The notes under the pieces are model-generated. The model was not told the DNA's origin. It did no database searches and was given only the letters and a program-made list of their open reading frames with translations. A DNA stretch of 63,914 nucleotides, counting the filler, from Dirinaria sp. TL-2023a (Eukaryota): NCBI GenBank assembly GCA_051941275.1. It is 52 parts of 52 records of this genome, joined end to end, with 100 filler letters (N's around TTAATTAATTAA, not from the genome) between each part and the next. Parts side by side here need not be neighbours in the genome. Positions count along the whole stretch, not along the records: positions 16,295 to 17,439 come from JAVEBF010002955.1; 51 more parts are not named here. One strand, written 5' to 3'. Shown here piece after piece: positions 1 through 63,914 of the stretch (positions within the stretch are counted from its first letter, which is position 1; every line of letters begins with the position of its first letter). Both the position numbers and the translations under genes were made by a program.

Positions 1-730
1 AAAATAGTCAACAATACGTTCACTGCGCACAGAATCACCGCACAGAAATCTGCTTTAATATCAAGAAAGAGAACAGCTGGAAATGCGAAGCATGCAAAAG
101 CAAACATCGAACGTATGATCTCAAATGTTCTAAAAAACAGATTGAAAAACAAAAAATCAAAATCGTCGAAAAAATAAGATCGACGTTACACGCGATGCGC
201 GTCACGACGACGAACAGATCAACGACAAATTTCATCTTAAGAAACATATCAACGTCGTCAGTCGTATTGAAGAAAATAGACAAACGAAAAATTTCATCGA
301 TCTCGAGCTCGAACAGATCATCGACGACGAGCAAATTTTAGAACGTTTCGATAATTGCTGAGAATAGCGTGACAATTAAACTATTTAAGAAAAATCGATC
401 GAATGACTCAATCGAAAGTCAAACGACATTGACGAGTCAACGTAGCGACGACGACGACATGAAAATAGAGCAAAACGTGTCATTCACACAGAATATGAAA
501 CGTATCTTCATACAGAGCTCATTCACAAACGAGAAACTATAATGAAGACACGTTCAGAGCTTCGAATACTATAGTACAACGTTCAAAAATCGAGAAGCAA
601 GATGATGATAACTCTGCTGCAGAAGAAGAAAATTAAGAAATACGATATACTGATAATATAAGAGCTCTGACGTCACAGCGAAGACGCGAGAACGTACAAT
701 TCACGAAACACCGATTTCACGCTAGAAAAC
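1..730 (+). mobile_element. Tad1-like LINE fragment: ORF1 3' end (Cys/His knuckles) and start of ORF2 APE endonuclease, degraded
   Basis: HCAQNHRTEIC and KCEACKSKHRTYDLKC knuckles; from 542 MKTRSELRIL*YNVQKS...YDILII*EL* corresponds to the mutated LRILQYNVxKS...DIxxIQEPW APE motifs. Confidence 0.8.
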
Positions 731-1081
731 TGTCATGATACTTTGACCCTTACGGCCTAGTGACTTATTACGTGAGATGGGTGGAAGCTTTCCCAAGGTT
801 CTCTGGGGTCAGTAGAACTCAAGCGGATACTCGGAAACTTCTAGATGATTTGATGTCATCGTTTTATAAGCGCTGCGTAGGCTTCAGTACAATATATTCG
901 CAATACTGTCAAGTGATTGCGAGGTCGTATAGAATAAAGAGGCCATTCTCATTTCGAGAACTTGAGTTTCTCAGTAATTAGTCTTGATAATCATAAACTT
1001 CTTGTTTCTCATACTGTTGCACATTGTTACATAATCTAGCTAGTACTTGATTTTCATAAGAAATTTCTTACTAGCATAACA
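731..1081 (+). mobile_element. LTR inserted in LINE endonuclease (end may extend to 1130)
   Basis: TGTCATG...CATAACA termini; same 3' end recurs at 22509-22561; alternative end TATGATA at 1130 gives near-TSD AAAAC/GAAAC. Confidence 0.65.
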
Positions 1082-1162
1082 ATTCTAATTACTCTTCTTC
1101 TAAGAGTGATGATTCGTATACAGTATGATAGAAACAACTCGACAAGAACGTGTCGCGTCGCG

Positions 1163-1262
1163 NNNNNNNNNNNNNNNNNNNNNNNNNNNNNNNNNNNNNN
1201 NNNNNNTTAATTAATTAANNNNNNNNNNNNNNNNNNNNNNNNNNNNNNNNNNNNNNNNNNNN
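1163..1262. other. Artificial contig spacer N44-TTAATTAATTAA-N44 (first of 51; last at 62716-62815)
   Basis: Identical 100-bp linker recurs about every 1.2 kb; intervening contigs decrease monotonically in length from 1162 to 1099 bp. Confidence 0.99.
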
Positions 1263-2423
1263 GTTATATTCATCTTATTATTCTTCAACACTTCGCGGAT
1301 GAATATGAGGTTATCATATTTATTGATGGTATCGTTGAACATCCTCGTCATAGACGACGATTTCGCTCTTTTAGAGGCTTTCTTTTGACCTCGTTTCTTG
1401 ACAGTCTGAGATATAAATAATTGCTGAGAGAAAATCGAAAACTGATCAGACAGCATAAATTGAAACTGCAATATTTGTGAATTTGCTGACTCAGTCGACG
1501 AAAATGACTGCTGTTTCAATGAGAGTTAAGAAAAGACTGATGAGAAGTGTTTTTTCTTCACGTGAGAGCGTTTGTTTTGTCTCGAATTCTCGTCATATCT
1601 TGCGTTTACTGTTTTGACGTTTTGATCTGATAGATCTAGATCTGTCATACTCACAGTAATAGATTTGCTGTCAGAACTATCATAGTTTGTGTTAAATTGC
1701 GTGATGAGAATATTCTATTTGTTCGAATCGAAGAAATTTGATGTGTTTTCTTGTATTAAGTAAAACTCATACGACTTTACATCTTGAATCTCTGACTCAT
1801 CACAACTGATTAGAATTTTATAACTCACTGAGATCGTTTGATCAAACACGATTTTTCTCAAGTATGCTTGCTCTCAATAAGACAAGAGTTTCTTTTTACA
1901 TTCTCTGTCAATATGATCAACATGATCACATTTAACGCATAATCGATCATGTTGATCAATGTATCACTGTACAGAGTCATTAATGAAAGGGTTTTTCGAC
2001 TCAGATCTGTTCGATAAATTCTTCTGAGAAGATGACTGCTTGGGTTTGCGCGGTTGAGTTTGATTATTGAAGTTAGATGTCGAGGCTAACGATGGTCTTG
2101 ATTTCTGACGAGAAAAATGTTTCTGATTTTGAGTAGAGAGTTCGTGCATCGTCGAACTAGATCCTTTGACTGCTTAAGGTAAGAGCAAAAATGAGGATCG
2201 CGATGAGATTGCGGTCGAATTCTGATGTATCGTTCATTCTAAGACAGATCTACCCTTATCAGCATGATAAGAAGTGAGCATAGCTTGAATCTGATGCTGT
2301 GAGATATTTCTTTGAGCGAGCTCTTTGTAAAATGCCAACTCGTTCTGTTTAAGTTCCTCGTCAAATAATTTCTGCATTTCAATATTGATGCGTCTGATTT
2401 TCTCAGTCAGACTGTAAATACTT
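1263..2423 (-). mobile_element. LTR retrotransposon gag region with CCHC zinc knuckle, degraded
   Basis: Minus strand LCVKCDHVDHIDRECKKKLLSY*EQAYLRKIVF (CX2CX4HX4C) around 1850-1950; CC/GG-depleted. Confidence 0.65.
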
Positions 2424-2523
2424 NNNNNNNNNNNNNNNNNNNNNNNNNNNNNNNNNNNNNNNNNNNNTTAATTAATTAANNNNNNNNNNNNNNNNNNNNN
2501 NNNNNNNNNNNNNNNNNNNNNNN

Positions 2524-3681
2524 ATGTTGCTATCGTCCAACAAATTCAGATCAAAAGCAGAGGAGACCCTGAAAGAGGGGCTGGAGATGGCTCCGAAGCT
2601 CGAGCTCGTAGAGAAGAAAGTTGAAGGTGCAGAGACGAGTCAAGATGTCATACTGGAGGATTCGACGAATGAACAGGGAGGCATTATGTTGTATACCTCA
2701 GGCACCACCAGTCGACCAGTATACACCCTCCCTTTGATGTGTATAACGGCAACTAAGCATTGCTATATTATAGAAGGGGGTCCTCCTCCCCCAAAGCGTC
2801 CTAACAGCGCAATGCCGCTCTCTCCTCCAAGCCTGGAATTATACCCCGAAAGACCGCCTTCTGCACGTCCTTCCTCTTCACCACATCCACGGCACCGTCA
2901 ACGCGCTCCTAACCCCTCTTCTAGCCGGCTCCTCGATTGAGTTCATGTTTCCCTTTAACGTCGCCGCGGTCTGGGATCGCCTTGGCGCCCCTTTTCTGGC
3001 CCCGAATCAGTCCCAAGGCGAGAGGAAACAACCTATAACATTCCTCACAGTTGTGCCTACAATCTACAACCGTCTCTTATCTTCTCATAAGGAGCTTAGT
3101 TCACGAATATCAGAAGCATCGAAGAAAGCGCTCTCGCCAGAGAATATGCGACTGAACATCTCCGGCTCAGCCGCTCTTCCTACACCCACGAAGAGTGCGT
3201 GGACGGAGCTCAGCAGCGGTAATGTTCTACTCGAACGGTACGGAATGACGGAAGTCGGCATGGCATTGTCCTGCGGTCTGTCCTTTTCCGACCGCGTCGA
3301 TGGTTCAGTTGGCTGGCCCCTACCGTTCGTGGAAGCTCGACTGGTAGACACAGAAACCAACGAAGTAATACCACCAGGGGAAGAAAAAGATACCGACGGG
3401 AGCGAGCGCGAAGGAGAGATCCAATTGCGTGGGCCAACGGTATTCAAAGAATACTGGCGCAACCCAAAAGCCACAACGGAAGAATTCGTCGAAGGTGAAG
3501 ACGGAAAAGGACGCTGGTTCAAAACCGGCGACGTAGCGATCCGAAGACAGGTCGAGGGCGCCGGGCAAAGCGACCAAGCATGGGCCAAGGGACCGATGTA
3601 CTTCATCCGCGGCCGCAAAAGCGTCGACATCATCAAAAGCGGTGGAGAGAAAGTGTCGGCGCTGGAAATCGAACGAGAACT
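2524..3681 (+). CDS. AMP-binding acyl-CoA synthetase, ACSF3/malonyl-CoA synthetase-like (internal fragment; intron 2719-2773)
   Basis: YTSGTTSRP|KGV P-loop restored by removing a GT..AG intron; LPLHHIHG, SGSAAL, ERYGMTE, WFKTGD, GRKSVDIIKSGGEKVSALEIE motifs. Confidence 0.92.
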
Positions 3682-4221
3682 NNNNNNNNNNNNNNNNNNN
3701 NNNNNNNNNNNNNNNNNNNNNNNNNTTAATTAATTAANNNNNNNNNNNNNNNNNNNNNNNNNNNNNNNNNNNNNNNNNNNNGAGGGGGGGGGGATAAATA
3801 TTCTTTAGAAACGGGGAGGTTTTGGTCGCGCTTAAGAGTCGGTGCGGAGATTGATGAGAGAGAGAAGTGATGAGAGGGGGTGATTTAGGGAAGAGGGTTT
3901 AAGAACTGTATTATGCAGGGGAGTTGATTTTTCGATGCTGTTGAAAGATAAGACTGGAGGTGGCCGCCGTTAGGCGCACACCCCCCTTTCCCAATGGCAA
4001 ACCCCTTCTTCTCAACTCAACCCCTGCTCATACTTACATGATCAATCGTTCGATACGTCTCTTGTCAAGAACATGCACTGTCTCAACATTTGTAGAGCTG
4101 AACGATAAGTATCACGTAGACGATAGAGGTAGTAGTTGACTTCAAGAACTGTCTCGGCTTTCGACTAAAAATTTGTTCGAAAATATTCAAGATCTTTTCG
4201 AAGTTTTTTTTTTTTCGAAAA

Positions 4222-4938
4222 GTGCACATTTCGACACTCAAAGAACGTCATGATCAGGGGGCTCAGACCACCATAGACCTGAGCTTCACCACAGACGGTG
4301 TTGCTGACAGACTAATATACTGCGGAGTAGATAATGAAGTGGAAAATTCATCTGATCATTTACCAATACGAACGGTATTGGACCTTCGCACACAGGAAGA
4401 GTCACAACGTCACCCCCGACGCAACTGAAAGAAGATGAATGTGGAGAAGTTCGACAATGTACTACGAGATCATCTACCAGAACCAATGTCACAAGAACTG
4501 ACAGATCGCCAGCGCATTGACGAGTACACAATGAAGCTACTAGATGCCTTAGAAAAGGCAACAGAGGCGTTCACGCTCTGAGCCAAGCCGCATGAGATGG
4601 CCAAAGCGGCATGAACAGACGAGTGCACTCAGGCAGTGAAAGAGACTAGACGTCTGCGTCGCGAATGTCGTACTTCGGCAGACTGGCAAGCGTATATAAA
4701 AGCCTGCGATCGCAAGAGAAAGATATTGAGAAAACATAAACGAAACGAGTTTCGCACGGTCATGCAGGTCTCGAAAGCGACTAGTAAAACTCTCTTCAGC
4801 AACGTCAAATGAGCTCGAAACGCGATAGCAGACACGTTGACTCAAGCGATCATTTCATCGTTAAATCGAGACGAAGACATAGTCGTCACGGCAGCACAGA
4901 AGACAGAACTCATGTTTCAGACGCATTTTTCATCTTCG
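4222..4938 (+). mobile_element. Tad1-like LINE ORF2 fragment (APE C-terminus and linker)
   Basis: TTIDLSF...SSDHLPI APE motifs followed by TGG-to-TGA stops; 4670-4938 near-identical to 14675-14948. Confidence 0.85.
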
Positions 4939-7900
4939 NNNNNNNNNNNNNNNNNNNNNNNNNNNNNNNNNNNNNNNNNNNNTTAATTAATTAANNNNNN
5001 NNNNNNNNNNNNNNNNNNNNNNNNNNNNNNNNNNNNNNGCATGTCTTGTAGGACGCCTCTTCGCTACAGACGTTGGTGACGCCAAGTGGCCAGTCAGAGC
5101 GTAGAGCATGTGCATCCTACTGAACCGGCAGCATTTGCTTAGCCACGCTCCCTGATACGAGGTGCTGCAATCCGAGTAACTCATCTGATTCTGCGCACCA
5201 TGATGAGTACATGAAGAGCTCAGATTCTGATCTTAGCTACAAGCCTCGCAGGCACCTCCTATCTCTCCATTAGATTCTCCACGGGGTTTTTTAAATCTGC
5301 GCTGCTTTGTACGACTCGGAACTGAGTCGTTTCTCGACTTATCCTTGTCCTAGTTTCTTCCCTTTCTGTCTGTGAGAGCATGATCGAAGACATACTTGCT
5401 TAGACGTTCTTGTAGTGGGGAGCTCGGTGACTGGTCTGCCCACAGTTGGGAATCTACATTGATAGAAAAGAGCGGCTGGGATCCGATGTATGTACTGTAC
5501 ATACATATATGCGAGATGAAGGGTCTAAGCACACTTTCCTCAAAGCCCCTGTCACGTGACTAGCAAATCCGAAGGCGGTTACTCCGTAGTTGGAGCCAGA
5601 CTGCCACAGCGCCAAGACTAGTCGTCCAGGTGGCTGAGGTGCTCGCACAGGTCCTTTAGGCTGTGCAGAAAACCGCTGCACCGTATCCGTACTTAGGTAG
5701 TAAGTTGGCGAGCTCGTGTGGTATGATTAGGTTAGGTGGTCCTCTGGGCGACTTTCAATTGACTCCAGCATGTTTTGCCTTTGGGATGAGTCAGGAGGAT
5801 TGCTGGATAGACTGGTTAGCAGCCCGTTGTACATCCCTTAGCTTCATAAGGCCAATAAGATACTTTGTACTTGTGAATCCGTTCGAGGGTTTAGGTACCG
5901 TAGTGGAGCACTTAAAGGCCCATAAGGTACTTACAGTTAAGCGCAGGCGAGCATTTCAGCCTTGGACCTGCATAAAGTGACCTACGGGTGCCCCACATAA
6001 AAATGCAAGCATATCTAATACTGCTGGTGGATGTGCGCGAGTAATCCTACCATTCGGCCCCTCTGCAGTCTGCTTGCTGCCTAAAACCAAAGAAACGCAT
6101 AAGTAGTTCGGAGTCCTCTTATCTCTTCTTGCTATTGCATCTTCCGTCAATCAATCGCGACACCCTTCCAAGCTATCTCGGTGCCTCGGATGCTNNNNNN
6201 NNNNNNNNNNNNNNNNNNNNNNNNNNNNNNNNNNNNNNTTAATTAATTAANNNNNNNNNNNNNNNNNNNNNNNNNNNNNNNNNNNNNNNNNNNNGGATGG
6301 ACAATCATCGCTGCCTCGTGATCGCCTCCGTGAATCGTCTGCCCACCAGGAGAACCCAGATGATTAACGGGTGCGGTATCGTCGCGAAGCGAAGTCTGAG
6401 ACTCACGAGACAATGATCTAAGGGATGACTAGTTACTATGTGAAGTATTGTACAAGACGAATCACAAGGAAAGAAAGAGAAAACCAGCAATCTGTGAACG
6501 ACGACTGAGTATAAGTATCTAGCGGAGTGTTATTGAACTCATGTGTTGAACCTCAATCGCAATCTCTAATGAGTTGAGCTCGCGCGGCGTTCGTTGAAGT
6601 CATGTGTTGCGCTTTTCGATGATAAAGTTCCATCGTTGAATTCAGCCTTGTCAAGTCCATGCCAAGCTCGATAAGTTACGTGGGTAATTGCCTTTTTGCC
6701 GTGAAACCTATTAGGTAAGCCGATAAAGGGAGTGTTTACGCAATCGTGGATCTTTGACTGCTTCTTCGGGTGAAAGCTTGAGTTGTGTGATATCAGTCTC
6801 AGACTCAATGCTCGTAGCTCTTGAGGAGGCGTTGGTTTTACTGGTCATCTCGTCGCCATCCTCAATCACGAGAGATTTATCTGAAGCTTGTCAGAGAGAA
6901 ATCAGGCTTTCACTGAGAACGCGCTGTCAGTGCTCACACAACGTCTAGCTCCTGTTGCGGCAATTGTACCACAAGACTCAAACAAGTCGCGTTGACTTGT
7001 ACCGAGCATGAGGTCAACATCTCTGCTCAGTTCCCTTCGACATGCACCAATTTCCGCCCTCGTGTCCATCCTCAGTGCTACGCACACTCGCTTTGCTACA
7101 TTAGAACCCCAAAGCTCATCGAGCTTTTTAAATTGGGTCAAAAAAGGAGCATTTTAAAGTGCTCTATAATTTGAAGCTATACCAATTACATAATATGAGG
7201 TAAGCATGCTATAGGCATAGAACAATGTATATGAGCAGCGAATCTATTTTCGACTTTACCGCCAATTCATTACCAATGTTATAAATTTAGGGAGCCCTTA
7301 TTTGTACCCGCGATCCGTAGTTGTACCCGTCAAGCCGGAGAAACTACTAGGGTTGTTACAGGATTATCATAAAACCAACGCCAAAATCACCAGGGGGAGT
7401 GCAACACCTACACTGCATCATCTCTTGTACCTGTACCTAGACAGCCAGGNNNNNNNNNNNNNNNNNNNNNNNNNNNNNNNNNNNNNNNNNNNNTTAATTA
7501 ATTAANNNNNNNNNNNNNNNNNNNNNNNNNNNNNNNNNNNNNNNNNNNNGAAAGAAGTACAGGTTACTGAAGTCTTGACTTTCATTGAATACTCCACTAA
7601 GACTAAATAATCCCACAAATTTCGCAAACATCTCTCTTTAGACAATGTACTTCATCACGGCAAAAACCAGCGATCAATCTCCCCCAGCAAGGATATTTCG
7701 AAACCTCGTCAATAATAATTCTGGCTCTAAATGAACTTCTATACCTTCTCTATTCCCCAGAGAGTCTAAGACAAACCGACATCTCATAGTCACCACCTAT
7801 TTATTCAGACTGCTCTGCTGAAGGAGAACGAACTTGGAGCAAAATTAACAAAGATCGAGTGAATCATCAAGCGCTCGGATGTGAAGATACAGAGTTGACA

Positions 7901-8879
7901 AAACGCTTAAGTTAGATCAACTAATAGAAATTTTATCTTATTCACCAGTTTCGGTCAACGCTTCGAATCCGAGTTCAATATTCGAAAATTATACCTAGAT
8001 AGTGCAAGCTTACAGCATGACGATATAGAAGAGCGTTGTGGTCTCTTGAACATCTTCTAATACGAAGAAGGTATTGTCTTTCGTGTGGAGGGTATGAGTA
8101 TTTATCGACAACGCGATGCGATTCTTTGCGGATATTCTACTCATCGCGACTGATAAGGTGTAGATAATTAAGACGGTACCAAACAGGACTTCTTTGAATG
8201 TTAGAACAGCTGGATATTTCAATTACAAGATAGCGAAGAAGTGCAGCTCTTTACTCGAAGAGCACACTCAAGCACATCTCGACGTCTTCTCAGCATTCAT
8301 GATCGAGATCATCATATCGTTTATCTGTCTACTACGAACTCTCTCGAAGAATTCAGAAACTAGTACATGCCATCTTCTTCTGAATCGAGAAGTAACTTCT
8401 CAGTTGAAAACACTTCATCATCGATCGATGATTGAACATCATTCATACTCATATCATCTCGGTCTTTATTTACTTCTTTTTTTCTCTGACACTATGGATC
8501 GACGACGATACAATGACTCTCAGCAATGACTCGGATTTTCAGATTCTGTGACATCTTTTCGGACAAGAGATAACTTTTATCTCAACCATGTTACCTCTAG
8601 GACTTCTTTGGAAGTTTACAGCATCGAGTTGCGCTTCCATTTAATTGAAGAAAGAAACTCTGGATCATTCAGTAGCAACAATTCAGCACTGGTTCTAGGC
8701 TGNNNNNNNNNNNNNNNNNNNNNNNNNNNNNNNNNNNNNNNNNNNNTTAATTAATTAANNNNNNNNNNNNNNNNNNNNNNNNNNNNNNNNNNNNNNNNNN
8801 NNCAACAATGCATTGACCTAGATGGCAATGTCAGCAACGCATCCGGTAGGCATCTAGACACTTCCCCCTAGCCCTGCTA

Positions 8880-9954
8880 GACACTTTAGTTCATATCTCA
8901 GAACTACAATGCCTTCAATTCGACAGTTCGCTAGAGTCAGAAGGATCACCCGCCGCGCTCAGAAATCAACTGCATCGACATTCTCATCGACAACGACACT
9001 CTCATCGTCATCGACAGCGGCGTCATTCTCTGACATTCTCATTGACACGATGTCATCTTCTCTGAAGATTTCTGACTCGCAACCCATCTCGTCGTCAACG
9101 CGCTCGTCAGCACGCGTCGCGAATATTGAGGCATTACTAGCTGATATTGAAGTCGAAAAACGATATAAGACACTAAAGACAGAGCTTCTCGTCATTAGAA
9201 ACGAGCACGACTCTTTCTCAGAAACGTCATCGACGTCATCATCATTGCTTCATCGCCTGCTTCAACATCAAATCGCACTCGATTTTCGCATCGCAAAGCG
9301 CTTTTTCACACTAGATTCACTAGTTAGTTCATATCTCAGAACTACAATGTCTTCAATTCGGCAGTCCGCTAAGGTCAGAAGAATCACTCGTCGCGCTCAG
9401 AAGTCAACTGCATCGGCATTCTCATCGGCAACGGCACTCTCATCGTCATCGGCAGCGGCGTCATTCTCTGACACCCTCATTGACACGATGTCATCTCCTC
9501 TGAAGGTTTCTGACTCGCAACCCACCTCGTCGCCAACACGCTCGTCAGCACGCGCCGCGGATATTGAGGCATTACTAGCTGATATTGAAGCCGAAAAACG
9601 ATATAAGACACTAAAGACAGAGCTTCTCGTCATTAGAAACGAGCACGACTTTTTCTCAGAAACGTCATCGACGTCATCATCATTGTCAGTTGCGACGTCG
9701 CAGTATCAGACTTCGAATGAGTTCTTCTTCGATAAAGAATTTTTTTTTTTGTCTCTTTCTCAAATGTTTTCTGCGGTGAATCAAAAATACTACTCTGAAA
9801 TTTGACGCGACGAATTCAATTCTCGCGAGCTCAAAAAACTCTTCAATGATTGATCGAATCGTGTTGCGCAGTATGATGATGTCACGAAGATCGAAATGAA
9901 ATCAGTTGCGCGATTCGTCAAGATCATGAAGGTTTACTCTCAGATGATTAGACA
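8880..9954 (+). mobile_element. Repeated ORF1/gag-like sequence, possibly of a tyrosine-recombinase (Ngaro/DIRS-like) retroelement, with internal 438-bp tandem duplication
   Basis: Second copy at 63061-63914; mutated FSAVNQKYYSEI*RDEF...MKVYSQ...ALITYRYR...YIVESI recalls fungal YR-retroelement ORF1; family assignment from memory only. Confidence 0.45.
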
Positions 9955-10054
9955 NNNNNNNNNNNNNNNNNNNNNNNNNNNNNNNNNNNNNNNNNNNNTT
10001 AATTAATTAANNNNNNNNNNNNNNNNNNNNNNNNNNNNNNNNNNNNNNNNNNNN

Positions 10055-10100
<46 letters not shown>

Positions 10101-12552
10101 GATATCAACACGGCAGCAGTCGTTTCAACAAACCACTCTGCTAAAATGAAATCAATATTACAGACCTTCAATTTTCGAGATATCCATATCTCAGCTCAGC
10201 AGTGAAAGATTTCAGATGCGACATGTTCAAGATCATATAGGACTTCTCATTCTAAGTATCCCACTCCTACTAATAACTAAACTGATGAGCCGCAAATCAG
10301 CGTGTTCATCAAAAGTCTATGAATCTCCTAAATCAGCGATTTCAATAAAATCTTCCTCTGAAGCGATCATATCTCCCCCCCCCAAAAAACGCATAACAAT
10401 CTCATATTCATAGCTCCTTCAAACCGTTCTATCATCATCCTCAAACTCTTCGGATTCTTTGAGTTGTGTGACATCGGAGTTGAGTTTTATGAGCTATGAA
10501 TATTGAAAAGAGGGGCTGTGAGCTAAATGCGAACTATCTATAGGGGGGATTAGACTTCTTTTTTTTAGTTGTAGTTTATTCCGCATTGCACAATTAAAAA
10601 ACTCAGGCAAATTCATTGCTAAGATACCGAACAGCTTTTCCATGTCTTAGCATCGATCCCTATCTCTATCCCAAAATCCCTATACCCACCTCCTCATATA
10701 ACACCCAAACCATCAGCATCGTTCCTTTCCCATATATAAAACGATATCCAGCCGCCCTCCTAAGTAAAAGTTCCTGCTGGACAGCAAAACATTAAACAAA
10801 CTATTATCAATGCGCATGCACTGGGCAATAACTCTTTGTAATGCACGTAGAATTCAAACGTGAAAGATTTATATAGTGTGTATTTTATCTAAGCATATCA
10901 AAATCCCGCTCAAATACCAGTAATCCTGTGATTGCATACTCAAATCCACTAAATCAAGATCTCCAGATTAGTCTAACCCATCCCTTATTCAGAGTGGACT
11001 CCATCACGATCAGAGAAGGATTATTTCTGATTCGGGTATTATCTTTCATGCTTCAGATCCATCAACATTTTTGTACAGACAGGGTATCTGCGCTCTTTTC
11101 AAGCCAGTGCGTTCTATATTGAATACATACACCCGAATAAAGGGCTTTCGAAAACTTTACTCGATTCAAATTGCGGTAAATGTAAAAAGAATACTGCTTA
11201 TCGGNNNNNNNNNNNNNNNNNNNNNNNNNNNNNNNNNNNNNNNNNNNNTTAATTAATTAANNNNNNNNNNNNNNNNNNNNNNNNNNNNNNNNNNNNNNNN
11301 NNNNTCCCCTCCCCTCCCATATGAACTTTCCACGAACTTATCCAAATCCAAGAATTAACCCCTCAGTAGTAACAACAAACTTTCCACTGATTTTTCCTCC
11401 TCAAAAAATCAGCCCAGAAAACGTATATAAACCAAATAGACAACAACCTCCTCACTCACACGCCAAACAAAGAAAACCCCAACCCACCCCTCTCAGGGAT
11501 TTAGAATACCCCTCATTCTCATTCCTTCCCCAGGTCATTATTTCCTTCCCCCGCCCTGCTCCTCCACAAACATTCCACTCTCCAAATCAAAAACGGCATA
11601 TCTCTCGCTTGTAAGATATTGAGAAACGACTTTCAGCGTGCGCTAGGGAATAAGAGTGAAGTTCATATATATAACTCAAGTGTATCAAATTCTTATGAGC
11701 TGAAACGAAATTGAGGTTTTTACTCTTCTCTCAAAAAGAACCTGATCGATCAGGATCAAGACGAAATAGGATCATGAATGATCGGCTTCAAAATCCAGAG
11801 CTTTATCTCCGCAATTAAACAATAAAACGCGTCATACCACCAAAAGAATCTTTTCAAAAGTCTTCAATATCGTTCTTATAAGAAACAATAAGAGTCATTT
11901 AAACCAACAATGAAATCCCGCTTCATCCCTTCTCTCCACCTCCACCTCCAGATCTCATATCCTCCCCCTATTCAAAGCTAAACTCAGCTTGGCTTTACCA
12001 CCACAATCCCACCAAGAACAGAACAGAAAACCCCTATATTTATAGACTTTTGTCTTGGAAATTAAATGACGCAGTCAGAAGTAGAGAGTTGATTACGCGA
12101 TGCTGCATGATTCATTGATGCAGCTTATATATCTATGTGTCTTAAGCTAAGCTAGGCTAGCTGTGCGAATCACATCTGTTTTTATCGTTTGTTAGGTTGG
12201 TATATAGATCCATGATTGATGATGCAGGCGTTCCTCGTTGGAATTAAAGACGGAAGTATGGTATTTGATGGTATTTTATTTTATTTCGTCGGACTAGAAG
12301 ATATAAGGAGGGAAAACATGCAAGCAGTGGACTGAAATGGATGATGGATCAGGTCCGAGTCCCTGAACTAGAGCTAATTTTTCTTTAAGAAATTTTGATA
12401 TGGTAAGGTAAGGTAAGGCATAGCTTTGACACTATAGATTAGAAGCCCCTCTNNNNNNNNNNNNNNNNNNNNNNNNNNNNNNNNNNNNNNNNNNNNTTAA
12501 TTAATTAANNNNNNNNNNNNNNNNNNNNNNNNNNNNNNNNNNNNNNNNNNNN

Positions 12553-13440
12553 TGACAGACATCGACAACTGTGAAAAAGATACAATCTTTTCTCGATTTC
12601 ACAAACTACAATCGAAATTTCATCAGAGACTACTCTAAAAAGACAGTATCTTTAACTAAACTCACTGCGAAGAACACTCAATGAATCTGAGAAAAGAACG
12701 AACAAGAAGCATTCGAACAGTTGAAGAAAACATGTTTGAAGAAATCAACACTTAGAATGTTTGACGAAACGAAATCAATACGAATAAAGACTGATGCATC
12801 AGATTTGACTATAAAGACTTGTCTGTGTCAGAAGAAACAGAGCAAATGACACTCAGTGACATACTTCTCGAGGAAATTATCATCAGTCGAACAGAACTAC
12901 GACATACACGACAAGGAACTACTAGCTATTGTAGCATCCTTGGAAACCTGGAGGGTATATGCAGAAGGAGTATCTGGACTTGAAATACTAACAGAAGACA
13001 AGTCAGATGATGGGAACTCCTTGGACAATATAAGTTTACTATAAGATATACATCAGAAAAAGACAATGACAGGGTGGACGCACTAAATCGACGAAGCGAC
13101 TATATGAAAGACAAGACGAAGTTCAATCATAGCATATTAAAAGTGAATTAGAATGAATCACTATCGACAAACAAAACTCAGAAGTTAAATGCGACGCTGC
13201 GCATACTTCGAGACGATCAAAAGCAATACTCTATACAGAGAGAAAAACTGCAGATATCGACAGACAAGATTGAAGATTGCATTAAAAAAATATCACGATG
13301 AGTCACTGCAGAGACATTTGAGAATATTCAAAACGATACAGCTTTTACGACGAGATTGTCAGTTTTCACAAATGAGACAAAAAATCGAGACATACATTAA
13401 ACGATGTTCTAGCTGTCAGAAAAACAAACATGCGACTCAT
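12553..13440 (+). mobile_element. Ty3/Gypsy pol fragment (RT end, RNase H, integrase HHCC)
   Basis: [50 protein letters not shown]...CSSCQ. Confidence 0.92.
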
Positions 13441-13700
13441 TGTAAGGTCGTATGCGCCGGTTACCCGCCGGCGCAGTACTTGTGTGAAAGACGTGACAGT
13501 GTAATAGATTATATGGCTACCTGATACTGTAGTTCCTGCTAGAACTAATCACTAAGGACCCCCCTTCGAAAGAGCTGAGTGATTCTCTATACTTAACCGC
13601 GAGCGTTAACATTGCCTCATCATGACGAGCCTCGCGCTGACGAATCACGAGCGCTCGTAGACACAATGTTCTATAAACGTCAATCGCTCACTGACTTTTA
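13441..13700 (+). mobile_element. LTR (partial) inserted into Gypsy integrase; same family as 34876-35068 and 62082-62493
   Basis: Abrupt TGTAAG start and switch to CC/GG-rich sequence; matches reverse complement of 62082-62493. Confidence 0.85.
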
Positions 13701-13829
13701 NNNNNNNNNNNNNNNNNNNNNNNNNNNNNNNNNNNNNNNNNNNNTTAATTAATTAANNNNNNNNNNNNNNNNNNNNNNNNNNNNNNNNNNNNNNNNNNNN
13801 CTCTCTCTCTCTCTCTCTCGTGCGCGCTA

Positions 13830-14670
13830 TAGCGAAAGAACCGAAAGAGTCAAATGATCTCACAACGCGCAACGCTGTCGCGTTGTCTACAAGAGATACT
13901 GACATACGAAAATTATTCGACGCGTTTGTTTATCTGACTCGTACTCAGATTCGAAGCTGAACTTATTATTCAGTGAACGTGATATCGTTTATCTATACAC
14001 GCGACAGAACATTCTTGAGTTTACATCTGCTCTGAGATCGTCACAGCTTCGGCGAGGGCGAAGCGACGAGGGCGAAGCGACGAGGGCGAAGAAATCTCTA
14101 AATGACTATCTCATTCGTACTGAGGTCCGAAGCAGCTAGTGAGTGTGAAGATAGCTGTGAATGTGATATCGTTCTAGCACTAGATAGAATAAGAGCTTGA
14201 TTAGTAAGAGACGATCGAACTACACTGTCGACGTGAGTGTAGCAGACGGAATCTCTTGCAAGACATGATCGATCTGTCATAGCGAGAGCTCTACAGATAT
14301 CGCGAAACAGTAGCATTCATTGCTACTGCGAGACGAGACATATAATGACGGCGACGAGTTGATCTTTTGAGATCTCATCTCTTCAATGAGCTCTGATCTC
14401 GAAATGTTCGTTGAGAATGTGATCACGTCACAGTCATGACATCGTTTATATAATTCGAGAGAACGAATTCGCATGTCGATGTGTATAAAGACAGAACTAT
14501 TGCTACGATGATAGCATGCTGTTGCTACATGCTTAAGGAGCAAACTTCAATTGACTCTGAGTTGAGAGACCTGCCTCACCTCAAGAGTATCATCCCCAAA
14601 AAAGCTAGGGAAAACAGGGGTAGGGTTCTGGATAAGCAGAACACGTCGAACCTACATATCGATTGGGGGT
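13830..14670 (+). repeat. Unclassified dispersed repeat (other copies about 28120-28604 + and about 42385-43260 -)
   Basis: Direct sequence similarity between three contigs; recurring CTCACTCGTACTGAG-like internal motif. Confidence 0.75.
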
Positions 14671-14674
14671 CGTA

Positions 14675-14948
14675 CTCCGGCAGACTGGCAAGCGTATATA
14701 AAAGCCTGCGATCGCAAGGGAAAGATATTGAGAAAACATAAACGAAACGAGTTTCGCACGGCCATGCAGGTCTCGGAAGCGACTAGTAAAACTCTCTTCA
14801 GCAACGCCAAATGAGCTCGAAACGCGATAGCAGACACGTTGACTCAAGCGATCATTTCATCGTTAAATCGAGACGAAGACATAGTCGTCACGACAGCACA
14901 GAAGACAGAACTCATGTTTCAGACGCATTTTTCATCTTCGTCGAAGAT
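14675..14948 (+). mobile_element. LINE ORF2 fragment, near-identical to 4670-4938
   Basis: Direct match; differences are mostly CC/TC and GG/GA. Confidence 0.85.
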
Positions 14949-16294
14949 NNNNNNNNNNNNNNNNNNNNNNNNNNNNNNNNNNNNNNNNNNNNTTAATTAA
15001 TTAANNNNNNNNNNNNNNNNNNNNNNNNNNNNNNNNNNNNNNNNNNNNGCCCATTGTATAATGGGGTGACCGAAGTAGGTTTCGCACGCGGTTGTGGTTG
15101 AATGTACGATGGATGTGGAGGACAATCGTCCAATTATTAGCATATCGCTTCGTTCAATACGACCATGTACGCATGGCACTCGAAATCACAATCTGTAACC
15201 AGTCTGACAATCTATTGAGTGACAGATTCATTCGCGAAAACAATCAGCTTTCGCTTGCTCTTGATGCATATCAAATAAGCCATGCCCACGAGAAACTTAA
15301 GCTTCACGAAAAAGAAGTTTGAGTACCACGTCATACCGATGGGATCAATGATGACAGGAACATGAAAAGCGAAACGAATGGCAATAAAAAACTGACTGAC
15401 ATCGCTATAGAAATGAATTATTTATACATGAGCTGGAGGGAGCAGCGATACTCTTTAGTACACGGAAAAGTGACAGAGGGTGCGCCGGTTAGAGGAAAGA
15501 TAAGTCTGAGCTACTTTACTTGCCTTAGAGTAGGGCGAGACTCCATTAGAGCTGCTCATTGGAGAGAATTGAGTGAGGGGCAGAGGAGCGTGTCGGCTCA
15601 CCAGGGGTTCGATAGTGGCGTTCGACCTTGCAATGACAATTAGCCATCTTCAGAAAATCATTCTATTTTGAACGTTGTTTCTGATTCTAATCGTGATGAC
15701 GCAAACGAATCGAGCTTTAAATCTCTTCAACATCAGTCTCTCTCGTTTGGAGAGATATGTTTGCACCTTTTAACTTTATCAAATTCATGATTCTTTTCTT
15801 CGTCTTCAACAATTTCTTTCTCAACTACGCCGCAATTTGCTGATAAGTCTTCGCATACTTCAAAGAAGTTAGATTCTTTTCAGCAAATTTCGAATTTGTC
15901 TCTTTCATGGCAGTCTGAAAGACTAAAGTAAAAAATTCGCTCAGCGGTTGCAGGACACTATAGCTGGATCCAATTCAAACAGTTTGATAATGATTCTGAA
16001 ACCCATTGCTCTGAAATTATGTTTCTGCACCAGTGATAGAGTAGAAACCTGAGACTGTCAATCCTTTACAGACAATCGCATCTTGATAAAAAACTTTGAA
16101 TCGAACTTCAAAGTCAGCTATCAGTGGTTCCAACGACTTATTGCCGACGGCTCACCTGTTCTGTCGTAGTCTTTGAAATCTCGATATGCAGGAANNNNNN
16201 NNNNNNNNNNNNNNNNNNNNNNNNNNNNNNNNNNNNNNTTAATTAATTAANNNNNNNNNNNNNNNNNNNNNNNNNNNNNNNNNNNNNNNNNNNN

Positions 16295-17398
16295 ACATTA
16301 ACTGCCTGGAAAGAACTCCTAACATCAAAGGTTTTAGATTCGAAATGAATATACGAATGTGATTTAGTAAATTATTTTAACGAAATCCACCTACCATCTC
16401 TGGACAAGAGATTAAAAGAACTATATTTCCCGGTAGAATTACGTAGAATACTTTCGGAACTACACTCCTGTGCACCCAAACTCCCAGAGATGGAACTAAC
16501 CGACGAGCGATACGTCCACGAGAAATCCTGAGAATACGATCGAAACCAACTGCACAAAGGAGGAAGCCCTATATCAGTCTTAGACCTCCCAGGAAACCTA
16601 AACAAGAATGTAAAGGTATCTAGTGGAATGTCTCTCTTGGGACATCTACTAAGAAGTCTGGATCAAGTATCCGGTGATACAAAGTACCATCACAAAGACT
16701 GAAAGGGAAACAAGGGTTTACCACAAGGAGCAGCCACATCTCCCTATCTCTCTAACTTAATGCTAAAAGAATTCCTGTCCCAACAAAGATCGATATCATA
16801 TGCAGACGACCCAATATTCTTTAGTAACAAAAGATTCGAGTTGTGAGACAAGAAATCCCAAGGTATAGAAATCTCTCCATCTAAATCGGGCTGAGTTAAG
16901 AGAGCAGGAAAGTGAATAAAACCACTTAAATTCCTCGGAATAACTTATGACGGAAATCTCAATAAACTTCAAGCTTCAACTCATAATGGAGCCACCTTAG
17001 AAGTAGCAGGTCCAGTAAAGGTGATCCTGGAGCATCTATCCCACTGAATTCAATCAGGAAAGATAGAACAACCCTACACTCCAAGATCTAACAACAAGAC
17101 GCTACATAGTTGAAAGCGTCTATTCAGTCATAAGTTTGCGGGGTTTATACAAGCATGTATGTATAAGGATAGCTGAACGGATAAATTCTACCAAGATTTT
17201 GAACTAAAATGAAAGGGAAGTAGTTGACTAAGCATCCAGCCTACTACATCTCCTAAATGGTCAACATTCACCGTCTCATCTTATGCAAGCATAAGTCTGC
17301 TTAACACCCTTAGAAAGGTAAAGCTTAGACAAAAGATGTTTTACGGAGTACGTTTAGTATTTGCACGCGGCCGTCCTCGAAAGACGAGAATTAGCTAG
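16295..17398 (+). CDS. Reverse transcriptase of mitochondrial retroplasmid type, genetic code 4 (TGA=Trp), 5'-truncated by contig edge, 367 aa visible
   Basis: Single frame with no TAA/TAG until 17396-17398; 11 in-frame TGA versus 2 TGG; motifs TLTAWK, IYECDLVNYF, GLPQGAATSPYLSNL (16715), YADD (16799-16810), KFLG (16928), C-terminal GFIQACMY.DSW..QDF.L...SSW. Confidence 0.88.
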
Positions 17399-17539
17399 AC
17401 TAAGGACACTAAGACCAAACCAGCCAATCGTTAGCTCACNNNNNNNNNNNNNNNNNNNNNNNNNNNNNNNNNNNNNNNNNNNNTTAATTAATTAANNNNN
17501 NNNNNNNNNNNNNNNNNNNNNNNNNNNNNNNNNNNNNNN

Positions 17540-17958
17540 GAATAGTGTCTGGGACTTTCCTCGGGAATTGCTCGTCTCAAATATCGAAGCCATGGAGTTC
17601 GGCAGTGGATGGGGACGTTCTTTACAAGATCAAATATCCAGATCCTCGCCCGTCAGCAAATGCATGTTTCATTTCTCTGAGCGGTTTACCCTGCGCCCGT
17701 GCCGACACCTGCAATGCGTATATTCTCCTGCAATAATGCTGGAACCGTCGGATATATCGTATATCCAAGATTGTCCTTCCATAGGAAATGCCGAAGATTA
17801 AAGAGCGTTACAGAAACGTAACCGCGACTTAGAGTGTAGTTTTCGAGTGTGCCATACTTTGATATCAAAGCTTGAATATGGTATGCAGGGAAATGACGAG
17901 GAGAATGGTGGAAATTGTGATAGTGTGTGTGGACTGCTTCTGATATAGGGAGAGCCAC
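17540..17958 (-). pseudogene. Fungal SAM-dependent methyltransferase 5' part, degenerate
   Basis: YTLSRGY..LFNLRHFLWKDNLGY..YP..RIAGVGTGAG|IWIFDL, then a frameshift and ELHGFDI*DEQFP. Confidence 0.7.
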
Positions 17959-18782
17959 ATCAATCTTGGAGGATCAGGAAACGAAAATCATACGAAGATA
18001 AGCTTTGAAATTTTCCATGGCTTTCAGAACAGCCCACTAGGCCCGCGCCCACGACAAGAAGTAGATTCTAGATGCTGATAATCCCGACTTAGTATACGCA
18101 GCTAAGGCTTAGCATCGTACAAGTGATTTCTCGCTAGCGAATCCGCGAGTGATGAAGCATAAGCATTTCACAAACTCAGACTTATACAGATGCTCAATAC
18201 AAGAATGGAAAAGTAGTACTCTCAATAAAGATAATCTTACATTTTCCTTTCCACAAACCCTTCCTTTTCCGCAAATTGAACTTTGGATTTTCGCATGGAA
18301 CTATAGACTTATGAACAGGATATTAAAAAGGAGAGATACCTTACGCCCGGTCCGATGACTTCCGACGATTCTCTTCACAAGCAGAATATATCATGCCATT
18401 CATCAATCAATTAATCAGGGACATGCGCGTAGCAATGCACGAAGGAGCTAGATGTAGACGAGATAGGTTCTGATTCCTAGGTATGATTGTGCAATAGACC
18501 GATGACGCGACCTTGTGAAAATGCATGAAGATTGAAAATATAATCTAAGGCCAATCCATGCGTGACCTCAGTCAGTAGTGGACTAATAATGTAAAAGTAA
18601 TGGACAATTGATAATAACAATAGGACCTGAATTTGCCTACCACCTCAGTATCAGCGCGACCAGAATTCTTGGCGGCGACAGCNNNNNNNNNNNNNNNNNN
18701 NNNNNNNNNNNNNNNNNNNNNNNNNNTTAATTAATTAANNNNNNNNNNNNNNNNNNNNNNNNNNNNNNNNNNNNNNNNNNNN

Positions 18783-19740
18783 CACACTTGCTTGATAATA
18801 CAACACTTGTATGATAATTACCTTAAACCTATATAGACAGTCACTAGACCTAATTAGGCAACGCTTCTCCGATTATTACATCCCAATTGATTTTCAATCG
18901 CAACATCATATCTGGCTCTACTGACACCGCATAACCTACTCAATTGATATCGCAAGCATGGCCACCCCGATAACGCAATATCGCATTGATGAGGCTCGTA
19001 TTGCCGACATCGTCGCCGCAAATCGTGACGTTATAAGACCCAATTTGGCGGCGCTTGCGCGAGAACACAATGTTGACTATCAACGTCTTCGATATCGCTT
19101 TAAAGACCTACACAAGGATATGACCGTTCAGAGCTATCAAAGAGGCACACAACCGACGTTGACCGAGGATTAAAAGGATGGCTTAGTTCAATACATTGAG
19201 CTTCTAGATGTATAAGGCAGTCAGACGCGTTTGAACGAGGTCGTTGTTGCCGCAAATAGAATACTTCGCAATAATGGTAAGAGATCACTTGCATCTTCAA
19301 TTGCAGTGCTAATCATTGCGGCAACAGGGCAGGATCGAGTAGTAGGAAAAATTTCCTTGCACGCTTCAAAAAGGAGAACCCGGACTTTCTAGTGCGCAAG
19401 CAACATCCTCGCGAATATGAGCGGCAAAATGCGCAAGATATCGATATTCTACAAGCCAATTATCGCGAGTATAAGACATTGCGAACGCAGTACAATATAC
19501 AAAACGAGAACGTGTACAATGTGAACGAAACCGGCTTCCGCGTTGGAGTTGGAGGAAGTCAATACATTCTTACTAAGGGGCCTCATCGTCGACTTACTAT
19601 ACGAGATCCCAAAGACCGCGAATTTCTCACTAGTACAGAGTGTATTAGCGCGAATGGTCGTGTTTTATCTCCATAACTTATACTTAATGGTCGTCAGTAT
19701 TTGAGAAGTGGTTTTTGAGTACTGATCTGCCCGATGCAGC
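18783..19740 (+). mobile_element. Fot1/pogo-like (Tc1/mariner) transposase pseudogene with probable 5' terminus
   Basis: HTH (LAALAREHNVDYQRLRYR), NVYNVNETGFRVG (DETG motif), REFLTSTECISANGRVLSP; stops and frameshifts. Confidence 0.85.
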
Positions 19741-20024
19741 CTCTGTTATGGACCAGGTGGGCCTAGATATAATGATAAAATCTATAAGATCGTATGCATA
19801 ATATGGTTGTAAAAAATGGTGATAGCCGGGAATTCTGGGTGCCATCGCCTGCTAAATACACCATGCTTGCCCAATTGCCTAAATGACAAGTCGTCATTGC
19901 ATGCCGCCATGACCCGGAGCATGTNNNNNNNNNNNNNNNNNNNNNNNNNNNNNNNNNNNNNNNNNNNNTTAATTAATTAANNNNNNNNNNNNNNNNNNNN
20001 NNNNNNNNNNNNNNNNNNNNNNNN

Positions 20025-21166
20025 ACTTTTTAAAGTGAACGAAGAATTGTATTTGTCGTCTTTTCTGCAAGAACAATTCGAAGATCTCTCGTAATTTAAC
20101 GTATTTCGATCTCGATTCTTCGCATCTCTCAAAGTATAAACTCAGCGCAATGTGTAGTGATGAGAGTATCGCGATGTTCTCATTCGTGATCTCAGAAACA
20201 ATTTCGCTGAGCGACGATGTTTGAGAAAAGAATTTAAAAAAAACTGAAGTCGACGATGTAGACGCGTAGAAACGAGATGCTGAAAAAGACGATGACGAGA
20301 ACGAGATATCAAAAACATTATCGTCGCTCTCGAACTTTAAATCTGCAAAATAATCGTGCGTCATCAGTGATTGAAAATTTTGCAAAATATCGTAATCGTC
20401 GCTGATTTAACAACAGTCAGCAAGTCAATCTATCAACGTGAGAGATTGTACAATAAAAAGTTCAACTTTTTTCTCATTATCGTTTTTTTCTCAGTCAGCG
20501 TATTCTGACGTCTCGTTAATCGTACGCTCATGATAAAAATTTTTCTCGTTCTTTTTTTGTTGTTTGAGAAAGTTTTTTTCGTCTCATCGTCGTTGAGTCG
20601 TTTGAGAATGTTTTTTTTCGTCTCATGTTTCTTTTTCACATGAGTGAGAATGTTTTTCATCGTTGTATTTTTCTCTTTCAAAAAGCTGCTGACAATGTCT
20701 TTCAACGTTTCATAGTATAGATATTCGATAAGGTTTTCAAAACTGTGTCGCGAACGATAAACTGTTGAAGCATTCAAATCATCAGTGTCGTAGCTAAGTG
20801 CATCGAACGATCGAGAACGATAGACTGTTGAGACATTCAAATCATCAGTGTCGTAACTGAATGCATCGAACGATCGAGAACGAGAGATTATTGAGACATT
20901 CAAATCGTTCGAGTCGTAGCTAATTTAATTCGATCAAGTAAAGACATTCAATTGATCGATTTTTCGAGATTTACTCATTGATAAATATGTATTTGTGAAT
21001 ACATCATGATGATGATTACTTCAGTGTAAAACATGATTCTGACAAGAGAAATTATTTACGAACGAATATTTGAAAAGAAACGATCTAACATGAGAGAGAA
21101 AACATTTTCACGTACGAAATGCTGCGACTACAATGCATGCATAAATTGTATCGACGTTTCTTGATC
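20025..21166 (-). repeat. Dispersed hypermutated repeat with 63-bp internal tandem; second copy about 22770-23649 (+)
   Basis: Near-identical 156-aa ORF remnants at 20433-20903 (-) and 23035-23505 (+). Confidence 0.85.
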
Positions 21167-23016
21167 NNNNNNNNNNNNNNNNNNNNNNNNNNNNNNNNNN
21201 NNNNNNNNNNTTAATTAATTAANNNNNNNNNNNNNNNNNNNNNNNNNNNNNNNNNNNNNNNNNNNNGGGGGGGGACAATATATGTACCTGCTATTGGTGG
21301 GAAAAGGATTGCGAGCAGACCGAGGAAGATGTCGGAGTTGCACATTTTTTTGAAGTGGGGTGGAAGTTGGGGAGGTTTTGGTCGTTTTTTGGAGATAGAT
21401 GCACAAAGAAAAAGGGAGGTTTATGTGTAAGAGGTTGGTTGAGGTTTTCTGGTATGTTTCTTGGAGGAGGTGGAGGAGGAGGGTGATGAAATGAGATGGT
21501 GGGGGATGTTGGAAAAGATGATGCGAAGGAAGGTTGGTTGGTGCCTGCCCTGACGGGTGATCATCAGCAGCGCTAAGCTTCGGGGTGTTGGGGGAATTGA
21601 GCCCTAAGTGAACCCCTCAAATGAATCTATCCCTTAAATCGCAGTTCTTAAGTACATTATGACATTATTATGCATCGTAACTTGAAGAAAGACACCAATC
21701 ATCTCATATGACGGAGTGGATATAAGCATCACTTTTCACAACTTGTAAGTCGCAGCTAGGTTCATCAGGATAAGGTAACACTCCAGCAAGCATATGTATC
21801 ATACTCAACAATGTCGAGATCGTGAGATAATGACGCTCTCTCTACGTCTCTTTTACAATTTCAATGAACGCGATCGCAAATATTGCGGCTCAAAAACCCC
21901 CAATTTCTACAATCCTCCTTTAAGATAGATCTCTGGGCCATTATTGAGCAAGGCTATATCGCGGGATCAAAACAAGGTAATTTTGCAAGGTTCGTAGCTG
22001 GTATTACGACTTACGAGACACTTCAAGCATCCATTTTGGAAGCGAAATCAGCAGGGTCTATAACATCCAAAAGTTTACGTAGGGATTTCGGTGTGAGCGC
22101 CAGAAACTAAGCGGTTCTCTCTAGGATCTAGTCGAAGGAAAAATTTATTTAACTCGGGAATTCCCCCCCCCATACAACATTCCACCCCGATACCATGGAA
22201 CAAGCAAGCCAGATCCGCTCTGCCTAGGTACATGTAGCAAGACCAGCTAAAAGGTCGAGGTGATGGGGTCAAGTGTGACGTTTTTCTCCATAAAAAAAGC
22301 TGTTGACGATGGGGTCTCTCCGTGCGGATCACAGATTCGTGCTGCGAATGATAACATAACCTATCTCGAACCCGACAAGTAATCGTTTCTTCAAGAGCAC
22401 CCTAAAATNNNNNNNNNNNNNNNNNNNNNNNNNNNNNNNNNNNNNNNNNNNNTTAATTAATTAANNNNNNNNNNNNNNNNNNNNNNNNNNNNNNNNNNNN
22501 NNNNNNNNACATAACCTAGCTAGTACTTGATTTCCATAAGGAACTTCTTACTAGCATAACAAATATTGAGCAATGAGCATGACACGACGACGAACTCGTC
22601 GATTGCAAAGATTCAAAATACAAACATTTTCATCTCATTTCTCTGCTTCTCAGCGAACTGATACGTTTTATTTTACGACAACAACGAGATGAGATGATCG
22701 AGATAAAATGAGAAAGTGACAATGATCGATGAGAAAGACGATGTAGCTTTCATTAAATCAGAATTTGCTATGATTAAGAAACGTCGATATAGTTTATGCA
22801 TGCACTGTAATCGCAGCATTTCGTACGTGAGAATGTTTTTTCTTTCATATTAGATCGTTTCTTTTCAAATATTCGTTCGTAGATAATTTTTCTTGTCAGA
22901 ATAATGTTTTACACTGAAGTAATTATCATCATGATGTATTCACAAACATACATTTATTAATAAATAGATCTCGAAAAATCGATCAATTAAATGTCTTTAT
23001 TTGATCGAATCAAATT

Positions 23017-23188
23017 AGCTACGACTCGGACGATTTGAATGTCTCAATAATCTCTCGTTCTCGATCGTTCGATGCACTCAGCTACGACACTGATGATTTG
23101 AATATCTCAACAGTTTATCGTTCTCGATCGTTCGATGCACTCAATTACGACATTGATGATTTGAATGTCTCAACAGTTTATCGTTCGC
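23017..23188 (+). repeat. 63-bp tandem repeat, about 2.7 units (21-aa period)
   Basis: Units start at 23017, 23080 and 23143 (SYDTDDLNISTVYRSRSFDAL). Confidence 0.9.
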
Positions 23189-24473
23189 GACACAGTTCTG
23201 AAAATTTTATCGAACATTTATATTATGAGACGTTGAAAGACATTGTCAGCAGCTCTTTGAAAGAGAAAAATACGACGATGAAAGACATTCTAACTCATGT
23301 GAAAAAGAAACATGAGACGAAGAAAGACATTTTTAAACGACTCAACGACGATGAGACGAAAAAAACTTTCTCAAACAACAAAAAAAGAACGAGAAAAATT
23401 TTTATCATGAGCGTACGATTAACGAGACGTCAAAATACGCTGATTGAGAAAAAAACGATGATGAGAAAAAAACTAAACTTTTCATTATACAATCTCTCAC
23501 GTTGATAAATTGACTTGCTGACTGTTGTTAAATCAGCGACGATTACGATATTTTGCAAAATTCTCAATCACTGATGACGCACGATTATTTTGCAGACTTG
23601 AAGTTTGAGAGCGACGATGATGTTTTTGATATCTCGTTCTCGTCATCGTNNNNNNNNNNNNNNNNNNNNNNNNNNNNNNNNNNNNNNNNNNNNTTAATTA
23701 ATTAANNNNNNNNNNNNNNNNNNNNNNNNNNNNNNNNNNNNNNNNNNNNGTGCATGTGTGTTGCGAAACCTTGGCATCTCGAATATTACCGTTCCCTACA
23801 TGCGCAGTCTACAAAGCAGCTTTTCTTTGAGAAATACCACTGCCTTCACATCTCTCTCGTGCAGTGACAACAATTCTTTTCATCTATCAAGCGAATCCTC
23901 TTCGATCTTTTGCTGTCTCAGGATTTAATGTAGTCGCTTCTCTCTAGCGCTAGCGAAAGAATGAGATATTAGCACAATAATGTTTTCACGAAGTGTCGAT
24001 CAATCGATTCTCCATGAAAGTGCCACTGTCAAATCGACAAGTCGTTAAGTGTTAAAAGACGCTAGAAAAAAGATGACCTTTACAATCTTACTTCTGAAGC
24101 ATCGAGTTGAGAAGGAAGACACTGATAGACGACAGTAAAAGTACATTAGTAACTAATGTGACATGTAGGGGAGAGAAAGAACTTTGGATGCCAAGGTTTC
24201 GCAGCACACAAACAAACGCCAAATCTTCGAACCCCTTACGTCCATCACCGCCCAATAAAGTCCCCAAATCAGACCTGACCAATCATATTTCGACCACGGA
24301 GTACCTTCATCCGTGTCACTGCTTCGACAGTTTTCCTATGAGCATCGTGAAGTGAAGATGGCCGTTTTGGTCGAGAAACGCTCTCATTCCTTCCGTGTTG
24401 CCTGTCAACCCTACAACACCGGCACCTTTAGAATTGACATAGCTTTCGCTGGCAAGGAATGCATCAGCAGCCC

Positions 24474-24887
24474 TCACGATTGCTCGGCCTCGAGATATAC
24501 CCGTAGCCGCTGGTAGTTCATCCGCGCGGTTCTAGCTTGCAGCATTGCTTCGAGCTGGGCATCACCGAGTACCTGCTGAGCTCTGTCGGCAGTGGAGCCA
24601 ACGACGTACTGCGTGAGGTACAGCCAGACCTCTATCTCCCTGACGCTGACTACTCCAGCCATAGCCCTGTTGATTAGTGCCATGGCCTCCGAGTAAAACG
24701 CTTCCGCTCGCCGACGAGGACGGCGTAGTGGATTGACTCGCAGCTTGAGAATATCTGCCCAGGCATTGAGGATAACATGGACACCACAAGTGTTCCCGCT
24801 CTGTTGCCTCGCGACACTAGCCCAGTGCTCCCATTCAAATATTACCGGCCCGTGAGCGATCCATGCACATTGGCGAATGATGCAGCG
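24474..24887 (-). CDS. 3' part of a protein with a Ulp1/C48-like cysteine protease motif
   Basis: Frame open from contig edge; VARQQSGNTCGVHVILNAWA resembles Q-x(4-5)-CGV catalytic Cys motif. Confidence 0.45.
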   Translation of the reverse strand, partial: RCIIRQCAWIAHGPVIFEWEHWASVARQQSGNTCGVHVILNAWADILKLRVNPLRRPRRRAEAFYSEAMALINRAMAGVVSVREIEVWLYLTQYVVGSTADRAQQVLGDAQLEAMLQARTARMNYQRLRVYLEAEQS

Positions 24888-25034
24888 GGNNNNNNNNNNN
24901 NNNNNNNNNNNNNNNNNNNNNNNNNNNNNNNNNTTAATTAATTAANNNNNNNNNNNNNNNNNNNNNNNNNNNNNNNNNNNNNNNNNNNNGTCAAGGCCTG
25001 TTTAGACACCTTATCAAAGTTCTACGCGATAGAC

Positions 25035-25160
25035 AACACACATAGCGAGTCGGCTACAAAAGACGCTTTTCTAATGTCAACACACACACAGCGAGTCGAC
25101 TACAACAGACACTTTTTTACAATGTTAACACGCACAGCAGACCTGCTACAAAAGACACAA
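25035..25160 (+). repeat. Degenerate about 45-bp tandem repeat, 3 units
   Basis: AACACACA.AGCGAGTCG.CTACAA.AGAC repeated. Confidence 0.7.
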
Positions 25161-25386
25161 AACATCGATGTAGAGTCAACATCTATTGGTCAGAATATTA
25201 GAATACAAACTTGAAAGAGAACAAGTCGTCATACTGAGTACAAACGCTAGAAATTGGATCTTCAAGAACTTCTTATTATGAACTGAATTGCTAGAATAAT
25301 TGGATCTTCACAAACGTCTTATAATACGCAATGGAATAAGGCTTGTATGAAGTCATGAGGACATGACTTGTTGAAAAAAGAGGTAG

Positions 25387-25607
25387 TGTTACGAGCATGC
25401 ATCTGATATACTATCTGAGGCAACATCTCTCAGGGTTCTCAGAGGTAATGCGCTAATCCGATCGAGGTGTTTACCCGACACCCGCACACACGCATATATA
25501 CCCGAGACCCTCTATTGTATCTAGTTTTCCTTCTTCTTCTTTCCTCAGTGATAATATCCTTAGTTAATCATACCTGCATTGACCAGAGCTCTGCACCGGT
25601 TCTAACA
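25387..25607 (+). mobile_element. LTR (221 bp); 3' part also at 42240-42380
   Basis: TGTTAC...TAACA termini; second copy ends at the same TAACA. Confidence 0.75.
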
Positions 25608-26129
25608 CGATCCGGATTCGACACCCTAGGGTTGCTAGAGGATTAGGAGGCGTTCAGTGAACCTTGACGATCTTGACGCCAAGGAACTAGTGCAAGGTGC
25701 TCAGTGTGATCAGGATGCTCAGTGTACTCAGTGTCACTGAGCAAAATGAGCAACTGAGCAGAACTGAGCAAGAGAATCTTGACAGTTCTGACATCGTGTA
25801 TATAGATCTTCAACACGACGTTTTTCTGACATCGTGTTCAACATCTTTGCAATAATTATTTACTACTCAGAGTAATTTGTATCTTGTTGTGATATTATTA
25901 TATCATTTCGAAGACACTCGTTGTTTCTTGACAGATCTCTTCAACAGATCAAACCCTAACATCTTTTCTGTTTAGAACCTAACTCTAGATATTAGACCGA
26001 TAGAACGCAACAATATTGAACACTCTTAGAATGTTTATCTTAGAACAACGTAACTCTGCTTCAAACATCACTGACTCGACAACGTCTCGCACTCAGACAA
26101 CTCATCAAAACAACAATAATTGTCAAAGA
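25608..26129 (+). mobile_element. Gypsy 5' LTR (ends 25961), leader and gag start; same family as 30105-31077
   Basis: Alignable with 30110-30590. Confidence 0.8.
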
Positions 26130-26229
26130 NNNNNNNNNNNNNNNNNNNNNNNNNNNNNNNNNNNNNNNNNNNNTTAATTAATTAANNNNNNNNNNNNNNN
26201 NNNNNNNNNNNNNNNNNNNNNNNNNNNNN

Positions 26230-26450
26230 GTGTATACGACTGTGACATTATTAACGTCGTCAGAGGTAGCTCCGCTGATATAATTTTAAAGTAAAGTTAA
26301 GATATAAAGTCTGCGGCCTTCACGCCTGCAAAAGACACGTAAGATACTCGTTTCTTCAAGGACGATTGACTACTTTCAGCTACTGACAGAGTTGGTTACA
26401 ACCGATGCTGGGCTGCATTCTGATCATTCAGCGACGTTGACTGAATATGT
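26230..26450 (+). repeat. Dispersed repeat, probably an LTR; related copy at about 49702-49935
   Basis: GTGTATACGACTGTGACA...CTGATCATTCAG shared; the 49702 copy starts TGTTAC. Confidence 0.6.
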
Positions 26451-29400
26451 ATATCTCTTTGGTGATAGTTGCTTTTGGAGCTAGCTACGTCTCTGTGTAG
26501 AATAGCTGAATCTATTGTGTCGGTTGTCTATAAAATAACGTCCGTCCCCGTGTTGCGAGCCACCCTCCGTAGCGAGCCACTTTACGGGTACTTTGTCTTT
26601 TAAGCAACTCTGTCAGATGAATGATGTTCGACCCATCATAGTCTACAGCTGGATAAAGCGTGTTGTCTCATATCACATCCTATTAGAATTGTCAGAATTT
26701 GTTATGGCTGTAGATAGCATTCAAATAGATAGTATGAGCACAAGATCATAGAACTAACCCTGAGTAAGAAATTCAGTCTTTGTATCGAGGGAGCTCAGGT
26801 GCAGCCGAATAATGCGTACTGAAAAGAGAGAGATCTGTTGATGACTGTGATGACGAAACGCTGGGAGTCTTAAAGAGATGTGAATATTTACTCCGAAGTC
26901 AGTTGCTCACTGACTTTCGCGGTCGAGGGAAAGAAGTGACAAGAGACGATTGACAATCAGACGACGGCACGTTGGTTGAAAAAATAGATCGCAGTAAGAT
27001 TATCAGACACATATTTAATCTATCACTGACTTCTCAAAGCATCGTCAGAGCGTTTTGCTTGATTATACTTGTAGCTAGAACAGGACATCGCTCTCTTAAT
27101 ATATCTTTTCATGATTGCGAGAGGTTTATCTATTGTGGATGCAGCCTCCGATGCGGTCGTTTGCGGATGGCGGCCAATTGCGAATGTAAAGAACGCCATT
27201 TTCTGCTGTGGGTTTAGATCGATGCACATAACCTCAATTTTGAGAAGCATCCCTCAGCGAGTGCTCCCCCAAGAGCCACTGCGTGCCCGCTGAGGGATTA
27301 CTCGTTGGGAGAGCACTCCCTACAGACCAGAATTTGAGGGTCTGCGTCGAGAGTGCTTCTCTCCCTCNNNNNNNNNNNNNNNNNNNNNNNNNNNNNNNNN
27401 NNNNNNNNNNNTTAATTAATTAANNNNNNNNNNNNNNNNNNNNNNNNNNNNNNNNNNNNNNNNNNNNTCGAGGCTTCTTAGTCTTGTGAAGATATATTGA
27501 AAGCAATTCAAGACTCGACGAGATTTCATCACTTCTTGCAATACGTGCGTCTAAATCTGTGATTTCTGAGAGTATTTGCTTTCGAGATAAACGATTCACA
27601 TTCATAAAGCTGAAGTTTGAGATGATGAAGATTTGTAGAGGTTTAGAGAACTAGAATTGCGCGATATTAAATATATGACTTTACTTATTAGATTAGAGAT
27701 TGTTCTTAGCAGCAATAGAATGAACTTGCGCTAGAAAAATCAGATGTCAGACTCTGCTAAACTGCTCAGAAAAGTGTCATAGTGTAGCTCGGCCAACCGA
27801 AAGTACGTCTGTATGGCAATGATGGTGAAGGTGTGGCGGTGAAGTTGAATCTCATCATCATATCAAAATCTGATGATAATTTATCTAATTAGGTCTAGAG
27901 GCTGCGTCAAAAGGTTTAGTGTAGAGGATGTGACAATAGAAAGAGGGGTGTGACAATAGAAAAGAGGGAACGTGTGACAATAGAAAGAGAGGCGTGAACG
28001 TTAGCGAAAGCTTAAATATAGGGATTATTGTGCGGTCGCTATTGCGCGCGTTTCACCCGCTGTGTCAGAGCGCTGTACATCATTTTCCTGAATTCGTCTA
28101 GATTTGGGTCGGCTACGAACCTGTTGTTACTACGATATACAGCAGAGTCAAATGATCTCTCGACGCGAAGAGTCTGTCTCAAAGTGTTAATTACAAGAGA
28201 CACTGACATACGAAATCCATTCGACACGTTGTTGATCTGACTCGTACTCAGACTCGAAGCTGAAATTATTATTCAGTGAACGCGGTATCGTCTATACACG
28301 CGACAGAACATCCTTAAGCTCACATCTGCTCTGAGATCGTTACAGCTTCGGCGAGGGCGAAGCGGCGAGAGCGAAGGAATCTCTAGATCTCTACCTCACT
28401 CGTACTGAGACCCGAAGCAGTTACTGAGCGTGAAGATAGCTGTGAATGTGGTATCGTTCTAGAACTGAAGGAGATAAGAGCTTGGTTAGTAAGAGACGAC
28501 CGAACTACACTGCCGACGTGAGTGTAGCAGACGGAATCTCTTGCAAGACATGATCGGTCTGTCATAGCGACAGCTCTACAGATATCGCGAAACAGTAGCA
28601 TTCANNNNNNNNNNNNNNNNNNNNNNNNNNNNNNNNNNNNNNNNNNNNTTAATTAATTAANNNNNNNNNNNNNNNNNNNNNNNNNNNNNNNNNNNNNNNN
28701 NNNNAAAATCTGCACTGCGATCGAGAACGAATTATTAATTATCTCATGTACATACGAATTTTATGATACTAGCATTTAGAGCTAAATCATATTTGTTTTA
28801 GCGAGATTGAGAGAGTGATACGATTTTATCGTCTTGAAGTTACTTGACTGTAAAGTAAACAGATGCTCAGCAACGTCGTGTGATCTATTTCTTTCGATAT
28901 TAAGCTTTCTGCTCACTGTATATCGATAACATAAGATAATTAAAAAATCAAACTTTTATCTCTAGTCAATGAGTTTTATAAAAAAAACTACACTAGATCT
29001 AATTCGAAGTAAATTGATAAATATTACTAATAGTCTCAGAATCCCACGATGTGTGTGAATTTCAAATGTTCTCAAATCTCAAAATTGTGAATCTGTGCAG
29101 TGAATCATGAGTGTCTGACTTTCGCGTTCTTTTCAAAGTTCACTCATTTCTCATTCATATTTTCTTAGCTCTCATTCATTTTTGTCATCATTCGCAGCAT
29201 TCTTTTGTCTCGTTATTGTGTGCATCAATCATGTCAATCAATGTAAATGCTCGTCACGCAGACAGCTTCAATCGAAACGTTTTTTGATTCGAATTAAGTT
29301 TCAAAAATCTAACAGAAATGACGAACTTTTTAAAGTTCGATATGTTTGAGTTTTACTGAATCACGTATGTAAAAGACTTTCTGAAAGCAGATTAAAAGAC

Positions 29401-29763
29401 TTAAGCGAAGAAAAAACGTTCGCGTCTCAGAGACGCGAATTTTCGCAGTGTGATGAATCGAATCAATGAGAGCGAGAAAACTAATTTGATCAAATACTCT
29501 ATCAAAACTCTCAAAAAAAAGCGATGAGATGTCACAAATCACAAGACATTGCTGTTTCACGATCTAAAACGCGAAAATTCAATTACGATCACGAGTTTAC
29601 TTTATGATAAAGATTATTCAGAATCGAAGTGTGATCTCATTATCTGAAATCTGATCGAATATGCGATCGAAAAAGCAGTCTTCTCAAAACAAAATCGAAA
29701 AAAAGACAAACAAACTAAAATCATCGATTTTTCGAGCTCGATAATGTCTTCTCACATCAAAAA

Positions 29764-29841
29764 TGTTACGACCCTGGAACACCTAAGTAGTAAGATAGGC
29801 ACCAAGTCCCTTGACTTGGTTTAGTTAGTCTTTTGGCGCTG
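29764..29841 (+). mobile_element. 130-bp LTR family, partial copy
   Basis: TGTTACGACCCTGGAACACC start shared with 33231, 40866 (-) and 47783. Confidence 0.9.
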
Positions 29842-30104
29842 NNNNNNNNNNNNNNNNNNNNNNNNNNNNNNNNNNNNNNNNNNNNTTAATTAATTAANNN
29901 NNNNNNNNNNNNNNNNNNNNNNNNNNNNNNNNNNNNNNNNNCGATTCAACTCATCTTATTTAAGTTGAGTTTCTAGATGAAAAACTCAACTCATAACTCA
30001 ATTCAACCCAATTCACGCAGAAGTTAAATTGGGTTAATCCAATTCATTCCGCGGAGTAGTTACTTATGTCGAAAATCGATTCGACAAAAAAAACAGAAAT
30101 ATTA

Positions 30105-31077
30105 TGTTACGACCCTGGTCTAACATCTAGGGTTAGTGGAGGGTTAGTCTTTATCAGTGAACCCTGAGTGTGATCAGTACTGAGCAAGAGGGCTTGACAT
30201 TGAGCAGTGCTCAGTTGATTAATAATGATCAATGCACTGAGCAACTGAGCAGAACTGAGCAGTCAGAACTTGATTTCCTGAACATTGTGTATATAAAGCT
30301 TCAACACGACGCTTTTCTGACATCGTGTTCAACATCTTTGTAATAATCGTTTACTACTCAGAGTAACTTATATTTTATTGTGATACTTGCTTTATCACGT
30401 TGACACTCGTTGTTCTAAGACTTGAATCTCTTTAAATAGATCAAACTTTAACATCTTATATTAGATATCTGAAACTTTAGATTGATAATAGAAAACGCAA
30501 CAACATTGAACACTTTTAAAAATGTCTGTCTTAAAACAACGTAACTTTGTTTCAAACATCACTGACTCAGCAATTTCTCGCGACTCAATCAACAATAAAC
30601 GTAACGACGACGACAAAATTAAAATCAACAAATCTGACGTTTATGAAGACGAGAGAAAAGAACTCAACGATTGATTTTTACAAATGAAATTATATTTTGT
30701 ATTTAATTCAGTACTCAGCGATCAAAAAACGATTTTCGCTTCAATATTTCTTCGAGGAAAAACACAACACTGAATCAAATTCAAATTTCGAACACGACTC
30801 GATGATGAAAAAAACATCGACGATAAAATGTTTGCAAATTTTAGCAACTTCAAGACGATTATACGAAAAATTTTCGAAATTTTTAACGAGAAAATCATCG
30901 TCGAACGAGTTGTACAGCATTTTAAACAAACTAAATCAGCTTCGAACTGTGCGACTAAATTTCAGAAATATGCGAAACTCATCGACTGAGATCATAACGT
31001 TTTGCAAATTATGTTCAAACGTAAATTAAAAAATACGATCAAGAACGAATTGATGCGCGACGAACGAGAATACAATT
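30105..31077 (+). mobile_element. Ty3/Gypsy 5' LTR (30105-30453) and gag (from 30522), degraded
   Basis: TGTTAC...TAACA LTR; KINKSDVYEDERKELND*FLQMKLYF, FLRGKTQH*, FKQTKSASNCATKFQ retrotransposon gag motifs. Confidence 0.9.
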
Positions 31078-31564
31078 NNNNNNNNNNNNNNNNNNNNNNN
31101 NNNNNNNNNNNNNNNNNNNNNTTAATTAATTAANNNNNNNNNNNNNNNNNNNNNNNNNNNNNNNNNNNNNNNNNNNNCACGACGACGCTCATGACGACGA
31201 CACAAAAGACAAGTGATTCGATAAAAAGAAGTCAAAGAGGTTTAGAAAGTTTTGTTTTTACGAAAATCCGACTTTTTGAAGTAAATTCTGAGTTCTTGAT
31301 ACGTAAAATTTCATTCGCCGTGAATTATTCAAATTTCTTCACTCATCTCGTTAAGAGCTGACTTGAACGACTTTCGCGCATGACTAACATCAAGAACTCG
31401 AGCGCTTCAGTAACTCTTGCTGTCACATAGCACTCTCAGCGACTGCAAAAAAGTTATTCTCTAATAGTATCTCATAGCGTCGAAAAAAGAACGAAAAATC
31501 TCATCAATTGAGCTCAGTGATGATGCACATTCTCATAATAGAGTCAAGAAAAAATTTCAAATTC

Positions 31565-31830
31565 CAGTCTTACGCTGATTTGATCATCGACATCTGTATT
31601 TCGATGGTGCCAGTCATTGCTGTGTTCAAACTTCATGTGCCGTTGCGTCAGAAATTTGGAGTGGACATTGTACTCATGAGCGACATATTGAACACGCTAC
31701 CCGCTCACAGACTGATTGCGCTCGTTAAACACCTAGATCTCAGCGCTTGCCTAGGCTTTTTTTTTTTACTCAGCATTGTATACCGGGTAAAGCTCAACCG
31801 GACCAAGGATTGTAATTCACGTAACGTAGC
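31565..31830 (+). pseudogene. PTH11-like/rhodopsin-domain membrane protein remnant
   Basis: DLIIDICISMVPVIAVFKLHVPLRQKFGV resembles the D..I..LP..V..L....K.GV signature. Confidence 0.5.
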
Positions 31831-32412
31831 AATCTAACACATATCTCAAAACTTGCTTCGTACCTACCTTCTCCAAGATGAAAAATCAAGAATTCAATCA
31901 CACACACGATACTCGCGAAGCTTCATTTAGCTCTTCTCGAGCCTGCATGCACAAAGCCCATGAAACCCGCTAAACAGCGCCATCTGAACATTCCTCCTCG
32001 AACATTTCAAAATATCTAATAAAATCCATCTGATCATGATATATCTGTGATGCTGCTTTCTCAGGAAAGGTGTTGCAGGAATCGAGCCCATGGCGCGGTT
32101 CATACAAGTTACAAGAAGGAGAGAGGGGTGTAAAAGTATTTGAGGGGAGCTGCTGAATAGGCTCTGCAGAGCTCAATTGAGTACTGATATATATCAAATA
32201 ATTAAACATAAAAAAAAAAAAAAGAAAAAAAAAAAAACCAAAAACTAGATTCCGAAGGAAGAAAAGAGCCTTCCCTTAAGTACACCAACGTCCAACCGGT
32301 AGGTCCCGGTGCNNNNNNNNNNNNNNNNNNNNNNNNNNNNNNNNNNNNNNNNNNNNTTAATTAATTAANNNNNNNNNNNNNNNNNNNNNNNNNNNNNNNN
32401 NNNNNNNNNNNN

Positions 32413-33230
32413 CAATTATCTCGAATCGCGAACGTCAATTTATCGCTCATTTTTGACGTCGTTTGTGTGCACGTCTGAGAACGACTCTCAAATTTTCAAC
32501 AGCGTTTCATTCGAAGACTGATGAACAGATCGAAAATGTCAACGCTGTTCTCAAACAAGATTTTCGAGTTTATGTCAATCATACGCAAAACAATTGAGTC
32601 GATCATTTCGTCATCGTCGAGTTTGAGATCAACAGTCATCAGAGTGAATTCACGAGTGTTGTTTCGTTTCTCGTTATCAAAGATTATCTTTCAAAATCGA
32701 ATCTCAAATCAGTCACATCGTTTTCAGAAAACGCAACATCGCTGATTCGAAAAGAGATGCGTCGTGTCAACGTGTACGTTAAAAACCTCTTCGAATTTCG
32801 AGAGTTTTTTTAAGATCAGTTTCGATGAGCTCAAATTAAACGAATCGAGTACGTTAACAATCATCGAAAAATCGTCTCTGAATTTAAAATTGACGACATG
32901 ATCATGCTCGATAAACGAAACATCGAAATCACGCGTTCGAGTCATTTTTTGAATTATAAAAATCTCGATTCGTTCAAAATCATTGAGATCATTGATAACA
33001 ATAACGCATACAGACTCGAATTGCTCGAATCGATGTCGACAATTCACTCAGTGTTTCATTTTTGATTTCTTTATTTGAATTTCAGTCACTCGTTACGAGA
33101 ACAGCGTCGTCAACTCTCGTCGTCGATACATATCTCGAGTTATACATATCACGACGCTCTCGTCATAGTGAATTCGCGCATGAACATGCGAAAAAAAGAC
33201 TCTAAATCGAACTTTACGCGATCGACAGAA
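32413..33230 (+). mobile_element. Ty3/Gypsy integrase core and C-terminus, heavily mutated
   Basis: IISNRERQFIAHF*RRLC, STAFHSKTDEQIENVN (from SDRGxQF, STAFHPETDGQTE), YRLEL...IHSVFH. Confidence 0.9.
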
Positions 33231-33488
33231 TGTTACGACCCTGGAACACCTAAGTAGTAAGATAGGCACCAAGTCCTTTGACTTGATTTAGTTAGTCTTT
33301 TGGCGCTGCCGGGACTTTTACCATTGGGAAACCTATCTAATCAAGGTTGGGTCTTTGACATTAAACCAAGTCGACACGGTCGCAAGGTTCTGAGTTCGAT
33401 TCTCAGCCCGGACGCTTGAAGGGTTTTCGGGTTTCGGCGAGGACTTGTGGCTGAGAGCTTGTCTAAGCTCGGGGCGACTACTGTTCCC
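33231..33488 (+). mobile_element. 130-bp LTR (33231-33360) plus leader with self-complementary PBS and T-arm-like hairpin
   Basis: TGTTACGACCC...GGGTCTTTGACA; leader matches reverse complement of about 40620-40736. Confidence 0.85.
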
Positions 33489-34093
33489 TGTCAACAACAC
33501 TTTAGACTCCCTCTGAAACCCCGCGCGCCATGACTCGCTCTGGTNNNNNNNNNNNNNNNNNNNNNNNNNNNNNNNNNNNNNNNNNNNNTTAATTAATTAA
33601 NNNNNNNNNNNNNNNNNNNNNNNNNNNNNNNNNNNNNNNNNNNNCAGCTTTACTTTTACTCTACTTTAGATATCTAATCTAATCGCAGAAGGTAGATGAG
33701 TAGTAGTTGCTTGCTTGCTTGGTACATAGTAGCTCTTTTATTCGTCGTCGCTCTTTAATCTTTCTGAAACATCTAACTTTGATACATATATATACAAATG
33801 ATGACTTTTCAAAACAGCTAGTCCCAGATGAGGAGGCGTCAAAAGCAGGGCACTGGACCTCACCTTTCGATGTGGGGTCGTGGTGCGTTTTACTTTAGGT
33901 ATGTATTAAAATAACTAAACATCAAGTAACGAAAGGCGCCAATTACCAGCGGTTGTAACGATTGGATACTTCATCGCATTAAATCCACGCTCTGCGTGTG
34001 CTCATAGACGGACGGATGCAATGTAGACCGACCCTCAAGGTCTCCTTGGCCTGCCAAGTCGTACTCAATATCAACCAGCTCCTCCTCCTCCAT

Positions 34094-34487
34094 CTAAGCC
34101 CTGAACTTCTGACCAACAGTGCCGTGGCAGGAAGTGTTGTCCTGTGCATTCATCGCCTTCGCGGCGCCAGTCGGAGCAGCCGCGCCCGGAGCTGCTGCAG
34201 ATTCCGTGCTACCAAGGGCTTTGGCTGCGTTGTTATTCGGGGTTGCGTTGCCGAAGCCGCAACCCTGTCGTTCCTGGGAGACTATGGCGCCCTCGCACTT
34301 CCCACTTGTGAAGCCGCAACAGCCAGACGCACAGTCGGCATCGCTTTGGCATGCGCCGGTGATGAATTGGGTTCCGGCGCCAGCGGCGAGGAGGTAGACT
34401 AAGGAGGTTAATTATTGTACACTGGGGTAGTAGAAGTCGAGGCTCACAGGTTGAGAAAAGGAAAGCGGTCAGCGGAAAGAATTTCAT
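34094..34487 (-). CDS. Small secreted Cys-rich protein, BAS2 (biotrophy-associated secreted protein 2)-like, 114 aa; intron 34399-34447
   Basis: Spliced product MKFFPLTAFLFSTFYLLAAGAGTQFITGACQSDADCASGCCGFTSGKCEGAIVSQERQGCGFG...KFRA*; GTGAGC..TAG intron; signal peptide. Confidence 0.85.
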
Positions 34488-34875
34488 ATTGAAACACGAA
34501 TTAAAGATATGGATAGGTTTTGAGGGTCTAATTTAGAGGCGATAAAGAAAATAGATGTCGAAGCCAGCGACCTTAAAGGGTATTCAGAGAGAGTGCCTTG
34601 TAATGGAAAGAAAAAAGAACTGGAAAGGACTGTTGGAATGGAAAGGACATGATAACGCTCTTAGAGACCATTTAAATATCGAAATGGAAGTGCCACCAGC
34701 ATATCCGCATAATCACCCTAAGACAGCGTTAAAATTATTCCAAATACAAGGATTTCAAAAACATTCATGCGATGGNNNNNNNNNNNNNNNNNNNNNNNNN
34801 NNNNNNNNNNNNNNNNNNNTTAATTAATTAANNNNNNNNNNNNNNNNNNNNNNNNNNNNNNNNNNNNNNNNNNNN

Positions 34876-35068
34876 CACAATGCTCTATAAGCGTCAATCG
34901 CTCACTGACTTCTAGTTAGCCTCGAGATTCAACCTTCCGACGCTGACTCCTAGACGGCGCTAGCCATGCTTCAGACCCCGAAGGATTGCCCCTGGGCACC
35001 CCCGGCTGCCAAGCGGCGCTAGTCTGCATTGGTCAATATATATCAATGTATCAGGTATCACTGTTACA
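34876..35068 (+). mobile_element. LTR 3' part (family of 62082-62493)
   Basis: Ends TGTTACA; reverse-complement match to 62082-62274. Confidence 0.85.
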
Positions 35069-36121
35069 CAACTTCAATCACAACACTATTTGAACTTTTC
35101 AAATATCTCAACTGCTATCGCAAACGCTGATATCTCATTCAAGATTTCAGTCGCAATCAAAGACTCTATTAAGAGCGACGACATGCATCTGTTTCGCGAC
35201 ATTTAGTCTGTCGTCAGTCTCATCTCAAACTCATTTCAGTTTCATTATTTTATTCTTTTGTGTCAGTTGTGCGACAGACTGTAATCTCATTTGAATCTCA
35301 TCTCAGATACTAAGCTGAGACTACATATCAAACTCACTTTAGTTTCATTACAACTTCATTTATCAGCTCTGATTCAGCTACATCTCTAGCAAATCTGTAT
35401 GGGAAAAGACTATATCACAGCTAAACAAGATTCAAATTTGAACTCGAAATGAAACAAAAATGAGATTAACACACTCTGGATTGACAAACATCATAAAATC
35501 ATTACTAGTCGATAAGTGATTTAGTGAGCATAGACTCAACACTGATAAAGAAGATCATTCGCGATGCAAAAATTGCTTGAGAATATTCAACTAGCGACAG
35601 CGATATCGATTTCAAAACGAATCTTATCATCAAACGCGCTATGTCTAGAAAAAATATCATCAGATTTCTCAGTTTTAGAATCGACTGTGAATTAGTTGAC
35701 AATGATTACAGAGTCTCACGTTTCAAGATATCATCAAATATCAGATCTGAAGAAAGAACGTTCGTGAAAGTAGACTTTAAGCTGTATGACGATCAGAACG
35801 ATTATGTATCAATTAACTATTTTTTGTCTGACTTTCATGTCTCGCGAATAATCGAGAAAGAAACGACATCAACGATCACACACTCTGCGGACTTCATCGC
35901 AGAAGACAAGTCTAAATGATCGCGAAAAAACAAGAGAGAGATCGCAAAAATGATCATTTTCGAAGTATGATACTACGTACAACACGAAGAATACACCTTC
36001 GTCGACNNNNNNNNNNNNNNNNNNNNNNNNNNNNNNNNNNNNNNNNNNNNTTAATTAATTAANNNNNNNNNNNNNNNNNNNNNNNNNNNNNNNNNNNNNN
36101 NNNNNNCTCTCCCCCCAATAG

Positions 36122-36606
36122 CTCTTCGAAAATAAAATCGACCACACGACCTACTTCGGCGCCAACCACGAATACATCCAAGGCATCCACATGCTGCCGC
36201 TGTTGCCCCCTTCCGCACTGACACGCACCCCGCGCTTCGTGGCCGAGGAGTGGGACACGTATTTCAACGATTCCTGCACCACGCCGGCGTCGGACGTGCA
36301 AGGCGGGTGGAAGGGCGTTCTGTATGCGAACCTGGCCCTAGTGGATCCGAGGGCCGCGTGGCGGTTCTTCAGTCAGGAGCGGTTTGATCCCGGGTGGATT
36401 GATGGCGGGGCGAGTCGGACTTGGTATTTGGCTTGGTGCGCTGGTGAGTTGCTTTTTTTTTTTTTTTTCCTTGAGTGCAAGAGGGGAGGGGTTTGGGGGC
36501 AGACTTTTTCTTTTTCGCCCCTGACGGGGGAGGGCGCGTGGTGGGAGTTATAAGATCGAGGCTAATGGGTTTGCGAATTTTTCTAGGTCTTGGAGGCGCG
36601 GATTAA
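36122..36606 (+). CDS. Endo-1,3-beta-glucanase GH81, C-terminal exons (intron 36444-36586)
   Basis: LFENKIDHTTYFG..EYIQGIHMLP, EEW, GGWKGVLYAN, DGGASRTWYL; GTGAGT donor, GCTAAT branch, TAG acceptor, ends GLGGAD*. Confidence 0.92.
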
Positions 36607-36897
36607 AGGTGCATGGGCATGATTTGGATTCGATCTTGTCAGTATGCAAATTGCTGCGAAGGGTAAGATATATAAGTAAAGGTAAGTAGATAAAAGTGGT
36701 AATTCCCCCCCCCCGGCACGTTCCTATAATCTTGTTTGAGGGGAATGCAAGAATAGTCTTGGGCACATTTGGAGGAGAAGAATAGGAAGCAAGGCGCAAT
36801 ATCATCAAGAACACTGTACTATTTTAGCTCTTGAATTTATCAAATATAAAAAATCAAAAAGCTGGTTTTTATCGACCTTCTTCTACCTTAATATGTA

Positions 36898-37236
36898 TCA
36901 AACCACCGGCCTCTCCATAGCCCCAATCACGGCCCCCCGCTTCACCAACACCCTCGGCATCGTCATGCCCCCGAAAGTCTCCTTAGTCGTCCACTCCGGG
37001 CCCAGGGGCAGCCTCAGACTGCGCTCGTACTGCGCCCGCGTCTCGAAGGGATGCGGCACGCTGCCCACCAGGTACTTGACGCTCTTCTTCGCCCGCGCCG
37101 CCCCTTCATGAATGATCACCCGATCTAGGTTCGCATCCTTGCGTTGCGAGGGTTTGACTATGCCCGGTTGGGTGGTCGTGAAGCGCTGTTTTTGGCCTTT
37201 TTTGGAAGGTTTGATTCCCTCGCCCACCCAGGATCC
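36898..37236 (-). CDS. UTP14: U3 snoRNA-associated protein 14, C-terminus
   Basis: GSWVGEG, RKDANLDRVII, KYLV..VPHPFETRAQYERSLRLPLGPEW. Confidence 0.93.
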   Translation of the reverse strand, partial: GSWVGEGIKPSKKGQKQRFTTTQPGIVKPSQRKDANLDRVIIHEGAARAKKSVKYLVGSVPHPFETRAQYERSLRLPLGPEWTTKETFGGMTMPRVLVKRGAVIGAMERPVV

Positions 37237-39790
37237 NNNNNNNNNNNNNNNNNNNNNNNNNNNNNNNNNNNNNNNNNNNNTTAATTAATTAANNNNNNNN
37301 NNNNNNNNNNNNNNNNNNNNNNNNNNNNNNNNNNNNAAATTTAAGTTCTACGATCCAGCTCAACATCATTGATCGCTATTTGCTATCTAATTGCCGATCA
37401 ATCCATCGATGGCGGGCAAACGCAGAGAAAAACAGAGATGACAAAACTTTTCCGACACCCTTGGCCTCCTGCCTCTGATGCTGTAAGAGCTTCACTAAAG
37501 CAAATCGAATCTTCCCTCCACCGCCCCCGCTTTGCCCTTTACCTCCAGATCAGTTAATCAATCGGAACCAAAGGTTTACCGGTTACCCAGCTTCATCGAT
37601 TGTTCAGACACACACTCTCCATCACACTGCGTTGTATCTGCGCCGTTCCCATCAAGGTTAGACAATTCGAAGCTTATTTCATGTATCGAAACGGATTCTA
37701 GAGCGAGTTCTCGCAAGGGCGGTTTTTTTTAATTTGGGTTTGACTTACGCAAGATCATAGAATTGAATTGATATAAAAGAGATATCGAAGTTTCTACCTC
37801 AACCAGCTAAAATTCTCTTCACCACGTTCGTTGTAAAGACCGCTTTATCCACCAAAATCAGGAATCTTCTTAGAAAGATAGGACTTGTAGATTGATCATG
37901 TATCAACATAATAACTTCCTAGCACATGTTAATGAAAAAATCTCAAAGAAATACATCCTAACGCTTCGCATGAGTGAAAAAGTACGTCTTCGAGGATTTG
38001 CATAGAAATAGTGGTATTGCTGGCTGCTCTCAGGGGGGTTGGAAGGGATTTGAGAATGGATGGATGGATGGTGTTTAATGGGTGGCACGAGCAGTCGAGT
38101 TTTGATATGGTGTTGTAAGACTGAGAATTCCACTACCACTACTAAGAAATTGCCAAGTATAGATTGACGAAAGTGGTTAGACTGTAGAATAGTCAGCAGA
38201 CTTCGGGTAGAGTATTTACTGCCCACAAAAGTTCTTCGAACTATTTAGGCAATTGAGCACGCTTAATTTACCTCTAAATCATCATAATCTGACAGCTTCA
38301 GTGGCTTTTGAATATTGTGTGGAGGAAGGTTTTGCGATTTGCGCTTTCTTCGAAGGAGACAGTTTTTTTTTTGGTTTGTAATTTTTACAGTGATTCTCTT
38401 GCCCATGTTTGATCGATATAAGCATTGATCTCCCCTCAGAAAGATCTTGAGACGAGATAGACGNNNNNNNNNNNNNNNNNNNNNNNNNNNNNNNNNNNNN
38501 NNNNNNNTTAATTAATTAANNNNNNNNNNNNNNNNNNNNNNNNNNNNNNNNNNNNNNNNNNNNGTGGCGTTGGTGACCGGTTGGGAGGGCGGAGATGTGG
38601 GGCTCTGGTCTGGGAGCGGCATAGCGGATAGAGTCGTTGAGGACATGGCGGTGCTGGAATTCATTGGATGCTGTTTTCGAGTTGGATATAAGGGGACGAT
38701 TTTAGCTCGGACTAGATTCCATGGAAGTAAGGTAAGTTAGGTGGTTCCTGATCAATAACTTTCAGTCATTTGCGAAAAAACACTCGAAATTCCTTTTTGC
38801 ATTGTTGCCGCCGCACTTGATAGCGGGTTCGGATCCCCAAACGCAGGATTGCGTCAAGCATCTCTTCAGGATTGTGAGGTACAATAAGGTATGTAAGGTC
38901 GGTCTTAGGGCGATCCATGTTCGTGGCCTATAAGAAGCGAGAAACTGGCCACGAGCTGAAGATCGGGACATCCAAGGGGGGCACCAGCTGCTGCCAAGAA
39001 TACAGAAATCTGCCTCGGCCTCACCCTTCTTTGGGCCTCGGGTGAGCGCCGCCTTAACGACGCGTGACCTGGGTGATCTTTGCCCGACCATGGATAATTC
39101 TGGGTGATCCTGGGTGATCCTGGGTGATCCTGAGTGGCTGCGCCCCTCTTAAGGTTGAGCTGCTGCCTGATTCCCCTCTTGTCCAGGTCAGCATTCTTGA
39201 GGGCAGTGGATTCCGGAATGACCGTCTAGCGCGGACGAGCCCACTAGAAAAGCGGCGACGATAAAAACGAACATCTACGATCTCTAAACCTTTTTCGTTG
39301 ATCTTTTCTTCAACAAACTATAATTATTTGTTTTCTCATTCTCTTTCCTTTTCCCTCCCTCTTCGCTTATACAGGTCACGTAGCCATCGGCTCCTTCTAA
39401 AGCGGGTCTATTTAAATCTTATTATTTACATTTATAAGCGACGACGTTCGCAAATACGCTTATCTCTTCTGAAGAGATCTGAAGCGAGTAATAATTAAAC
39501 ATCCTCGGTCGAACATCGATTAGTCAGATCAAAGACTTTAATTACTACTGATATAATATATGTTTGATCTCGAAAAACCTTAGAAGGTCGTGATATCCAA
39601 ATCCGAATCTAAATTTTTCGAAGCGTAACTTGTTTTTATATTGTATCGCTTGATCTTATTAATAATAATAACGAGTGCGCTACTTATTACNNNNNNNNNN
39701 NNNNNNNNNNNNNNNNNNNNNNNNNNNNNNNNNNTTAATTAATTAANNNNNNNNNNNNNNNNNNNNNNNNNNNNNNNNNNNNNNNNNNNN

Positions 39791-40408
39791 CGAGCGCATA
39801 GAGAACAACACGCGTCAACGTTATTGCTATATCGTCGAAGCGTCAGCTCAGCAGAGAACTGAAGATTGTGATCTGAATCAAAGAAGACGCGAAAGCGAAA
39901 AGAGTACAAAAAATGAGTACAGCAGAGATGATCGCACTGACACAAGAGCTCAACAGCGTCAACACGCTGTCGACGCGCAAGAGTATACTAAGAATTCGAA
40001 GATTCAAGAGCATGATAATTTTTCGCGTCGACTCGAAGACTGTTAGAAAAACGCTGAAATCGAGCGATTATTAAATCAAAGATATGTTCAAAACGGTCAC
40101 TCTGCGTCAGAAACGCGCAGACGTACTGATACACGAAGTACGAGTAAAAAGAATGTCAGCAGATATGACGAAAAGTTCAAAGATTATTGAAAAAATCTGC
40201 GCGAGAACACACTCGAGATTTAAAATGAATAAAACAGAGTGATTTACGAAGAATATCGACAAAAAAGATTATTCGTTTTTGATCGTGTGAGTCACGAGCG
40301 CTGAGATGACAAATCGTCTGATTCAATGAAATATAACGATTGAATTCGACATCAAAACGATTCAGTATTACGACAGAGAGAGCAGACTGAAGCAGTGCTT
40401 GGAGTGTC
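39791..40408 (+). mobile_element. Tad1-like LINE ORF1 fragment
   Basis: VLIHEVRV, YSFLIV*V, ANRL-like, YDRESRLKQCLEC (start of knuckle), cut by an LTR. Confidence 0.75.
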
Positions 40409-40866
40409 TGTCAAAGACCCAATCTTGATTAGATAGATTTCTCAATGGTAAAAGTCCCGACAGCGTCAAAAGACTAACTAAATCAAGTCAAGGGACTTGA
40501 TGTCTATCTTACTACTTAGATGTTTCAGGGTCGTAACACTAGTCGAGTCTCTTTCTGAGCTTCGTCTCGAAGCTCAGCACTCAGAGTGTGAGTAGAAGGT
40601 TCGTCTTAAGTGAAAAGATTAAGTAGTCGTCTCGAGCTTAGATAAGCTCTCAGTTACAAGTTCTCGTCGAAACAATTCTTCAAGCGTTCGAGCGAAATCG
40701 AACTCAGAACTTTGCGATCGAATTGATTTGATTTAATGTCAAAGATTCAATCTTGATTAGATAGATTTCTCAATGATAAAAGTCTCGGCAGCGCCAAAAG
40801 ACTAACTAAACCAAGTCAAGGGACTTGGTGCCTATCTTACTACTTAGGTGTTCCAGGGTCGTAACA
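40409..40866 (-). mobile_element. TRIM-like non-autonomous LTR element: 130-bp LTR, 198-bp non-coding internal region, 130-bp LTR
   Basis: Direct repeats 40409-40538 and 40737-40866 with TG...CA ends; PBS-like sequence after the 5' LTR and purine-rich tract before the 3' LTR; no TSD. Confidence 0.8.
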
Positions 40867-41016
40867 GAGACAATGATGTGATCGCAGCTGCAGTCGACGC
40901 GAACTGAGAACAAGAGNNNNNNNNNNNNNNNNNNNNNNNNNNNNNNNNNNNNNNNNNNNNTTAATTAATTAANNNNNNNNNNNNNNNNNNNNNNNNNNNN
41001 NNNNNNNNNNNNNNNN

Positions 41017-41822
41017 CACTGACTTCACATAAGATTCAACGTTGACGACAAATAAAAACATATATTTCGCAGTGTCGCGCTCAGCGATTAATCACGAAAC
41101 AGCAGTGTGATACACGTCGACGAGTATTAAAAGTCACAAAAAAACAGTCGACGCGAAACTGCGTTCTATACAGAGTAAAGAACTTCGTCAAATCACGAGC
41201 GTTTACAAAACGACATCAACGAAGACATTACAAATGAAAACTAACACGACGTCTATCGACATTCATCTCAAAAAGCTGCTTCAGAGATCAATAACGAACA
41301 TGAACGCAAGAAACTCGAGAAAAACGATCGAAGTAGCAGTGACGCGTATAAAACGTGACATAAACTTCAAAAAAGATCGTAGATCAAAACTCAGAAAAAC
41401 GTCATTGAAATTTAAAAGAAAATGAATGCGTCGAGCATTAAACGAAAAATTCATATCACGTCGACAGATTTATACTGCGACATCGTGAGTGAAGTCTCCG
41501 AAAGTAATTATTCAAAACGAAACACTAGCGATAAGATATTGAAATGAGAATAAATCAAATTCATATTGAAGACTTTACTCAAACGAAAACGATCAAGACA
41601 ATGATGTGATCGCAGTTACAATCGACGCAAACTGAGAGAAGAAAAGACGTTTAGAAAAAATCGACGTAGCGTTGACTTATCACGAAGAGCTCGAGAGTAT
41701 TATTGTTGAGATCGAGCAATTGACAGCTTATTGCGTAAAAAACGACAACTGCGTCGACAGAATATATAGAATTTACTCAGACAGTCAGATCTCGTTGAAA
41801 ATAATGAACACAATGACATTAA
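41017..41822 (+). mobile_element. Tad1-like LINE ORF2 fragment (post-RT region and RNase H)
   Basis: ITSVYKTTSTKTLQMKTNTTSIDIHL; LTYHEELESI, IYSDSQISL RNase H motifs. Confidence 0.8.
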
Positions 41823-42120
41823 TGTCATGAACCAGACCCCTATGGGCCTGATCACATGATTGGGTCACATGATTGCATGGACCCTGGACCCTGAAGCAGA
41901 GTCCCTGGATACCACATGTGTGTGGAAAGGTCTATACCAACTGTTTTGCTAGAGGTGTTGTGTTTTTGCCTGATCAGGTTTAGCGTCCTCGGACCGGTGT
42001 TGTTCCGATCCCACATTTAAACCTACCTGTATTTAGATTTCCTTTTCCTTTTCTTCTTTATAGATAGTGTCCTAGTCTATTCGTACCCATATGCCATTGA
42101 GCGCTGTGCAGGCCCTGACA
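41823..42120 (+). mobile_element. Solo LTR (298 bp) with perfect 5-bp TSD ATTAA
   Basis: TGTCA...TGACA; ATTAA at 41818-41822 and 42121-42125. Confidence 0.95.
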
Positions 42121-44167
42121 ATTAACAGTAGATCAGTCANNNNNNNNNNNNNNNNNNNNNNNNNNNNNNNNNNNNNNNNNNNNTTAATTAATTAANNNNN
42201 NNNNNNNNNNNNNNNNNNNNNNNNNNNNNNNNNNNNNNNGGGTGTTTACCCGACACCCGCACACACGCATATATACCCGGGACCCCCTATTGTATCTAGT
42301 TTTCCTTCTTCTTCTTTCCTTAGTGATAATATCCTTAGTTAACTATACCTGCATTGACTTGCTCTGCACCGGTCCTAACAGCCTTGCGGTCTATGCCATG
42401 CTGAACATCCATATGACAATTGCGACAGCAATATTGCGTGCATTATCTGCCTCATACGTAGGAACCTTGCTCCCCACGTCGACCCTGCCCCAGCCAATCA
42501 GTAGGTTCGGCGTGCTCTGCTCTACCAGAGCCCTACCCCTGTTTCTCGATATTGAGATGGTCCTCTTGAGGTGAGGCAGGCCTCTCAACCCAGGATCGAC
42601 TGAAGTTTGCTCCTTAAGCATGTAGCAACAGCAATAGTTCTGTCTCTATACACACCAACATACGCATCCGTCCTCTCGAGCCATACAGACAGTCTCGTAG
42701 ATAGCAAACTCTATCTTCCGTCACTGCCATTGCATGCTACGCCCCGCGAGAATTACCTCGTTTCGCGTTATCTGTAGAGGTCTCCCTCGAACAGCTGTCA
42801 AAAGCAGCCGATACAGACCGACCATGTCTTGCAAAAGCAGCATATCCACGCTCTTTCCAGCAGTGTAGATATTCAAGCTCTTACTAACCAAACACGCTTC
42901 CCCTATACGTGTAGAACGACATCACGTTCACTGCATGCAACGTCAGGTCTCAGTGCGAGTGAGATAACGTGTAAAACACGCGTAGACGACATCCTCTTTC
43001 GCTGCATATAGCTTCAGGTTCTCAGTGCGAGTGAGATACGCGTATAGATTGTTCCAATCCCTCGTTTGACGCTACCACGAACCCACGTCAAATCTCAGAG
43101 CATAGGACGTGTCCAAGAGTGTCCTGTTCAACGGCTAGGCGATACCACGTCCACTGATTGTATGAGATCAGCTTCGGGCTTCAGTACGAGTGAAGTAGCT
43201 ATTGATCGGATGGCTTTGCTATACGATACCCCTTGTGTACGTGACGGCGACGAGCCTTCACGCGTAGAAGGTTAAGTAAACAATGATTGATTTGAGGTCT
43301 CTCGACTCCCGTACCGCACTCGTCGGTCCTAGAGGTCAATATACACGCTTAATAATGGGTNNNNNNNNNNNNNNNNNNNNNNNNNNNNNNNNNNNNNNNN
43401 NNNNTTAATTAATTAANNNNNNNNNNNNNNNNNNNNNNNNNNNNNNNNNNNNNNNNNNNNGTGTCATCCGGATGGGCGCCAATCCCGTGGATAGCGACAA
43501 TGCTGGAGCAAGGCTGTCAGCGCCGGCGAGATGGAATGCTCGAGAAGGGTATTGGAGTCATACTCCACCGACGGTGTAGGAGTCGCGCCCTGGGCGTTCG
43601 AAGGAGGCTCGTAGAGGACCTTGACCCCGATGTCGTCGTCCGTCACCACTCGCACCTAGATCCCATCAACCGCCGTCTGCCTAGCCTCGGTTGTGCACTT
43701 ACCATGATGAAGCGCAATCTAGGGGCGCCGGCGAGTAAGACCAACACAAGCAACCGTATAAAATTTGTATTGATCTGTAAAGGTTGAGTAGACTTAGATC
43801 AATATCTGGGAAACTAACCAGGTCGAGTTTAGTATCAGTGTGTCACGGTTATGCCACCTTACCTCGGCACTCTTAGCTAATTAGGTATAGCGCCTCGCCT
43901 TAGCTCAGCGAACCCACATACTGGTTCCATTGTACATATCCTCTTCCTCTATAGCTAATATTCTTATTACACCTTCACGTACATCATCCCAGTACCTAGT
44001 GAGTCCCTGACACAGCCTACAGTTAGCGTGGTTGAAGCCGCGTTGGCCTGCCGCTTATTCAAGCCGAAGAACACAGCCTCATTTACTTCTTCGTGGTTAG
44101 CCATTTTTTGGGGACGTCGCTCTCCTTTCTTTTTCACTTTCAGCTCGGACATGTTATAGTCTGTTTC

Positions 44168-44579
44168 ATGACGACGAACATTCCAGTACCTTTTGCCCGT
44201 GAGTCCGAGCTCTACAAACCTCATACAAGTTCCGGTCATCACCCTCCTCCGAGTGTTTCAGGGCATCCACGAGTACCTCTACAAGATGCGAAACGACTTC
44301 GCGCTTTTCTCTATCGGGAATTGTGGGCGGCTGAGCTTGAGCGCATGGCACCGCACTTGTGAATAATGTCAACTCAGTCGAGTACTAACATTTCTTCGCT
44401 ACACCAGCAGAAGGTCAAAGGTCGAGAGATTATTGTGACGGAGGACCCAAGACTACATCTCGTTTGGATACATGATCGAATCTTCATGAAGCCACTGCCA
44501 CAATACTTACTGTCACATCATTTCTGGTCTGAGTTCTTATCGAGAGGAGACTCGATACTTGGAGGTAGCGGTCAAGAAC
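44168..44579 (+). pseudogene. DUF6601-like fungal protein, 5' part, premature TGA at 44360-44362
   Basis: LERMAPHL*IMSTQSSTNISSLHQQKVKGREIIVTEDPRLHLVWIHDRIFMKPLPQYLLSHHFW reads through in one frame. Confidence 0.75.
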
Positions 44580-44679
44580 NNNNNNNNNNNNNNNNNNNNN
44601 NNNNNNNNNNNNNNNNNNNNNNNTTAATTAATTAANNNNNNNNNNNNNNNNNNNNNNNNNNNNNNNNNNNNNNNNNNNN

Positions 44680-45289
44680 TCATCCGCTCCACCAAGTCCC
44701 GGACCCCACATTTTTCCTCCCACCCTAACCCCAGCAACCTACTCAGCGCCTGTTCCACCAACCCCAAAAATTCTCCTACCCTCCCTCTATCCACCTGCTC
44801 GATGCCAAACGTCATCAAACACGCCACATCCGCGGTAATCGCATCATCGATCGTAAACTTGCACCCGGGATCTCCCGGCTGCACCACCTCCCCATTCCCT
44901 TTCCCAGCCCCCGAACCCGCACTTCTGAATCTTGCAAACGACGGTCGACGAGAGCGTGATCCCCGCCGTTCGTCAGTAGTGGGCGTTAGGAAAGGCGGAG
45001 CGGCGGCCGAGAGCCGCGAGGCTTTCATGTCGAGCATCTGCACCAGATGCGAGATCTCCAGGATCCATCTCGATGGGTGCCGCGCTTGTTTGACGAGCTC
45101 GTGCTGCGAGCACGAGAGCGGGGTTCGGAGGGCGGGCCGGTGAAGAAAGGGCATAGCTGGTCTGTGGTGGTCTTTGTCTTTTTCTTTGTCGGAGGAGGAG
45201 GGACTGTTTTTCTGGGAGGTACTGTTATTTTGTTGGTTGGAGCGAGCGAAGAAGGGGAGGAGGCTAAGGAGGTGGGACAGGTTGGTCAT
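44680..45289 (-). CDS. Hypothetical protein, N-terminal part
   Basis: About 200 open codons, GC-rich, runs to contig edge; no recognised motif. Confidence 0.55.
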
Positions 45290-45900
45290 GGTTTTTTTTT
45301 TTCAATACTCTTTGGTTTTTTTCTTTGGTAGAAGTGGAGGGAAGGGGTTTGAAAGGAAAGTATGAATCATTTGGATGGAGACATGGCTATGAGATAGTCA
45401 GTTTCGTCCGTGAATCTTCCTTCCTTCATCTTCAACACACACTGGATGTTCACATGACACCTTTCACACTCATAATCGCAGTCATTTCTTCCCCGTCATC
45501 CCTCCAAAGCAACACTGCGATGAACTACTCCCTTTCCTCAGCCAGCCAGCACAGATCAAAGTCAAAGTCCCGTACTGTATGTTCTGTACATATTCATCAC
45601 GCAAAACCCTTTGATAATGAAATAGCTCTTTCTATGCTTTTTTAATCACATATTTAATTTTAAAATAAAGGGTTTTGGGAGTATGAGTATTCTTATTGTC
45701 TTTGTTTTCCTTTCTTTGTGTGTTGTTTTAAGTTTTCTTGGTTTTTTGGTGGTGGGGGTTCTTGCGCGGGATAGGGATGTTTGGTTTTTTTTTTTTTNNN
45801 NNNNNNNNNNNNNNNNNNNNNNNNNNNNNNNNNNNNNNNNNTTAATTAATTAANNNNNNNNNNNNNNNNNNNNNNNNNNNNNNNNNNNNNNNNNNNNATA

Positions 45901-46474
45901 ATGGCAAACGGGTAAATTCAAAACCCACCACCCCATCCACCTATACATACACATACATCCAAAAACCCAAAATCCTCCCCCATCATGTACTTCAAGATAA
46001 GATGGCTAATTCCCCATCTATATGAATGAGCAGCGCAAGTCTGATAATCGGGCTCGTGTTCATCGTGGTCGCCTGCCTCCTCGCATATTTCTTCGCGCCC
46101 AAGGGGGAGAATCAGACGTATGCCTTTTCTCTCTTTCCCCCCTTCTCTCCACCCCCCCAAAAAAGAGTACAAGCTGACTTTCTGCCCCCACGTTCGCAAA
46201 CAACAAACAGTGTCTGGCGCAGCACTTTGATCCTAAGTTTCACGAGCTGCTACATAATGTGGGGTACGTCCTCCCCCCCCCTACCTTTTCCTTCTTTTGT
46301 CAATCGAGGCCTCGTGTTTGGTCTTGAGGTTGGGTGAGCATGATACATATGAGACTGACGGTATGCGTGTGTGTGTTTTTCGCGCCACGCCAAACAGCAA
46401 TCACGTTCATGGCGCAATGGCACCCGTTGATCAAACCCCTGAATGCGTCCCTTCGGCCGGGGCATGCGCCGTAG
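45901..46474 (+). CDS. VMA9: V-type ATPase subunit e, 4 exons
   Basis: MANG|ASLIIGLVFIVVACLLAYFFAPKGENQT|VWRSTLILSFTSCYIMW|AITFMAQWHPLIKPLNASLRPGHAP* with GT..AG introns. Confidence 0.92.
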
Positions 46475-47115
46475 GCACGCACGATCGTTGGTGGGTGGTG
46501 TGGCCACATTTGTAGGTCAGATACGAGGAGGAGAGAGAGGGGGTTTCGGGTTGAGTTTTTTTCTGATGGCGGCAGGGAAGGGACGGGAGTCTTGTATATT
46601 CAGTCAGAGAGGGCTGCGTTCATGTGGATGGTTTATGGCATATTTTTTTCGGCGTTGTATTATTGAGGGTCGATCAGCATTCATCTTCGGGGGGGGGGGG
46701 AATTTTGTGTACTGAAATATCAGGGCTCCAATCTCGAGCGTGGCTTCTCCGCACTTGGGAGATGGGACAAACGAGGGGGGGCGGATGGGGCAAAAATTCA
46801 TACTCAAACAAGCATTTGTTTTATAGCATGGCCGTTCTATATCGCATCAATGTTGTATGTATCGTGTCAATGTCAATGTTTCTCCCTGGCCAGGACCATC
46901 CATATCGTCTACTACAACAACAGCAACAACAACAACGCTAGAAACGTGAAGGAGAAAAGCACCCTACACCTAGATCCTTCATGCTATGATAACAGCTTTG
47001 CTGCTTACTTTGCTGNNNNNNNNNNNNNNNNNNNNNNNNNNNNNNNNNNNNNNNNNNNNTTAATTAATTAANNNNNNNNNNNNNNNNNNNNNNNNNNNNN
47101 NNNNNNNNNNNNNNN

Positions 47116-47640
47116 AAAAAGCGCTGCGAGACATTGAGTCACGATCAAGAAAGAATATTTTGAAGCTTTACGAAAATCTCACAAAGGCACAAAGCGCGCT
47201 AGCGATGCAGATGAGAATCGACAAGATAAATCTTCGTCAATTTCTACATCGTAGAAAGATGTCAGATTACGATAACTCTATGTGCGAATGCAGAGAAGGG
47301 CATCAAACTGTCAAACACGTGCTATTTGTATGCAGAAAGCATAACGCATTGAGAAGAGGCTTGTGAGATAAGGAGAAAAAAGAGACGACTTGAGAGAAAC
47401 TGAATCTGAAGATACTAACGCAAGCAGCGAGCCTCAAGAAGGCGATTATCTTCATGACGAGTACAGAGCTTCTAGATCAATTTGAGAAGTCAAATATAGA
47501 GGAAAACGATAGAGAGCATGATGCTTAAAGCATCACGTGCATTTGAATCGACAACTTATTGCTGCAGGATGAAGCAAGAGATATAGGATCAGAGACGATA
47601 GTGTCGAATGAAATCACCTCAAAAGAAAAGCAACAAAACA
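47116..47640 (+). mobile_element. LINE ORF2 C-terminus (CCHC finger) and 3' region
   Basis: ALAMQMRIDKINLRQFL...CECREGHQTVKHVLFVC. Confidence 0.85.
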
Positions 47641-47782
47641 GAAAAGCAAATCGTCAGCAGAACTGCGCGATTGCAGAATACACAGCTTCATTTTTGATGA
47701 AGCAGGTGTTGAGGGGCAAGGATGACGCGTTCTGATTGGTCTTGCTCACCGCGAGACGCGGTTTCTCTAGAGAGAGGGATAG

Positions 47783-48006
47783 TGTTACGACCCTGAAACA
47801 TCTAAGTAGTAAGATAGGCACCAAGTCCCTTGACTTGGTTTAGTTAGTCTTTTGGCGCTGCCGGGACTTTTATCATTGGGAAATCTATCTACAGGAAGAC
47901 TCAAATAGGGACCCGGAGCAATATCGGTCCGAGGGGACGCTGGGCCTAATCATGTGACCTGATCATGTGACCTGACCTAAGGTGCTCCAGGTCTAGGTTC
48001 ATGACA
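47783..48006. mobile_element. Chimeric LTR: 130-bp family 5' part (+) fused to the 60418-family (-)
   Basis: Junction at shared AAATCTATCTA (about 47881-47891); preceded by PPT GAGAGAGGGATAG. Confidence 0.75.
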
Positions 48007-48233
48007 TTTTGTTGCTTTTCTTTTGAGGTGGTTTCATCCGACACTATCGCCTCTGATCCTATACCTCTTGCTTCATCCTGCGGTAATAAGTTGCCGGTCC
48101 AAATGCACGTGATACTTTAAGCATCATGCTCTCTATCGTTTTCCTCTATATTTGACTTCTCAAATTGATCTAGAAGCTCTGTACTCGTCATGAAGATAAT
48201 CGCCTTCTTGAGGCTCGCTGCTTGCGTTAGTAT
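48007..48233 (-). repeat. Inverted copy of 47412-47638 (LINE 3' end)
   Basis: 227-bp reverse-complement match with a few transitions. Confidence 0.9.
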
Positions 48234-50760
48234 NNNNNNNNNNNNNNNNNNNNNNNNNNNNNNNNNNNNNNNNNNNNTTAATTAATTAANNNNNNNNNNN
48301 NNNNNNNNNNNNNNNNNNNNNNNNNNNNNNNNNAGAAGCTCGTCGAGCGCGTTACGAAGCAGATATAGGACGTTCCCGACATCCACTAGTTCCCAGTATT
48401 CCAACTGCAAGTACTATAGGGCCATATAACGAAGCGCATCGGCCGTTGAGTCAGAGCCCGCAAACAAGTCAGAACCGGACCACGAACTCTCCCCAGCGCC
48501 ACGAAAACAGACTTCGCAAGTATCTTACCCGCCTGAGCGGTGTTCTCGGTCAGAGGTCGAGCCGTTCTTCTAGCGCCTAATACATTCCTGACGCTGAGAT
48601 CTGGTCATGAAGGGTCAGCATCTCCCCATTTTCAATATAGTTTTCGTTAACCTCGCCCGGGATCTGAATTTGGCATCGTGTGTCTTTGAGGTACTTTATC
48701 TTGATTTCATGGCGTCGATCTATTTGGGCCAGGATTAGTCTAGCATTTTTTAGGTCTTTTCGGACTTACTATCTCGGGACACTTTGACGAAGATCGGCCA
48801 AAGATATCTCTTCATCTAATCTTCTCGAGCAATATCATATCATAGACGCTACGGCAATGTAGACCTGAGTGATCAGATTCCGATGAGAACGTCTGTCACT
48901 TAGTTTCCGCTCCACATTCTGACATGGACTATTTACCTCAGCATAGCAAACGATATCGTGCGCGGTGCTTGGCTTGTACAGCAAAGACAAATAATTTGTT
49001 ATCAAAGTTGACTATTACTTAGCCTCTGTCCTAAGGGGTCACATAGCAATGAGTATCAGTGTTAAGATGTCAGAATCATAATTTTACATGAAAAATTAGA
49101 CAGAGCCAATCTATAAGCAAGGAGCACCTATTCGCATGCAGGAGTTTAGCCGCTTTTAAATTTACTGGTAAATCGTCAGAGCATCAGACGGTGTGTATGC
49201 ACCACGTACGTCACCTCCGCCGCGTGCATTTTCCACGAACACCTAAAATAAACTACTCCCTCGCCCGCCCACTTTCCCTCAATTCCAAGAATGCAGCATA
49301 TCCATATCAAGCCCGGGCTACAAATCCTCAGCACGCTCGCGGAAACTGATCCACGCAGCAAGCGCGTGGTAATGACATACAACATCAAGTTCGCTCATCC
49401 ATATTCCATGCTGCAAGATTACACATAATAACCGACAAATTTCTAGATCNNNNNNNNNNNNNNNNNNNNNNNNNNNNNNNNNNNNNNNNNNNNTTAATTA
49501 ATTAANNNNNNNNNNNNNNNNNNNNNNNNNNNNNNNNNNNNNNNNNNNNTTTACGGGACATTTCGATCTTTCAACATCTCGCGCGTTTTGAAAGTCGATG
49601 AGCAACTTGATGTCAGCAAGCAAGGCAAAGATTCAGGTCAGAATCAAGAGTGAGATTGCGGGAAATTCATAGAAAGCTACCGAAATGAGACAAAAGCAGG
49701 GTGTTACGAAGCATCTGACGCTGAGTGTATACGACTGTGACACTATTGACACTCAGAGACAAGTCGCTGACAACTTTAACTGAAATATGAAAGCTGCGAT
49801 CTTCACGTCTGCAACAGACACGTAAGACTACTCGCTTCTTTAATGACGATTGACTGCTTTCAGTTACTTGACAGAGTGAATTGCAATCGATGCCTGAACT
49901 GCATCCTGATCATTCAGAGACGTTGGGTGAATTGGAAATATTCGCTTTTAGAGCTAGTCATGTCTCTCTGCAAAGTAGCTAAATATATTATGTCGATTAT
50001 ATAGAAAATGGGCTCGGACTTTAATATCAAAGGCTTCATTTCTGAACTTAGCAAGTCACTTGAGCACAATAGGCATCGTTGAAAGTTCAGACGCAGAATC
50101 CTCAAAGAAGCTCAGCTCTAGGCATTTCAACAGAAATCAATGATGAATATATCTACAGTTTGGGGAGCAAACTTTCCATTACAGTAACCTTTCATGCTCA
50201 GAACATCAATAATTCTCCTCTTTTCGAGTAGATTTTCATCTTCATTGACCCCGAATCTCATTATCAACCGAAAAAGAATTCGAACAACAAAGAAAGTCAT
50301 TGAAAGAGTCACGAATGCTGCTTAAAGCGCTATTAACGTATCACACCCTCTAACTCTTTATCATTGTTAGACATTTCTCTATACCGTCGCATGCACAATT
50401 GTGTTACAGACACGATATATCTATCGCATTATATATCTACGGATCGATCGGTTTCTTATTTGATTAGCGTCACTTACTTACGAAATTCAGCGTTTGACAT
50501 ATATATAATATACATACACAAGGTTCGTATCTCCTAGATAGTCACTACGATATGGCATTCAAGCTTTTTTTTGACAATCTTTCATTCACATAACCGCATA
50601 ACACTCGCTATTATTTATAATGTGGAAACTTAGTTCTTATCAACTTCTGTTCCTGCTTCTNNNNNNNNNNNNNNNNNNNNNNNNNNNNNNNNNNNNNNNN
50701 NNNNTTAATTAATTAANNNNNNNNNNNNNNNNNNNNNNNNNNNNNNNNNNNNNNNNNNNN

Positions 50761-51358
50761 CGGCGCAGGGACTACGACAGCGCGCGGCGCTACCACCAGC
50801 ATGGCTCCACCCCGCAGCAAACCTCATCCTCGGACTCGGATCCCGAGGAAGAAGAAATCCCGCGCCCCCCACCACCCAACACCGGCGGAGGGGGCGGATC
50901 AGGGGGCGGATTCCCCTGGTCATTCTTCGGATCCAGGACCCCGAACGCGGCCGAAGAGGAGAGTTTCAGCAACGAGCAGTTCGGCGGCGTGTTCGAAGAG
51001 ATGCTGCGCGAGGAAGGCATGGCCGAGGGCGCGGAGGCGCGGCCCAACAGTAAATTCTGGAGTCTGGTCGGCGGGTTGAGTGGTGGGGCCATGGGGTTTA
51101 TTGTGGCGAATTTCCCGGGTGCGTTGGCCGGTGCGGTGGCGGGGAATCGGTTGGGCGCTGTGAGGGATGCGAGGGGGAAGAGCGTTTATAGTGTTTTTCA
51201 GGAGTAAGTTCCCCCATTTCTCTCTCCTGCAATTTTGTTTGGAGAATGATTCGCTGATGGTGAGGGGTGTGCGTACCAGGCTGCCGCAAGCTGATAAGGC
51301 GAAACTGCTGAGCGAGCTCGCTGCGAAGGTATTCGCGCATGCGGTGGGATCGGCGTGA
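50761..51358 (+). CDS. DnaJ-domain protein, C-terminal part with glycine-zipper-like segment (intron 51204-51279)
   Basis: RRRDYD (J-domain end), FGGVFEEML, GFIVANFPGALAGAVAGNRLGAVRDARGKSVYSVFQE|LPQADKAKLLSELA. Confidence 0.8.
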
Positions 51359-53179
51359 GGGAGATATCCAGCGCTGGCGTTTTTTACTCTCTATCTCTCT
51401 CTCCCTCTCCCCCCCCTTGATGCTGGGTTCCGATATCCCGTTTCTTGATAGCGAATACTGAGTTCGACAATCGAGTTCCCTCTCGTTCCTTTTTTTCCCT
51501 CTCCCCCCTATATCTCTAGCACCGGTTTCCAGGTCCTTGCTACTTTATGTACTGTATGAAACATACTCCTTTCTTGCGTTCGCTGTTATGTAGAGACATC
51601 GACTCTTAGTTTTTTCCCCCCTTATACTACAATTACTCTATGAAATCGTTCCACGAACGAAAGAGCCCTCGAGAATCTCAATTTTTTTTTTCGGATGTCT
51701 ATTATTAATAGAGAACAGGCAGGCAGGCAGGTATATATCAGAACGGACCGAGATTTCTCACCAAAAAAAAAAAAAGAATCTAAATTAGTAGGGTAAAAAG
51801 GGGGGCCATGAAAAGAAAGGATTAAAACATCGATTTGGTAATGTAATGTAGAGTAGAGTAGAGTAGAGTANNNNNNNNNNNNNNNNNNNNNNNNNNNNNN
51901 NNNNNNNNNNNNNNTTAATTAATTAANNNNNNNNNNNNNNNNNNNNNNNNNNNNNNNNNNNNNNNNNNNNGAATTGGGGGGATCATTTCAGATGTGATTT
52001 TCAATTGTTTGAACCAGCTCGTTTCGTCGTTTTTATGCCCGCACAACAGCGTTGAAGGATTTAATCAATTCCATAACAATGCTACATACCTATCTAGCAC
52101 CCACCCCCAAAAAAAAAGAGCAAAAAGAGCAAACATGATGAAATCTATCCATCCATCCCATCATAGCAGCACTATTCCTCTTATTAAACCCGTTCCATCG
52201 CAGCAACATCTTTCCCAGCGCTTTCACGATTCGTGATTTGAATTTTTGTGAAGAGGGTGAGATTGAGATTAGTCGTGTCGTTGAAGGGGAAATACTTCTA
52301 TAAAGCGAGGACCTTGGTAGAGATCAGCTTCAACCTCCTTTTTCATATTCATCCCCGTCACATTTCTGCTTCTAAACATCGATCTCAGATGTTTTCAGTA
52401 TTATTTTTCCGACAGGTCTGAACGGTTTTCAAGATGAAAAAGAGTCGTGAAGATTTATTTACTTTCTTCCTTGAAATTGAGATAGTTGTGAAAGTTAACT
52501 TTAAGCTGGATATGAGTTTTAAGTTTATTGACGCAGATTTAATGTGGAGTGGATGTTTGATGTTTTTTGAAGTGTGTTGAATGAGGAAGATAATTTTTTG
52601 AATTCTCCCAATGGATTTTGCTGTTTTTTGAATTATTTCTTTCGTTTTTGAAGAGCTGACTTAAGATCAAATCTCACATGTAAAAGCTTCGAATTTCTTC
52701 AAAATTCCTCTTGAGCTCTCTTATCGTTTTCATGCTCTACCATAACTGCTTGTTTAAAGTTGAGTTCTTGATAGCTGAAACTTTGCTAAGAACAGTGATA
52801 AAATCTCGATGTAGCTTGATTTCTGCTAACGTTATCAATTAAATACATCTTGATCAAACGAAAAACGAATCAAGTAATGACAAAACAGACAAAAATGAAC
52901 GACAATCTCGAAGCACGCTGATGAGCTTAATGATCTCGATGTAACAATTCTTTTTGTCGAGAAAGATAAATGTTTTTGTGAGGTATTCGATCTTCGATGT
53001 TCTCATTAGCTAATTTAAGCATTTTCGTTTTTCGATATTTTTTCTTCGTAATTTATTCTTTCGATTGCTTGTTTACGAANNNNNNNNNNNNNNNNNNNNN
53101 NNNNNNNNNNNNNNNNNNNNNNNTTAATTAATTAANNNNNNNNNNNNNNNNNNNNNNNNNNNNNNNNNNNNNNNNNNNN

Positions 53180-53960
53180 GGCAGTAGTCAAGGAAAGATC
53201 TAGCTATCGAGACGCAAGAGCCTGGTGCGACGAGCACTTTCTGTCTGTGCAGACCCTGAACGATATCTCGAGTAACCGGAATCAATACCTTTCATCACTT
53301 ACCGACGCCGGCTTCCTCTCCTCGTCCTATCGCTCGGTAATAGACATGTCGATGAACGCCCATAACTCTAACAACACTCTAATCCGCGCCCTTGTCGCCG
53401 GCGCATTCAATCCTCAACTTGCGCGTATCGAGTTCCCAGACAAGAAATACGCACCATCGATATCCGGCGCCGTAGAACTAGATCCCGAGGCACGAACCAT
53501 CAAATTCTTCAACCAAGACAACGGAAGGGTATTTGTACATCCGAGCTCAACGCTGTTCAGCGCGCAAAGTTTCGTCAGCGGCGCCATGTACCTGAGCTAT
53601 TTCAATAAGATGGCCACCAGCAAGATCTTCATCAAGGACCTGACTCGTACGCATATACATTCATTTCCCCTTCTCCTTAACTTACTAAAGCTAACGGATG
53701 TGCATACAGCATTCAACGTCTACACCGCCTTACTTTTCTCCGGACCCATCGTGCTGGATACTCTAGGCCGCGGGCTCGTGATCGACGGCTGGCTCCGCAT
53801 CCGAGGGTGGGCGCGCATCGGGGTCCTGGTTAGCAGGCTGCGGATCATGCTGGACGAGGCTTTGGCGAGGAAGATCAAGGACCCGGCGTTGGACCTCGGC
53901 GGTGACGAAGTCGTGAACGTGGTGAGGAGTTTGGTGGAGAGGGATGGGCTTGATCGATGA
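53180..53960 (+). CDS. DEAH-box RNA helicase (DHX57/DHX36-like) C-terminal OB-fold region; in-frame intron 53647-53709
   Basis: WCDEHFLS.QTL, LIRALVAGAFNPQLA, RVFVHPSSTLF, KMATSKIFIKDLT|PFN, DGWLR; GTACGC/GCTAAC/CAG intron. Confidence 0.88.
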
Positions 53961-54459
53961 AGAAGAAGAGCCTATGGACCTGACCTGGCCTGAATAGATG
54001 TAGTCGACTTTTTGTTCTAGGATCGATCGATTGCCTGATAGTTTGCATCGATCTATGTGCGTGATAAAGTAAAATTTCTTAAAAAGTACCTCCCAATCGC
54101 AGAGTCAAAACCCCACCCCTTTTTTTCAACTTCAAAAATCTCATCACACTCTGCAGTCTGCACAATTTAAATCATTCCTCACAAATTGAACCCATAATCT
54201 AATCTAATCTAATCCCCTCCTTCCTCCTTCTTCTAGTAACCTAGAAATCCCTAAGCGCAAACCCCGTTCCCACGAAATAGCCATGGACNNNNNNNNNNNN
54301 NNNNNNNNNNNNNNNNNNNNNNNNNNNNNNNNTTAATTAATTAANNNNNNNNNNNNNNNNNNNNNNNNNNNNNNNNNNNNNNNNNNNNATACAGCCGCCG
54401 CTAGCAGTGGTATCTCGGAATATATTTTCGACGGATGTGCAAAGCCTTAACTTACATTT

Positions 54460-54891
54460 ATGAAACCTAGCTCAACCATTTCGGCCGTATTAGGAGTCGG
54501 TCTCTTTGCGTCGATTTGTAATGCAGAACGGGCATCTCCAACAAAAATTGTAGGACTCACCTATCCATGTTTGGCCCTAAAGGCCAAGATTCAAGGATCG
54601 GTAAACGTTCGATGTGAGATCAGCCCGAAGGGGCAGTGCGATAAAGCGAAGGCTCTAAGGGGTCAACCGCTTCTTTTGACGGCTGCTCTTAAGAACGCGA
54701 GGCAATGGAACTTTGACAAGCCAAATAACAATTCGGCAGAGGACAGATCCATTGATTTACAGTACGTGTTTTTGATATCGGAGAAACGAGACCTTGAAGG
54801 GACTAAGTTCATAGTTGAACTTCCGAACAAGGTAACCGTCATGGGTTACTTCGATCCTACCGCTTCTTGTGGCCCCATTATAATCAGGTAA
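54460..54891 (+). CDS. Bacterial secreted protein with TonB C-terminal domain
   Basis: Signal peptide; YPCLALKAKIQGSVNVRCEISPKG...GQPLLLTAALKNARQWNF matches YP..A....I.G.V...G.P.L..AA..A..QW.F. Confidence 0.8.
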   Translation: MKPSSTISAVLGVGLFASICNAERASPTKIVGLTYPCLALKAKIQGSVNVRCEISPKGQCDKAKALRGQPLLLTAALKNARQWNFDKPNNNSAEDRSIDLQYVFLISEKRDLEGTKFIVELPNKVTVMGYFDPTASCGPIIIR

Positions 54892-55114
54892 CCTTTTTCC
54901 CAATGACTGACGACGTGGATACCACCCTAAGAAGCCTTAATACAGACTGCGGTCGGCTTCGCAAACGAGCTACTGGATCTCGATCAAAAATCTAAGAGTA
55001 TATACAGGAGCCGACCGGCATATGGCCGAACTGATTGAATTCACTTTCAGACGCAGCGATTATAAAACAGGGTTATGACTTCTACCACACTCAACAGCAG
55101 GGACTCTGCAAGTG

Positions 55115-55496
55115 ATGCGGCACAATCCTGTGAAGTTCTATCTTTTCATGCTCGTTCTTGTGGCCTTAGTATCTTGTTCGCATGATCCATGTGGTAATAC
55201 AATTACGTCAGTCATAAGGAGCCCTAACGATCAACTTAAGGTTGTCGTATATGTGAGAGATTGTGGAACTTTATCAAACTTCATGACTGACGTATCAATA
55301 TTGCCATCGGGAAAATCGCCGACATGGAATGGAAACATGTTTGTCGTCGAAGAACGAGATCTTACTCGAACCGACAACCATCGTCAGGTTCCACTAGCAA
55401 TTAAGTGGTTGGACAACAATAAGCTGTCGATTACTTATCCCCAAACAGGGATAGTCGGTGAGAAAATTAAATCTTATAGGGGGATTAATATAAACT
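55115..55496 (+). CDS. Bacterial lipoprotein, DUF5412-like (3'-truncated)
   Basis: Lipobox LVSC; DPCGN....SP....VVYVRDCG, IKWLDNNKLSITY. Confidence 0.6.
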
Positions 55497-56350
55497 NNNN
55501 NNNNNNNNNNNNNNNNNNNNNNNNNNNNNNNNNNNNNNNNTTAATTAATTAANNNNNNNNNNNNNNNNNNNNNNNNNNNNNNNNNNNNNNNNNNNNATGT
55601 ATTTACTGTATGTATGTATATATAGCAAGGCAGGAGGCATCGATATCCCTGCTTACTACTTACTATTTACTTTTAAATTTTTGTTTTTTGACTTTGGGGG
55701 AGAGAGATAATGAGGGAAGAGAGAAGAGAGAATAATAAGAGAAGAAGAGGAAAGAGTAGGGGATGATACGAGGGTGTGTAGGTAAAAAGGGAGAAAAGGC
55801 AGCGGAGATAGAAAACAAAATGTTTTGCGGGGGGAATTGAGAATTGGAAATTGGAAATTGAGATAAGACGGGAGAAAGACAGAAGAGGGGGGGAAAGGGG
55901 CGTCGAGGTTTTAAAATCAAGAAAAAAAAAAAGAAAAGATGGACAATATAATGATTTTGAATGCTATAAGATAAGATAAGTAATGAATGAGAGGTTTCAT
56001 CGCAAAGTATTAGTATATAGCATAATGTGATGTACTCGTACATAAAACTCCGCTCAATCATTCGGAGATGCTCAGGATACCTCAGGCAGCCTCACCCTTT
56101 CCGGAACAAAAAATGCAAGGACTTTTCTTGACCGCCCATCCACCTATACACACTCATTTACGCCATTGCTTCGCAACCACAAAAGCCCTGAAGGGGGAAG
56201 AAAACAAAAAAAAGATGTAAAGATACAAAAAGGGCGAGGGGATTCATGACGCCGTGAGTAAGCCCTGACTCCAGACAATGGAAAAAAGCGGCACCCGGTT
56301 TCGTGACCGAGCGACCCATAACGCAGTGAGGCAGTAGAGAAATAGTCCCA

Positions 56351-56702
56351 TCAAAGCTTCCTCACCAAGTCCCGAGCCCACTCGACGCTCCCCCGCACGC
56401 TGCCACCACCCCCCCTCTCGCTTCCGCCCGAGGACGATGAAGAACTGCCATCGCTGCGCCTCCTCTCATCCCTGGATCTGACCGCGTTCCCGCTGCCGCC
56501 CCTTCCAACGTGGTACACGGGCGCCACCTCGTTGAGTCTCTCCCTCTCCAACTCCTCGTCGAAGCGGAACATCGGCCGCTCGTCGGCGCCGGAGTGCAGG
56601 TTGCCGGCGCCACCGCGGCCGGTCGTGAATTTGTGGTTTTGAGAGTGAGAGGATTGGGCGGTTGCGGTGGTGAGGCGCGCGCTGAGGGTGGTGGGTGGGA
56701 GG
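56351..56702 (-). CDS. DUF3602-like protein, C-terminal part
   Basis: Two GRGG(A/S)GN repeats (FTTGRGGAGN, YHVGRGGSGN) around FRFDEELER. Confidence 0.8.
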
Positions 56703-57233
56703 NNNNNNNNNNNNNNNNNNNNNNNNNNNNNNNNNNNNNNNNNNNNTTAATTAATTAANNNNNNNNNNNNNNNNNNNNNNNNNNNNNNNNNNNNNNNNNN
56801 NNTTTACCATTGGGAAACCTATCTAACCAAGGTTGGGTCTTTGACAGTCGCCGCCAATTTCACTTCTTCTACCCTGACAATGCGAGCAAACACCCGCCGC
56901 TTCAAATACATCTTTTTTACTCGGCATTTATGACGTCGCCGCCAACATACCTCGTCGTCGCCAAAATTTTTCACTCTTTTTACCCGAAATCTTTTACCTT
57001 TTTATGCATGTCAGAAATTGCAAATCTGCTGTCAGAATGTTTTCACGCTTGTTATTCGAGTTTTGTCATCACTGTCGCTACTCTGCCGAAACTCACGCTC
57101 ATTACTCGACACGTGCTTATTGTCATCATCACGCACATCGTCACTGCAACTACTCGACATCGTCTGCTCGTCGCCACCGCGTCGTTGGAGATAGAGGCTC
57201 ACGAAAGCTCGCCGCCGTTTGAGGAGAGGGTGA

Positions 57234-57406
57234 TGTCACGGGTCTAGCGTGGTGTTATTAGATAGTAGTGTTGGCTCCCTCGAAGGAACCTCGAGAGCGC
57301 TAGCGAGCGAGGTTTCTACATAAACCTCGCCCCCATGTATCTTAGATCTGCATAGCTAGTATTCTCGTCAATACCATATCTATCTATGCAGCTCAGCCCC
57401 CTGACA
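57234..57406 (+). mobile_element. 3' LTR (173 bp) preceded by polypurine tract
   Basis: GAGGAGAGGGTGA then TGTCA...TGACA. Confidence 0.75.
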
Positions 57407-58008
57407 CTCAGGGTCGTAACATATTATTATCTATGTTCTAGAAACTTGCTCATGCGTCAGCAGATCGACATGACAACTATTTCCTCTTCTAGAAATCGCG
57501 TCCTCGAGATTTATTAAAGCGTCATGTCTCAGAATCACTGACGACATTCTTTAGTTGTGTAGAAAATAGAGAGACTCTCAAGAGCGACATCATTGTGAGA
57601 TGTGATGATTCTAAGAAAATTTCAAAGAATTTTATCAGCGGGGGTTCGAATTCGTTAACTTAGAAAACATCGTTATTCAGCAGAAATAATTACTCTGTAA
57701 AGCAGCTAGTCAAGATAATAGTGTTAACTCGTTTATCTGAGTCAAAAGACCACAGTAATTATTTCTGCTGAAATAATCAGTACTATTATCATCTATATTC
57801 TAGAGACTTGCTCATGCGCTCGCAGATCGACATGACAATGTATCTCGATTCGAGATGAGATAATCAATATTATATATTATGAAAATTTTACAATCGTCAT
57901 CGTTTTATNNNNNNNNNNNNNNNNNNNNNNNNNNNNNNNNNNNNNNNNNNNNTTAATTAATTAANNNNNNNNNNNNNNNNNNNNNNNNNNNNNNNNNNNN
58001 NNNNNNNN

Positions 58009-59111
58009 GAATAATCTTTCTCGCGTCAGACAAAATCAATAAAAACTTAAATTATTAACTCAACTTTCAAAAAGTTTAGCGAAATGAACTTCTTTTTCTT
58101 TGAGAGTCTGTCAATCAAAATCATGATGTGTTGAAATCGTTTTTCGTGACGTTCACAAATTGACAAAATAATAATAAAATCGCAGAAAATGTTTTGTTAA
58201 TAACGATTTAAAATTGACAATAATTTTAATAACTCATGTTTAATTTCTCGATATGTTTTAATACGTCGACAAATGTGACAAATTTTGACGTATTGTCTCA
58301 CGAATTTGATTATGTTCGATCAATAATAATATAGATGTAGTAATCGATATGTATCTTCGCGTTCTAAATGTCTCGCGAAAAAAAAGTCATGCATCTGTCT
58401 AATGATCGTTGTGTATAGATTTTTCTTGTTTGAGACGTATAATCGTTTCTGATAATAGAGCATATCGTTGCGAATCTCACAATCTAATAATTGTAATTTG
58501 TATTCGATTTGTCGTAAATTATGAGAAATTTTGCGAATTTCTGAGATTTTTGCTTTCATAATTCGTTGTAGATCATCGTCTTTTCTGTAAACTCTGCGAG
58601 TTTTCTATTTCAATTCGATTGTCGTGAGAATGTTCTCGAATATCTCATTGTTCGAGTTTGTCGTTCGCTCAGACTGAGCGTCGACTAAATCATTGTCAGC
58701 TAAAACTCAAATGTTCTCGTTCGCGATGACGACGTCGTAAATTATCGATGTTAATTGAGTGACGATGCTAAAACTGTTCTCGAGCATGACGTAAACTAGA
58801 TCGAGAGTTTTTGTCATCTCTGACTTCAGATTAGTTTTTTTAAGAATCGTTTTGTTTTGAAATTGACGTCTTGAATCATTGTCGAAACTGAGCAGATTCT
58901 GCGTTCGTCGAGTGAGATTATCGAGCTTTGTTCTCTGAGCTTTCGATCGATAAATAATTTTAAAATTGAACTCGAAAAGAAATTCTGCTCAACGAGTTTG
59001 TCGACGATTCAATTGTTTGATAATCATAAAATGTTTCAAATTGCGATGATCGCTGATGACTTTGATGAGATCTTTAATTGACGTTTCGACGCACTCGAGA
59101 TGTTATTTCTC
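58009..59111 (-). mobile_element. Ty3/Gypsy pol fragment (RNase H end, integrase HHCC and core start), heavily mutated
   Basis: SDHRNLKHF, LNRRQTR*AEFL, MHD..ARH, CHICRR, *QNIFCDFI, ILIDRLSK. Confidence 0.9.
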
Positions 59112-60417
59112 NNNNNNNNNNNNNNNNNNNNNNNNNNNNNNNNNNNNNNNNNNNNTTAATTAATTAANNNNNNNNNNNNNNNNNNNNNNNNNNNNNNNNN
59201 NNNNNNNNNNNGAAACAAAGATTAGTAAATGATGTTCTTCTGAATTCGCTTTTTTGAAATAATATCGAATTTTTTCTATTATCTAATCGTTGTTCTAGAG
59301 CTTCTCGATAAAGAATCGTTTGACATGAAATATTTCGTCTTTCGATATAAAAGAGACTATTTTCCGATTTTGTATCGTAATTTTCGAGTTTCTCCGACAA
59401 AGTATTGCTTAACACTGTGACCTGATAAATTGAATTCAAAATTTCTCTTTATGTCCTTGTTATGATAGCTTGTCTTTTGCTCTGAGCTTAGAGATGTAGT
59501 GTGCAGCGTAAATAAATAGACTCCACTTCGAGATCGTCGCTCTGATCGTTTCTCTCGATAATTATAGTATAAAGTAATATGAACGGATCTTAGAGAAAAA
59601 GTTAACGATATTTCTCGAGCTGAAAACACAAAAGTAAGTTTTTTTTTTCATTCTCGTGTCGTTGTCTTTGAGACTCTCGATAAAGAATCGCTTGGCATCG
59701 CATATTCGATAATAACAATCTAATTTTTCTCCTGTCTGTGAGCTCTGAGATAAGAGAGAAAGTGCGCAGCATCATGTAGAGCGTCGAATCTCAAGAAAAG
59801 ATGAAGCTGAGATTCGTTTGACAGCATAAATTTGATTCTCAAAACTCGACTTTCGATTTTCTCTCTCTCATGTAGCTATACGAATCAGAGACACGATATC
59901 AATAATGTCTTTCGAGCTGAAGATACATAAAATAGAAGATAAGTTTATGTGATATTCTTGTCGATTTGCGATGACGATAGAAAATCAAATCTTCTGTTCT
60001 CGTATCGTGAGTTTTCAGTTCTCGTCATAGAGCAATGCTTAACATCGAAAATCTGAGCAAGGGTTTCGAAGTTTATTCTTTCGTCGCTGTCTTAGCTAGC
60101 AATATTTTGTCTTTTTTTCTTTCAGCTGAGAAATTCAAGACGCAAGCGTGAAGAACTATGTTGGAATTCGGGGAAATTGCTCTGATCGTAATCCAGTCTC
60201 AGGTATACAACTGCATAAATCGATCTCAGACAAGATGCTAACGAAGTCTTTAAGCTGGAGATAGTTGATGGTGTTTGTCTCAATTTATTATTTTGATATA
60301 ATATTGAAACTCTTNNNNNNNNNNNNNNNNNNNNNNNNNNNNNNNNNNNNNNNNNNNNTTAATTAATTAANNNNNNNNNNNNNNNNNNNNNNNNNNNNNN
60401 NNNNNNNNNNNNNNGCA

Positions 60418-60622
60418 TGTCATGAATCTAGACCTGGAGCACCTTAGGTCAGGTCACATGATCAGGTCACATGATCAGGCCCAGCGTCCCCCCGGACCGA
60501 TATTGCTCCGGGTCCCTATTTGAGTCTTTCTGTAGATAGATTTCCTTTCCTTTTCTTCTTCATAGTTAGTGTCCTAGTCTATTTGTACCCATATGCCATT
60601 GAGCGCTGTGCAGGCCCTGACA
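60418..60622 (+). mobile_element. LTR (205 bp) sharing its 3' end with the 298-bp LTR family
   Basis: TGTCATGAA...GGCCCTGACA; last about 85 bp match 42035-42120. Confidence 0.85.
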
Positions 60623-60644
60623 AGATCTATCGAATGAATCAAAT

Positions 60645-60891
60645 CGGGTACAAATAGACTAGGACACTATCTATGAAGAAGAAAAGGAAAAGGAAATCTA
60701 AATACAGGTAGGTTTAAATGTGGGATCGGAACAACACCGATCCGAGGACGCTAAACCTGATCAGGCAAAAACACAACACCTCTAGCAAAACACTTAGTAT
60801 AGACCTTTCCACACACATGTGGTATCCAGGGACTCTGCTTCAGGGTCCATGCAATCATGTGATCAGGCTCATAGGGGTCTGGTTCATGACA
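60645..60891 (-). mobile_element. 298-bp LTR family copy (3'-truncated) interrupting a NACHT gene
   Basis: Reverse-complement match to 41823-42090. Confidence 0.9.
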
Positions 60892-61200
60892 CTGATCGAC
60901 AAGCAAATAAATTAGATCGCGCAACACAGCTGTGGCTGTATTAATTCGAGAGTCGGTCGCTTGGCAGACGAAGTATGCTAAAAGACGTGTACTAGGACTC
61001 TCTTTCTTCAACTCGTTTATGACATCGCAAAGCAACATTGTCTTTTCTTTGTCTGAATCGCTCTTTATTCAGAGCAAGCGACTGTCTTTGTCTTTATGCC
61101 ATTGTCGAAAGTCGTCGTTATCAAGTATTCAACGATACGAGTCTTGCAATAGATCATCTTTAGTCTACTTAATGCGCTTTTTGTCGTGACGTGAATCTGT
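60892..61200 (-). pseudogene. HET-E/HNWD-like NACHT (fungal NLR) pseudogene
   Basis: KRIK*TKDDLLQDSYR*IL...LL*IKSDSDKEKTMLLCDVI...YFVCQATDSRINTATAVLRDLIYLL is the mutated TKGGLL, WIKGDPGKGKTMLLCG, QATDSRIN.ATAVLRGL. Confidence 0.9.
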
Positions 61201-61366
61201 CAGACGTAAATATCGAAGACATTCTCTATTCTCTGAACTCTTTGCAATATTCGTAAGAGTTTCAAAATTAACTGTGTTCTTTTCGACTTTATACATGAAG
61301 TTATCGTTTTGAAGAATTTTCTCTGCGACTTCAACACTTTTAAGACTATCATCTCAGTCATCAAGT

Positions 61367-61515
61367 CTAAGCGTATCACATAAAATAACGTGAAATCTAT
61401 TTCGATAACATGAGCAGACGCTCTTCATCAGATAGATAAGACTTATCTATCTGATGAAGAGCGTCTGCTCATGTTATCGAAATAGATTTCACGTTATTTT
61501 ATGTGATACGCTTAG
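61367..61515. repeat. Perfect palindrome, 74-bp arms, 1-nt centre, at contig end
   Basis: 61367-61440 is the exact reverse complement of 61442-61515. Confidence 0.95.
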
Positions 61516-61742
61516 NNNNNNNNNNNNNNNNNNNNNNNNNNNNNNNNNNNNNNNNNNNNTTAATTAATTAANNNNNNNNNNNNNNNNNNNNNNNNNNNNN
61601 NNNNNNNNNNNNNNNACATCGACAATAAGATTAACAAACGCAGAAATCCTAGACACACATAGAAGCTAAACATCTTGATCTAAAACGAAATAACCTTATT
61701 TCAGCTGCAACAGAGACGTTGCTTATTGAAGGGGGAAGATAA

Positions 61743-62040
61743 TATCATGAACCAGATCTCTATGAATCTGATCACATGATTGAGTCACATGATTGCATGA
61801 ACTCTGAACTCTGAAGCAGAGTCTCTGAATACCACATGTGTGTGAAAAGGTCTATACCAAATGTTTTGCTAGAGATGTTGTCTTTTTATCTGATCAGGTT
61901 TAGCGTTCTCGAATCGGTGTTGTTCCGATCTCACATTTAAACCTATCTGTATTTAGATTTTCTTTTCCTTTTCTTCTTCATAGATAGTGTCCTAGTCTAG
62001 TAGTACCCATATGTCTATGAGCGCTGTGCAGATCATGACA
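61743..62040 (+). mobile_element. 298-bp LTR family, hypermutated copy
   Basis: Colinear with 41823-42120; preceded by purine tract GAAGGGGGAAGATAA. Confidence 0.92.
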
Positions 62041-62081
62041 TGTTGCACGTGCTTCTTTTTGATCTTATTATAGATGAGAAT

Positions 62082-62493
62082 TGTAACAGTGATACCTGAT
62101 ACTTTGATATATATTGACCAATGCAGGCTAGCGCCGCTTGGCAGCCGGGGGTGCCCAGAGGCAATCCTTCGGGGTCTGAAGCATGGCTAGCGCCGCCTAG
62201 AAGCCAGCGTCGGAAGGTTGAATCTCGAGACTAACTAGGAGTCAGTGAGCGGTTGACGCTTATAGAGCATTGTGTCTACGAGCGCTCGTGATCCGTCAGC
62301 GCGGAGCTCGTCATGGTGAGGCAATGTTAACGCTCGCGGTTAAGTATAGAGGATCACTCACTCTTTCGAGAGGGATTCTTAGTGATTAGTTCTAGCAGAA
62401 ACTACAGTATGAGGTAGCTATATAATCTATTACACTGTCACGTCTTTCACACAAGTACTGCGTCGACGAGTAATCGACGCATACAATCTTACA
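62082..62493. mobile_element. Full LTR (412 bp)
   Basis: TGTAA...TTACA termini; both ends confirmed by copies at 13441 and 35068. Confidence 0.9.
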
Positions 62494-63060
62494 GTTCTAA
62501 TCACTTCAATCTTTTGAAGAAAAAGGCCCGAAGTGTAATAGTGATGACGTTCTCGCGTGAAGTGTCAGAGTCTCAACAATCGAAAGACGATTTTGAAGTC
62601 GTTTCGAACGATCGCTCGCTCTTCGTCGCCGCGACTTTATCAAACGACGCTGAGTCAAACAACAGTCCGAATATCTTACGAGATGAGCTCGCTCAACGCA
62701 TTCATGACTTGAAATNNNNNNNNNNNNNNNNNNNNNNNNNNNNNNNNNNNNNNNNNNNNTTAATTAATTAANNNNNNNNNNNNNNNNNNNNNNNNNNNNN
62801 NNNNNNNNNNNNNNNTTGCCATCTAGGTCAATGCATTGTTGATTTTTAAGCAATGCTTTGTTGATTTCAAAGCATTGATTTCCAAGCATTGAATATCCAA
62901 GCAATGATTGCAAAGCAATGCTCTCGAAGCAACTTGCGCATATCGCATATCGTCAAGGCCTATCCCAATTCGATTAGCAGCATGAGCAGTGAGATTTTGG
63001 TAGTTGGCTTGACAGTGTGTATTTAAGTCATCATGAGTCTCACCTTGAGTTGATCATCAC

Positions 63061-63914
63061 CATTGCTTCATCGTCTGCTTCAACATCAAATCGCACTCGA
63101 TTTTCGCATCGCAAAGCGCTTTTTCACACTAGATTCACTAGTTAGTTCATACCTCAGAACTACAATGCCTTCAATTCGGCAGTCCGCTAGGGTCAGAAGA
63201 ATCACCCGCCGCGCTCAGAAATCAACTGCATCGAAATTCTCATCGGCAACGACACTCTCATCGTCATCGACAGCGACGTCATTCTCTGACATTCTCATTG
63301 ACACGGTGTCATCTTTTCTAAAGATTTCTGACTCGCAATTCACCTCGTCGTCAACACGCTCGTCAGCACGCGTCGCGGATATTAAGACATTACTGACTGA
63401 TATTAAAATCGAAAAACGATATAAGACACTAAAGACAGAGCTTCTCGTCATTAGAAACGAGCACGACTCTTTCTCAGAAACGTCATCGACGTCATCATCA
63501 TTGTCAGTTGCGACGTCGCAGTATCAGATTTCAAATGAGTTTTTCTTCGATAAAGAATCTTCTTTTTTGTCTCTTTCTCAAATGTTTTCTGCGATGAATC
63601 AAAAATACTACTCTGAAATTTGACGCGACGAATTCAATTCTCGCGAGTTCAAAAAGCTCTTCAATGATTGATCGAATCGTGTTGCGCAGTATGATGATGT
63701 CACGAAGATCGAAATGAAGTCAATTGCGCGATTCGTCAAGATCATGAAGATTTACTCTCAGATGATTAGACATTTCGTCACATCGCTGCAGCTTCGTGAC
63801 GAGCTGAACAAAGCACTCATCACATATCGTTATCGCATGTACACACACTTCGAGTCATACATCGTCGAGTCGATTATGCGTCTAAACGAAACGTATTTGT
63901 GTGCTCGTCTCACT
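63061..63914 (+). mobile_element. Second copy of the gag-like repeat at 8880-9954 (single unit)
   Basis: Near-identical to 9243-9954. Confidence 0.6.

Follow-up and report, generated by a model that had tools for sequence, protein, structure and literature searches.

The window analysed here is a stretch of 63,914 nucleotides from assembly GCA_051941275.1 of Dirinaria sp. TL-2023a, laid out as 52 short contigs of 1099-1162 bp each with N/TTAATTAATTAA spacers between them. The contig under study (JAVEBF010002955.1) occupies positions 16295..17439 on the plus strand (1145 bp). It is probably an internal-to-3' piece of a ~3-kb element whose only gene encodes a reverse transcriptase (RT), and both of its ends are assembly breaks. 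It contains a 5'-truncated RT coding sequence (16295..17395, plus strand; 367 codons with TGA read as tryptophan; protein P0001), a TAG stop codon (17396..17398, plus strand) and the first 41 nt of a 3' untranslated region (17399..17439, plus strand) cut by the contig end, in which neither a repeat nor an Rfam match was found. P0001 corresponds approximately to residues 217-589 of full-length relatives, that is the C-terminal 60% of a ~590-aa RT, and the contig lacks the 5' leader together with about 216 N-terminal codons. An initial interpretation, made from the sequence only, had presented this contig as a candidate new mitochondrial retroplasmid. The contig is a fragment and not the element itself: a 92%-identical relative reaches 1670 nt beyond its upstream end and 162 nt beyond its downstream end, and neither element ends nor a circle or hairpin can be read from it.

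Frame 1 of the contig carries 11 TGA and two TGG codons and no internal TAA or TAG, and the longest open stretch under the standard code spans 96 codons. This recount agrees with the earlier description of a single frame of 367 codons plus TAG, hidden under the standard code. Among 2000 base shuffles of the contig, none produced a code-4 frame of at least 367 codons (mean 113, maximum 239), and the probability of 367 codons without TAA or TAG, estimated from the base composition of the contig, is 2e-8. Since third positions are rich in A (155 of the 367 codons), the ratio of 11 TGA to two TGG is in line with the overall codon bias of the gene. The GGA and CCA codons, which had been described as abundant and intact, were counted at 14 and 9, along with 10 AGA and no AGG.

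Translated with TGA as tryptophan, P0001 matches the Pfam family RVT_1 with an E-value of 4.3e-11 and a score of 43.4 bits, above the cut-off of 29.6. The motifs TLTAWK, IYECDLVNYF, GLPQGAATSPYLSNL, YADD and KFLG were all found in the order given by the sequence-only reading; they are numbered according to common usage for RTs. TLTAWK forms residues 1-6 of P0001. The motif 3 region IYECDLVNYF (residues 19-28; 16349..16378, plus strand) bears an invariant aspartate; the 46-row alignment A1 shows no variation in its columns E237, D239 and F244, and the block is conserved in alignment A2. Between motifs 3 and 4 lies a long variable insert (16379..16714, plus strand), which covers columns of variable length in A2 (~250-410); its 112 residues, counted between IYECDLVNYF and GLPQG, are close to the 115 or so first proposed. 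Motif 4, GLPQGAATSPYLSNL (residues 141-155; 16715..16759, plus strand), contains the invariant A1 columns Q369, G370 and P375 and aligns to RT chains of the PDB, and the catalytic YADD of motif 5 (residues 169-172; 16799..16810, plus strand) contains the invariant columns Y394, D396 and D397. The region of motifs 6-7, from KSGWVK to LKFLG (KFLG at residues 212-215; 16883..16939, plus strand), includes the TGA codons W200 and W207. In the C-terminal region (16940..17395, plus strand), the family-specific tryptophan columns W273, W294 and W311 are all encoded by TGA; this part is thumb-like and helical in the AlphaFold model of the relative P0002 (pLDDT 79.8). In the same model the insert is part helical and part of low confidence, with residues 305-361 at low pLDDT. 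All RT catalytic motifs from motif 3 onwards are intact in P0001, and the 12 invariant columns of A1 are all kept. Together with the RVT_1 match, they uphold the proposal of an RT read with TGA as tryptophan, and the contig encodes a genuine reverse transcriptase.

The reading of TGA rests on several observations. Five of the 11 TGA codons of P0001 stand in near-invariant tryptophan columns and two more in mostly aromatic ones. The other family rows have tryptophan in 38/45 cases at W200, 42/45 at W207, 43/45 at W273, 43/45 at W294 and 40/45 at W311. The 33 related loci from JGI all have long ORFs under code 4 and under no other reading, with 4-21 in-frame TGA codons each. A search of sequencing runs, which listed one run with a small share of matching words and no RNA run, says nothing about expression. 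The 92%-identical relative comes from run X1, which contains this relative and not the sequence of the window contig itself. On its 2977-bp contig, record positions 1671-2815 span the whole window contig, with 89 substitutions and no gaps. Of the 40 substitutions listed in this comparison, 33 affect third codon positions (binomial p 2e-10), and 31 of the 38 codons changed by the listed substitutions are synonymous under code 4. Codon 79 is TGA in the window contig and TGG in the relative. Because the tryptophan-column TGAs, the 33 code-4 loci and the third-position bias, including this TGA/TGG swap, concur, TGA is read as tryptophan. As judged from these sequence comparisons, the frame is a real protein-coding gene maintained by purifying selection.

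The same data bear on a different explanation, in which P0001 would derive from a hypermutated nuclear retrotransposon RT pseudogene or from a bacterium using code 4, such as a mollicute. Other contigs of the window do contain long frames with many TGA and no TAA or TAG, for instance at 3888-4937 and 41033-41980. The window holds 98 frames of at least 130 codons containing TGA, 18 of which were tested against Pfam, and none of these 18 other long code-4 frames gave a Pfam match dependent on the TGA reading. Against such an origin, TGA occupies conserved tryptophan positions throughout the family in unrelated samples (33/33 loci), the substitutions relative to the X1 contig are mostly synonymous, and the genomic contexts of the family are of fungal mitochondrial type, not bacterial. 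The pseudogene and the bacterial code-4 RT are refuted for practical purposes by the family-wide use of TGA for tryptophan and by these mitochondrial contexts, and we consider either origin extremely improbable. The earlier argument against TGG-to-TGA hypermutation is thus borne out by the conserved tryptophan columns and the mostly synonymous changes.

The best match of P0001 is P0002 (54% identity, E 7.7e-115), and its family numbers 756 representatives at E<=1e-3. RVT_1 is the only Pfam domain in 46 of 46 family members. The related loci were gathered with a 14-row alignment, and those of 2-3 kb carry one long ORF each. Locus L013 has a second ORF of 498 aa that belongs to no Pfam family. 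A search of the ESM Atlas with the homologue P0124 returned generic RT clusters only, with scores of 0.91-0.92, and was uninformative.

A link to a published plasmid is provided by P0265, a protein of 481 aa, the same length as RtP92/pBCRT4 of Botrytis cinerea in Table S5 of PMC12737674. In the supplement each sequence is given for its first 400 nt; RtP92 alone is comparable because its ORF starts inside this stretch, and 83 of 84 residues are alike between P0265 and our hand translation of it (PMC12737674). BLASTP relates P0001 to P0265 with an E-value of 3e-31 at 26% identity, and P0002 to P0265 with an E-value of 2e-59. Judged by length and by these 84 hand-translated codons, the family includes the RT of a published Botrytis retroplasmid. 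The retroplasmid-like character attributed to the YADD RT is thereby supported, the two proteins falling in the same clade with an SH-aLRT of 100.

As an alternative, P0001 could be encoded by a mitochondrial group II intron. The nearest solved structures to the P0002 model are indeed group II intron RTs, the top match being the GsI-IIC RT 6ar1_A (Z 18.4, rmsd 3.5, 266 aligned residues; Foldseek E 2.8e-10). The protein collection yielded named relatives solely among group II intron RT/maturases, at E 7e-7 and weaker, and tblastn against bacterial plasmids retrieved only weak group II intron matches (E 4e-5 over 30% of P0002). However, the maturase domains GIIM and Intron_maturas2 occur in none of 46 family members, whereas a maturase domain was found in 19 of 33 outgroup RT ORFs (18 GIIM and one Intron_maturas2), the mitochondrial L073 included. 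Rfam detected no group II intron RNA in the contig, where nothing relevant was matched, nor any group II intron or retron RNA in 20 full-length related loci (E<=0.01), where the sole matches were a tRNA at the beginning of L032 and an miRNA hit under the threshold. All 16 group II RT rows lie opposite the family in two trees. The family forms one side of a branch with an SH-aLRT of 99 in tree 1 (48 rows; L035, L041, L042, L046, L060 and L063 left out) and of 100 in tree 2 (35 rows, with P0265 and 29 of the 46 A1 rows; L038, L050, L054, L056, L061 and two L064 pieces left out), values to be read as those of quick searches on a deep split, with long branches meeting at the family/outgroup join in tree 2. 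The sequence-only reading had judged the protein unlike group II maturases and had named intron domains and a grouping with group II RTs as refuting; neither was found, in the Rfam search of the contig, itself without flanks, and of the 20 loci for the former and in the two trees for the latter. The intron origin is therefore very improbable, and domain content and tree topology set the family off from group II intron RTs as a separate lineage. A bacterial retron or defence RT was also considered and rejected: neither a second gene nor an Rfam retron RNA was found in the related loci, and the long contexts are of fungal mitochondrial type.

We conclude, with a probability of roughly 0.7, that the contig derives from a ~3-kb mitochondrial element of the retroplasmid kind with an RT as its only gene, of which it covers the 3' ~60%. 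The total size and the single-ORF layout are taken from relatives, since this copy is a fragment. The genomic surroundings of the family weigh mainly on another possibility, namely a copy of the same RT family integrated into the mitochondrial chromosome, either plasmid-derived or as a free-standing ORF. Four long contigs (L064-L067, 38-87 kb), which bear tRNA genes as well as intron ORFs of the LAGLIDADG and GIY-YIG types, contain frameshifted or decayed family copies that are nested inside the family in the tree: the family does leave decayed copies in fungal mitochondrial DNA. Furthermore, a tRNA lies 1.8 kb upstream of the RT in L032, L009 begins with 69 nt that apparently resemble the end of a mitochondrial nad gene, and the window contig offers no flanking sequence for a comparison. 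On the other hand, the integrated copies are frameshifted or fragmented, whereas the window ORF is intact over 367 codons and under purifying selection. The contig of the 92%-identical relative measures 2977 bp, although records of up to 19,743 bp exist in its run. The six nearest proteins, P0002-P0007, are all encoded on contigs of 1.7-3.1 kb (3126 bp for P0002), and the longest contig was shorter than 5 kb in 68 of 70 and 118 of 120 of the family matches listed; short contigs are weak evidence for a plasmid state in collections made up mostly of short contigs. We regard an integrated copy as unlikely.

Searches for plasmid termini concerned the related loci. Short tandem repeats were found at none of the 3' ends of 33 related contigs and a CCA end at one, although assembled contigs seldom keep true ends. 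Circle-type end overlaps and terminal inverted repeats were absent from the same number of loci and long hairpin-type inverted repeats from 14 loci. ARAGORN found no tRNA in 10 related loci, and a short motif that the printed 5' leaders of the Botrytis sequences have in common occurred in none of 74 loci.

The identity of the host is a separate matter, since the element could come from another fungus or another eukaryote in the sequenced material and still be either a plasmid or an integrated copy, so that its likelihood is not to be added to theirs. Fungal-type genes (GH81, DUF3602, LTR integrase) occur in the window beside a bacterial-type TonB_C contig; the assembly is therefore mixed, with at least one bacterial-type contig in the window, and the RT family is abundant in the environmental collections of JGI, ENA and Logan. 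No observation directly opposes a foreign host; the G+C content of the contig (40%) falls inside the 33-53% range of the other window contigs, and retroplasmid contigs of the same size are regular in pure-culture fungal assemblies according to Table S6 of PMC12737674. A foreign host is thus an appreciable but minority prospect.

Studied so far in only a handful of fungi, retroplasmids count among the simplest retroelements. Their diversity is called largely unknown in PMC12737674. The same source described in 2025 code-4 RT-only retroplasmids on ~2-kb contigs of draft fungal assemblies. The suggestion of a candidate new retroplasmid consequently stands in part: the RT is of a retroplasmid family, but this family is huge in public data and its kind was described in 2025 (PMC12737674). 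The kind of element is already known, that of small RT-only plasmids of fungal mitochondria, and is not a new one. What could be new is the lineage. The subclade of P0002-P0007 is characterized by proteins of ~557-622 aa, a motif 3-4 insert of 110-170 residues, a ~3-kb unit and a ~1-kb leader. We tentatively propose, at slightly less than even odds, that these proteins and the window element represent an undescribed retroplasmid lineage within a very large and unsurveyed radiation of mitochondrial RT-only replicons. This radiation may amount to hundreds of 50%-identity clusters, nearly all nameless in public databases, and may constitute a DNA/RNA counterpart to mitoviruses. The window contig, as one more host-associated copy, has modest weight alone. 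The wider result is of more use: 756 representative clusters, code-4-only ORFs at each of the 33 loci checked, and family members that lie nearly all on 2-3 kb contigs and almost never bear a name. Gene calling under the standard code conceals such elements in fungal draft genomes, and a code-4 scan of short leftover contigs would be a cheap way to detect elements of the retroplasmid type.

Among known systems, the Botrytis plasmids pBCRT1-9, and especially pBCRT4 (RtP92), are most like the window RT, with a single RT ORF readable in the mitochondrial code only, RVT_1 as sole domain and contigs of ~2-3 kb out of draft fungal assemblies, as in the family of the window element (PMC12737674). The window RT nevertheless belongs with P0002-P0007 to a different subclade than the pBCRT4-like P0265, on whose side proteins measure 481-551 aa against ~557-622 aa, and its motif 3-4 insert is much longer. 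The named RTs of pFOXC, pThr1 and Mauriceville were not among the matches of our word-index searches. PMC12737674 places the Botrytis retroplasmids in one clade with pFOXC and pThr1, and the link of the window RT to pFOXC, pThr1 and Mauriceville is made through such statements of that paper and not by alignment.

The linear plasmids pFOXC1-3 of Fusarium oxysporum are likewise small mitochondrial plasmids with one RT ORF, no RNase H and extra RT domains of the non-LTR type (PMC3035579). Their length is 1.9 kb and their ORFs encode 497-527 aa; they have a hairpin end and, at the 3' side, repeats of 3 or 5 bp. Retroplasmid sizes range from 1.9 to ~4 kb (PMC3035579). The relatives of the window element differ by their size of ~3 kb, their ~590-aa ORFs and the lack of 3' repeats at all 33 contig ends. 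By analogy with pFOXC and Mauriceville (PMC3035579), the mitochondrial RNA polymerase would transcribe the element end to end, its RNA would be translated on mitochondrial ribosomes, and the RT would bind the 3' end of its own transcript and copy this RNA into DNA. Such a cycle would permit extrachromosomal persistence without integrase or endonuclease (PMC3035579).

The Mauriceville and Varkud plasmids of Neurospora resemble the window element as mitochondrial RT-only plasmids of similar size. They are circular and their cDNA begins at a 3' tRNA-like CCA end, whereas the family loci show circular overlap in 0/33 cases and a CCA end in 1/33. De novo cDNA start is documented for these plasmids (PMC3035579).

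The GsI-IIC group II intron RT (6ar1) shares with the P0002 model an N-terminal extension/RT0 and a thumb-like region, the model aligning to it from residue 111 to ~511-525. The family departs from group II intron RTs by the lack of maturase domain and intron RNA, by its separate clade and by ~100 extra N-terminal residues, for which no solved structure was matched in the P0002 model; this N-terminal part might take part in priming in another way than in the plasmids studied so far. Finally, mitoviruses provide an analogy, drawn in PMC12737674, as capsidless single-gene replicons of 2-3 kb that inhabit fungal mitochondria, read TGA as tryptophan and are abundant in environmental assemblies. 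Their enzyme is an RNA-dependent RNA polymerase and they lack a DNA stage, while the window gene encodes a YADD reverse transcriptase.

The RT contig, 16295-17439 (+), is an entire single contig among 52 short ones (1099-1162 bp) arranged longest first with artificial spacers between them. Read in frame 1, it stays open over 367 codons until a TAG at 17396-17398, with 11 TGA codons, 2 TGG codons and zero internal TAA or TAG; under the standard code, the longest open stretch on the contig is 96 codons. In 2000 base shuffles, code-4 frames averaged 113 codons with a maximum of 239, none reaching 367, and the chance of such a frame arising from base composition is about 2e-8. Translated with TGA as tryptophan, the frame yields the 367-residue protein P0001, which matches Pfam RVT_1 over the curated cut-off (E 4.3e-11). 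The RT motifs named in the sequence-only reading are found at residues 19-28, 141-155, 169-172 and 212-215. The frame scan, the shuffles and the RVT_1 match thereby confirm the single TGA-containing code-4 frame with ordered RT motifs that this reading had described. The third codon position is occupied by A in 155 of the 367 codons, and GGA, CCA, AGA and TGA are the preferred synonyms.

Three independent lines indicate that TGA specifies tryptophan in this gene: conserved columns, the whole family and a close relative. In a 46-row alignment of the RTs homologous to P0001, 5 of the 11 TGA codons coincide with columns in which Trp is present in 38-43 of the 45 other members, and 2 further ones lie in mostly aromatic columns. 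All 33 clearly related metagenome loci contain a long ORF (185-827 codons) under code 4 only, with 4-21 in-frame TGA codons per locus; their longest standard-code ORFs measure 69-217 codons. The close relative, 92% identical, is a 2977-bp contig from a public sequencing run, which aligns over the full length of the window contig, without gaps and with 89 substitutions. Among 40 of these 89 that were examined, 33 occupy third codon positions (binomial p 2e-10), and of the 38 codons thus altered, 31 remain synonymous under code 4, including codon 79, where TGA is replaced by TGG. This third-position bias, together with the synonymous changes, therefore argues that the gene is protein-coding and under purifying selection in frame 1 and code 4, as judged from sequence comparison. 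The same pattern rules out a dead nuclear copy whose TGA codons would have come from TGG-to-TGA hypermutation, an origin already disfavored in the sequence-only reading.

None of 18 other long TGA-containing frames tested in the window gave a Pfam match dependent on reading TGA. At 3888-4937 (-), 41033-41980 (+), 28965-29480 (-) and 34919-35320 (-), long frames lacking TAA and TAG contain 9-12 TGA and match no Pfam family; these four may be the hypermutated repeats mentioned in the sequence-only reading. Two contigs encode long, near-identical serine-rich translations without Pfam match at 8858-9952 (+), where the serine-rich unit is repeated internally, and 63027-63914 (+). They constitute a family of dispersed repeats whose long frames are devoid of TAA and TAG.

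Full-length relatives measure 557-622 aa, and P0001 corresponds to their residues ~217-589; therefore ~216 N-terminal codons, including RT motifs 0-2, are absent from the contig. The close relative extends beyond it by 1670 nt on the upstream side and by 162 nt on the downstream side, and both ends of 16295-17439 are assembly breaks. The 41 nt following the stop codon represent only the beginning of the 3' untranslated region, and no further piece of the element was found elsewhere in the window. The window contig is a fragment whose ends give no information on those of the element.

A word-index search with P0001 retrieved 70 relatives, the best being the full-length protein P0002 (E 7.7e-115, 54% identity). 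An exhaustive HMMER search returned 756 representative clusters at E<=1e-3 and 328 at E<=1e-10, and a profile search 356 relatives, of which the best 120 were tabulated. Among the matches listed, family members come only from JGI, ENA and Logan assemblies and none bears an NCBI name; the longest contig is under 5 kb in 68 of 70 word-index and 118 of 120 profile matches, most contigs being 1.8-3.2 kb with proteins of ~500-700 aa. RVT_1 is the only Pfam domain in 46 of 46 members. In the 33 related loci, the RT is the sole long ORF, preceded by an untranslated leader a few hundred nucleotides long and followed by a short trailer. In locus L013, a second code-4 frame of 498 codons lies 3' of the RT at 1894-3387 (+); it belongs to no Pfam family and includes coiled-coil-like sequence and a stretch predicted to be hydrophobic.

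Group II intron RTs are regarded as the nearest to retroplasmid RTs. The AlphaFold model of P0002 (pLDDT 79.8, pTM 0.80) agrees with this view, its closest structure being that of the RT from the group II intron GsI-IIC (Foldseek E 2.8e-10; by VIA, Z 18.4 and rmsd 3.5 over 266 residues, model 111-511), followed by DGR, G2L4, retron, R2 and LINE-1 RTs. The N-terminal ~100 residues of the model form a small beta-rich unit, then helices (pLDDT mostly >80 over ~32-100); no structural match spanning the ~32-100 part was found, and the window contig does not encode this part. Despite the structural kinship, the possibility that P0001 is a group II intron protein fails on three grounds. A maturase domain occurs in 0 of 46 family members versus 19 of 33 outgroup RT ORFs, Rfam detected no group II intron RNA in the window contig or in 20 related loci, and phylogeny sets the two groups apart. 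Two trees, with 48 and 35 family rows respectively, separate the family by a single branch (SH-aLRT 99 and 100) from all 16 group II RT rows, 3 of them NCBI-named; both trees were quick searches of a deep split, and the second (LG+G4) warned of long branches meeting there. They show the separation of the family from group II RTs, not an order of origin. The earlier view that the protein is not an intron maturase is borne out. The outgroup includes a mitochondrial group II intron ORF, at 976-2529 (-) of locus L073, with Intron_maturas2 and a degenerate RT catalytic motif (no YADD), apparently a maturase-only derivative.

Four IMG/VR records classified as viral (L064-L067, 38-87 kb) are in fact fungal-type mitochondrial DNA with LAGLIDADG and GIY-YIG ORFs of introns, a pair of tRNA-Arg genes and a membrane-protein gene rich in introns. 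A copy of the RT lies between the tRNA-Arg pair and this last gene, split by a frameshift in L064-L066 and reduced to small broken pieces in L067; in the tree, the two pieces from L064 both group within the family. These copies and this position therefore place the family at home in fungal mitochondria, into whose DNA it occasionally integrates and decays, as reported for mitochondrial plasmids in the account of PMC12737674.

Two other loci deserve mention. In L009, whose RT is the nearest JGI locus to the Botrytis pBCRT4-like protein, positions 1-69 upstream of the RT show an in-frame likeness to what is presumably the C-terminus of a subunit of mitochondrial NADH dehydrogenase, suggesting an integrated or co-transcribed copy. 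The 4.5-kb contig L032 carries a family RT of 734 aa and, 1.8 kb upstream of it, a tRNA at 6-73 (Rfam E 5.5e-5), and may represent a further mitochondrial-genome context or a plasmid that acquired a tRNA.

Other window contigs are fungal in character, encoding GH81, DUF3602, an AMP-binding enzyme and an LTR-element integrase (zinc-binding domain at 13189-13521 (+), E 5.7e-14). Amid them, an ORF at 54451-54888 (+) contains a Gram-negative TonB_C domain (E 1.2e-10); the assembly is therefore not clean and bacterial contamination seems present. Confidence is high that P0001 belongs to the family, and moderate that the window copy exists as a free plasmid in the organism assembled.

The window contig carries an intact, selected RT gene in the mitochondrial code, and its family occurs as single-gene units of ~2-3 kb without integrase, endonuclease, RNase H or maturase domain. 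By analogy with studied plasmids (PMC3035579), the mitochondrial RNA polymerase would produce a full-length transcript serving as both mRNA and template, the RT would attach to its 3' end and synthesize minus-strand DNA, and the element would be maintained as a plasmid. The pFOXC plasmids are protein-primed, with a hairpin end and a 3' repeat of 3 or 5 bp in 3-5 copies (PMC3035579), whereas no such repeats were seen at the 33 related contig ends, circular overlaps were absent from the related contigs and CCA terminates only one of the 33, assemblies seldom retaining true ends.

Neither the novelty nor the autonomy proposed for the element is established, the contig being a fragment, the family huge in public data and elements of this kind having recently been described from fungal draft assemblies. 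No large-scale description of code-4 RT-only units was found in the literature searched, and with hundreds of unnamed clusters a dedicated survey may be worthwhile. As described in PMC12737674, 12 retroplasmids reported from Botrytis cinerea in 2025 each contain one RT ORF (481-551 aa) readable with the mitochondrial code only, occur as RNA and as DNA, and were recovered from 1.6-2.2 kb contigs in many draft assemblies. They share one clade with pFOXC and pThr1 in the tree of that study; the relation of our family to pFOXC, pThr1 and Mauriceville is taken from the study and not from an alignment made here. The published sequences comprise the first 400 nt of each, a stretch that includes the ORF start for RtP92 (pBCRT4). 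Its first 84 residues, translated by hand with code 4, are identical at 83 of 84 positions to P0265, a Logan-derived protein retrieved with the L009 protein as query and, at 481 aa, of the length published for RtP92 (PMC12737674). Taking P0265 as the pBCRT4 RT or a near-identical variant, P0001 matches it with E 3e-31 and 26% identity and P0002 with E 2e-59, and in our tree it falls in the same clade as P0001, in the sister subclade, which supports the original proposal of a code-4 RT of retroplasmid type.
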